DNA from: Phoronis australis
Lineage: Eukaryota; Animalia; Phoronida
Length of the DNA stretch: 64,000 nucleotides
Reading direction: 5' to 3'
Assembly (NCBI GenBank): GCA_002633005.1
Contig: NMRA01000393.1
Span: 329,833 to 393,832, forward strand
Numbering within the stretch: position 1 is the first letter of the stretch; each line of letters begins with the position of its first letter. Positions 1 through 64,000 of the stretch are shown one piece after another. Both the position numbers and the translations under genes were made by a program. The notes beneath the pieces were generated by a model that worked only from the letters and a program-made list of their open reading frames with translations, was not told the origin of the DNA and searched no databases.

Positions 1-1992
1 AACAGATGGGTTTTCTTTTGTGTGTCACACTCGCATTAACTGTCCATTGTCACGCGCTGCCTTACCCTAGTTATTGTATATGTGCATATGGACCTTCCAT
101 TTTAAAGTGGTGGAGCAATAAGGTGGGCTGTGTGTGGAGGGGAGTATTGACTGTACTTGTACATAATGTAGGCATCCTTGTTGTGACCAGCTGCTGTAGA
201 TTAAGCTGTCACATTATTTGTCAAAACCTGCTGTTATGGCAACTCAGCCTGTCATGTGATCTGCAGGATGGTCACTCCCTAACTGACAGATCCCCCACTG
301 AGTAAATTCTTGAACTGCAGTATGCCTGGACAATGTAACATGGCCTGAAAGTCTGTTGTTCCACATGCCTCACTCATCACAAGAAGCTGCTGTGACCTCA
401 CAAAAGGCTTTTGAATTAGATGCAAGTCAAGATTAAGTTTCATTGCTCCTTGACTGCTTTTCTTGTGCCCCTTGACCTTTCTACAACAACCACAATCCTT
501 TGTTGTGCATTTTAAATGGACATTGACTAATAACACATTTAGTTAGTCATAAAGATAGGCAAACTTAGGTATAGTTCAATCTTTTTATTTAAAATCAAAC
601 TCAAAATTATTTTTCACATTATCTATTCCACTATTTGTTCAAACCCAAGATATGTCTGCCTACATTATGATTGTTCGCACTTGATAACTTCTAAATTCAA
701 ACTGAACAACAAACTCAAGGAAAAATTAAAAAGTAATCAGAAATTTGCTTGTGTTCCAATCTGGACCCAACTGTTTCTAATGTAATGTGCACTTGAGTTT
801 TTGTCCATCAGGCTTAGTGACATTATTATCACATGAAGATTGAGATGACGTGTCATCAAGAATTTGTAGAATGTTTGCAATGGAACTGTTCAAATGTTGT
901 TATTTATTGAAAGCCTTCTGTAGATGTTTATAGTTGTTGACTTTCAACACTCAAAAGGGTTGGAATTAGATCAGAAAAGGCCCCTTTTGTTGGAAACTTT
1001 GGCCTGCGGCTATGTACATAAATGATGAAAAACCTATCTGTGACAGGATTTTATGTCTTTTTATTTTATTCTACAAAACACAATGCTGCAGAGAGCATCT
1101 CCCAGGATTCGTTTACAAAAACCCCAAAACACCACTTTCAAGTACATTTGACAAAACTAATAAATTGTCACTTGGAAGTAATGCAATCAGTTTTTACAAA
1201 AACCAATTTGGAAGTGATGTATACAATCTTTCTGCCCTAATTTCTTTCATGACTAGTTAGCAGCTCTACCCCCAATCATTGTTGTCAGGTCCCTCATTGT
1301 TGACATGAGAATGACCACATGACACTTTGTACAATGGGTTACATATGTGTAACTAGGTCAACCATCCAAGGAGCCTGGGGACTTGTAGCAATAACAGATA
1401 AGGCAAAGGGTTAGTACTAAATAGTTGTGTACTAGTGCCCCCCATTGATCAAGTTGGTTTGTATAAGAGGTGTTGATTAATTAATTAAAATGATACTAAA
1501 ATTGGATTTTGACTATCAAGGGACACTAAAACCAACTTAATAATTGAATCATTGAAAAAGTTTGATCTATGTTCTACAACTCTTAACTAAATTTCGTTAA
1601 TTGGAAAATATGGCTAATACTTGAGATGTCAGTTTATTCGACAATTGTGTGTGCTGCGAGTTTTGTATCGTGCTAGAATCTATTTTATGACACAAGTAGA
1701 GTTTTAACTGACATTATCTTTCCGAGAATTAAGCACTAACTGTACAGTGATACCTAGGTCTGAAGTTAGAAGCAGTTTTAAGTAAAATCACCAAAACATG
1801 ATTTAGTATCCTTTTAGACCAATACTTAAATGTTGAAACTTGATGGTTATGTTTTACCTAGTACTTATTGGTGACTGTCGTGGGGTTTTGAATTAAGTTT
1901 GCAGGATGGGAATAATTACAAAATATTCAAGAAATAGCGAAAATATCTGTATGGCGTTTTTAAGACCATTTGCACTGATGTAGCATATGTGT

Positions 1993-2224
1993 GCATGGAG
2001 TATAATGACCAGTGATACTGATATATGGTGTTTAGTGACCAGTCATCCTGATAGCATGGAGTGTAATGACCAGTCATATTGATGTACAGTGTTTAGTGAC
2101 CAGTCATTCTGATAGCATGGAGTGTAATGACCAGTCATACTGATATATGGTGTTTAGTGACTAGTCATCCTGATAGCATGGAGTGTAATAACCAGTCATA
2201 TTGATGTATGGTGTTTAATGACCA
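1993..2224. repeat. Minisatellite, ~3.8 x 61 bp, each unit a diverged ~30-bp dimer
   Basis: gcatggagt recurs at 1993, 2054, 2115 and 2176. Confidence 0.92.
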
Positions 2225-2350
2225 ACTGGGCTTGGTACTTATCTTTTTAGGAATGTTATACCTATAACTCTTTGAATTAATTGTACTTGTTACTATAATA
2301 AATAAATAAATACATTACAATACAATACCAGTCAGCCTGATGTAACATAA

Positions 2351-2786
2351 AGTGATGCTTCTGTGCATGAACTTGGAATCCTGCTTAATCTCAAGATAGC
2401 GTAGGCATGAACTTGGAATACATCTGGAAATATGACTAGTTCACTCAAATAATCATGTTCACATTGATAAGAATTTTCACTGTACTAAATCAATTTACAT
2501 GTTAATAAAATGATGTAAATTTTAAGCAACTGTTTTTCAACTATTGGTGATCTTTGACCAAACAATATTTGATTTAATAATTCACAAAATTAATCCAATT
2601 CTCTGACGCAAGTTACGGCAAAGGAGAAAATGGATGATCCTGATGCCTATAATTACAAAAATTCTTACATTGAACAAAAAATTTCACCTAATTGCGTGAA
2701 TGACTATTCATTTGTTTTCCAAGTTCATGCATAAGCGATCTTGAGGTTAAGCAGGATTCCAAGTTCACACACAACAGCACATCACT
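2351..2786. mobile_element. MITE/foldback element with ~95-bp imperfect terminal inverted repeats
   Basis: tgaacttggaatcctgcttaatctcaagat...catgaacttggaa (2350-2450) is the reverse complement of ttccaagttcatg...atcttgaggttaagcaggattccaagttca (2690-2786). Confidence 0.8.
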
Positions 2787-4882
2787 GTGTCTATGGTTGT
2801 GCTTATGTAGACAGCTAGACAAGAAAGGTAGAATTATTCACCTGAGATTCAAAGTGAAACTGCCTTATGTTATTGCAGTTGCCAAGTCTCAGTAACGTGT
2901 GAATGTATTCCGATATAAACAAGGTATTCAGCATCCTGACCTTGGTCGAACCAGCGAAAATGGTAGTCAATTTCAAGATGTTATTTCCCAAATCAAACAC
3001 CTTTTTACATTTAAAAATATTTTTTATTCAAATCTTGACAGTTTGTGACAATTTCCATCATGTTCATGTGAAGTGGATTACGGTATATTACTTTCATGGG
3101 GTTTCCTCCAACACCCTAAAATGTTCCACTTCTACATGAGCGGCTGTCAAAACATGGACTTCATGATTTATCCTCCTGCAAAATTTACATATTTTCAGTT
3201 TAAAGCGCCCTGTGCTCGGCATCATACTGCTCACTCACAATTTGTGTGATCAATACTTCCTGGAAAGCTCTTGTCATTTTTGTGAACACCGGTTTCATAC
3301 GAATTTATTGTTATGAGACTTTTTATGCCAAGATTCCTGAAATCTTTTTGAAAACGCTCCCCAGTGCAGAACATAATCTATTTAATATTTAAAGTTTTCA
3401 GTGTCAACCAGGATGCATTATAGTAGAAGATATGATGTACTAACCCTGGCCGACCTTCAGACAAAGCAAAATTTAGATGATTTTGGCTTAGGCTGGGCAG
3501 TTCACTTCTTGTCTCTTCCTTGTTTTATCTAAAAGTGCTGTATTAAGCTGAGTGCTGATAAACTTCCTGGTTTGCTTTCAATTGGTAAATAAATTAATTG
3601 ACACGATTTTGACAACTTGAGGTTCAGGTGCCAAAAATCTCAGTTTGAGACCATACCAATCCAAGTTAAATGCCCACATTAGCGTTATTGCTCCCCTACA
3701 AAATTTCTAAATTTTCACTTTTAGAAGCGTGTGCTCAGCTTGTTGGCGTACCTCCAATTTATGCAATTGGGACTTCCTTGGTGGGGGTGTGTCTTTGAGA
3801 ATATTTGTCTCATGATACAAATTTTAGCTTCCATACTGTATGAAACTTACGGGTTACCTTTAAGTAACAGTTTCATTTCAGCTTTACCTTATTTGAGGGG
3901 AGATACTCACCTGCATGCGAGTCTGACACATTTGCCTGAATTAACTATTTGGCTAAATGCCCACACCAAACTTCTCAATCAAAAACTTTGTTCTTAAATG
4001 TATAATTATGCTTTTCTAACATCCACTCCTCACTTTTGGTTGCCCTGAACATGGACAAGTACCATGATATTATCACTTGCATGTCAGTAAGTGTGTATAC
4101 CATCACTGGACAACAACATAAAATGAACATTATTTGTACCAATAAAGTTATTGACAAGTCGTGTCATTTTAGTGTTCTGGTGGAAGATGAACCATTGCTG
4201 ATTCCTGATTATCTTTCACCCAATGGTAGGCACGCCAATTCTTTTTCCAATTGGCAGCTATGAGTGCTTCTTACTGGTTAGAATTACAATGTCCACTTAC
4301 TACAACCTCTGTCCATTAGAGAACCTATCTGAGTAATCTGGCAATACCCCCAAAGTGAGATTTTAATAGGGGAGCTCGTTATGATTTATATGGCTAGACT
4401 GCCTGTACTTTTAGACTGAGACTGATGAATGCTGAGGATTGCCTCTGTATCATCTTTACTCAATAATCAGTTATGAATCATCGTTCAACATCTAATTAAG
4501 CCAGCATGCTTGTCGCACTGCTCATTTAAGATGATGTCATTTGAAACCTATTGATTATTGATGTTGTTTCTTCTTCAGTAAATCACCTCTCTCATTCCAT
4601 TCTCTGTGTTGTTTCGCATTTCAGCCTGCCATCTGTTGTGGTGTAAGAAAACTCACACTTTTGTTCCAACCACAAGTCAGAGTACTGTTCAACCCTAAAA
4701 TTATGAAGGATTTGGCTGCAAAGTTTTTATTAAACCACTGTTGAACCTTTGTTAGCAATTGAGTAGTCGTGTAGAAGATACAATTTGCATCAGAATTCGT
4801 GAAAATCCTCAAAATTGAGTTCAAGTTGTTCCATTTATGTTTTGCTTTATTATGAGATTTGCCACTCTTGTAAGTTCTTAGA

Positions 4883-5197
4883 AGGCCCTTTCGCACTGTC
4901 ATCGACACATCAGTGTTTAGAGGGGCATCGCCAGTAGGTAGCGTAAATCCCTGGTGGACCAAAGTTTGTTGTGATGCCGTCAGCAGGTATCCTGGCAACA
5001 ACAGTGCATGCTGTGTTAGAAATTTGGGACTATTTTGTTCAATTATTCTTATACTGTCAGCATTTTATTTCAGTAAGTGACTGTTTATTGCGAAGTTAAT
5101 TGGCGCTTAAAATTTTGATCCAGGACCGAAGTTAATCAATCATACTGACCGCAACTCCCTAAAATATCCTTGCGTCAACATTAGTGTGAAATGGCCT
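4883..5197. mobile_element. MITE with Harbinger-like TIRs
   Basis: aggccctttcgcact ... agtgtgaaatggcct inverted termini; same terminal motif as 35693..36151. Confidence 0.55.
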
Positions 5198-6799
5198 ATA
5201 GATATACTGGTATGAGAGTATTGTCTGAGCATTCTTTTGTTCATCTTTCAGTGTGACTTCAGTGTGGATTATTCAATTCTTCAACTATTTAGCATACATT
5301 ATTGCAGAAAAGTGAAATTATATTTTGCCAAATTTCACCACAGAAATAAAAGTCAAGAAGATTTTAGTATATTTTTAACTTGGTTCATAAATTGTTTAGA
5401 CGCCACAAAAACAGGATTTGGTAAAGTTTCCATTAATTGCAACAAAGCAGAATTTTTGTGCGAAACAAATGGAGAATAAAAATCCTCTCTAGAATCTGAC
5501 TACCGATAAATAATTGAGTTTTGGAACCAATCAAAATTGAGGAATACCAGCAATCATAATCTCATGGTATTTGTATGTTGAACAATATTAGTCAACCAAA
5601 GTTCACCCTTGTTTTTGTATTTCAAAACAGATTAAAAATTGATGTAAAAGCATGTTTTTGCGACAACTACTGCTGCTATTGATAACTCCTACCAATGAAT
5701 GTGCGGTTAGCATGGGGTGAGCATCAGAGTCTATCTTCACAGTACTCTAGGAAATTGTGTCAACACAAGTTATGAATTGTGAGTTATTGTGTAGACATTA
5801 AAATTTACACCTAAATTCGTTGGGATTCCATTTTCTTTAGTTCTGTTTGTAGACTGAGCGAAGATTGTTCGTTCTAATGTCAGGGCTCCATGTTCAAATA
5901 TTTTCGTCCGCAGCGATCTCTATCCATACCACCATGACTGAACTAGTCTTGATGTCAAACTATGAGAAAGTGGACCCCTTCGTGGCACCATGTATTTGTC
6001 AATGGATTTTTAATTATTTCACTTTTGTAATTGAGTTCCTGTTAAATGTCAGTGTATAGTATCACTTTTAGCCGAAGTAGCCAAAATAGATGAGTTCTGC
6101 TTTGGTTCTCTGGCGCCCGTTGATGATTTTCATACTGTAATTTTTTGAACCTGGCAGATAATTTTTCTGCGAGTGATTCTGGACAAAAGACCACTGGAGC
6201 AGCAGAAGATGCTTTTCAACATAATTGCTGTAACTGCCATGATACCCCTGTCCATGAAAACCTTCAGTACCCCTTAGTTTACTGTTTTATTCTGACTCAT
6301 CATCTGCGAAATGTATAGCTTTGTCCACACCAGAAATTCTGGATATGGCAGTAACTCTGTCTGGCCTGGTGAGAGCTCTGGGCAGGAATGTTTTCCAGAG
6401 TGCAAAAGAGTTCTGTCACTCAAGGATGACTTAATTCTGTACTACAAATGATATAGAACTTGAGAGACATTTGAAGTTTCAAACTTACAGTGCAATACAC
6501 TGTAGACTTACTGTGACTGCACTTTGCTGTGTTGCATGATTCTCGTCTGGAAACAAGAGAATATGAAGTGTTGATCAGTGGTCGCGATTTCTTGATTTAC
6601 TTAAGCATAATAGCAGTTAAATATTCAATAATTTAATCTAAATGACAGAAGTAAGAAGCTTCGACATTTTTGTTGCTTATTTCCCATTTGGTGTCGGCAA
6701 CATTAACAGTACTGGTGCTCTCGATAAGAATGCTGTTGCACGCTCATGACAAATTTTAGTATCTAGTAAAACATGCCTGTGTCATGGATAGGATGGCAC

Positions 6800-9295
6800 A
6801 AGTGAATTTTCAAATAGATCGACCAACAGGTGTCCCCCCGGGCAATTTTACTGTGTTACATTTATCTCTTTATCTTTGGAGTTTCTTGACGGATTTTCGA
6901 TTTTCGTGAAATTTGACTAGCAGGAGTCTGTAAAGAAGACAACACCATCATTTTGTTTTGGAATGGATTCAAAATATTCTTCCCCACCTATTGGCAATTT
7001 TTGCTGTTTTTGAGTTTTTGGGCAACCGTCTCTCAATTGACCACAACTGTAGGCTCTTATTTTGAAGAGAACAAGTGAGGATTGTGTTTGGATAGCTCAG
7101 ACTTGTGGTGTGCCCCAGTAACACTTTTTTGCGTCCATGGTTGTATCTCCGGAACCCATAGCAAGATCTTTGTTGAATTTGGCAAGTAAATATTTCTATG
7201 AACGTGGCATCGGATGAGTATGACTTTCAGACAGATTCGAGTTCCCCTTTGCCCCCCCAGTGATAATTTTAATTTATACCTTTTCCTCTGTATCTTGAGA
7301 GTTCCTTGGTGGATTTTCATGGAAGTTGCCAATTAGGTTTCTCTTTAAGAGGCAATGACACACTCTCATTTTCAGATGGATTCAGCTTTTTGTGTGCCTC
7401 CTAGTGGCCAATTTTATTATTTTTGAGCCTGATTTGACTTCCGTCTCTCTATTGGACAAACATTTTAGAATTGGCGTATGTTTTCCTCCTAAATAGAGCA
7501 CATCTAGCGATGTTTTTGAATGGTACTGTCTACTGTGGTGCCCCATAGTGTCATTTTTGTGTCTGGATATGTCTCCTAAACCTTTTGCAAGATTCTTCTT
7601 AATTTTAGCAAGTTTCTTTCTATTTCCTGCCTCAGACGCTAGTGGCAAATGGTAGGTTCCACTGTGCATGTCTCAAGTGTCAACTCAAAATAACAAACTT
7701 TACAAAATATGCTTGATTTATCACTTGTGCTATGTATTGCTTAGAAGTCACATAGTTGCAGATGACATCTTACCATAGCTCAGCTTTTGGTATTACAACT
7801 TAAGTTGATTTGGGCCATTTAATGAAGGTTATATAGGCCATTTCAACAAGCCGTGCATTGCACCAAATATCTGCAAAACATTGAATTTAAATCTGTAAAG
7901 GCCTAATCTACTTTCCGAAAGTGGAAAGTCTATAGAATTTGATTGTGTTCTTTGAACCAGTCTGCCATTTAGTGGGTAACGTTACAGTGACATTTCAGTA
8001 AAATTTAGCAAAAAAGAAATTGTTTTTTTTTCATTTTTGCAACATTTGAGTTTTTGCATAAAAATCATAAAAGTGCTTTATTTTGATACCCCCGAGTGTG
8101 CAAAAGCGGACCATTTTGTAAACAATTCCCAACAGTGCATAAAACTCGTCTCATTTGCCTACTGGCTTTTTGAATGTTTCGTTGGTATTACAATACCCAC
8201 TTAACCACAGCCCTGGACTTCTGTCAACAGTCAGTATAGGTTGAAACATTCCAACAAAGAAAGTCACTGTTATAACACCCTATAACGCATTTTTCTTTTC
8301 TTCTGTTGTAGCTCACCAGTTTTTACTATTCAAACAATGGAGACCTTCAATTTTCAATGACAGATGTGCTAAATATATATGTGGGTGCATGACGCCATCC
8401 CATGCCCCCTTCTGGGGTCTTCTGTATTTCCTAAACCCAAAGATGGCAGATAGGTTTATATTAAAGAGATGGTAACACCTTCCAATTTTCGAATGGATTT
8501 ACATATTGTATGCCACTTAGTAACCATTTTAGATTCATTATTGGGAAGTGCATGGCTGACAATAATTTTTAGCAGTCTGAGTCCTGTGGCGCCCTCTTGA
8601 GGCAATTTTGTATTTTTGCCTGTGGCTTAATGCAAGTTCCTTCACGAAATTTGGCATGTGTTTCTATTGAGGATAGTACAACTCACGTGAATTTTGGGAC
8701 AAATACTACGAGAGGCACCTAGTGGCCATGCTATTTTTTTGCACTTGCCTTGATATCTTGACTCCTTGATGGATGTTCGTGAAATTTGGTAAATAAGTTA
8801 CTATCAAGTAGACAACAACACCTGCCCAGTTTCAGATGGAATTGACCTACATTTCGCTTCCTAGTGGCCTTTCTATTGTTTTTGTGTCCTTTGTTGTATG
8901 CTTCTCTGTCCCTTCTTGAAGAATCATAAAGTTGGCTGGACGTGTATTCCTAATGAGGAGCGCATTTCTGACTTCCTTTGTACCCCAACATAAGTATCCC
9001 CAATAGAAGCTCTTATTAAGTTTGTCAGCATTGCCCCATTTAGTGGAAATGTTTAAAACAACACTCACACCCTCTATGTGCATTGTATGTCATGCAACAC
9101 TCACCCCCTCTATGTGCACTGTATGCCACGCAACACTCACCCCCTCTATGTGCACTGTATGCCATGCAACACTCACCCCCTCTATGTGCGCTGCATGCCA
9201 TGCAAAGAGTGGCTGCATATCCTCACTCTGCTTCTTGCCACGTAACAGGAAATCACAAATTTCCTGTGCATTCGAGAACTTGATAATTATTCTTA
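6800..9295. mobile_element. Degenerate non-autonomous element built of internally repeated modules with CTCF-like motifs (possibly Helentron/HINE-type); contains a nested insertion near 7825-8130
   Basis: Recurrent modules 'tatctttggagtttcttg..ggattttcatgaaatttg' and 'gtgcc.cctagtggc'. Terminal 9-bp hairpin ACAGGAAAT-cacaa-ATTTCCTGT at 9245-9267. Second copy at 27590-28560. Superfamily is a guess and boundaries are approximate. Confidence 0.55.
9060..9203. repeat. Minisatellite, 4 x 36 bp
   Basis: aacactcacccc...tatgtgcactgtatgccatgc at 9060, 9096, 9132 and 9168. Confidence 0.93.
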
Positions 9296-9438
9296 ATATT
9301 GATGGTTAATTAATGACCATATTGCAGTCTGAAATTGATGTAGTTGTAACCTTCAATATTTTGTGACATTGAATTGAGCATGCATGCACACTATACAAAC
9401 TCATGTTTAAAAGCAAACTTTAAACACATTATGCGTGT

Positions 9439-9496
9439 ACATGGTTCCTGTCCACTGCTCCACACAACATGGTTCCTGTCCACTGCTCCACACAAC
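9439..9496. repeat. Tandem duplication, 2 x 28 bp
   Basis: acatggttcctgtccactgctccacaca twice. Confidence 0.9.
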
Positions 9497-10624
9497 TAAA
9501 ACTTTCACAGATTTCCTAATACATATTGATTTCCAATAGTAATGCAATTGTTTTTAGCTTGCAAATAAAATGATTGTTATTTAATGCCATCGAAGACCCG
9601 TTTTAATTACTGCACTTTGCCTCAACCAACTGCTTTAGCAAAGGAAGTGTCTTGGGCAAGTCTCAGTCTTGGGAACTAATTTATTGATTGGACAAGTGTT
9701 ATCAGGGGCTGCACTGTCTGCTGACTTGACATGAGTTGGATAATCAACATAAAACATGTATCCTGTTATAATATTGTCAGCCCTTGATCTGCTGTTTGTT
9801 AGCAAGAGCTGTTATGGCTGTTTTGACTAGTATCAGAGCTAAGTGAAGAATACACAAATTTGTGAATTCTTAATTGTAACTGCAAGCCAATACACAATTC
9901 TAAAATGTTTTGGCTTTAAGTTGCAATTCTGGAGTACAATGATGCAAAATCACTATTTGTGAAGGTATAGGCATGATCTCAGACAAAGTTTTAGCTACAT
10001 TAGCATAATTTATTAATTAGACAAAATTTTATGTAAATTAACTTCCAAGGATCGTCATTTTGAACTTTCAAAAGTCTGTCAAGGAAATCCAATTTATATG
10101 TTGGTTGAGGTTTTCCGTAACATTTTAATGCGTTCGGTTGCATAGACTTGTGCCTCTCTGCATAGGAGCTTTGAAAATAGTTTTAATCATTGCCAGAATA
10201 TTGTGTCATCTGTCATTGTCAGGGCACATCAGCCATTTACAGTGTTGAAGCCTAGGTTAAAGAAGGTACCATGAAAATTCTCCAGACAGTTGGGTGTATA
10301 ACTTTGCACTTTGTCAGTAGCTGGCTGATGATAGACCATTAGGATTGTAATTGTGTTATAAATGTTTGATAGCTTCCATTCAGCTGGATGCAATATCATT
10401 ATCTCTTGGTGATGACTCATCTCTCTCCAGTATCTATGTTAATAGAATTCCATTGCAGAACTTTCTGTATTCATCTGAAGCTAGTTCACTCTGGGGGGTG
10501 TCAAGGCTGGAATTATGTTGATGGTGCTTGGACGTGCTTAAAGACTGAGTCAGTTTTGTTTGCTGGCTTAATATAACTTTGTTTTGTTTATGTAGTAAGT
10601 GTCTCTTTCCATCTTCCTCGTTTG

Positions 10625-10787
10625 TGATTGGTTGGTCATGGTTATAGCAACACGCTGCCCACCCCTTGGAGAGGACTTTGGTTAAGTCCTTATGCAGAGT
10701 TTTACTATAGTTTAATCAATTGTCTTCTTTTGGATTAGCCATCAGCTAAGTAGGAAGTACTTTCTAGGAAGTTGTATCGAGGTAAGA
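10625..10787 (+). promoter_or_regulatory. Candidate promoter/first exon
   Basis: GATTGG, RFX half-site TATAGCAAC (10643-10651), CCCACCCC box, donor GAG|gtaaga at 10781/10782. Confidence 0.3.
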
Positions 10788-10997
10788 ATTGTCTGCCATT
10801 AGCTCCCAATTTGCTAGTTTTCACTAAAGTTTTATTAGTTTTTGTGACGTAACTTCATACAATATCGACTCTTTTTTCTGACCATAGCAATTGTTGAAAA
10901 AACATAGTAAAGTGTAGCACTGACTTAGTCTTAGGTCTACTGAGACACAGGGACCAACAAGCAATATGTCCACAGCCACTTTCATATATTTTGTTTC

Positions 10998-11075
10998 CGC
11001 CCCCCACATCACCGCCCCCCTCCCATCATGACCCACCTCCATCACNCCCCCCCATCACCGCCCCCCATCACCCCA
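10998..11075. repeat. C-rich simple repeat (catcaccgccccc)n containing an assembly n
   Basis: Seen directly; n at 11046. Confidence 0.7.
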
Positions 11076-12849
11076 TACTTGTAGCATATATGGGTAGCAC
11101 AGTAGAAACGCCAAAAAGGTACAAGGTATCTGTAGAAGTCATAGCAGTTCACCTATATGTATCTAGCAGTTCATTTCACATAGTTACGTGAATGCAGACT
11201 CACTGTGATGAACAGTGATATTACCAAGGTGTGACTGTTGTCATCGAGGGCGTGACTTGACAGTTGTCTGTCTGGGTGTCCTATTTGTCCAGGATTAATA
11301 TTTAACGATTTTCTCCTTGTTATAGTTATATAGTAGTTGCTGACACAGTACTGTTCATTGCACATGTTTTGATTTTGTTCTTGCAAGCAGGAGGATCAGT
11401 CACATGTAGAATAGTGCATTTTTACACACTATGAAGAATTAATTTCCCTAAATGCATTGTTTTCATACCACCTTCGTACCTTCACTGAGTGCTTCGACAT
11501 TGGTGTCTTGTGATTTATAACAAACTTTGGTGACCACTCATTTGTTTTATTGAGCATTTAATCACTTTCAATACCAGTATTTATCTCTGGTAACCTGCTT
11601 TTTATTGGTTTTGTGTTTGTTGTGAGCATACTTTCTTTTCAATAACGTTCCGCTAATAGTGCAATAATGTATTTTGTTACACAGTCTTTCAATTGATTGC
11701 ATTTCATGATTCGTTGATCTTTTCTGCCCACAAACCCCAACAATGAGGGCACTGAATCCTTTAGATGTGCAGACATGAGGGTGCAGTGAAATTTGTTTAG
11801 AAAGAACATGACTATAGCTTATGATAAATAAAATGTAAACCTATGTTAACACGTGTTGATGGCTGTTTGATTTCTTGTACATCACAGTTTGTGAAGAGGG
11901 TACCACTTCATATTTTGAGAATGGAGGATTTTAGATCTTATTGCTATCAATTGATTAGGAAGCTTCAGTCTTGGCTAAGCATTCCGTCAAAAACTGTCTT
12001 TTGAGTTACATGCTTAAACTGGTTGCGACTTGTTAGTTCTCTCGTAAGAAACTACTTCATTTTTGCGTGATAAAACTACTCAAGAAATTGTCACAGTGGG
12101 TCATTTTATCCACCCAAGGTGGTCTCATGCAAAAGCTCAGAAATCATTTCTCATCTGAGTAAGGAACACGTTGAGACCAGGGAAACCCTGGGGTGAAAAG
12201 TCTTCACATATGAAATGAAAAAGAAGTCTCACAGCTTTATACTGATGATTCAACCTTCCAGCCTCGTCATCAATCAATTTCAGTAGCATCCATTTTACTA
12301 TTGTCCACGAGTAAATTCCCGAATGTACTCGCAAAACATTCACCTGTGACTCGCATGATTTTGCATGGTCTACCATTATTTGGCTTTTCTAGCAAGAAAC
12401 GTGCTATGTGTAGTACATCCCTGGTCTGAGCCTTTTGCAGTAGATTCCTGGTCTGAGCCTTTTCAGACTGATACATTTTGATTTCCTATGTCTAAAGCCT
12501 GCTATCATCGAGTACACTTTTGCATTATGATATTTGAAATTTCAAATGTAAGATGGCCAAAGACAGAGATGCCAGGTCTGTCTTTCTAATGACCTATTTG
12601 CCATGTGTTACTGTGACATTTAGCTAATTTAAATGCCAAATGACAACTGTCACTGTTACCACATCTGTCATTGATTTGGGTTCATGTGACTACTGGCTCT
12701 GGTTCATAGGACTACTGGCTCACTACTGGCTCTTGTTCACAGGACTACTGGCTCTGTGCTTGCTGTGGGCTCTGGTCTTACATAAAATAACCTCAAGTGA
12801 CATCAGCAGTTTGAAACATTTATTTATCATTTCTAGAAAGATTTAATTA

Positions 12850-13200
12850 CTTTGTAAAATAATTATTGATCAAAGGAGTCTGTTCTGCATCTTCACTTAG
12901 TTGATCAAAACGCGTAATTGCCTCCTCCGTTGACCTAAAACTCACTGACCTATTAACCTCAATTATGCAAATGAGTAGCTGCAGTACATGCCACAGACAA
13001 AATGACTCGGAATTTGTCGCCATGCTGGCTGAACCATCATCGTAGCTAGAGCAACCCGACGTGATGGGGGAACGGTAGTTTGTCTGATAGCTTTTGACTT
13101 GTACTGTATTAAGAAACATTCTACATAGGACTCTTTGGCGTCATGAAAGCGCAAGAGCAGTGTTTGCTTTTCCCATTTTTTGGCATTTAAGGTGTGATGA
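12850..13200 (-). pseudogene. Possible decayed Mutator/MULE-type transposase fragment
   Basis: Frameshifted minus-strand translations HDAKESYVECFLIQYKS ... FCLWHVLQ ... STEEAITRFDQL resemble, in order, the MULE 'DE..ESY.WFL..FK' and 'C.WH' motifs. Recognised by eye only. Confidence 0.4.
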
Positions 13201-15136
13201 GCTGACATTCACTGACATTTTGAAACATTCACAGGTTTTATATGAATCGTTTGAATACTCCATTGCAATTTGATGGCTGGTCGCAAAGAATTTATAAAAA
13301 TGCTGTAAATTTCCCTCCACTCAAGAATCCTGAACGTATTCCACAAACTACCCTTTAGCCTTCTGAAATTGTATTGGAAAATGGTGATCATTGGGGGCTG
13401 TGGCTGTCGCAATGGCCACACCCTTGTCCTTGCCCTTCCCCCGCGCTTTCTACAGCATTTACTGTATAGAACTGGGACCTACCTTGACACAGGAATAATT
13501 TGCTAAATACATTTAGTTCAAGTGTGCATCAAAAAATCAAGAAACAGTTAAACTGAAGATTAAAAACGATGATTGTCTTTATGACTAAGTCTGCAGTATA
13601 TGAAAAAATCCAAATATTACGCATATGATAATATTGATTGGTATTGAAAATTCTGTTTGGTGGTTGGTTGTTAAATCACTTTCCAACAAAATCTAAAACT
13701 GCGTGAGAGACAGGTCTTCTGTTACAGCATTCATTGTGTTGTAAGGAAGTTAATATGCTTCCCATATCATGTGACATACTGTACTTCCTAATACCCCATG
13801 CTGTGTTCCTGCCTGATAATAACCTGGGCTCTTCCTTCTTCAGTAAGTTACATTCATTTGCAATAATGCGTTAAAAGTGCAAGGTTGAAGGATGAAGGTC
13901 AGCAGAAATCAATAACCAATTAAAATTACACATAATAAGTACTAGACAATAATCACTAAGTACACAGACTTTCCTAGCAAAGAATGACAATTTTCTGATA
14001 TAGATTACCAGTTCAAATACATAACTTACATGTTACTTGACAGAGATAGACTTGGACAAACATTTGACATCACTTGCCATTCCCTTGTATGTTTTTCTGC
14101 TTGATTTTGCAGCTTTTAACAATTCTTGTGACAACATTAGCATTTCATGTGGGTGATGTTGAAACAACTGTTGGGAAATACCCGTGGCTGAAAGAAATTA
14201 GGATATAATAAATTTGTCCAACCTTCAATCAGGCAGATGTCACTTTCATCTTTGCATTTCAAGTAATTGTCCCTTGGATATTGAAATTGTTGTTGATAGG
14301 TGTGACTAGTTTGGCGGCAGTAAGTGTTACGTGTTTTGCAATATTGTGCACACACTGTGTTTGGATAAAAAAGAATACAATGGTTGTGCAAAGCAAGCTG
14401 TTATACCATTCATTCACAGCATGGTAACCATATGGTTTCTTGATCAAAAACAAGAAAAAGGAGAATTTTTTGATCTCAAAATCTGATGACGTTTAATTCA
14501 GTCAAGTTTCAAATTATTCTGGATGATGACACAATTTTGAGATTTGACTGATTTCTTTATAGAAATATTAAGTGACAGATCAAGTCAAAACTGACATCAC
14601 GTTTTTACAATGGGATAAAATCAAAATTCTTATCAAATGGGAAGAAACTAAAATAAAAGTAAATCATAACTGATTTTACTGTGATACATTAACTAATTTA
14701 AGTGTCTGTTCTTGTTAAACCCTAACGTTTTTTGAAAATGTCTTTGAAATATTTCCTGTCATTTCCCTGGGGCTGATGTCTGCACTCATGTTCCTTCTTC
14801 ATTTGTGGTGTTGAAACTGGTTTAAATCATCGATTGGAATGGAGTGTGTAAGCAGGTTTTCATAAAGAATCAATGGCTTGTTTATGATATGTAAACAGAC
14901 ATCTGTAACGGAGGAACTGGGTGCTGAAAGGGTAGAGACCGCCACCAGTAGAGACCGCCACCAGTAGGTTATCTTCTTTTCATTTGTTCTTCATTGATTA
15001 TCAATCGACTTAAGCATTAGAACATTATACCTGCATTATAGTGTTAATTAGTTGTCATACTCGGGCGAGGGAATACTCACTTTACTTTTAATGTGCTTAC
15101 ATATAGATGGTGCATTATTGCTGTTGTCTCTGTACC

Positions 15137-15507
15137 GGGTCAGGTGACACCAGAGGACTCCTCTGTAAGGGTTCAGGTGATACCAGAGGACTCTTATGTA
15201 AGGGGTCAGGTGACACCAAAGGACTCTTCTGTAAGGGGTCAGGTGACACCCAAGGCCTCCTCTATAAGGGGTCAGGGGACACCAGAGGACTCCTCTGTAA
15301 TGGATCAGGTGACACCAGAGGACTCCTCTGTAAGGGGTGTGGTGACACCAGAGGACTCCTCTGTAAGGGGTGTGCTGACACCAGAGGACTCCTCTGTAAG
15401 GGGTGTGGTGACACCAGAGGACTCCTCTGTAAGGGGTGTGGTGACACCAGAGGACTCCTCTGTAATGGATCAGGTGACACCAGAGGATTCCTCTGTAAGG
15501 GGTCAGG
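15137..15507. repeat. Minisatellite, ~11 x 33 bp
   Basis: ggtcaggtgacaccagaggactcctctgtaagg repeated; accounts for four overlapping ORFs. Confidence 0.95.
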
Positions 15508-17982
15508 CATCTTGCGCCTGGCATCCTCTGCTGCAGCTCTTGCCTGCAAAGAAAAACAAAATTGAGACTGGGGGACCCTGCGGGACCCTGCTGTTGTCCG
15601 ATTTGACCGAAAGTTCATTTGTGATATATTCTTCTCTGTGAAAGCAGGAAGGAACTTGGTAGATACAGAGCCACAGAAAAAATTGCTATCAAAAGGAACC
15701 CCTGCAGTTGTACTTGTCTGAAACGGATCGTCAGCCACGCACTTTCCAGTAGGAACACATACACCAATTTCCGTATCAATCCCCGGATTTGTGATGCACA
15801 TCATGGTGGGTGCATATCGATGTTCTGTGTTACTCTTGTTACAGGAGAAGACATGAACTGAGCTCATGCACATTCTATATTGTGGCGTATAGCCTCTTCT
15901 CTAACAAAAAATTTAAGCGCCTGTGTTCGTCTTCATCGCTGACCTCTATTTTCAAATATCCCAATCCAAGTGCCCTAGATACAGGCATTAATCTGGACAA
16001 CTACGGTATAACCCTGCCTTTGGATTCACAAGAGATTTTGATACTAATAATATAAGGTATAACTGTCTGAATTAGGATTTATAGTCTGGAAATTCTTGAA
16101 TAATACTGAGATCTATGTATTTATAGTTCTGTCTAATCCTGAGGTGATAAGCATGTTGGTTTGAGGAAACATTCTGGGAATATTCAAGGTTACCTGTCGT
16201 GTTCACGGAAGCTCCCACCCCCTATTTTTTATAATTTTCTCACTGCTCGGATAAGTGCCCACCCTGTACTTTGAGAATGTTCAATTGAAGCTGCATTGGG
16301 TAAGCCTGTTACTCATATAATCGTTAAACTTTCATTTTTATTAATCTTGTCAAGTCAAGACTGTGGACTAAATAAGTGAAGAATTACACAAACCGCCCTT
16401 GGGCCAAGCCTTGGGCACTTATCTGGATGAATACAGTATTTCACACTGAATGGTTTACTCCTGACAGATTGGTATGTTTTGATGGTAGATATTGCTACAG
16501 TTGCTGTGTTATCTTTAGGGATAATTATGACAGGTAGATTTAATCTGCTATCTTAGCATGTTTAGATACAGGCACCTGATAGTGTAACAATGGAGGTCAA
16601 GAAGAAATTGAGTTGAGGTCTGACAACAAATAGTTGTATAACATGTCATGTAAATGTTCAGCATTGGATATCAGCAAGAAACTTTTAGTGCACCATTACA
16701 CCCTACCACAGAGCTATAGGCAGAACTGAGTTGTTTGTCTGAAGTAATCACAGCTTAGCTGACAGCTCAAGGTATGAAAATATGACAATTGAATAAACTA
16801 GCCATTATGTCATTCAATTGTTCTTACATTGACATGAGCTGTCTTCTCAAGCTATGGTTCACTAGTGGCTGACAGCCCCCCCCCNTTCATTATGCAGACT
16901 GATGTTCTGAGGTCTTTTGGTCAGTATTTATGTTCCACATTCATCAACTGTGTTATCGGCTACTAAGAAACAGGACAATTGGCTATTAAAACACTGAGTA
17001 GTCTTTGTAAGATATGCATGGAATGCTAGAGGAATCTGCACAAATCTGGTGAATTAGCAGATGGTGTGTACTACAAGTATGTGACTAGAGTAATGCATAA
17101 AACATGAGAAAATGATGCAGCTGGGGATTGTGTTGATGTGCTCTAATAACCCAAGCAAGGCGTGTGAAAATGATATGAAATATGAGAACTGCAAAATGTG
17201 AGTTTAACTCGGTCACTTGTTCTTGGAGCATGGTGGGGAGAGAACCAAAGGCAAAATAGTTTTGCATTAAAGTATGATCCTAGTTTTTAGCATTCATCAC
17301 CTGGTGGTAATGTACACAACTGATATGCTGTAAAGCTGTGAAGTGCTTTTGGGTAATTTCACCCTTCATTAACTGCAGAATGCACTTGAGGGGAACATTC
17401 CAGTAACACATAAATGTTATTGTAGTTTGACATAGTAAGATAGTGTACAACTGCTGTTCACAGGGACTTGCACACTAGACATTTGTACAAAGCCAGCTTA
17501 ACACACTGGACATATGAAATGGAAAAGTTGTTACAGTGATATCTGCTTTTTAACATTTTGGATAGCTGTGATAAATAAAAATAACCATTTATAATTCATG
17601 GTTCTGGTTGTTATTAAATAGATGTTTGCTTGTGTCTTGTTTATTGGGGAAACATAGCGCTCAAAACAGGTGAAAATGTATGCTCACAAATATGAGTGAC
17701 GGCATATTTGCCACTCATTGATTTGGGCTTGTAAAAATTGGTGCCCCAAAAAAGGCCGAACGTCTGCTTGACGCCTATACAAGCGAAGTAAATTTTCTAC
17801 TTGAATTCTTTTTTCCATTGTTTTTTTAGCGTTTGCTCACTTATGTCAAACCCTGCATAATAACAATAATAATGATATGTACACGTGTCTTACCAGACTT
17901 ATTATCTTTTTTCTTTAATTTTAACCTGTGTACACAAGTAGCATACTACTAGTTTTTCAAGCAAAGATAACAATTAACTAAA

Positions 17983-18366
17983 GTTATGTACATAAAATAT
18001 TACCTCTGAGGATGAAACTAGTCAGTTAGTTGAAACAGCTGTGGGATCTTGTAAACAAGTCTGTCCATTTAGTAAAATATCTACAAAACTATAGATTTTA
18101 ACTTGGTAAAAGTATATATTTTCTAAAACTAGAAAGCCTATAGAATTGATTTTTTATCCATCTGCTCTTAATTGGTCTTGTGGCCATATCTTTTTAGTGA
18201 AATTTAGCATGTACTGTTTTTGTTAGCCCCTCATGTAAAACTAAAACATTTTAAAAACAATTTCTAATGTTGTAACATGGTATCTGAAATTTTCATATAG
18301 GAATTTGTGGGATATGATGTTCTGAAGTCAGATAAATTTGGCCATTTTATAGGTTCCTACACAAGC
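17983..18366. mobile_element. Non-autonomous DNA transposon with TTAA target site and GGTTATGTA-type termini (Kolobok-like), copy 1
   Basis: ctaa-agttatgta ... cctacacaagc-ttaa; body is reverse-complementary to 47821-48319. Confidence 0.6.
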
Positions 18367-18603
18367 TTAAAAGTGCCCAGCTATTCAGCTGTCCATAGTT
18401 AAGTTAGATTTCAGGGAGTTCCACTATGTCACACAAGAATGGATTGATTTTTTTATACTTCTTGAGTTGCCTTTGCATGAAAAGTAAGTCCCACTAAGGT
18501 ACTGTAAATGCTCGGGTTAATGCCCAGGGTGGTTAAATTGGCAAACCCAAAAATTCGGTAGTTTTGGGATCAGAATATATTGTGGAAAAACAAACTAATG
18601 CAT

Positions 18604-18867
18604 CAGTACCAACCACTGCCAGTACCAACCACTGCCAGTACCAACCACTGCCAGTACCAACCGCTGCCAGTACTAACTGCTACCAGTACTAACTGCTACC
18701 AGTACTAACTGCTGCCAGTACTAACCGCTGCCAGTACTAACCGCTGCCAGTACCAACCGTTGCCAGTACCAACTGCTGCCAGTACCAACCGCTGCCGCCA
18801 GTACCAACCACTGCCAGTACCAACTGCTGCCAGTGCCAACCACTGCCAGTACCAACTGCTGCCAGTA
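18604..18867. repeat. Minisatellite, ~16 x 16 bp (cagtaccaaccgctgc)
   Basis: Seen directly. Confidence 0.95.
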
Positions 18868-20965
18868 TAACTGCTGTCTTTCGATTTAGACTGGATTAAA
18901 ATTCTGTTGCTGTAATTCTGAATGCAAAAATCTATCCTGCTAAGCATTGTCTTGTGTGACTTGAAGCATCCGCGTGACTTGGCAGTTGTGAGAAGGATTG
19001 TCCACTTTAATTCTTGGAATTTATTTTGAATGAAAGTGCTTGAGTCAGGACAATGGCAGTGGAAACTCTGGTGGAAGTCGGCTGGGATTTTGGTGCATAA
19101 GTTGACCGTCAAACTTACAGTGTACAGGGTAAAAAATTTCGAAATATCAAATATGTCGAAGAATATTTGTCCAGCCCGTGTTTCTAAAATTGAAAAAGCT
19201 ATGAGATTTCTATGAGTGGAAACAAGTTTGAAGATAATTATAGGTTGCTGGCTGTGCTAGAGTTGTGTTTTGGACCAATCACAATAGAATGGTGCTTTCG
19301 TTAATTAAGCCAGCTGTGTTATCAGAAATGAATACTTGTGTGAGAGTGGTCTCCGCTATGTTTCACACCACAGTGGTGAGGGTACGACTTTCACGTTTTT
19401 GATGGGGGCAATTCCAGAATACATGACAGTGAATTGATTTATTTTAACCATGTTGGGTATATACAATCTAGCTAGGTTTTGCTGGCCAAATGTTGCGAAA
19501 TGTGTCTGTCTATTGGTCCATGCCTGCATCAAAGCTGGTCTGTTTTGGTTTCTAAAACAGAACAATTATGAGTTGGTTTCATTGAAGTTCACCCGCTCTC
19601 AGTGTTACCTGCACTTATCTGTAGTGTTTAATTACTATTTCAGCCAGTTGATGGCCAATAGATTCCAACAGTGCAATCCCACAAATGGACACTGTGAATA
19701 AAATCAATGAACAATTAGACATTAACAGCTAGTGACTCATCAATATACTTTTTATTGTGGACAAGCCATACAATCAAAGAACACAATTTAAAACTGAGCT
19801 AAGTGTCTTTTTGGCTTATGGGAATTGTCACAAACACTGTGTAATGTGACATTTTGAGTAGAAACTATGACCTTTCATTTGTTGTTTTTCACATTTTCAA
19901 TGGGTGACTCAAAATTCTCTAGCTCGCAATAAATAAATAAAAGTTTTGCCCATAAGAATGCCAGGTCTTTGTTTTTGTTGAATAACAAAGATATCTGGGA
20001 ATTAATTACAGATTCGCTCTTGGTTGCTGGGATAGGTAACTTGGCCAGCAGAGATCTTTAGTTGTGCAAACAGCTAAAAAAAACAGCTGATTAGTGTTGT
20101 AGTAATGATTTGTTTGCTCTTGAAAACATTTGTTTAAAGCTTAATTTATGCTATGACTATGATGTTCATATTATACCTTCATTGATATAGAAATACTATG
20201 CCAATGAATTAAGAATTAAAATTTGAAATCTCAAAACCACCAGGCTACCATGACGACATAGGTATAAGAGCTTCCAGTGAACATTAAGCTGATAGATGCT
20301 CCATACATGGCTTCATTTAGAGTTTCAAAAAAGAATTGTTGATTCAAAATTTTTTGAAGTCCATGTACATCTTGGCAATACTCAGTATCTAAAACATTAT
20401 GTTAATCATTGATGATGACTGGCTGTCAATCAAACTTGAGTCACACTTTGCCAACATGGTGATTAATGTTATAGATTCCAATCCCTTCCCCATGTGATCA
20501 GATAATTCCATCCCACACTGTTTGTGTTGGGTGAGTCACCTTGTTTGCTCCACAGGCCTGCTGTGCCAAACACTTGGCACATTGCTACTACTAAGTATGT
20601 GTCATCCAGCAGTCACTGGCCTTTCTGATGACTGAACAGACACCTTCAGCATCCAATGTCCAATATTAAGGATGAAATCTGATAACTCAATACAAAGTTC
20701 AGGAGTCATAAAGAAACCTCTGTTCATGAAAAACACTTTTTCCTTGAAATACAGAGATATATTTACGTTTTTCCAAATTTCTAAAATGGTGCTTAACATG
20801 TTGAGAAAAAGCCAGGTGCATCAAATTTCCGAGTTTTGGAAGCTTCTTGGAGTAGAAAATCAATTGTTTTTGACGCTACGTTCAGTAACTACACAGGTCC
20901 CTGGTTATCTTGGAAATTCATTTTTTCCTGTTAATCTCTATGTGTGTATTTACTACCTCTGGTTC

Positions 20966-21265
20966 GACACAAGCTCGTCATCTTAATGCTGCATCAAGTT
21001 GTCCCACGACACAGGCTCCTCATCTTAATGTTGCATCAAGTTGTACCATGACACAGGCTGGTCATCTTAATGTTGTATCAAGTTGTCCCATGACACAGGC
21101 TGGTCATCTTAATGTTGCATCAAGTTGTCCCATGACACAGGCTCCTCATCTTAATGTTGCATCAAGTTGTCCCATGACATAGGCTCGTCATCTTAATGTT
21201 GCATCAAGTTGTCCCATGACACAGGCTCCTCATCTTAATGCTGTGTCAAGTGGTCCCGTGACACA
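20966..21265. repeat. Minisatellite, ~7 x 42 bp
   Basis: gacacaggctcctcatcttaatgttgcatcaagttgtcccat repeated. Confidence 0.95.
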
Positions 21266-21489
21266 AATCCAACACTTACATTTGAGGGTTTTGTTATCCC
21301 TACACCTAAGGTAGCCTGAGCCAGACAATGACTAACCTGTCCTAATCAATTCACAAATTAATCCTCCTGGTTTAGGCGCGATACTGAAAACAAGCTATTC
21401 GCTAATTTTTCTTTTGCCGGTTTCAAAAATTCAAAGACAGCTACTATTTACTTTTCATTTCTAAAAACAGTTATGTTAGTCATTTGCCT

Positions 21490-21658
21490 TTTAGATTGGT
21501 CGTTTTTTTGGCATTGAAAGTTGTAAGCTAAATAGGCGTGTTGGTTTACGGCCGCAATCATCTTATCCAGCACGTTCAGTCAATCTCAGCGACTAGCTCA
21601 CTTAATACGTGACGGCGCCATCAAGCCGAGGACTTCGCTGAATCCTGTTAGGGTAAGA
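21490..21658 (+). promoter_or_regulatory. Candidate promoter and non-coding first exon (~21578..21652)
   Basis: Local CpG enrichment, reverse CCAAT (GATTGG ~21494), Inr-like TCAGTC at 21576, ATG-free segment ending at donor AGG|gtaaga at 21652/21653. Confidence 0.5.
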
Positions 21659-24380
21659 TTTGTCTAATGCATTGAGGAAATTAATACCCCATTCGCAAAG
21701 TGTCTAAAACTCTATTGTTTTCTTTAGCAATTTTACTAGTCGCAAATATGGCAGTCTTGCGTCACTTTTGTTGGAGCTGTACTGGAGATTTGTGTTTCCC
21801 CTAAACTGTTGGCGTATTTGCTAAAACTTTTGTAGTCAGACCTTTAACCAATTCATGGAAGAGAGTGATCCAGCTCCTGTTTGGACTTTAAAGCCACTTC
21901 AGGGTGGAAAGGAAAGGAACTATCTGCCGGCGAAAATGACCCCTAATTGTCTGTCTGGCTAAATCGCTAGCATTTTCGCTTGCTAGGGTTTTCGCAAATT
22001 CTGTGATAATGTCCTACTCCCTAGTGAACACAGTCTGTGCAGGTCACTTGTTTTTGTTCAGTGTCAGGGAGTGCAGAACCAAGCTAGTGACCCTTAGTCA
22101 GGACCATTTCCATCATGTCCTATTGCTTTATCGTTAGCTTGGTCCTAGCGTTACTGAACGCACGCCAGGTATGGGGAGTGGCTCCAAGATCGGAGATCAT
22201 TACAGGAAGAACAACCCCAGTCTACAAATATATCAGTGAATGGTTGGTCCTGTTGGACTCTTACTCCTTCAACTCATGGGTGAACAAGCATTATTGTAGA
22301 TGAAGAGAAATCTTGTTTCAAGAATGATTCAATACTTTACACCCACACGGTTATTAATACTTGGATTTTTACCCAAGATACAGTATATATGTAATTAGAC
22401 TATTGGAGACTAGATGGTTGTCTTTACTAAATAATGTTATCACTAAAATTAGCTCAGCAAGTTTGTTGACACAGAAGGGAAAGGTTTACATAAATAACTA
22501 GTATTGGAATAATCAAGGTATTTTGTGAAGTATCTCGATAACAAGATTCAGCGGATGTTCTTTAATAAGGATTGTGGGAGATGCATTAATTTACAGCTGG
22601 GAAATAGTTTTTCAGAAAATTACGATGTTTTGTGGACCTCATTGCCACAAACATTGCCACATAGCTCAGTTTATTCCATGTCTACACCCAAACCAAGTAT
22701 TCTGAACACAGATCATTAGTGGATCAGTGTCTTTCTAATATATTTGTCCACATTAGAAGTTAAATAAACAGGACACACTCCTGTGTTGAGACTAAGCCCA
22801 ATGGGAGAGATTGTGGCATGCTGATACTTGACAGAAGCCACTAATGAGACACAGTACTGATAATCATAAATGGAATAATTTAGTTAAAGGATTATGGATT
22901 ATGTCACATTTCTGCTACAAGTTGGATTCCTGGGAGTTGCCACTACAGCTAATGCTGGAGTGATATCTGACACTTGGCTCATGCTGGATTAAACCAGCAT
23001 ACTAGATCTGTTGGTAAGTTTGTGCCAACCACAAGGTGTCACTTTGATCAATCGTTTGGTGTTAATTTAAATCATTTGTCATTCAGAAAATTATATGCAC
23101 AGAAATAAAAAAGCATGCAAGGCAGACTTAGGGATGCCTGGGCTCCCAAAACATTGATGGATAGTGATGGAAAGGCTGTTGCAGATGTTTGTCCGTTCCA
23201 CATTGTGGTCAGTACCCCCCCCCCCTGGGTTGGCAAAAGTACACTGGCCCCTGTGGCTGTGACAGCACTTATGTCCTGCCTCATTCCTTGTGTTTTGGAG
23301 AGACACATGCTTCCCTGTTCATCACTAATGTGTATTTCACTTCATCAGTTTCATTTCTTGGTTCACACTAATGGCTTTTGAGCACTTCATATCTTGCTCA
23401 CCATACCATTTGTTATATTTCCATTATTTTTTATAACTGCCTACATGCAGAAGTCCCGTGACTTGTCTGTAGGTTATATATCACTAGTCTACAGCATTGT
23501 TCTACACAGGGTTTGGTATTTCAAATGCCATTTACTGTCTCAAATTTAATGTAAGGAAAAATGCTTCATATCAACATTGATATTTATTTATATCATGCTT
23601 CATGATTTCTAACAAAGTGTTTGTAAACACGAATAGTTTGCATGCTTGGAGTCATAACACAGTTTCCATGAAAACTGTGCTGTGGTGCTTATGGCTTGGA
23701 ACATTTTTGCCTTTTATAAATTTTTTCTTGTCAACAGAAGTTTTATGTCGGCTACTTTGGTTATCCGTAAAAAGTACTTGAATGGCAGCGAACCTTTGCA
23801 TTTCTCAAGAGCTCCTCCTTGGTTACTGCCAGCACACCACATTGTCAGCAATCTACTGGCTGCAAGGGACAGTATCCCAATCTATGATTTTTGAGTGCAG
23901 GTAACATGAACTTTAAACCATAGACAGTCAATTAACCTCAGCTGCTGTTCATTACCTGTGAGAGTATAGCCTTGACCCCTTGCTTTTTATAGGTGGGCGT
24001 GGCCACGTGTTGGTTGTAAGCAAGCAGTAGCAATTGGGTAGGCAAAGATATGATTAACATTTACCAGGTCATGATTTTGCTTTGTAGATATTGAGTGCAG
24101 TCTGGGGTTTAAGAATACATTCTAAACTATGTTACTTTGTCCGGGGCGCAAGTACAAAAAATAGGATACTCCGCGCCCATTTAAAGAATTTACTCAAAAA
24201 GGATTTCCTTAGGGAAAGTCGTCCTTATTTAGATTTTTACTAGAAACAGCACTCTTTTCTTGGGAATCTATAAATTTTACCTCTTTGCAGAGTTTTTAGA
24301 TGGTTGGACATTTTTAAGCTATTTTTAAAGCAAGTTATGAAGACGAGTAAATTATGTTGTCAAAAAGTTTCAAAATATTG

Positions 24381-24546
24381 CATAGTCGGAAACAGGGGAG
24401 GGTTCTAGGGGGTCCGGTCCTCCTTTTTCCCTTGATTGTAATGATACAAAATCTAGAATTTTCAAATTGTTGACTTGGACCTCTCTTATTAAAAACATCC
24501 TTATTTCCAACGCACCCCACTTTTAAAAGATCTTGGATTCTCCCCT
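24381..24546. mobile_element. Decayed short MITE of the CAGGGGCGGATCCAG...CTGGATCCGCCCCTG type, apparently nested in an older repeat (~24140-24750)
   Basis: catagtcggaaacagggg...gggggtccgg at left, cttggattctcccctg at right. Confidence 0.45.
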
Positions 24547-26769
24547 GTATTGATACCCTTGTGGAAAATATTGTTGTTTGAAAAAAAGAACCTTTTGTAT
24601 GGTTTTGAACTCTCAAATTGAACTCTTTAGTAGGGTATTTTAATTTTAACCTAAAAAGCGAAAATGGCACCCTTTTCCAAGGAATATTTTCAGACTACAG
24701 CATTCTTTTGTAGGGTAATGTTTTCAGACTAAGGCACCTTCTCCTAGGGCAATGCTGGTTGTAAGGCAAGCTATTGACTGGCTATAAATGTTGTTGTTAG
24801 CAGTTGAGTACCAGGTGTCTGCAGTTGGAAGTAGGATGCATTAATTGTCAGATAACTGTAACCATGGAGGACATGGCCACTGTTGCCTTATTCACACCTT
24901 GTCAGTGCCAGTAATACCATTCTGTGGTTGGTTCATGCTTGCAGTCAGCAGGGCTGTCCAGTAATAAATCCCTTTAATTTTTAAGCAGCTATGATCACGT
25001 GCATAGAATATTAATCCTGAAGAGGTGTTAATGTTACTGAAAGTGACATGTTCAAGTTGACTTGTGTACGGTAATGCTCTGAGTGTAGATGTCAACTGAT
25101 GCTGTTGTCAGCATTTAAGTGTTTTATTTCAATTTAGTTGTTTCCAAGATAACTACAAAACAAGTGCAGGACCAAGGCATTTTCCAAATATTTATTCTGG
25201 CCACTCTTTTAGCAAAAATTAGGTCAATTGTCAAGGTCAGCTGGCAATGACAATCGATTTGTGTCATGTGATTTGTTATTTTGCTCTAAATTTCATCACT
25301 TGAGAGACTTATGTCCCGATTTAACCCACTTGTTGTTATGACTAGAGTTGATATCACTATATTTAGTTTGATTACAGTTCACTGCGATGAATAGGAGTAT
25401 AGCAAAGTTTGTAAATAATTATTATGGAATAGTTAAACTGCTGCACATGTACATAAAATGTAATCCTAGGAAAGGTAAAAAATAAAGAGCTGTTTATCGT
25501 CACTACCCGTGCCTAAAATGTGCTGCCACAAATTTGTCGTGGTTATTCCAAAAATTTCTTTTATGACATGCTACACATTACAAGCTATGTGCTTCGTCTT
25601 TGCTTTTCTGGAGAAATTTATTAAAATAGAATTTCTTTTGTTTATTGGTCAGACTGCTAAATACGTACTATGTGTTAACGTCCCGTGTTCTGCTTATCGA
25701 CACATTAAAAATCGGTTTTACGGTAGAAAATGCATTTTTTGGATTATTGTTTTATCGGATAGCTTTGACCAGAGCTAACATTTTAATTCCCGCTGTTATT
25801 GCCACCCATTCAGTGAAACCAAGGCCTGTGCACTTAAACTACACTGCCATTTATTGAGTGAGATTGAAATCAGTTAGTAAAGCATTGACCTATGGCCGCT
25901 GAGCTTATGGGTTGGATTCTGCATTGAAGAAAACCACTTTTTCTGCCGAGAACGTTGCTTTGAACCCAAATTTTCCCTTTTAAACACTTACATTTGCCTT
26001 CCCCCCACTTCAATGTATACTATCAAGATTTTCTGGAAAGTACTGTGTCATTATAATATGGTGCATATATTATCTCCCAAACAGCAGGAAACTAGTTTAC
26101 CTTTATTTAACCACCATGAGTGTCATTCACACCATGTCTTATTCAGGTGGGAAACTACCTACAGTCTTCAGCTTTGTTTTATTTGGATACTCATGTTTTA
26201 TTTGATATAAATGTATAGCTCCCTAGGCATTTACTGAAATCGACCATTTGGGCAAACGCTAATCCCAATTTACTAAAAAAGTCATATTGAATGTCATTGC
26301 TCACCTTAACGTAATGGCCACTCTCTGATTTTTAAAGCTGCAATTTTCCTTGTTCAAAGCTAACAAATAAACATAGAATTTATGGTATTTTACTATTACC
26401 AGTCAGTCTTACTGTTACAGGATTACTTTATTTCTACTACAGTGAAAAAAATTTTCAGTTTGATACAGTCAAAAAGTAATTATTTTGGTCAAGAAATACG
26501 TAAGGCAATTGGCTGTCCTAAACTCTAGAATCATGAGAAGATATATTTTGTGTTGGCATCAGCTATTTCCGATGATTTTGTCTCTTTGTTGATACAAAAT
26601 GCAGGGTCCAATATTTGAGAATTACCCATGTCTGAATTTTCTGAATCAGGAAATTTAATTTTGGCTTGAATTTCACTGTCACATATTTTAGAAACTTTTC
26701 AGAACTAGAGAATGTTTACCATAGAACATCAAAACTGTCAGCAACTCAAGAAAACACTTTAGAGTTCAT

Positions 26770-27106
26770 TGAGATTGGCCAACTTTAAAAATGGTGCGTG
26801 TACGCACTGCCTTGCGTCTTGGATTGGTAACAAAAATTCTGTTGTGGTAAGTAATATTTGGAGACCGATTTTATGAAAGTAGAATTTTTAAATAGAATTT
26901 CTTTTTTTAGCTAGCTTTTTTGGACGAAATGCAGCTTTAAATGCCGTGGACACCTTGAATGAATATGACGTAGGTGAGGAAATAATGATCAGTGATCTTT
27001 ATCTGTCTAGAATTAAAATGTTGTTCATATTTTTATATTTCAGGTTTAGTGTACTGGTATACAGCTAGAACTTAACTTCATCTCTCCTTACATTCAAGAG
27101 GTGTGT
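26770..27106 (+). promoter_or_regulatory. Candidate promoter with short 5'UTR exons (..26846; 27044..27100)
   Basis: Two GATTGG boxes flank the near-palindrome TGCGTGTACGCA. Donor GTG|gtaagt at 26847, acceptor ttttatatttcag at 27043, donor GAG|gtgtgt at 27101. Confidence 0.35.
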
Positions 27107-27589
27107 ACTGCTGAGCTTTGAGATTTTACTGGGATAGCAGCTCGCTTCACTTGAAGTATAGATATTGACTTTGTCAAATTGTGAAATTTACATTTCATGT
27201 TTGATTGTAATTTAATAAGCCATAGGATGGACATGGGCTTGTCAACAGTGATCAATGCCAAATTCTTAAATGTTGAGATTCAAGTATATAAATATGACAA
27301 CCGCCTGACGACACAGATATATTAAAAAACTGAATGCTACAAGCATTGCACAAATGGACCTCTTGTGTTTTAATCTTATATTTTAGTCTGTAACTAGTAA
27401 CACCAATTTTATACACCAATGTATTTAGATGTGGGTGTATAATGAATGAAATTTTACAGACATATAGCTCTCTTAGATAGGAGAGCATAAATGAATTTCC
27501 TGACAGTTTCAACTAACGATGTGAGACAATGCCATCTTCTTGTTTTCATATGAATTCCACATATTCTGTGGCTAACTTAAAGACCATGG

Positions 27590-28560
27590 AGGGATCCAAC
27601 TGCCACGTTGCCCCTAGTTTTAGTTTTCGTTATTTGCTTCTGTATCTTTGGAGTTTCTTGGTGGATTTTCATGAATGTTGACAAATAAGTCTAGTAAGAT
27701 GAGGACACCTTACGTTTTCAGAATTGATATATTCTGTGTCACCCAGTGGCCATTTTAAACATTTTTGGTGTTATCCTTTTTATCCACCAAGCCCCTTGAG
27801 GTATTCTAACCCGGTATTATGAAAATTAGCAGATGTGTTCCTGTTGAGAAGATTGCTGCAGACGTTGATTTTCGTAAATGTAGATTAACAAACCACGCTT
27901 AAAATCATTATGAGAGCGAGCACGGCTGACAATGATTTTCAAACGATTCCCTCTACTGTTGCTGCCCCAATTGGCATTTTTTCTTGTCTGTGGCTTTTTT
28001 TTCTAAACCTGTAGCAGTATCTTCGTAAAATTTGACTTGAAAGTTTTCCAGCAACGTGACAAAAAATGTTGACAACTTCAGACGGATATGACTACCATTG
28101 TGCCCCTAGTGGCAGTTTTATTTTTTGTGATTTCCTCCAATCCATATCTAGATTTCTTTGATGAATTTTCATGAAACTTTGCAAATAGATTTCTATTAAA
28201 AAGACAATAACACCTTCCCATTTTTCTATGAGATTGAGTTATTGGATGCTGCCTAGAGATCATTTTTAAACTGGTTTTGCCATCTTCCTCTCTTTTGCCC
28301 AAACCAGTCATCATTATAAAGTTTGCCATATGTGTATGTACTAAGAAGTGTGTGGCTGACCATGATTTTCAAGCTGGTCTGACTGTTGTGGTGCCCTCTT
28401 GTGGCTGTTTTGTTTTTTGCCTGTGACTCAAGAAGTTCCTTAACAGATCTTCATGAAATTTGACACATATTCCTATTGAGGAGATTACAACTGACATGGT
28501 TTTGGTACAAATCCAACCACTGTGTACTTGCCTGGTGGTAGTTTGGGTCTTGTTTTGAAG
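27590..28560. mobile_element. Second copy of the modular repeat family with CTCF-like motifs
   Basis: ctgtatctttggagtttcttggtggattttcatgaa (27640) matches 6870 and 7288; ttcatgaaatttg and gtgccc.c.tgtggc modules repeat. Confidence 0.6.
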
Positions 28561-28799
28561 AATTTTGTACTGTAATTGATGCAATTGATTCCTATCATCT
28601 TGTACTGTGTCAGTTTTCTTGATGTCACAGTTAACATTTAAACAGGGCTATATATTGGTCAACTGTTACCTTTCATCTAAGTGTAGTAAAAACACAGAGC
28701 TGACAAATTTCCCTGGAGATCACACTGCTAAATCTGCATTAATTTGTTAGCCAGCTTTAATTTTCCACATCAATGACTCTCAGCAATTATGTTGCTAAG

Positions 28800-28900
28800 T
28801 GTTTGCCAAGTCCAGATTTGTTGTTCCTCTTGATAGAGTATTATACAATTCTAGTGTCTCTGGAGCAAAAAAAAATGTGAAAGACTCTTGTATGTCACTG
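28800..28900 (-). mobile_element. Possible LINE (CR1/L2-like) ORF2 C-terminal remnant
   Basis: Minus-strand SFTFFFAPETLELYNTL resembles the 'SFFPRTI..WN.LP' terminal motif; weak. Confidence 0.25.
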
Positions 28901-30963
28901 TCTTTTTCATGTTTCTCATTCTTTGAATAATTTTTACAGTGGAATTGCTTTGTTGGAATGTTTGTACAATGCACTTGATGGACCATCTGTTTTAAGAAAT
29001 ATAAAGAAATCTGTGTGCAGGGTGTTGGTATGACATATTTTCTGGTCAACATAAAGAGTGGCGATCATTCTCCATGTGCTAAGTATTTGTTTGGTGCAAT
29101 TATGTACTAACTTGTAAGTTTCCTATAATCATGTCTCTCTGAAGTCAGTGTAATAGCTATCTCATGATATGTCTATTTCTGACGATCGATTGCAGAAATG
29201 GTAATCTCGCCCGAAGGTTTGTGAAATTGAGTCATCCTTTTTCCTTTTGTTTACGGTGATTGGCGATTCTGTTTACCTTTACCGTGTACAGTTTCACCTA
29301 GCCTAAGACCCTTACATACTGATAACATATAATATGGAAATATATTTAGCCATTACTATTACTGTAAAAATTCTTCAATTTTGGGACAAAAATAATTGAC
29401 AAAATTGCCGTATTTCTATTTTTCAGGGGCTTACCACATTGTTGCAAATGTTCAAAATTTTTGCCAAGCGTTGCTGGTTATGGCGTCTGCCTTATTGTGT
29501 GAAGAATTTTTACCGTACCCTGGTAACCTAATGTATTTTCTCAATCACACGTTATTAGCAAAACGTCAGAAATATAAATGGTTCCAAGCGCTATGTTTGC
29601 AGGTACTTTGCTGGTGGCTTGAGATACGACCCTGATGTTTTTTATAGTACTTTTATAGCATGACCACTTCCTTCAAAAAAGTCAGACATGCAAAAGAAAG
29701 GTGCCTTTGTTAATCATTGTGTTAACATGCATATTTTAGGTAGGGGTTGGGGGCTGCATTTGCCCTTCTAGATTTGGACTAAGAAAATTTGAATTATTTG
29801 GCAAAACAGAATTCCCGCACCACACTGCTTCCAATGGAAGAAAATGAGAGTATGCAGATATGGCGTGGACAGCAAAGTAAGAGATATTGTGTTAAACTTT
29901 ACAGCCACCTTCTTATATGAGTGAGTGGATACTTGTTGTTTCATTGATTTGTTTATTTCCGTGAATAAAATACTCGACTAAAAAAACTATGAGTGGGTGT
30001 TAGCTGAGGTTGCTATACGGAGCAATTTTCACGGGACCACATTTTTTCTCACACCTAATAAGCGTGTCACATGACACGGTTATTGCATATTTGGTAAAAG
30101 GATGCGTTAGATTAGATTAGATTAAAAAGATAGGTATCAGTGGGTCAACTATTCACGCAGTAGATAGAATTTTCAATTGCTCAATAAAATCACACATTTT
30201 GTTTAAGAGTACCATATATAGCATCACAACATGTCTGCCCAAACAAGATTGTGAGAATGCATTAAAAACCATACAGTAACATTGACCCCGATCAGAAGAA
30301 TGACAGTTTGCAAAGCTTGAAGAACAATTGGTTTGAACAATACATGATAGCGCCATGTTGATATAAGTTTCATGACAAGGTGCCAGCAGGTGGTGTGAAA
30401 TTTTGAGGACTCGGTTCCTAGTTGTATTTTGACGATAGTCCTCATACAGCTAGTTGGATGGCTAGGTTGCTACACAGACTTTTTGTTTCTGTGTATTTGA
30501 AATACGGTACTTAAATACAAACACACTGCATGTTGAAGAGAGTTTTCCGGAAAAATCATGTTAGTGCAGAGACATTTTTTAGGTAATAAATGTAGTTAAC
30601 ATATTTGTAATTAGTGATACAAATTTAACATGAGTTTGCTTTACTTAGCTGAAACTGTATGAGTTTGAAAGTGATCTGTGCCATGGCTATTAGACAGACA
30701 TAGTCATCTCCTTGTAAGTGTGTGTATAGTCAACTGATTAGCAGTGTTTGTGACTGATAACATTATTCTGTTGACTGGAGAATGTCTGACATTGATCAGT
30801 TCAACTAAACAGGAAGTCAAATGAGGGTGATTTTCTTCTTAACACTTCCAAGGCCAGGTGTCTCAGTAGTACTCACTTCACAGAAAAGCGGTTATAATTT
30901 TTAAAACTGATTTAATGGTTATATCTCTTGGTCTTATCACTTTAAAAGTAACTGTAGCGCAGC

Positions 30964-31393
30964 TATAACCCTGTGTGAGGGTGGTGTTGGCAGAAGTTAT
31001 AACCCTGTGTGAGGGGTGGTGTTGAAGAGAGGTTATAACCCTGTGTGAGGGGTGATGTTGGGAGAGGTTATAACCCTGTGTGAGGGGTGATGTTAAGAGA
31101 GGTTATAACCCTGTGGGAGGGGTGATGTTGAGAGAGGTTATAACCCTGTGTGAGGGTGGTGTTGAAGAGAGGTTATAACCCTGTGTGAGGGGTGATGTTG
31201 GGAGAGGTTATAACCCTGTGTGAGGGGTAATGTTGGGATCGTTATAACCCNCCCTGTGTGAGGGGTGATGTTGGGAGAGGTTATAACCCTGTGTGAGGGG
31301 TGGTGTTGAGAGAGGTTATAACCCTGTGTGAGGGGTGATGTTGGGAGAGGTTATAACCCTGTGTGAGGGGTGATGTTGAGAGAAGTTATAACC
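30964..31393. repeat. Minisatellite, ~12 x 35 bp
   Basis: ttataaccctgtgtgaggggtgatgttgggagagg repeated; n at 31251. Confidence 0.95.
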
Positions 31394-31875
31394 ATTGCAT
31401 GTCCATGTGAACATGGCAGTTGCAAAAGTTACAACTCAATAGATGTTTGTCAACTATTTTTTAGCTTCAAGTAGACTTAGACTGCTTATAAAATGTGCCC
31501 CATCTCCCACTTCTAGTCTGGGCGTGAGTTCCTGTATCAAAAGGGGAGGCCTATCTTTTTGGGCCATTTTCAACAGATATATGTTAAGAGCTCCAAATCA
31601 GTACACATATGAGGACAACTGAATCAGTATGTCATCTGTCTGAGTTCATTAATTGTGTTGATTATCTGAGAGTTGGAACTAAGGAAACAGTAATTGTCTT
31701 GCTCCTATACATTCCTCTACATGAGCAAATCTAGTGAGACAGTCTCAACGATAATGAGGCGCTTTCACGGCTTCTTTCCACGATTCACTCTTTGATCTGA
31801 GTCAGGGATTTTATTTAATCAGCGGTGATAAAGCCAACATATTGTATTCTCTAATGCTATGCATGGACAGTTCTC

Positions 31876-31891
31876 TGTTACCATGGTAACA
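31876..31891. promoter_or_regulatory. Perfect palindromic RFX X-box
   Basis: TGTTACCATGGTAACA matches GTTNCCATGGNAAC exactly. Confidence 0.6.
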
Positions 31892-34800
31892 TGTCTGACT
31901 AAGTCTGTGAAATGGTCTTGGAGATATTTTATTCATCCATAAATAGTCTGGTCTCTACGCCATAGGAGGAAGGACAGGTAATCATGCACTGCTAATGATG
32001 CTGTTGTATGGTCAGTCAAAACTCTTAGAGCGGGTTTTTGTTAATTTAATGTTTTCCTTTCTCAGATGTATGTTTCTGGAACCTTTTCAATCAGTCACTG
32101 ATTTATTGCTGATTTGTTAATTTGTATTTTGGTTTTGTTTACCCCCCTCTCTCTACCTTACAGAAACAAAACAACTGATTTGTCTCGGAGCCGAGTTTTT
32201 ATAGAGGTTTTTTCACAGTTTGAACGTATTTGAAAGTTCTTGGTTACTTTGAAAGAGAGTTGTGCTGAATGTCAGTCTGTAATATGTAGTGTTAATTCCT
32301 AAAAATGGACATGACAGAAAGTCTGTATAGCGTGATATAACGAACTGAGATGTTTTCTTGTGGTAAATAATGATTCACCTGTGTTTGGGAAGAAATTTCA
32401 TCTGTTTCATACTTTTTCATCAGGAGGAATTATATTGCAGACATATAGTTTCACTATTCAGTTCGTTCTTTCAGGAAAATTTGTGGCATAACCGACATGA
32501 AAAATGAAGTCAATAATGTGTGCGGACTTTAGGGCTGTCAGGAACATTAGTCTAGATCTGATGCTGAAAATTTGTAATTCTTTCCTGGACTAACTTGAGA
32601 GAGCAATATTTTGGCTGCAGCACCACCTGGTGTGTGTCAATCTTTGGTGAAATTTTGAACTAAACTCAATTTTGAGTATGTGATAATCTCAGCTATATTC
32701 TTTCGAACACACACCTCTTCACGCTATGCTCAAACAATTTCTCCTTGTCTAGAATATGCACATCATCCAAATCAAAAGTTTGAATTGAAAGTCCATCCTT
32801 GTTGTTTGTTCTGACTCGCATTTCGCCACTGAATGAGTGATAATCTCAATCCAAGTTATTCCAGTGCCTGGTGACAGTTCAATTTGCCCATAGTTTTCTC
32901 TGACATACTGAAATGTCAGTCAAAACATTTTAGATAAGAAGATGAAGTTTGGTCATAAGCATGCAATCAAAATGTCTAGACATTGATTTTTCGCAACTCC
33001 CATTTGCCTAGCTGCTTGCAACACTAAATACAACGGGGCCTCAGTCTTTCACCAGCTCAATATTAGTTAGTCTGTATATCACCAGATGTCCTCTCTTGTC
33101 ACTTGAATGATATCAAGTCAATATTTCAAGTGGATGGCTTACTGAGGAAATCATTTTAATTTTTAAAGTTGAAAAACTTTGTAGTGTTTTAATTCTGTTG
33201 AAACCAAATGCAGTTGAATTGCATAGCACTCTCATTAAGAAAGTCTCTATTTCTAAATTGATACTTAAATCATGCTTATCCAGGTTATTTTATTGTTCAA
33301 TCAACAGATGTGCACTGTAAATGATACTAACCAATGTTGACACGTGATCTCTGTAAATATGATATAGTTATATATAATCTGGTGGAAGAACGGTCACCAG
33401 AGGGCATTGTCTGTCATCTGTTTAGAGTAGGTGATAGCTGGTCTTCGAAATCTGGGCTGATATTCATAATTGTTATCCATGTTTACAACAAGAGGTATAA
33501 TTGTGCCCCATGAATATACCTTTTAAAAGAGGGTTTAAAATGTGACCCATTGTCATACCTCATCTGTCTACCCAAATTATACCTATCCTAATTCTTGTGC
33601 TCAGGTATTTATGGCCTATAGAGTGCCCTGAGTTACAGACCCTAATTTTGTTGCCAAGGAAATGGAAGAATAGTTTGTTGGTGCTACATAGGGTCTTCCA
33701 GGTGTGTATTCAGACTAAAATTTGTTATCAAAATACCAGAAATGGACAGTGTTTCACCACGGAACATGAACCAAAATTGGTTTTCAAAGATGGTGCTGTA
33801 GGGGCCTTTTAAGACTTGGTGGTTTATTTTCATCAAGTGAGGCCCAAGTAGCAGTAGGCACAAAACATTAATGTTTATTTCAATTCAAGACACGCATATG
33901 AGACTTCGTTTTTGGATTGCGAATTCAATATCTCGCAACATTCCTTACTCCCCTCTACTTTGTTATTCAGTTAGCGATTCATTGAATAGCTCACCAATTA
34001 AATAGCAGAAGATATCTGTTCTCAATTTATGGTTATCCTCAGTGTGAATAACTGAATTTTAGGACAATTTTGTACTCTGTGTTTATTTTTAAAATTCCTT
34101 ATCCATTTTATAGTTTCCTACGACATAATACTCCTCATAAATTGCCTACAAATATTTTAAAGTCTGCAGTATGTAGTCCAGGTTTTCGACTTTACCAGAA
34201 CAACTATTAAACTTGATCCAAAAAGGAAATGGACAAAGTGGGGTCACCAAGGATGCCATTGTCAAATTGTTCAGAAGTCATGGAGCAGCAAGGCATGAGA
34301 CATGTATACATAACCCCTGCTCCATGCATCAAGCTGTCATTAACATTTTTGTTAAACAAGTCACAATATTATTGGACTATTTGGCCAGATTGGCTTGATA
34401 CATCAGTCGCCATTGGCATTTGTTTACTCATGCAAGCCAGGCAAACCAAATGTCTCCCCTGATGGCCTTTGGTGTATATATGCGGTTGTCTCTTTGTTTG
34501 ACCATGTCGGGATCAGTTACTTCTCTGGCAGTGAGCCTGTCACCTTCTTGGAGGAACTGACACAATACATTTAGTTTAACCACCCCCTCACTCAACCAAT
34601 ATTGAAACTGTTGTACCTAATATGAAGTGACATTTAAATGAAAAAAGTGATTTTTACCCAATGAAGAGTTGAAAGGATCTGCTTGATTTTTGAAAAATGC
34701 TTGGTTGAAAAATGCAAAGTTTACTTTTCATACTTGTTTTCTGTTTTACTTGTAATCCAATTAATTACAGGTTGGTATACATTCAAAACTTAAATTCCAC

Positions 34801-35692
34801 AAAGTTTACCTTTTTGGAAAAGATGTTCTTTTACTGAATTAATACGCAAGTTCTATTGGGGCTTGGCTAATACATAGACTTCCTGATAATGGGTTACACA
34901 TGTCCTCAACAAAAAACACCATTTTTATTTACATGTTTGGGATCAGTCTCCCAATAAACTTTACATTGTCTTATTAAAGCTGCACTTTGCTTTGTCCAGC
35001 TGGCTAAAAGTGAAAATCGAATTACGCATTTTCCTCTTATAAAATCCTCACAATGTTCCTTACCCTGATTGGATTTTATTGTCCTTACCAACTTAAGTCA
35101 TAGGTGATAGTTTTCATACTTGTTGTTGGTAACCTTAATAGTTCCATAATAGTTGTAAAAGGGTTACATACAGATTTTCATTAGTCACACAAACAGGGTG
35201 AAATGCAATTATAAATAACATGTGACTTGATGCCTGGAGGATGGCCAATAGGCTTTATTTACAGAGTTATGATTGAACATTACACCATTTTGTAGTATAT
35301 AACCATGGTAATATGGCTCAAAGAACATGTGAAACACTTGCTGGAATGTTAACACCTCAGAAGACAAGTGTTGCCGATGTGCAAAAATTTTAGTTATGGC
35401 CTCACCTTTTATTGTTTATACTCTCCTTTATTTACCTAGCATTCTTTAAATTTATCATTGCCTCTTGTTCAAGTGGTCATTATTCCAATTTACTGTGTGT
35501 ATAGATGAACCTCCATGAGATAAAGTTTCCGATGGTTTGACCTTTTGGTACTTTGATTTGATTTTTATTTACCTCAGAACCTTGTGCTAAAAGTACATGC
35601 TCACTTTATAGCCAGGGTTTGGTTTTAGAAAAATACTTGGGTCTCTCAGTTGGCACATATGCTTGGACACTATAGACTGTCTCCTCTTCTAA

Positions 35693-36151
35693 AGGCCCTT
35701 TCCATGTTTTGGGGAGTTGCGTTCAGTATGAAGGGTTTACTGTGGTCCCAAATCAAAGTTAACAGTTAATTTTGCAGTTAACAGACAGATTTTACTGTGG
35801 AGCGTTGACAGTACGGTGCAGTATGAACCATTATCGAAGTTATCACCAGGTACCACTGTTATCGTTAACAATTAAAGGGCAGTGTCGTCGCTAATAGTTG
35901 CCTATATTTCGATCAAATAATCACCAATCTAATAAGTTTTATGTCAATTAGCACGTGTAAATGTTCCCAAATTGTCACATTAAAAAAATCTTAGCGTGCA
36001 GCGCTACCTTGCGATTACTTCGATGATAACAGCGTCACCTACCATCTACTTCAATGTCCATTATACCGAAGCCGGTATGAATGGTTCAGTTAACTTCACA
36101 GTTTACCTGACGCTCCCCTCACACTGGAGTTAAGTCAATAAGAAAGGGCCT
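35693..36151. mobile_element. MITE with aggccctttc/gaaagggcct TIRs (Harbinger-like)
   Basis: Perfect 10-bp inverted termini and a CpG-richer interior than the flanks. Confidence 0.55.
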
Positions 36152-36543
36152 TAATATGGAGACCCTAAGCAGCTGTTTTGTGAGTTACTGATCAGGCATG
36201 TGCTGAGTTCTACCAGAAATGTCAATATGGCCATGACTAGGAGGACCCATACCAGAACTGAACTGTTTGTTGCATACATTGAATTTCTTCCAGGTAGATT
36301 AGGATGTTCCCAAGTACAACAATTTATGACTTCCCTTATTTACAGACACATGTATGTTTTCTCCAATAAAACTTTCCTCATCAAACAATTAAAAGTCCTG
36401 GTGACCTACACATGTAGTTGATGGATTTAAAGCATGCAAGAAATTCTTTTAATGTCTGACAAGACTTCCCAACAGTAGCCTTGTATACTGTTTATGGCTG
36501 GTAGCATTTCTGGAATTTCTACTGAACTTTCAGTTGATCTGGT

Positions 36544-36557
36544 GTTACCATGGTAAT
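36544..36557. promoter_or_regulatory. Near-perfect RFX X-box ~1.3 kb upstream of exon A
   Basis: GTTACCATGGTAAT, one mismatch. Confidence 0.45.
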
Positions 36558-36925
36558 AATCTAAACACTGTCACTGGTTTTAACTGAATAGCTCAATTAT
36601 CAATTATTGCTAATTTAATTTCTGACAAAATACAAAGTTGATTGATGACTATGCATTAGACATTTTAGTGAAAATGCAAACTTGTATGTGTTGTCAATAG
36701 TCAATACTTCCAGTTATGACAAATTTTCTGTGTCATTTCTTAAATGTTCCCTGTATGGCATCTGACCTGTTGGCCTGTGATGCATATTTTTTCTGTGTTA
36801 AAGAACAAATAACCTACATGAGTGCGTGATTTAGATAAACTAATTGAATATTGCTATCTCATAACTCCATTTTGTTCTAGTTAATGTGATTGCTCTAGTT
36901 ATGATCACATGCAATATGCATGCAC

Positions 36926-36980
36926 CAGGAATGTGTATTAGACAATGTCAGTCATCAGGAATGTGTATTAGACAATGTCA
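36926..36980. repeat. Tandem duplication, ~2 x 30 bp
   Basis: caggaatgtgtattagacaatgtca twice. Confidence 0.88.
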
Positions 36981-37840
36981 TTTCTTTGTTATGGCTAATG
37001 CCATAATTTCCAAACTCTACTGGGCTTAACTGGGGTATCTGGACTACGCAGACGCCTCATGCTTTCAAACTATATTATTTTATAAATCAACCAGGCAGCT
37101 TTTTAACACTGACTTTTTTCTTCAAGGAAGTATTAGTATCTAGGTCTTAGTGCTGAGATGTATCAGTATCTAAACCAGGATGTCAGGGGTGAAGTTGTGA
37201 AGTGCGTTACAATTGTCCCACAAGTGGAGCATTAGCATATGAACATTGTATTCAGGCTTCACAACTCCCCAAACTGTCCAGTTCCGCCCTACCTGTCAAT
37301 TAACCTGGTGACTGACTGGTAGGTGGGCTAGCCTACGCCATCTTTAGGAGGGAGGTTATTGTTGATATGTGTTGTGTTTGCTGTAGACTTGCATCTTACA
37401 ATTAGGAGTCACATTTGTATCCATTATTTTGAAGTGTTTTACTACGTATAATAAGTTGTTTGTTGAATACCATCTCATGCTTATGTTAGAAAGTGACTGT
37501 CTTTAAAAATATGTAGTTGTTCACCCCTCTGGTGAGAATGGGTTGCACCAGCCCAGTTGGAGTCCTGTGAATGTTTGTTGACCTATCAGTTGGCAGGAAT
37601 GCCATAGGCTGTGTACTGGTGCTTTTTCAATTTCACTCTCCTCACCAGCTTGCTGTGAAGTTAGTTAGTCAAGTGTTCTGTTCATTGCTGTGTGGTTTGT
37701 TCATTGGAGGGGTATCAGAAGACATCAGACTTGTGCTGTGCCAGCCTGTCTCTGTGATTCACAGTGCAAGGATATTAGAACTGGACTAGACTGATAGCTT
37801 TGGGTGTTTAGCCTATTTTGTGTTAAACACAGGTTTCAAT

Positions 37841-39884
37841 ATGGCAGATTCAGATCCAGTAACCTTAATTAGTTATACTCATATTAAGGAAGAGAACACA
37901 GTGTGTTCTAGTGAGTCAGATTCTGCAAATGATAATGAAGTTCATGTGAATGGTACTGTTGAGTCAGCGGCTGTACCAACGGGGTCACTACTTACTAATG
38001 GTGGTGGCGACAACAACGAGGAACTTGTGTCACCAGGCAGTATAGACACTGAAAATGTGACGGAGAAAACAGAACAGGAAGTCCAATCAACTTCCATTGA
38101 AAATCTGTCAAGTGAAGCAGAATGTAAAGGTGTGGTCTTGTCAGTAACCAGTGAAGAGAACAAAATGGAAGTACATGAACAGCCTACAGACTCTCCAGAT
38201 ACCCCTAAATGTGAAGAGAAATCTGAAGAAGAACACAGCGAGCCAGTAGCTGTTATCTCTCCTTCTGTGGAGCAGGAAAACCTTGAACAAGCTTCTTCCT
38301 CAGAAGTAGTTGTGGAACCCTCACAGATTGTTGAGGAACAACAGGCTAAGTGCATATCAGAACCAGCTCCCACTGAAGAGGGCGGAGACGTAGTTGAGCC
38401 AACGGAAGAATCACAGTCTAGGGCAGAGGAGGTGGTGGAATCCTCTGAACCACAATTGGAATCTCCTGCTGTGGACACCAACGTACAAGAACCAGCAGAA
38501 GAAGTTGAACTAGTGGGTGAACAAAGTTCTGAGTCAGCTCAGGATGAAGAGACAGCTGCTCCTGGAGATGAAGAACAATCTGGTGGAGAAGTATTGAGCT
38601 GTGGGGATGACAATGCAACTGAGGAGACGTTTGAACCAACACAAACAGAACCAGTGTCAGAAAGTCCACAACCCACTGAACCTGTCTCAGATAAACCCGT
38701 TGTTGCCCCTGTTGTTAGCATGGTGTCTGAATCGGCCCCTGAAGATAATGCTGAGAAAACACAGGAACCTTCAGAACCTGATGAGGAGATTGTAGCCCCA
38801 GTAGTAGAGACATCAGTTGAGGCTGCAGCTGTAGCCCCAGTAGTAGAGAAATCTGTCGAGGCTGCACCTGTAGTCACAGCATCGGAGACAACTGCTGATG
38901 GTAATGGCACTGAGGCTGTTGGTGGTGACAGTAAATCAGGTGAGACATCAGTTAATGATGATCAAATTAATGAGGTCGCTAATAAAATTGTACGGGAAGT
39001 AATTGCCGAGGCTAGTTCTATTGTTCAGAGAGATCATCTGGAGGTGGCTCAGGCCAGGCATGATAGCATTGATGAAACCGAGTTAGTCGTTGATGAGGCA
39101 GACACTATTCTGGAAATTGTAGAGGACCCATTGGTCAATGGTATTATTAATAGTGAGCGTGTTGTAGTTGATGAACAATCAGAAACGTCACATATTGCAG
39201 TACCTGATGAAAAGGTAGACAAATCACTTCCATCTGACCAAAGTCAAGAAGAAGACATGTCACAGGATGGCGAGACTAACGAGGAAGAGACTGATACAGT
39301 TTCACCAACTACCCAGATTGTTGATGTTCAGGAAACAGCTGAAGAACAACCAACAGAACAGGAAGATATCAAGACAGACAAGGGTGTAGTCGGAGAAGAA
39401 CAAAGAGAGGAGGTTGCTCATGTTGCTTCCTCTATCATTGTTGAGAAAGACACTAGCGCCACTGCACAGGAAACACCAATGGAACTAGAATCAATCCCTG
39501 CACAGGAAGCACCAACCGAACAAGAATCCATCCCTACACAGGAAGCACCAAATGAACATGACTCCATCCCTACACAGGAAGCACCAACCGAGCCAGAATC
39601 CATCCCCGTACAGGAAGCACCAAGTGAAGAAGAGTCCATCCCTGTTGATGAAATACAAATGGTTGATGTTGCTCCGGTGGCTTCTTCTCTTATTGTTGGG
39701 GAAGATTCTACTGACCCTTCAGCGGAAGCACCAACTGTCCTAGAATTCTCCCCTGCAAACGTTGCAGTTGAAAACCCAGCGCCTCTGTCTCCCATGATGG
39801 CAGAGGACACCAATTCACCAACTGAACCTGCTGCTAGTACGCCAGCTGAGAACTCCACTGGCACTGAAGCCATTCAGGATCATG
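37841..39884 (+). CDS. Coding exon A: ~681 codons of Glu/Pro/Ser/Thr/Val-rich acidic low-complexity sequence with an AKAP-like amphipathic helix; N-terminal arm of the SDR gene
   Basis: 715-codon ORF in a window where other non-repeat ORFs are short. Acceptor ttttgtgttaaacacag|G at 37832/37833, ATG at 37841. Donor CATG|gtattc at 39884/39885 (phase 1) is in frame with exon 41541. Confidence 0.85.
38792..38869 (+). repeat. Coding tandem repeat, 2 x 39 nt (VAPVVExSVEAAx)
   Basis: gtagccccagtagtagaga at 38792 and 38831. Confidence 0.88.
39464..39643 (+). repeat. Coding tandem repeat, 5 x 36 nt (xQEAPTExESIP)
   Basis: AQETPMELESIP/AQEAPTEQESIP/TQEAPNEHDSIP/TQEAPTEPESIP/VQEAPSEEESIP, also visible at DNA level. 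Confidence 0.92.
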
Positions 39885-41540
39885 GTATTCCAGCATGGTG
39901 CTCAGTTTGGTGTGGTTGTTCAATATCAGTTTGTAGTCACCTAGGCTTTCATAGTGTTTCAAGGTAGCATTTGAACTGTAGCTGTCTAGTCACACACCCT
40001 GTAGATGTAGTGATGAGTGTAACATGGCCCCTGCAGTTGGTTCCTGTTATCAGGTGTGGGGTAATTAACACAACATGTTCTTAATGAATGTGCAGAGTTT
40101 ACCCACTCAACTTAGCATGAGTCATTCTTGTTTCTTGACTTGAGCTCTCCTTCATCACCGGTTTGGCTTGTTTGATGATGGTTTCCGTCTGCTTTTTTCA
40201 CACAGATACTTATACATTTCACCTGTGTTTGTATTCATGTAGACCAAGAAGTAACTGTTTGTTCTTGCAAAAAAGATTTTTGGCTAAACTGATAATTACT
40301 GCAGAAACATATCCTTAGGGGTTTTGGAAAATGTATGGTCTCTGATTTACTTCTGAATTTCAAACAGTTGTAGCACTGACGACCACTTAATGTATGAACT
40401 CTTGTTCACTTTGCTTGTTTTGGTAAATATCAGCTCGCATTACCTGATCTTTTTCAGTCTCGTGATTCCACACTTTTATGAATTTGCAATTGAATGTGAA
40501 TGGTGTTTGGAGTAGTTGGGAAAGATTTTGCTACCATTGTTTAGACAACTGATATAAGGATTTTTGTTCATCCTCACTGTGGCTTAGTTGTTATCTGTCA
40601 TGGTGCTATCAGATGTGTGTGTAGTGATGACAGCTTGTGATAACATGACTGCTTATGTGTTTGGCATGCTGTTCCTGCATCGCTATGTGCAACTGAAAAC
40701 TGCAACTTTCTCAAGAACAGTTTTTTTCAGCCAAACTTTAATGCTTTTGTCAAGCAAGTGGTGATGTTTTTGAAATCCATAAGTGTTGACACAATTTAAA
40801 AGTACTTAGCATATAGTAACTGTTTTAGCTGTGATTTTCACATCCACATTACATTTAATCTTTTAGCATCTCAATATTTTTTAAATGTGATGGATGACCT
40901 CTATTGACTGAGAACGATTTTCCACTTTGCTTCAAGATCAAACCCCAATTATCTTGTCGTGTTTCCAACTTATTTCCGGCAGTAAGCCTTGCCATTTCCT
41001 GTTTAGCCTGCTCACTGATGCATTACTCTTTCAGTCAGCTTGGATTCGAAACCACCACGAAAGCCTTCTTCACCACTTTTATGTTGTTTTCGTCCACCAG
41101 GTGTGCTAGTTGTCTTTCTCTCTTTATCCTAGTTTCTTGTTGGTTAATTTTTCACAGTACACTGTACTGTCTTGGTCTCCTAGTGAGTTAAGCTGCTGTT
41201 TTCTTTCCTTTAATCGGTGAAGTAATCTGGAGTGGTCATATTTTTATGGTTGGCTTTGTTTCACCTTTGACCTTACTCGTCCGTGTCTGTACGAAAACTG
41301 GTGTGCTTTGCTTTTGATATTACAATCTGAAAGTTCTTGCTTATAACACTGTACTCAAATGGCGTGTTTATGTTCAACTTGGTGATCATTTGTTCTATAC
41401 TCCCTAAAAATACATATTGTTACCAGATAATTTCAGTGATTTATAGGATTTATTCCAATATCAGTGCGTAATAACAGTTTGCAAATATTTTGCCATCAGT
41501 TTACTCCTTAGTTTATGTTCCAATCTGTTCTCTCTTCCAG

Positions 41541-41837
41541 TTGCCAAGCAAGAAACTGACAAAATGTCTGATGCTAAAGAAGAGGTACAAACCACTGAGC
41601 AGACGCCAGAACAGGCCGAACCTGCTGCCGCAGCAGAAGAGACCGCTCCTGTTGACGCCCCTGTAGCCACGGAGGGAGAAACTCCAGCTGCTGAGCCAGC
41701 AGAGGTTGCTACCGAGTCTGCAGCGGCGGAGCCTGAAGCAGAGGAGCCCAAGGTTGAACCTGAAGAAGAGGTGGAGCCTGAGATTGTGGAGCCTACTGGT
41801 CCGTTGGTGCCAGCTAACGAAGATGGTTCCAAGCCTT
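41541..41837 (+). CDS. Coding exon B (297 nt, phase 1-1): Glu/Ala/Pro-rich acidic linker with its own in-frame ATG at 41564
   Basis: Acceptor ctgttctctcttccag|TT, donor CCTT|gtaagt. Reads (V)AKQETDKMSDAKEEVQ...EDGSKP and joins exon 57082 in frame to give KP-LILVSGASG. Confidence 0.88.
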
Positions 41838-42433
41838 GTAAGTATCCAGTGTATCTGAGAACCATGCTCACAACATAGTAAGATGACTGAGTGACTTAAC
41901 ATTCACTTAACCTCTTTAGAGTGTGCAGAATTGATTATAATCAGAAAGGGACTGGTGCATTCAGGTAAAGAAAAATCTCCACGATACAACAGTACAAGCA
42001 CAGATGAGGTTTTTGCCTCCACACTAGTTTATATTTAAGTGATGAGCAACTGACAGTTTACAAGCTTTGAGTTCAACTTTCACCTCTTCAGAAACTGGTA
42101 GCAAATCGTTCAGATGTATTAATTTTCACTGTGTGCATTCACACTATACTCTATACAGAGCAATTGCTCTGGCTGATTTTGTGCCATTTCAAAGTTGTCT
42201 GATCAGGGCAGGGCACATACTCTAATGGAGTTTGGATGAGGCTGAGAGACAAGGTCACATGACATGCATTTGGGGCGGGGCTATGTAAGCTGTTGTTCAC
42301 TGATAGAGTGCTCATTACGGCGTTTTCCCCAGTTGGTCCCAACTTGTTCGATTCTGTAGCCCAACAACAAGTTGGGAGGGTGACCCCTGTAGCCAGTATC
42401 TTACAAGACTGATTGAACTCCATTCTTGCATTT

Positions 42434-42580
42434 ACACCAGGTGGCATTCACACCAGGTGGCATTCCTATTCTGTGATCACAATTTCACACCATGTTTTCC
42501 TGTTACGGAAGTGTCGGCTAGGTTGACCATGACTGTTGAGTGACCATTACTGTTGAGTGACCATTACTGTTGAGTGACCA
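42434..42580. repeat. Two short tandem repeats: 2 x 16 bp (acaccaggtggcattc) and 3 x 17 bp (tgaccattactgttgag)
   Basis: At 42434-42465 and 42524-42580. Confidence 0.85.
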
Positions 42581-45500
42581 GAGAGAACACCAAATCAATT
42601 GAGCTCATTTCAGAAAAGTTTATTTTTTACAGTTGTTGGCATGATGAAAAATTTGCATTCAACATGGTATAATTTCCTGAGCATGTGTACAAAATTCAAT
42701 GAAGTCATTATGTTTAACGTTATTTGATGTGATTTATCGCTGTGGTAACGTGGGGCTGGGAACAGTCACGAAATAGAAATTATACTTTTAAAAAGTTTAT
42801 TCGAGGTTGCTGCATAAGCCTAAATTTGGTCTTATTTGTTGGATTTCACTAAATGACCAACGAAGTTTTCTTTTTGAATTGTTCATGTTGTTTTCGTTAT
42901 TCAGATAATAGCTTGCATTTTTCACTGCTAAAGCAGACTAAATTGAATATTCAAAACCTTCTTGTCAATCATTCAGTTAACAGTCAATTACTGAAAGGGA
43001 ACTCTTGTTCTATATGTACTTTCTATGACAGATTGCTTGTTTCTATAGCAGCGTATTTTTATGAAAAATAAATACTGAAGACTGAAAAGCTTCTCACTTG
43101 AATACAATATCAGAATGTTGTTCCATGGTGTTCCAATTTCCCAGGGACCTTGTTAGGTCATTTCTGGGTCAGTTACTTCATTGAAAATGAGGTCTGGGTT
43201 GTTCAACTTGTTTGTCCTCATTTGACTTGGCCCAACACTGCAGAATTATTTGACAGGGAGGATGTTACTTCTCTACCAAAGTACATTTAGATGAATAAAG
43301 CATGAACGCATGCATCTGCACATTTCTAGTTTTGAGAAAGATGAAGTTAGGTTGTACAGCAATTTAAAGTGATGCTTTAATTAAAAATAAGCAAAACTAT
43401 ATTGAGGTAAAGGGCAGTCTCTTCAGTAAGAAGCAATCTTTGTTTGGGTAGTATACATGGTTTGGGTAGTATAGATGGTTTCTGTTGTTCTACCAACTAT
43501 ATACAATTACAAATAGTATCAATGCTAGGCCAGATTTGTCATGAAAACCAACCTGTAGTGACTTCAATTGGACATTGTCCAATTATTAAACATAGGTACT
43601 GTCTTCAGAGCATAAAAATTGTGAACTCCTTGGATTGTCCCGACTCTTATATGTTGGAATGAAATTGCTTTTTTGAGACCCACAACAGATGCGACTGACT
43701 GGTTGACATTGTGAACACCTCAGAAACGAACTGGATATCTGAAAATTGTAATTTTTATGAGAAAACATTTTAATCTTGTTTCGTTAGGGAATGATAAATT
43801 GAGATCAAGCACGGATCCCATAAACGCTATCCCTCCCTCCCCCCGCCCCGTAGACATCAGTCTTGCACAAATGCCAGATCAGTTACTGTAAACTCTGAAC
43901 ATGTATTGGAATTGCTCCATACTCTGTGACCAAACTCTGGTCTTTACCAGATGCCATGACCACACCTCTGAATTTCACCTGTCTACTAAAGGTGCTGCCA
44001 TGGAATCTGTTCCCTTGTGTATGGAGCATTGAATTTCTGGATTTCAACGTAGACAAAAATATATGCCCTCACTTATTGTTGTGACGTATGGCTTACAAAA
44101 CCTCTACATCAAACTAGCAACAAACTGACATATACACCTTGTTAATCTGACAAATTCTTCTTCACTGTTTTACAAAGCACTTGTACTTCATGCTGTTCCT
44201 TTAAACTTTGCTGTAGGATTCCAAATAGTCGTAGAAACCACCTTTTGTTTCAACCAATGTACTAAGTCAATTGAAAGATATAATGCTGAATAGCCAACAA
44301 TCATATGAAGGGGTTGACTTGAACTAACTGTTCTTCTCAAGTCCATGGGCACTCCTGGGGCGAAAATAAAAATGGTCGAGAAGTGAGAAATTGCTGAAAA
44401 AACTGATAATATAAAATCAACGAGCATTTGTATTTTTCTCGTTAATTTCTTATTTCTTGATACACTCAGACAAGTAAACATCTTTAGAATGTTGATTTAA
44501 AATTTTTCCTTATAGGATATATGGCTTATCCTGTCTGAGCCATTCTAAGTGTGGCTAAGTAAACTTTAGGAGTTCGTTGCTCAGGTATTTTTATATGTCA
44601 GTGGTCCAGGACTAGAATCGTACAGGGTGCGCGTTCATGGAATTGTTTGCACCAGTTGAACCAAGTGCAAGTGTCTTTGTGCTTTGTATTCACAATTTAT
44701 ATCTTTCCTGATTTGCGTCACATGCTCTGAGCTTGATATTATTTTGTCTGACAGTGAAATTTGAGGAATTCTTGATCAGTTGTGGTCAATAGGAGCAGTT
44801 CTTTCCACAAAGCTTGCCTCAGGGTGAACTTGATTATGCCCAACCTAGTTTAACCATGTCAACTGTCTTCTTTTTTCACAGTTGTTTTTGTCATGTGGCC
44901 TCAGCCATGAAAGTGACTTAATAAAGTGACTTAATAATTAAGATTGAAATTCGGTCTTGTGATCCTACTTCCCATTGTTGACAAAAGGTTTAGTCAAGTG
45001 AGTTATGAGAGCATCAAAGAAAGAAATTGTCTCAGGAATTATGTGTGTAGTCTCAGACTTTGGGCTTTTGCACAAATTAGATTTAATTATTTTTTAGAAA
45101 TAGTTTTGTGGAGGGTTAGACCAAATTTCTGGCTTAAGTTTTAATTCGCTTTTCAGGAAACTTAAACTCATGGACTGCTTGCATGGTTTGCAGGGTCTTG
45201 TGAGGTTGAGTTTGTCCCATGACTTCTTCATAGCTCTTCAGGCATATATGGACATGAAGTTTGAACTTTGAACTGTGAAGGCTTTCATCAGCAAGTACAG
45301 TTGCAATTGCTTGATATCGCATATGTTTTCTTGAGAAATATTACAAAACAAAATTTCAACTTTTCTCCCTTATTCTCTGGTATGCTGTATACACTTCTTA
45401 AGCCAGAGTAAATAACCTTTGACATATGGCATGTGCTGTCTACATTGGCCTAATAAACAAAGCTTTGTGTAAATTAGGGTGCTAGAAGTCTGCTAGAATT

Positions 45501-47820
45501 TATTTGTTACATCTGTAGCTGAAGTGAGTACATGAAATGATGAAACACAAGGGCACAAAATATTGTTCAGAGCCTTTGTTGACTGAAGTTCGCACTCCTG
45601 TTTGGCGCACTCGCTGTCTTCCAAAAATATCCACAATTTTGTCAAGGCTTATCTGCTAGGGTATAGTAACTCGCTGAAACTATTGCACTCTAACTCCATT
45701 GTTTATAGGCTTTAATGTATTATAGAGCAATTCTGTTCTGCGTAGTAAAATGTTTTAATTCATTTTTCAAAAAGGGACACTAGTAAACTGCAAATAATTT
45801 TTGTATTCTGGCTTTCAGCGTTTATATCAATTTTCTGGCAGTAACTTTAGGACAATTCGTACTCTTTCATTTTCCTGGTGGTAATTCAGAATACGTGTTT
45901 GAACTTCAATGGAATCTTGCCCTAAGCACTGCTCTCGTGTTCAGTCTGCCGGTTTCCATCCTGACAATCCTCAAAATACACTAAATCTGACACAAGTTTG
46001 TGGTTGGATTAGTTTTGCTATGTGTGGTTAATGCCATCTGCATCTTACTCATGCTGGTGGAATTCTAGACTATTGCAAAGAACTGCATAACATGTTTGTC
46101 AGTGGTAGGGTCTGATGTTGCTGAGGTTGTGATAGGGTCTGATGGTGCTGAGGCTGTGGTAGCATATCCTACAACATTTACTTGTGTTGTATTGTTGGTC
46201 TTGTTGGATCTTTACAGATGACAATAGTATTAGTTGTCTTACCACAATTTTGATTAGTCATTAAAATATGTAAAAATGATTAAAGTGTAAAAAACAGTGT
46301 GGTCCCATAACAGTCACCTTATCATTATTGAAAAGTCAAGTTAACCATAGATAACAAACACTTTTTCATTAAACAATTAGTGAAATGACCAAGTTAGCTG
46401 TTAATGATAACTTTCATCTTGCCGTTATTAAGTATTAAAATAATGAACTAATATATAATACTTTGCCTAATACAAGCAGCCATTGGGATAAATGCCATGA
46501 GTGTTGCCTAATGTCAAGGTCATCTCCTCACAACTCAACCCTTAAACAATGTTAATCGTGTGACAAGTCACATGGAAAAACTTTTGCACCTAAAATTTGT
46601 TTTTTGTTATATTGTTGTCCATTTTCTGTAAGTCTTTTGTACTTCCTTCTTACACTTTATTCTTAAACAGTATGAACGAGAGAGAAAGTTTGTTACTTAG
46701 TCAGTACAAGGTCAGTTTGTTCTTGTTTTGTGGCCTCTGTAGGAATTTCAAGAATGTTTGTATTGTGGAATGAAATTAACTTTTGACCCCTGGCAAACTG
46801 AGTTAAGGCACAGTAGTTTTTTGTGTTTTTGCAATGCTTACGTGTTAAATGTTAAAGTTTGTTTGAATACACTTGAAGTAAATTTTATCCAAACAATTGT
46901 CACACATCTGTCTGGCAAAATCTCGTCAATTTAGGATGGTTGACATTTTATTTCCTCATCTCATAAATGATATACATCACCAGAGTCGTGCTTTGCCATA
47001 TCTGTATTTTAGCTACCAACAGAAAATACTTTGAACATTTGTGGGCATTCACAGCAATGTTAGAAGCACTTGGAAAATGAAAAAAATTCAATTTTGGAGA
47101 ATATTTTGTCCGAAAATGATAATGTTTTATCGTCTTTGCATACTAACTTTTCATTGGCCAAGTATTATTAATAAATCTATGAGTCTGTCAAGATCTCACA
47201 TGATGCGAAGTAAAATAATCTAACACCCTCGTTGTGCATATATGATTTTTTCTTTTGTGTATGCAGTAACATATAATTGCCCCAAAATGGCGGTTGCTCT
47301 GAAATCACTCCTTTACGCAGTCTGTCCAAGAACATAGTTAGCAGAGCATTTGTTTTGCCCATGGCAAGAAGGCTAATCTTTACATAGCTGGTGTATTTTT
47401 AACTGGCCTTGATAAGCACCTAATTGGTGAAACAATAGAGAAGTACTTCAGTTTCTCACAGTTGGGGGATATTTGTAGAAGTAGGAGCATGGTAATCTAT
47501 GGTCTTGGTGTGTTAATTGGCAGCACTTGACCACGGCCACCAAGGGCAGAAAGTGAAGAGATCATGATGTTTGGTTCCAGACCAGACTGCTAGACCCTTG
47601 AGTAAGATTTGTTCCAGGGCTCACTTAGTGTGCAATATGTATTGCTATGTTGTAACTTATTGGAAGACATTGTGGTGAATGGCCAAGGTTCATGTAACAT
47701 ATGATGGTGATCATCATCATTATTATTATTATCATTGCTTTTATTATTATATTAAGTGTTTAGATGGTGAATGCTAATGGTGATGTTGGACAAATTCCAA
47801 ACTTGGTCAACTTCTTAACT

Positions 47821-48319
47821 TAGTATGTAGGACCATATAAAATGGTCTAATTTGGCAGACTTCATAAGATTGTATCTCAGAAATGTCCGATTGGATTCAT
47901 ATATGAAACTTTCAGATACTATGCTTTATGGACTTTCTCAAAAAGTTGTTGAGAATTGTTTTTTAAAATGGTCCTCTTTTGTATAAGGGGCAATCAAGAA
48001 ATAGGACTTTCATGATTTTCGTGAAAAGTTCAGCTGTATAACACAAAATGACTACAGCTTTTTTGAGATTTCATCTAGAATCAGTGACATAAAATTTGCT
48101 TATTGATGCCGTTGTGTTGCTATCATTTTTCTAACTTACTGAAGAGATATGTTCACGTGACAAAATTGATGGCAGACTGGAGGAATAAAGCCAAACATCG
48201 AAGTCTACAGGTTTCTAATTTTCAAAAGTATATACTTTTACTAAGTTAAAATTTAAAGTTTTGAAGATACTTAGCTGATTATACAGACTTGACAGTTGTC
48301 AGTTAGGTCTTACATAACC
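47821..48319. mobile_element. Kolobok-like non-autonomous element, copy 2
   Basis: Ends in tacataacc|ttaa, the exact reverse complement of ttaa|ggttatgta at 61040. Internal similarity to 18050-18360 and 50770-50985. Confidence 0.68.
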
Positions 48320-48929
48320 TTAATTGTGCAGTGCGATGTTGATTTTTATACTTAAAAAGTGATAGATTACATGGTGAGGCTGTTATTTCTGGTATGTAGA
48401 AGCCTTCTGAGGTTTGGAGGAATTCTCACTGTCGGGGGGGGGGGGGGGGGGGGCTNCATGTTGAGTGATAATTTCTCCAAATCCTATGAGGGGTCTAGAT
48501 ATAGAATATGGCTGTAGAGTACATGTAATAATCTATTTATTCCCCACTCTAGGAAGCACAGAAATGGAAATTGGATCGCCATTTCTTTTTTGTCTGCTTT
48601 TTGTCTGCGTGAACTACTTTCTGTGATGTCATGACCTGCATTTAGTAGAGATCGTGACCTTTCATTAAACCCAATGAAGTTACATGTTTAGAACTTGCTG
48701 GACTTTTTAAATGTTATGACATTTATCTCCTTTTTTGTATGTAAATGTTATTGTGTAATGTATTGCATTATTTTATATCTGTTGAAAACATTGTGTTATG
48801 GCAAACAGATTTGGACTGTTCATAGTGCACTGGTCATTAATGAGACAACTCCTACAATAGCATTTGGGATTTTGTTATCCCCAACATTTAAGCCAGACTT
48901 AGACTAACCTGTCAGTCAAGTGACACATC

Positions 48930-49083
48930 TGTTCACACCAAGGGGTTATAACTTTTAAAACTTATTTTAAGATATAACTCTCATCTGAACACTTTAAAAC
49001 CGGTTTTGAAAGCGCAATATTATAACCCTCTACAAGTACGGTTCAGCGAGAGGCTATTATAAAACTGTTAATTCTGTGAACAC
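48930..49083. mobile_element. Small MITE-like element related to 30877-30978
   Basis: gttcaca...ggttataacttttaaaac...agcgca..tataaccct...ctgtgaac; similar internal sequence at 30877. Confidence 0.5.
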
Positions 49084-49966
49084 AACTGTAGGTGGTGCTG
49101 CTGTCACATATCACTGGAAATAATGCACCAGCCGCTAACTGAGGTGACTTGGCTAAAACAAAGGTGGACCAGGATGACAACAGTTTTAACTGTCTGTGTG
49201 AAGGGTGAGGGTTATATAACAGTAACTATAGTCCCGTTTAGACGTCAACTTTTGGCCCGTTTAGACATCAACTTTTGGCCTGCCACAACTGACAGGGAGC
49301 AAATTGACCCGTGTCAAGCGGCCGTTTACACACACAACTCACTAACCGTGGCAAGAGGGAAATTAAAGGCTGGAGAGACTGTATCGCTCATGCTCAGGTT
49401 TACAAACGACGACAGTTACAGAGACAAAGAACTCATACGTAGGTCATTGCACAAGCGCAGTAGAGATTATCCTTTCCGCCTTACTCCAGTTTCGCGTTTA
49501 GACTTATAATTGACACGGTGCAAGATGTTCGGGCGCAAATTACTCTACCTCACAAATGGGTGGCAAAAAATTTGCCACATCGGTGTCAATTTGCGCCGTG
49601 TCAGTCCGTTTACCCATTGGAACAACTTGTTTCGTGTCAGCTGATCGGTTAGGTTTCAACTCAAATCTCAGTCAGTGTCGGGATAGGCCATTTCCTCATT
49701 GACAAATTCTAGGAAATTCAGCCCACTGATGTGGAAATATGTTATGGACATTTGGTGCTGCAAGTGTACAAATGCCAAACCACAGCATGCTGTTTGCTCC
49801 ATGGCATTTTCTGCCCATCACACATAAACAGGAGAGCATTGTGGTTTTCCCCAATTAACTGAAGTAGGTGAATAAGTCAGCATCTGTGATATGGAATGCT
49901 TCTGCTAAGGCTTGTTCCAACTTGCCAGTTAAGGAACAATAGGGCAGATCAATGAAATTTACTTTT

Positions 49967-50086
49967 TCATTTAATAAAGCAAGCAGCATCAAATCAATGC
50001 TTTGTCATTTAATAAAGCAAGCAGCATCAAATCAATGCTTTGTCATTTAATAAAGCAAGCAGCATCAAATCAATGCTTTGTCATTT
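49967..50086. repeat. Perfect tandem repeat, 3 x 38 bp
   Basis: tcatttaataaagcaagcagcatcaaatcaatgctttg at 49967, 50005 and 50043. Confidence 0.95.
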
Positions 50087-50524
50087 TATGCGCCCCTGAC
50101 GAGTCCTTCCCATTTTATACACTCCTGACAAGTCCTTCCCATTTTCGAACAGGTTCGCACCCCTAGTGGTTATTTTTAAAGCTAACAAACAACTGTGGGA
50201 ACATACCGTTTTTCTTGCATTTGTGGGTGCATTTCAATGCCTTGCTTGCTCTTTTTAAGCCCTATATCATAGCAACTACAGGAAGAGCTTTTGAAAAACA
50301 AAAAGAGATCTACTTCGGCAATTATTAAGGTATCCAAAATGATGGATATGTTTGTGTAGGCCATGACTAGAACCTCGTGAATTGTTACCAACATGTCTGT
50401 GATGGTGTACATGCTCTTTCAATGCTTTTGTTTGCCACTTGTCCTGTAATATCATATACACTACTTATCTTGGGTATATCAACTTATGGAGGGATTTGCT
50501 TAAAGGTGAACTGCCTCTGATTAA

Positions 50525-50996
50525 GGTTATGACTTACCTTACCATGCATGTTTTTAGCCAAACCATTGATTTAATTTTGTAAAAAGGTTGTAGAAGTTGG
50601 TTTGATACTTTTACCAATCTGCCATTTACTGGGTCATATGATCATGACAAATGATCATGTCACATGATCTTGTATGTTTGAGTAAAATGTAGCTGTTGAG
50701 AAAGGTGCATTGATAGTAAAATGACATAACCAAGTTTTATTTGATATAAATGTTTAACATAAAAATTCAAAAATGCTGTAAGTTTTCTAAGTTCTTTTCA
50801 TGAAACCGTTTGATTTTTATCTAGAGAATCATAAAAATCCTATTTTTGAAGCCCCAACAGCGTTTTAGAGAACAATGCATAAAACATAACATAGTACCTG
50901 AAAATTTCATATGAATCGAATGATAACTTTTCTGAGATATGATGTTTCAAAGTTAGCCGATTTTAAACACTTTTCTAGGGTCCTTTAAATGTAACG
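50525..50996. mobile_element. Kolobok-like non-autonomous element, copy 3, inverted relative to copy 2
   Basis: ttaa|ggttatga ... atgtaacg|ttaa; shares tgaaaatttcatatgaatc...ctgagatatgatgttt with the other copies. Confidence 0.62.
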
Positions 50997-51757
50997 TTAA
51001 ATTCATTGCAACTTTGAATTGTTAGTACCTTTCATAGACCATGATGACCAATAACTTGGTGGAAATGTTCCTAGTTAAGGTCAAACTTTTAGAACATGAT
51101 GGCCCTTATTTGCCATGACAACCCCTGAACTGACCACCCAGCATGGTGCTTGGGGCTAACTCAAAGTGGCCTGTAACTTCCAGAAGTCTTTAATTTACTG
51201 CAAATAATGATAAATCTTGTGTAAATTTTTGCTCAAGATGGAGTGCACAGAGCTTGTGATTTTCATTACGAACAGTTTGTGTTTTTAGTTAATGTGTTTT
51301 GATTTCTAATTTGCTACCACTCATTTGATGTGGTGTACATGCAGAACTGCAGCAAAACACTTCACACGGGATTCTGTAAACCTTAACATGTGTGATACTT
51401 ATGTCTTAAAGCCCAGGTTTATGAATATCATAATGCTGTTTTATCGTGATAGAAATGGTAGCGAAGGTGATTATTCTCATTTTTCACTCTTTTGAAGACC
51501 TAGAAGGTCTAAGCCTCTCAAATTGATGAAAAGTCTTGTCTAGTTTGTATGGTTGTGTTCTGCTACATGTTACCATAGGACAACTTGCAAGTTGCTCCCG
51601 TTCAATCGAGCGTCAACGCTACACACCCTACACCATGCCATGAATATGGCGCAAAAATTAGTAGACGCCCCTTTGTGCGTAACTGAACAAGTGTGTATCT
51701 GGTATTTACTTCGGCCCTGCTAACGGGTTTGCGTCCATACTGCAGCTTGCGCTGGTG

Positions 51758-51903
51758 CAAGTTACCTTAGAACAAGTCACCCTGCCTCGATAACGGGATA
51801 AGTTGTGACGTGTGTTACGTTGTCCAGTGCAAGTAGCGTCAGCACTATTGTTAAATGCAGAAACTAAACTCATTCCAGGAGTAACTTGTGCTAAGGTAAC
51901 TTG
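51758..51903. mobile_element. Inverted-repeat (MITE-like) element; related fragment near 61880-61915
   Basis: caagttaccttagaacaagtcaccctg / caggagtaacttgtgctaaggtaacttg arms of about 27 bp in a CpG-rich setting. Confidence 0.6.
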
Positions 51904-53551
51904 TATGTAATGAAAATGGCACTTAAGTTCCCGAAATCTCTAAGACTGCACCACCCTCATTTTGTGTCATGCCCTTATTAGGTCATGCCAAAGTCATTAA
52001 CGTCCAACTTACAGTGTCAATGGTGTCATTGTAATTAGAAATGTTAACTTTCTGCATTAAAAACACACTGAAGCAGCACATGATTGTTAAATGACACTGC
52101 GTGGGGCGTGGGGCGTAGTATCTGTTTTAGCAATGACATAGTTCTGTATGCTCAGTTGTCCAAATTCACATTTATCAGCAGCACTGAGCTTCATTAACTT
52201 AAGAATGTTGATAGTTTCTGCAGCTACTGACTAAAGTTAGTTAACGTTCTTCCTCTTTGTTGAGTGCTGGTTAAACCAACTATGCCTTGATTTTTTGAGT
52301 CCTGGGATATTTTAAAATAGACCAACACTACTCACTGCATACCAACGCAACCATTATTTACAAAACCACACTGTGTTGTTGTGATTATTTCAATACACAT
52401 TACACATACTTTCATCCTGTTTCCAGACTGAAAATTGAAGTAGGAAAATGGCTCAATGCCATAACGTGACACACCTCAGTAGCTCAGCATATTACTCACA
52501 CTACCAAGTGAATTAAGTCTGCATGTCTAATGTGCCAGACTGATGGATCAATCATGGTGCACTCTTTTACTTACCTGGACTAATTAATATCAGTTGACTC
52601 ATCCCAGTAGTTACATTATGGTTGAAGTCAATTGAGCAACTGCTGTGACTCAACCCAGCCTTGTTTGTTGTTACTAATGGTTAAACGGTTGTAGTGAGAT
52701 GATGAAAGGAATGAGGAGTCTTATTGCTTTTGATGTTGGAAGCAGGGTCCACTTTACTATATTTTGACACTTTATTGGTGTATTCATTTTAAAATATGAT
52801 CACCAGGTTTTTGGTTACTTAATTTGACTTCTCATGTTCTCATATTTGAATTTTAACTGGGTATAGAGAATTCGACCCAAACAATACATGAGCTGGGTAG
52901 GTAAAGCTGCACTTTTGCTCCTTAGCCCATTGAGGACATGTCATAAAACACCTGAAGTTTGCTGATGTCAGACGGTCCACTACCCTCCACTGAGTTCATT
53001 TTCTTTCTTCCCAAATTTTTAATGCATTTGTTCTGTGGGCAATAGTCGTTTTCATGAAGGTGTGCTGCATTTTGAGAGCCAATTTTTGCCACTGAAAAAC
53101 AGCCATCACACTGGTTCTCAAAATCCATTACGCCTGTAATTGACTAATGCCACTCTGTGTTTTATATGTTTGTTTGAAATTGCTGACATAAGCAATTTAG
53201 AACCTTCTTGTCAAGCGGCCAATAGACCTTGTAATACAGGCTTTGATTGGTCACATCCTTGACTAGTTGGCTTGTTGCCAGGCATTCTCTTTCAGTCTAA
53301 GATGCTGATTGTCTTCTTTAGCCTCAGGCTTGAAATAGGAGCTCTTAACACCATGAGAATGGTCCTTAGACCCACAATTGTTTGCAACTGGCTGATTGCC
53401 AGCTCTTTGTGAAAGATGTTCACCTCTTGGTTTTGTGTGTCAGATGGATTGTGTGTTATCTAGATGCATTAGCAGCTGTTGGATGGACACCAAGGCTTTG
53501 CTGTGTAATGCCAGCAGTCATAATATAGACAGATGTTGCATCAGCTGTATG

Positions 53552-53718
53552 CCACTAATGGGTGTAGGGGTACTGAATGTAGGGATGTGTCTGATGGCTT
53601 TTTGGGCATCTGGTTACATGTCTCACCAGAGACTGCTTACCACTAATGGGTGTGGGGGGACTGATTGTAGGGATGTGCCTGATGGCTCTTGGGCATCTGG
53701 TTACTTGCCTCACTGCTT
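53552..53718. repeat. Diverged tandem duplication, ~2 x 88 bp
   Basis: ccactaatgggtgt...gtagggatgtg.ctgatggct..tgggcatctggttac at 53552 and 53640. Confidence 0.85.
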
Positions 53719-54686
53719 CTAATGTCATAATTTTTAATACCCCATTTACACTTAAAACTTTAAATCTATTTAAAATTGGATGGGGGTTCAAATCAATTTA
53801 TGAATCAATTTTGTGTACATAAATGCAAGCAGCTATCGATTCAGTGTGGACTCTGTCTTGGAGGTATTTTCATATTGATTTCACATAAACTGCTTCTTAT
53901 TCTGTGAAGTGCAAATGCATAATCAAGCTGATTTGACTTAAGAGGGGTGTTGTCATTTACTTGGGTGTGCAGATCAAGATTTCTGTGCCTAGTTGCAAAA
54001 ACAGTCTCAATGACTCCCTACATCTTTTTCATATTTGTAATACTTTTCTATCATTTTATCTTGATTGACTTATGATTTTTCCTAATAACATAAGTGAAAC
54101 AGTCCTTAGTTCAACGAAAATGAATAGGTACTTAGACCTTATGGTAGAGTTCACTCTCAGCCAGAATTGACTCGGATAGTGATATTAAAACTGCATAAGA
54201 AAGGACAATCGATGTTTTCACAAGTCGACATTACGCAGTCTATTTAGGGAAGATAAAGAGTCCCTATTTGGGACTGTTTCATATAACTGGGCACTAGCGT
54301 CTACCTTTGTCTAAGATTTCCTTCATTATTAAAGTTTCATATTCTCTGGTTTCACCAGTTTTCAACCAACAACAAATCAAATAAAAAAATAAGTAAGTGT
54401 GATAACGATTGGGTTACCTGCCACTTATGAGAGGATGTTGTTGACATGAGTGTGACAAGTGCGCATAATTCTTACAGCAGACAGTGGAACATCTAAACCA
54501 ACTTTGTCTTTGTTGTGTGAACCAGAGATTTAGTGACTCACGCTTGATAGATCACAATAAATCGTTTTCAAACTTCAGTATACACTGGATGGAAAATCCT
54601 TCCTATTCAGGGGAATACACATATTTACACTACACGCTCCTAGTGCTTCAGAAACAACAATGCGAGTACTAAAAGAAAGTGTTACA

Positions 54687-54738
54687 ATGAAAGTATTAGC
54701 CATGCTTGTTGTGTTTTGTGTCTACATCAGCAAACTGG
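54687..54738 (+). CDS. Candidate alternative first coding exon encoding a hydrophobic leader, MKVLAMLVVFCVYISKL
   Basis: ACAATGA start context and consensus donor TGG|gtaagt in phase 1, in frame with exon C. Could be chance. Confidence 0.3.
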
Positions 54739-55528
54739 GTAAGTCAAGTCGAGTGGTGTTGCTGTGTTGAAGAGAGTTCTTTGTCTTCTTAAATTTCACC
54801 TCATATCCTATGAGCTCACTTCACTCACCATAAGAGACTAACCAGTGAGGTAATGTCTAGCCAGAGTCTCAAATGAGTTATTTAAAAGACAGGAAGAAGT
54901 TGAACAACAATTAGCTGTTAATGTGGGAGGTCAGATCCATTCATTGTGTATAGAATTGATCTGTGTTCTTGGGGAGGGTGTGATAGTCCAACTGCAGAGT
55001 TTACCCTTGTGTTGAGACTGTCATAATGTTTCTAAATCCTTTGTATGTGAGTTGTTGGGATTAAGGAACAGCTGACATAAATTCACAAAAGTTGTCTTTT
55101 AAGGTAAAATAATCCAATTTCACACAATCTCTGGAATTTGGGACACAGAAACTCCCGGAAAAAAATAATTTTCTTGATTCTGGAATTTGGGACAAGGGCG
55201 ATTTTAGCGCACACCATATTTCTCAAATGTCAGAAAATGTGTGTAATTTTGTCATCTTTTTGGTGCTTCTTGAGTTTCGGACAAATATTTATTGTCTATT
55301 TCAAGAATTTGGGACAAGCCCTGACTTTAAGCAAAAAATTTTTCAGTGTCCTTCATTGTAGATTTTTTACCGAATGGTGATGAAGACCACACCAATAGAT
55401 GGAGCTGCTGTCTTTAAGTTACATGTACATATCACTAATTTGGAAATGAAAAGCAATTAATCCAGCATTTAATTCTAATACAGTAACCCTTTGTATAACC
55501 TTTTGTATAATTTACATCTTAGGACGTC

Positions 55529-55598
55529 TCTTGTGGTGTCTGGTCATGTGATTTCACACCTTGTGGTGTCGGGTCCTGTGATGTCACACCTTGTGGTG
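55529..55598. repeat. Tandem repeat, ~2.3 x 30 bp
   Basis: cttgtggtgtc.ggtc.tgtgat.tcacac repeated. Confidence 0.8.
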
Positions 55599-56760
55599 GC
55601 TCCATGACTAATAATTTGTACTGTTAGTTCTACTTTCTTTGCAAATATTCATATTCCGTAGATGGGACTGTGTTCCTGGACCTATTATATGGTCACACCT
55701 AGTGTGAATGTAGGTACCCATGTGATCAAGAGATATGTGTGCACAACAAAAGCAAACAAACGACTCGGTTATGGAATGCAAAACTTTATTGCACAACTGC
55801 TACTGGAAACTAAAAAAGCCTCAAAGAAGTGCAGAGGAAGGGAACTGGTGCAAGTTGAGATATATAAATCCTAACCAGTGTGCATAATTCTACAAATGCA
55901 AGACCCTCGTGATATACTGAAAGGGAATGGAAACTTCTCTAGCTTTTCCAAATAATTTAACATTCTAGCCTCTCATACCAGTCAAATCAGTGGTTGCCAT
56001 TTTTCTGGTGTCATGACACAAATTTACCTACCAAACACTTGTTTGATTTTGCTTTTTTTTTGTGATTTTACTGTCCTGGTAAGCCAGTTGGTTTTACTGA
56101 ATATCTAGAGTACATAAATCACAACTAACCCTTGGCAGTGGTGAAAACGTAACTAGTGTAATGCCTAGGTAAGTATATGAAGCAGGAAATGACAGTGGTG
56201 GATCTCATGAGGAGGTCCCAACATATTTCATTTTGTGATATTTGTACACAAACCCTAACCCCCCCCCCCCCAAATGCACCAGTCAGACAGCAGTGGTAAC
56301 TGTCCCACTGGGTATAATTTAAACTGTATTAGGCACTGTGTATTGCATTATGTGTATTGGTCAGTGTGTTTTGTGCAATGTGTATTGGGCATTGACCAAT
56401 GAATGAACCTGCTCACCTTGTGAGTTTCAATTAGTCAATGAATTTCAGGAAGGAAGAGCACTGAATATTTTTATTGTTTTGCAAATTATACACCATCGTA
56501 TAATATTCAAAACTGAAAAATTATATATGATCATAGAAAATTACTTCATCTTTGAATTTTCACACTTGAAGCACCCAAATTATTACTTCCGCATGTGGTA
56601 TGGTCTACTCAAACTCATACTTAATTTATGTCTTGTTAGCTTGCAGAGATTCACATCAAGGACAAATATAATGTAATGTTTCAAATGGAGGTCACTTGTA
56701 CTTTAGGTTGAGGCACATAGAGAAAAGAATTTGTGGGTTTGAAATAGTTGAGCTATGAAA

Positions 56761-56985
56761 ATGTTCTGTGGAATCTTGTAATATCATGTTCTGTGGAATC
56801 TTGTAATATCATGATGTGAATTTCTTGTAATATCTTGTAATATCATGATGTGAATTTCTTGTAATATCATGATGTGAATTTCTTATAATATCTTGTAATA
56901 TCATGATGTGAATTTCTTGTAATATCTTGTAATATCATGATGTGAATTTCTTGTAATATCTTGTAATATCATGATGTGAATTTCT
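56761..56985. repeat. Compound AT-rich tandem repeat (atgatgtgaatttcttgtaatatc with or without ttgtaatatc)
   Basis: Seen directly; ends ~95 nt before the exon C acceptor. Confidence 0.92.
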
Positions 56986-57081
56986 CCAAAACAATGTCAG
57001 TGTATGTTCCATTGTGGCATGATTAATATTAAAATAACTGAATCTCCACTTGTTCACTTTTCACATTTTCTATTTCCCTAG

Positions 57082-57283
57082 TGATCTTGGTGTCTGGTGC
57101 CTCTGGTTACATTGCTTCACACATTGTCAAGTTCCTACTTGAGGATGGACAGCGTGTGCGTGGCACTGTACGCAGCCTGGAGAATGAAGAGAAGGTGAAG
57201 CCCCTGCGAGAGCTGTGCCCGGAGGCAGAGAACCCCCTGGAGCTGGTGGAGGCTGATCTGACCAAGCCTGAGACATGGGAGGG
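57082..57283 (+). CDS. SDR exon C: Rossmann-fold start of an extended-SDR NAD(P)H reductase (DFR/CCR/Gre2-like)
   Basis: ILVSGASGYIASHIV (GxxGxxA), VRGTVRS, LELVEADL. Acceptor ttttctatttccctag, donor GG|gtaaga (phase 2). Confidence 0.95.
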
Positions 57284-57817
57284 GTAAGATGGGTGGGGGA
57301 AGGGACTGTGTAGGCGTACTCAGGGCACAACCCTTATCAAGACTCTGTATCCAATGTCTCTTGTCATTTGTGTTCTGCCTGGGGTTGTCAATAGTCAACA
57401 ATCATAAAGAAATGTTTCAATATAATGCCATCTTGTAATGTGTTATTGATATAACTATTATTGTTTGAGCTGCTTGTGCTTAACTGCTCGGTCTTCTACT
57501 GCTTTTGCCCACATGAAGCATTCTGTAACAGAATATGTAAAGCAGTTTTGTCCTGTAATCTGTGATGCTGTAGAACTCTCACCGGTATTCATGTACAAGG
57601 AGGAGTGTGATTGAAACAGACATGTGATGATTTATTTTCACAGTTACACCCAGCTATTACTACGGAGAAAAACAAACATAGATCAAATTACTTTTTGCAT
57701 GCATTGCAGCAGATAACAGCTAAATATGAAAATAATTAACAATTCTGGTTTTAGCCCTAAGTCAATAAGGAAAATACATATTAGAGATCAAGCTATAATC
57801 ATTTCATATTTATAACA

Positions 57818-58164
57818 CAAGGTGTCTCAAAACTGTACTTGTACCTTAAATGACAATAACTGAATTAGTTATTTACTTTAGAACAATATTGCAGGTTTAA
57901 CTTTTATAGATGTAAAATAATTGAATTTTAAAATCAAAATAAATGTATTGTTTATTAACTTGAAAAAGGATTTATTGCCTTTAGATGTCTTTGACATTTT
58001 TTAATTTCCAGGAGCATAGTCTTCTCATATACACAAGTCATGTGACCTCTGGTGCATTCACTTTCAAAGCAAGATGTAACCTTATAGTAGGTCCGGACAC
58101 ACAGACTGGTCCATGTGAACTGAACAATTGTGCTGAAATTGAGTTACATTTTTGGGACACCCTG
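57818..58164. mobile_element. Tc1/mariner-type MITE
   Basis: TIRs caaggtgtctcaaaa ... ttttgggacaccctg followed by TA (CAGGGTGTCCCA-type end). Confidence 0.68.
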
Positions 58165-58533
58165 TATTTGCACAGTCAGTATCATCAATAAAAGCAAAAC
58201 ACACCAGATATGTGAACAACCAGTCACTCATTGCAGAGTCAAGGCCAGAGTTGTAGCATTGTAGGTGTGCTTTTGTTTTTCAAAGAGAGATAAATAACTA
58301 ATCAATTTCACTCATTAGAACTATGTTAAGTAGTGTCTATTTCAACACTTGCCTAGATCATTAAGCGTCTTGCCACCAACATGTAGGTCTCTCTGCACTG
58401 AATAACTACAGTTCCATTATCTCACACAGCTAATCTTGTGTTCTGACTCCTAGCTCCCTCTGTTGTATTGCCTTGAATCACTGTTCAGAATCTGTTGTGA
58501 GCTCCTCTTCACAGCCAGCTCCCTCTATTGTAG

Positions 58534-58715
58534 TGTCTTGAAGGACTGTACCTATGTGATCCATGTGGCTAGCCCATTCCCACTCACCCAGCCTAAGGAT
58601 GAGAGTGAGGTAATCCAGCCTGCCGTTGAGGGCACACAGACTGTTCTCAAGGCATGTTCCGCAGCCAAGACGGTCAAGAGAGTGGTGCTGACAAGTTCCG
58701 TGGTTGCCATTAGAG
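58534..58715 (+). CDS. SDR exon D
   Basis: VLKDCTYVIHVASPFP...PAVEGTQTVLKAC...VKRVVLTSSVVAI, with the HVASP motif and catalytic-Ser region. Acceptor ctattgtag, donor AG|gtcagt (phase 1). Confidence 0.95.
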
Positions 58716-59155
58716 GTCAGTAATGAGAGTGGACGCAGGTCACTCAATGACCTAGATATACCAATCACTAAAGCAAGAACATGAATGTGACTGCAATAGT
58801 AAACTGAAATTCATGGGGATTTTTCTCATTTATCATTTTCAGTTAGAGGAATTTGCTGCGCAATGCTTGTGCTGAGTGTTATATTATTGCCTGGATATAT
58901 TTGTGTAAATATAATGGGTCATTTGTCTCTCTCAAGGCTTGTAACTCAATGATCACTACATAAACCAACGAGCTGTAAAACTGACCATCTAAATTAAACC
59001 CGCTGTGGCTGTGATTGGTTAATGAGTCTTGCTTGAATAAGTGTGCTTACAATTCTATTTACAATAGAATAAAAGTTTTGAATCTAATCCACGTCATCTG
59101 TGCTTGACTGCAGATTTCTCCCTATCTAACTTACACCATCTCTGCACCATTGTAG

Positions 59156-59302
59156 ATTTCTCTCAAGCATCCAGCGACCCTAACATGGTGTACAATGAAG
59201 AGACCTGGACAGACACAGAGAGTCAGCCAGCAGTGACTGCATACGCCAAGAGTAAGACTCTGGCAGAAAAGGCAGCCTGGGACTTTATTAATGAGTTACC
59301 AG
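59156..59302 (+). CDS. SDR exon E containing the catalytic YxxxK
   Basis: YNEETWTD...AYAKSKTLAEKAAWDF. Branch-like ctaac at 59126, acceptor ttgtag, donor CAG|gtaagc (phase 1). Confidence 0.95.
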
Positions 59303-59345
59303 GTAAGCTTATCCAGATGTAGACGCTTTTACACGAGAAATAGTT

Positions 59346-59359
59346 GTTACCATGGCAGC
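59346..59359. promoter_or_regulatory. Intronic X-box-like site
   Basis: GTTACCATGGCAGC, one mismatch, just downstream of exon E. Confidence 0.35.
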
Positions 59360-59770
59360 GTCTATTGTTTGTCAGTAATGAAGAAGTCAAATTTCACCCG
59401 TACACTATTTCAAAGGGTTATTCCACTGACCTTGCATACCAATTTCAAAAAGCAAATTGTGTGTGAATGACCCCATTATTTACAAACCTCCAAAAAGTTC
59501 TACCATAAACGTTCTGATTAGCGGCCACGTTCACTTATCCGCCCATCCCCAGCTTTAGATGCATATGCAATTTAAACGCTCATTGCTCAGTTTAAAGCAC
59601 CCCTCTGCGATTTTTTAAGATTTCCACTTAAGTGCCCACCTCTTGGTTTAAAGCGCCCGTCCTCGACTTTTTAAGGTTGATGAGTAAGCGCCTAGTGCTA
59701 AGGAAACGTGCGATTCTCCGACTTTTAGATAAACATTGATGATAATGATGAGTGTATCCAAGACAGTGGT

Positions 59771-59999
59771 TTGGCAATGTGAAGTATTATATAACAAGTA
59801 ACAAATAGTTGTCCCAGACCATGCCTTTACTTCAAAATATAATACTTGGCAATGTGAAGTATTATATAACAAGTAACAAATAATTATCCCAGACCATGCA
59901 TTTACTTCAAAATATAATACTTGGCAATGTGAAGTATTATATAACAAGTAACAAATAATTGTCCCAGACCATGCATTTACTTCAAAATATAATACTTGG
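59771..59999. repeat. Tandem repeat, 3 x 75 bp
   Basis: ttggcaatgtgaagtattatataacaag at 59771, 59846 and 59921. Confidence 0.95.
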
Positions 60000-60049
60000 A
60001 TGCTTTGTCACTTTATTTTCCATATGTAAATGCTTTTCAATGCTTTCAG

Positions 60050-60138
60050 ATGACGAGAAGTTTGAACTTGCGGTAATCAATCCTGCCTATGTGATTGGAC
60101 CAGTATTAAGCGGTGCTAACCACTGTACAAGTATGGAG
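60050..60138 (+). CDS. SDR exon F
   Basis: DDEKFELAVINPAYVIGPVL...TSME. Acceptor tgctttcag, donor GAG|gtaatg (phase 0). Confidence 0.93.
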
Positions 60139-61043
60139 GTAATGTATAGATATCAACTCTAGTTACAATGTTGCTATTTATTGTCCTGTTCATGTTGCAT
60201 GTTAAGATAATGTGTAACATTTTTGATGTGTTGAGGAATTAAGCCAAATAGCTACGCAGCTATAGAATGTAACACTGTACAATGGAGTCCACCTCGTGTG
60301 ATACCCACACTTTCAATGTAAATTGTGATAACATGTGGGATACTTCATTAAACGAGTTCTAACTTGACCTTGACCTTAACCGTGACTACAGTAAGTAAAG
60401 CAAGACAATAAATTAGTTAGTCAGTTAGGAGTTTGCTTATAAATAAAGATGAGAAATTAACCAAAATTTGAATGTTCCCCAAGTGACTACTGTTATATAT
60501 CTAGTTGTGTTGTTATTCATTAGATTAGTAATGTGAAAATAACTGAACCAATAAAACAGTATCGTCTACAGTTCGAAATCACCCTTTTTCATGAATTTAT
60601 GGGTGAGATAGCTCATCAGAAAATGACTGATTTTAACCCATGTCACATGCACAATGCAAATGAATTGAAGACTGATTAGGTTGTTTTTTGGGTTTAATGA
60701 CATTTCATGACATACTGGGGTATTATGTAATCCTGTATGACAGTGAGCGACCTCCACTGAATATGGATGAAAATATTGTCTCCATTCTTATTTTGGACTT
60801 TGTAGGAATTAGATACTGATTGGGTCATGTGACCATGTATTACTAACAATAAATTTTATAACAAAAGGAAAAGTTATATTCATTATCAAAGCACTCGTAT
60901 CAATAAAAGGGCTAGGTTTCTCTTTCTGCATTAAATTTTCAAAAATTCTGTTATAGTTTTCTTGATTATCTTTTTGTTTCTGTTTAAAATTTTTGTCTAA
61001 ATACTACACAATAGCACGTTATGTGGTAATGGGGACATTTTAA

Positions 61044-61260
61044 GGTTATGTAACACTCTCGGAAAATGGCCAAATTTGGCAAACTTTGGAACAATATGTC
61101 TCAAAAGTGGCCGGTTGAAATCGTGAAGTTTTCAGAGATCATGGTGCTTAATTCACTATTCTCCAAAACGTTGTTAGGAATTGGTACTTTTGCCACTTTT
61201 GCATGACGAGGTTTCAAAAATAGTACTTTTAGGAAGAAAACCAAAAGTGGCATCAAATGA
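61044..61260. mobile_element. Kolobok-like element, partial copy 4
   Basis: ttaa|ggttatgta, then aaaatggccaaatttggcaaacttt...tctcaaaa similar to 47838-47880. Right end not defined. Confidence 0.55.
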
Positions 61261-62102
61261 AAAGATAATTTAGAAAACCGTGTTGAGGGATGAGTTACCG
61301 GATTTCACTGATTGGCTAGTCAGGATACAGAAGTGCCGTTATCAGTTTGACAGCGATAGCAACGGAAGAAAGTTGGCAAACCAATGTTCACATAGTCTAG
61401 CTCTCTCATTGTCTGGTTCATCTGATAAGCTCACGTAATCCAGCATTTATGTCTGCATGCCAGATGCTAACCGATAATTAAAAAATGTTTCCAATTGAAA
61501 GGACTTTGAACAAGTGTCGTAACAAAGATGTGTTTTGTATGAAAAGCTACCACCAAAAAACTTTGAACGGCGAAAAGCGCTTGAGTTTCAGAGAAATTAG
61601 ACTTAACTTTCACCTGCTGATTTCTTTGTGTAACTTTAGGCTCTGACTTGCTTACTCATGCTACAGCTGCACAATAGGCTTGTTTGTCAAGTTTAATCAA
61701 ACATGATACAAGACCAGATGGTGATGTTGGAAATTTCTTGTTTTTAACAGTCCAGGGGAATGGTACGTAATGGTAACAGTGTTTTTGAGGTTTCACTTTT
61801 CTTATCAAACAAAATTTGGCCATATTGTTGATACTGCTATTTGCACTAGGACTAGTATCCAGATAAAGCCTCCAAACCTAGCAACAACTCATTGCAGGAG
61901 TAACTTGTTCTATGCTAAGTATATGTGTGGATGGCACTTAACACACAGAATACTATGTTAAGGTCTTGTGCAGAGCTAATAAAGTGTTGTCTTGAGTCAT
62001 GTCATCTCATCAAGCTCATAAGACAACTCCGTCAACATGCCTCTGTGTCCTGCGGTTACTTGTCAGCACCACCAGCAAGCTACATTCCAAATGTCTTTTC
62101 AG

Positions 62103-62223
62103 ATTCCCAAGCGTCTTCTTGAGCGGGCCACTCCCATGTTACCCAAACTCAACTTCCCTGTTGTTGACGTTAGAGATGTCGCCCTCGCTCATATCAGAGC
62201 TCTCACCATGCCAGATGCTGCAG
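62103..62223 (+). CDS. SDR exon G
   Basis: IPKRLLER...FPVVDVRDVALAHIRALTMPDAA (VDVRDVA motif). Acceptor gtcttttcag, donor CAG|gtaaac (phase 1). Confidence 0.94.
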
Positions 62224-62525
62224 GTAAACCTTAAATCAGACCATGTAGGCAAAATGTAGGCAATTGCTGCAAACACGTTTTTCAGAATAGCTTAACTTAA
62301 ATATATTTGATTGAATTAAGTGCTAATCTTCATACAAAGAAAAGATTTCAATCAAAGAAAATAGCTGGACAAAAAGTTTAAAAGTGTGATGGTTGTTACT
62401 TGTTTTTCTATCTCAGAACTATTTTTAAGCATTTTACCGCCACCCAAAAAAGTGTTTAAGTATAAATGGTGAAAAAATTATGGTGACATGTTCTTGATGT
62501 TGATGTTAAATGTGTGGTTTTCTAG

Positions 62526-62606
62526 GCAAACGTCATATTCTGTTCACTAAAAACATGTGGATGAAAGAGATAGCTCAGTGCGTCGCTAAAGAGTTTAAAC
62601 CCCAAG
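62526..62606 (+). CDS. SDR exon H1 (81 nt), first member of a duplicated exon pair
   Basis: (G)KRHILFTKNMWMKEIAQCVAKEFKPQ(G). Acceptor ttttctag, donor AAG|gtagac, phase 1-1. Too short for the ORF track. Confidence 0.9.
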
Positions 62607-63355
62607 GTAGACATTCTTGTGTTGTTTGTCTGTCTGCCTGTAGATAGCGCTGTTGCAACATGTCAAAGGTCGCCTGTACCCTCTGTTGGTTACTGACTCT
62701 GGTTACTGAATGGCACAGACATGTCTACTCACAGTTTGCGACAATGTCTGAGCACGCCATTCCTAAGCATGGCTAAATTTATGGTTTTCATTGCCAATAT
62801 ACAAATAACAAATTCTCAATTAATCAGATTCAGTAACTATCACAGATATGTTAGCTAGTTGTTGCTCTGTTTACTAACAATCTTTCATTTCTCTCTTCTT
62901 TCCTGGCTGTGTGTGTTTGGTGTGAATGTACGTATATCACTTCTGTTGGCTCCCCTAATGCAAACTTTAACGTTTTGTTTAACAATTCACATGTATTGTA
63001 TATTATGAATTTTAAATGCTATGCAACTAACTCATGGATCATAAAACAATAATATTAACATTATTTATTTTCAAAATCCTGTAATTTCATAAAATGACCA
63101 TTGTTTCTGTGGTTTGTCTTTGAAACTTGTCTGTCAATCTTTACTTTTATTGGCAACCTTAACTGTTAACTTTTCGTTCAATAATTCTGCATATATAATT
63201 ATTACTTTTGTTTGCAACTTGAAAATCATATGACAATGACATTAAAATGTCAATTAAAATGACTGGTTTCTGTGTGTTATTTTTGTAACTTGTCTCCCCT
63301 TGCTACTTGTTGGTCTGTGTGTATGTCTGTACGTGTGATGTGATGGTGGGATTAG

Positions 63356-63436
63356 GACACAGGCATATTTTGAATACCAAGAATATAAACATAAAGGATA
63401 TGGCCCTGCTCATGGATGAGGAATTCAGGGAACAAG
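63356..63436 (+). CDS. SDR exon H2 (81 nt), paralogous alternative to H1, probably mutually exclusive
   Basis: (G)HRHILNTKNINIKDMALLMDEEFREQ(G). Same length and phase as H1, 13/27 identical residues. Acceptor attag, donor AAG|gtagta. Confidence 0.82.
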
Positions 63437-63813
63437 GTAGTAACTTCTGGTGTTAGTTTGTTGGCTTGTGGAAGGGGAGCTGCATGTGTTCTTTTATGTA
63501 CTTTGCTTGTTGAGCACTGCATGATTTATTTTCTTGTAAAAATTGGCATTTCATTTTGAACGGTTACATTATGTTGTCCCTTAAAATCTGTTAATTCAAA
63601 ATGGTTCATTTCGAAAAAACTCACTGTTCATGTGTCTTATTCTGAACTCCCATGATTTTGAAGAGACACTAAGACCAACCTAGCATTGCTGAGGCATACT
63701 TTTCAGAATGTCCCAATTGAGGGAATTGGCTGTGCTAGGAGTTGCCATTATACTGGAACTCAGGCCACTGCCCCAGTGACAGATAAGAGTGACTGTGGTT
63801 TGTTGATGACCTG

Positions 63814-64000
63814 ACCATCACTATCCTCATCACTTCATACTGTGAACACAACACCACCACTGTCCTCATAACTTCATACTGTGAACACAACACCACCACT
63901 GTCCTCATCACTTCATACTGTGAACACAACACCATCACTGTCCTCATCACTTCATACTGTGAACACAACACCACCACTGTCCTCATCACTTCATACTGTG
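63814..64000. repeat. Minisatellite, 39-bp unit, running off the window
   Basis: accactgtcctcatcacttcatactgtgaacacaacacc repeated ~4.8 times. Confidence 0.95.

What the first reader, a model, noticed from the sequence alone, without database searches (positions are those of the whole stretch)
38960..39025. AKAP-type PKA-RII/RIIa-binding helix inside the acidic arm of a reductase: a putative kinase-anchoring enzyme
Seen: in ~680 aa of Pro/Glu-rich low-complexity sequence, one Pro-free amphipathic segment stands out, DQINEVANKIVREVIAEASSIV (aa ~374-395). Known: AKAPs dock PKA regulatory subunits through a helix with hydrophobic spacing h-xx-hh-xx-hh-xx-hh-xx-h. This segment aligns without gaps to Ht31 (DLIEEAASRIVDAVIEQV) and AKAP-IS (QIEYLAKQIVDNAIQQA), with I, VA, IV, VI and A at the hydrophobic positions. 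Large acidic disordered bodies carrying one such helix are typical of AKAPs such as gravin. Inference: the long isoform tethers PKA, or a ciliary/sperm RIIa-domain protein (ropporin, Sp17), to an NADPH reductase. I know of no described AKAP-SDR fusion, but could not search.
Basis: partly seen in the sequence, partly recalled or inferred. Interest (0 to 1): 0.85.

Follow-up and report, generated by a model that had tools for sequence, protein, structure and literature searches.

The report
Spliceable PKA-anchor-like helix on a reductase
An invertebrate reductase gene encodes a helix predicted to dock protein kinase A, but every splice joint seen in RNA cuts just before it, so it likely reaches the enzyme only in a rare long form that was not seen directly.

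Summary
The helix is real (aa 374-395 of an open acidic frame, 37841-39967). It is the most amphipathic segment of the arm, fills 8 of 8 hydrophobic AKAP-face positions and hits Pfam RII_binding_1: 21.4 bits alone, 15.3 in the whole arm, cut-off 18.8. The gene is a DFR/GRE2-type extended SDR. RNA reads change the picture. All 46 listed splice joints leaving exon A use a donor at 38939, 20 nt before the helix; none is listed at the long donor (39884) that the fusion needs. The skipped 945 nt still look coding: no stops, 8 of 13 read differences synonymous, a composition step beside an in-frame GT, and more coverage than the intron behind. The best reading is an alternative 5' splice extension that gives a minor helix-bearing isoform, as in Drosophila AKAP200-L/S. 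No relative of the helix or arm was found, and binding was not tested. An RNA-supported 22-codon cassette nearby carries a PKA-type site (RKPS) before a Cys-Cys pair. An AKAP-reductase fusion is about 30% likely. New variant of a known kind at best.

The parts
37612..38939 (+). Exon A, short form: likely an alternative first exon; ATG 37841, 366 acidic low-complexity codons, phase-1 donor CAG|GTGAGA at 38939
   Evidence: X1 contig runs unbroken 37612-38083; stranded depth about 29-44 in X2/X3; 33 joints to 41541 and 13 to 41035; only one ATG in 37612-37843
38940..39884 (+). Coding-like extension of exon A (315 codons), ending at an inferred weak phase-1 donor ATG|GTATTC
   Evidence: 0 stops vs 0 of 5000 stop-free base shuffles; 8 of 13 read differences synonymous, 28% expected, p about 0.012; composition change point 39872; depth 14-17% of pre-donor depth; no joint listed at 39884
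38960..39025 (+). Amphipathic AKAP/RII-binding-like helix, aa 374-395
   Evidence: Pfam PF10522 21.4 bits as a peptide, 15.3-16.2 in context; hydrophobic moment 0.579; AF2 helix; the one read difference inside it (39010) is synonymous
39885..39967 (+). Read-through tail to the stop, translated only if the intron is retained (would give a 709-aa protein without the reductase)
   Evidence: ORF end; intron-like T content 0.39 vs 0.22; no AATAAA/ATTAAA printed for 39900-41540
41035..41100 (+). In-frame 22-codon cassette exon with a PKA-type site (RKPS) upstream of a Cys-Cys pair
   Evidence: 13 joints in from 38939 and 15 joints out to 41541, all GT..AG; translation; motif scan
41541..41837 (+). 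Exon B: shared acidic Glu/Ala/Pro-rich exon with its own in-frame ATG; joined to the first SDR exon
   Evidence: Loose ends at 41837 match 57082 onward in all 4 runs (1 contig; 28, 33, 62 reads); two other upstream exons also join it
10750..10781 (+). 3' end of another upstream exon that splices to exon B across about 30.8 kb
   Evidence: Loose-end consensus before 41539 (19, 24, 17 reads) matches here, ahead of a GT donor
57082..57283 (+). SDR exon 1 (Gly-rich nucleotide-binding motif GASGY)
   Evidence: 224 homologues at E<=1e-10 among 319 candidates; join from exon B seen in reads
58534..58715 (+). SDR exon 2 (catalytic Ser region)
   Evidence: AG/GT and open frame in the model; Pfam 3Beta_HSD 29.3 bits; joins inferred
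59156..59302 (+). SDR exon 3 (YxxxK motif YAKSK)
   Evidence: joins inferred
60050..60138 (+). SDR exon 4
   Evidence: joins inferred
62103..62223 (+). SDR exon 5
   Evidence: joins inferred
62526..62606 (+). SDR exon 6a, likely mutually exclusive with 6b
   Evidence: 81 nt, AG/GT; aligns to the same columns as 6b; mollusc isoform pairs swap this segment
63356..63436 (+). SDR exon 6b; the gene continues beyond the window

Best explanation
The helix lies in an extension of the first exon that all observed spliced RNAs remove, and a minor long splice form likely keeps it, making the reductase a predicted dock for a PKA-type (RII-like) regulatory dimer. Shown: exon A is transcribed and splices at 38939 to exon B (directly or through a 22-codon cassette), and exon B splices to an extended SDR of the DFR/CCR/GRE2 group. 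Inferred: a weaker in-frame donor at 39884 adds 315 acidic codons with one amphipathic helix, whose hydrophobic face would fit the groove of a docking-and-dimerisation (D/D) domain. The long disordered arm would then hold PKA, or another D/D protein, near the enzyme. The choice of donor would switch anchoring on or off, as exon 5 does in Drosophila AKAP200. The cassette's PKA-type serine before a Cys-Cys pair would let the same kinase control membrane attachment of the enzyme (by analogy only).
For: Helix: Pfam RII_binding_1 21.4 bits on the peptide, cut-off 18.8; hydrophobic residues at positions 2, 5, 6, 9, 10, 13, 14 and 17 as named in PMC12083921 (passage; mapped), with no FA motif, so RII-type; the only confident helix in an AF2 model; pattern in 53 of 5000 shuffles and in 0 of 61 arms and 0 of 144 cores of homologues. 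Extension is coding-like: open for 341 codons while the other two frames hold 10 and 42 stops; 8 of 13 read differences synonymous and 9 of 13 at third positions (p about 0.012 and 0.009); base composition like exon A up to a change point at 39872, 12 nt from a phase-1 GT that keeps the frame into exon B and the SDR. Coverage: mean depth over the extension 4.8, 5.1, 1.3 vs 2.6, 1.9, 0.3 in the intron behind it, falling at about 39884 in all three read sets; run X1 has three contigs in the extension (depth 17-35, against 22-55 in the 5' part of exon A) and none in the intron. Precedent: AKAP200-L/S differ by the exon bearing the PKA tether (PMC5785023, passages); AKAP95 gained its helix by insertion (PMC12203939, passage).
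Against: No joint at 39884 is listed, against 46 at 38939; the list needs 3 or more reads, and only 18-19% of each raw run was read. The long donor matches 3 of 7 consensus positions, the short one 6 of 7. The intron behind the extension also carries reads up to the cassette, so unspliced RNA explains part of the coverage. X1's exon-B contig starts at 41539, with no piece bridging 39884 to B. In context the Pfam score is below the cut-off (15.3-16.2 bits), and the model is only 19 positions long. No relative of the helix or arm was found; 0 of 14 scanned homologues hit RII_binding_1, and only 1 of 144 has an N-arm of 150 aa or more. Acidic arms are common in this family without any such helix.
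Confidence: 0.3

Rival explanations
1. The long reductase isoform exists, but the helix is not a D/D ligand: it is a generic amphipathic element that binds another protein or a membrane, or a chance helix in an Ala/Val/Ile/Glu-rich arm.
For: Pfam score under the cut-off in context; the pattern arises in about 1% of shuffles of this arm and was picked after the fact; no conservation found; the PDB search returned only unrelated helical proteins.
Against: Full-length match (profile 1-18 of 19) and 8 of 8 face positions; the pattern is absent from about 52,000 residues of homologues.
Confidence: 0.27
2. The extension is a disused or barely used exon remnant. Its coverage is unspliced pre-mRNA, and the helix is never made in meaningful amounts.
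For: 0 listed joints at 39884 vs 46 at 38939; continuous low coverage of the intron to 41100 in X2 and X3, then zero at 41184-41489, as for a slowly spliced intron; weak long donor.
Against: Excess of synonymous differences among current alleles and no stop or frameshift among the listed differences; X1 contigs cover the extension but not the intron.
Confidence: 0.23
3. The helix is made only in a stand-alone 709-aa acidic protein read from intron-retaining RNA to the stop at 39967: an AKAP-like scaffold from the same promoter, not fused to the enzyme.
For: The frame stays open to 39967; reads cover the intron beyond 39884 in X2 and X3; no long-donor joint is listed.
Against: Composition turns intron-like at 39872, before the stop; no canonical poly(A) signal in 39900-41540; a stop far upstream of further exon joints would normally invite nonsense-mediated decay (established knowledge).
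Confidence: 0.15

Closest known systems
A-kinase anchoring proteins and other D/D-domain-interacting proteins (Pfam RII_binding_1, PF10522)
   Same: One 14-18 residue amphipathic helix with the conserved hydrophobic face (PMC12083921, passages), set in a disordered acidic body; RII-type consensus, no FA motif.
   Different: Binding untested; below the Pfam cut-off in context; no sequence relatives found; sits in a gene whose core is a reductase.
Drosophila AKAP200 (L and S splice forms)
   Same: An invertebrate gene whose PKA-tether region is included or removed by alternative splicing (PMC5785023, passages).
   Different: There a cassette exon is skipped and both forms are documented; here an alternative 5' donor is inferred and the long form was not seen. 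No homology was tested, and no enzyme domain is described for AKAP200 in the passages read.
Invertebrate DFR/CCR/GRE2/ARI1-like extended SDRs (NAD-dependent epimerase/dehydratase family, PF01370)
   Same: 61-70% identity over about 274 residues to the 15 best of 120 homologues, led by gastropods; GASGY, catalytic Ser region and YxxxK present; groups with Owenia and molluscs at 92/97 support, not starred; acidic arms are common; a mollusc homologue's best solved relatives are DFR, cinnamoyl-CoA reductase and GRE2.
   Different: The N-terminal arm here is 465 aa (short form) or 780 aa (long form), against 150 aa or more in only 1 of 144 homologues; no homologue scanned has the helix; substrate unknown.
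BK-channel STREX insert and AKAP18-alpha lipid anchor (analogues of the cassette exon)
   Same: An alternatively spliced insert with a PKA site in basic residues upstream of an S-acylated Cys-Cys pair (PMC4122160, passages); di-Cys palmitoylation targets AKAP18-alpha (PMC2174236, passages).
   Different: Analogy only: the cassette is 22 aa, less basic, has no Pfam hit, and neither acylation nor phosphorylation was tested.

Membership tests
AKAP / D/D-interacting protein | 14-18 residue amphipathic helix | tested here: met
   Hydrophobic moment 0.579, the highest in the arm; AF2 helix aa ~373-407
AKAP / D/D-interacting protein | Hydrophobic residues at helix positions 2, 5, 6, 9, 10, 13, 14, 17 (PMC12083921) | tested here: met
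   I376, V379, A380, I383, V384, V387, I388, A391: 8 of 8
AKAP / D/D-interacting protein | Pfam RII_binding_1 above the gathering score of 18.8 | tested here: inconclusive
   21.4 and 19.5 bits on excised peptides; 16.2, 16.0 and 15.3 bits on longer natural frames
AKAP / D/D-interacting protein | High-affinity binding to an R-subunit D/D dimer, lost on proline substitution | not testable with these tools
   Needs an overlay or pull-down; no R-subunit sequence was at hand for complex modelling
AKAP / D/D-interacting protein | Helix conserved in orthologues | tested here: inconclusive
   No orthologous arm found; 0 of 14 more distant homologues hit the Pfam model; the one allele difference in the helix is synonymous
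Type I (RI)-selective AKAP | FA/YA motif at helix positions 1-2 | tested here: not met
   Positions 1-2 are Q375, I376
AKAP-enzyme fusion (the claim) | Helix and reductase in one spliced mRNA | tested here: inconclusive
   0 listed joints at 39884 vs 46 at 38939; the frame would be open if joined; depth there is too low to pass the 3-read listing limit
Extended SDR, DFR/CCR/GRE2 group | Gly-rich nucleotide-binding motif, catalytic Ser and YxxxK | tested here: met
   GASGY, SSVVA and YAKSK in the exon model; homologues carry PF01370
Extended SDR, DFR/CCR/GRE2 group | NADPH-dependent carbonyl reduction | not testable with these tools
   Inferred from the family

The most novel reading that the evidence does not exclude
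One invertebrate reductase gene builds a splice-controlled cAMP signalling module: the choice of 5' donor adds or removes a PKA-docking helix, and a separate cassette adds a PKA-gated palmitoylation switch, so a carbonyl reductase both anchors PKA and is moved on and off membranes by it.
Probability: 0.15. Interest if true: 0.75.

Novelty: new variant of a known kind. Interest (0 to 1): 0.42.

Why it matters
Few AKAPs are known outside vertebrates (PMC12083921, section 4, places most origins at the vertebrate base), and I found no AKAP-SDR link in print. A confirmed case would show a metabolic enzyme gaining kinase anchoring through an exon extension in one lineage, and would give a simple on/off splice test of how such helices arise. 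The appeal is limited: enzymes with anchoring helices are known (OPA1, same paper), the feature is not seen in homologues, and it is absent from the spliced RNAs observed.

Tried and rejected
No whole genome is held for this window. Homologue searches for the arm found nothing: aa 362-460 against proteins of 374-1192 aa, 0 of 71 candidates at E<=1; exon B against proteins of 173-2000 aa, 0 of 7993 scored; aa 367-470 against 1.84 billion representatives, 0 at E<=0.001; metagenome contigs, 1 locus from 594 pattern matches, rejected as a chance 34% match to a frame opposite a bacterial ABC-transporter-like gene. The ESM Atlas gave no answer. The PDB sequence search with the helix gave 2 unrelated hits; chains under 20 residues are not in that set. 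The short recalled AKAP consensus was rejected as uninformative (2365 of 5000 shuffles). The assumed acceptor at 37833 was dropped because RNA runs through it from 37612. The run search listed no indexed RNA holder with half the words or more; this blank is not used as evidence. Three look-ups of earlier findings returned nothing. Paper searches with no hit.

Full report
Setting. The window is animal DNA (about 38% GC, intron-rich) with no whole genome held. The finding lies in the only long frame, 37790-39967 (+), 725 codons stop to stop, first ATG at 37841. Downstream are a second acidic exon (B, 41541-41837) and the exons of an extended short-chain reductase from 57082 on; the gene runs off the window's 3' end.

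The helix. It lies in the longest Pro-free stretch of the 681-aa arm (86 aa) and holds the highest 18-residue hydrophobic moment (0.579; next 0.46). The long h-xx-hh-xx-hh-xx-hh-xx-h pattern occurs once, in 53 of 5000 composition shuffles, in 0 of 61 acidic arms of homologues and in 0 of 144 reductase cores. The pattern was chosen after the fact; a shorter recalled consensus hit 2365 of 5000 shuffles. Pfam RII_binding_1 matches profile positions 1-18 of 19: 21.4 bits for the 22-mer and 19.5 for a 36-mer, but 16.2 for the 314-aa extension and 15.3 for 676 aa, against a cut-off of 18.8. PMC12083921 (abstract, passages and section 4 read) names positions 2, 5, 6, 9, 10, 13, 14 and 17 as the conserved face; all 8 are hydrophobic here, and the RI-type FA motif is absent. 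AlphaFold2 on 131 residues without an alignment gives one long helix, aa ~373-407, pLDDT 82-84 at its core, mean 61.6. The helix is a fair AKAP candidate, not a proven one.

Is it joined to the enzyme? Four runs of one coded organism were laid on the locus: one contig set (X1) and three stranded raw RNA runs (X2-X4, 18-19% of each read); many reads are 99% or more alike. Exon A is transcribed on the + strand from about 37612-37650 with no upstream joint listed, so it is likely a first exon. Exon B joins SDR exon 1 in all 4 runs (loose ends at 41837 match 57082; 1 contig and 28, 33, 62 reads). But the donor used in exon A is at 38939, 20 nt before the helix: 13+14+6 = 33 joints go to exon B and 9+4+0 = 13 to a 66-nt cassette at 41035-41100, which joins B in 10+2+3 = 15 reads. 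Two other upstream exons also feed exon B, one ending at 10781 and one not in the window. So every spliced form seen lacks the helix.

Why the long form is still likely. The 945 nt after the donor look like coding sequence. The frame has no stop for 341 codons; the other frames have 10 and 42, and 0 of 5000 base shuffles are stop-free. Of all 13 read differences listed in 38940-39884, 8 are synonymous (28% expected, p about 0.012) and 9 are at third positions (p about 0.009); for the 5' part of exon A, 12 of 25 differences are synonymous, those 25 coming from a table capped at 40 of 232 rows. The one difference inside the helix is silent. Amino-acid and base composition continue those of exon A until a change point at 39872, 12 nt from a GT at 39885 that is in the same phase as the short donor and keeps the frame open through B and the reductase. 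Mean depth over the extension is 4.8, 5.1 and 1.3, which is 14-17% of pre-donor depth and 1.8-4 times that of the intron behind, and it falls at about 39884 in all three runs. By my own arithmetic from the short donor (about 0.7 joints per unit of depth lost), this predicts about 1-2 long-donor reads per run, under the 3-read listing limit, so the blank caps the long form at roughly a tenth of exon-A splicing in these samples and does not exclude it. X1 has contigs in the extension at depths like the rest of exon A and none in the intron, though holes in contig sets prove nothing. Against this: the long donor matches only 3 of 7 consensus positions, the intron carries reads up to the cassette (unspliced RNA), and no X1 piece bridges 39884 to B.

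The enzyme. The exon model gives an extended SDR with GASGY, the catalytic Ser region and YAKSK; the 15 best of 120 homologues are 61-70% identical, gastropods first. In a tree of the window core and 38 of the 145 fetched proteins it groups with Owenia and molluscs at 92/97 support, below the starred level. A mollusc homologue's closest solved relatives are DFR, cinnamoyl-CoA reductase and GRE2, so NADPH use is inferred from the family and the substrate is unknown. Acidic N- or C-terminal arms are common in these invertebrate enzymes (27 shown), but only 1 of 144 has an N-arm of 150 aa or more and 0 of 14 scanned hit RII_binding_1. Annotated isoforms in 10 clusters are 68-467 aa long; none is a long form (clusters are at 90% identity, so a long form could sit elsewhere). 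No relative of the arm, of exon B or of the helix was found, so conservation is untested, not refuted.

A second lead. The RNA-supported cassette encodes 22 in-frame residues with RKPS, the only [RK][RK]x[ST] site in exon A (long form), the cassette and exon B (the consensus is recalled), a few residues before a Cys-Cys pair. This layout recalls the STREX insert of BK channels, where a PKA site in basic residues upstream of an S-acylated di-cysteine controls membrane binding (PMC4122160, passages), and the di-Cys anchor of AKAP18-alpha (PMC2174236, passages). It is an analogy, but it is a separate hint that the arm is tied to cAMP signalling.

Mechanism and odds. Most likely the gene makes several N-terminal variants by promoter and splice choice, and a minor long variant carries a D/D-docking helix that tethers PKA or a related D/D protein to the reductase (0.30). 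Rivals: a long form whose helix binds something else (0.27), a disused extension covered by pre-mRNA (0.23), and a stand-alone 709-aa acidic protein from retained intron (0.15). Drosophila AKAP200, whose exon 5 tether is spliced out in the short form, is the nearest precedent (PMC5785023, passages).

Novelty. Full-text searches for an AKAP-reductase link gave 0 papers. Two looser searches gave 9 and 40 papers; none of the 9 and 12 listed describes one by title or abstract start. The library lacks most subscription journals, and no supplements were read. Enzymes with anchoring helices are known (OPA1).

Noticed in passing
window 41035-41100 (+): RNA-supported in-frame cassette exon of 22 codons with a PKA-type RKPS site upstream of a Cys-Cys pair, a STREX-like layout; used in 13 of 46 listed joints from exon A.
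   Followed up: partly
window 62526-62606 and 63356-63436 (+): Two 81-nt look-alike exons for the same reductase segment. In 5 of 9 homologue isoform pairs compared (Haliotis, Patella) the two forms differ only by a swap of this segment, and one Patella model holds both: a likely conserved pair of mutually exclusive exons.
   Followed up: partly
window 10750-10781 (+) and outside the window: Two further upstream exons splice to exon B, which has its own ATG; one lies 30.8 kb upstream, the other is not in the window. The gene likely has at least three promoters.
   Followed up: partly
window 39462-39644 and 38791-38873 (+): In-frame tandem repeats inside the arm (36 nt x 5.1 and 39 nt x 2.1), suggesting that the arm grows by internal duplication.
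   Followed up: no
window 35700-36150 and 33764-33798: High read depth on both strands with many loose ends and back-joints: likely dispersed repeats or mobile-element fragments transcribed from many loci.
   Followed up: no
window 15128-15507: 33-nt x 11.5 tandem repeat that keeps frames of 150-210 codons open on both strands; probably a minisatellite.
   Followed up: no
homologues P0061/P0062 and P0068/P0071 (alignment A1): Lobster isoforms of the homologous reductase differ in a different segment, next to the nucleotide-binding fold, hinting at a second, independent pair of alternative exons in decapods.
   Followed up: no
P0044, P0065, P0092, P0112, P0117: An unnamed clade of this reductase with both N- and C-terminal acidic Pro/Glu repeat arms (614-773 aa); the role of the arms is unexplained.
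   Followed up: no
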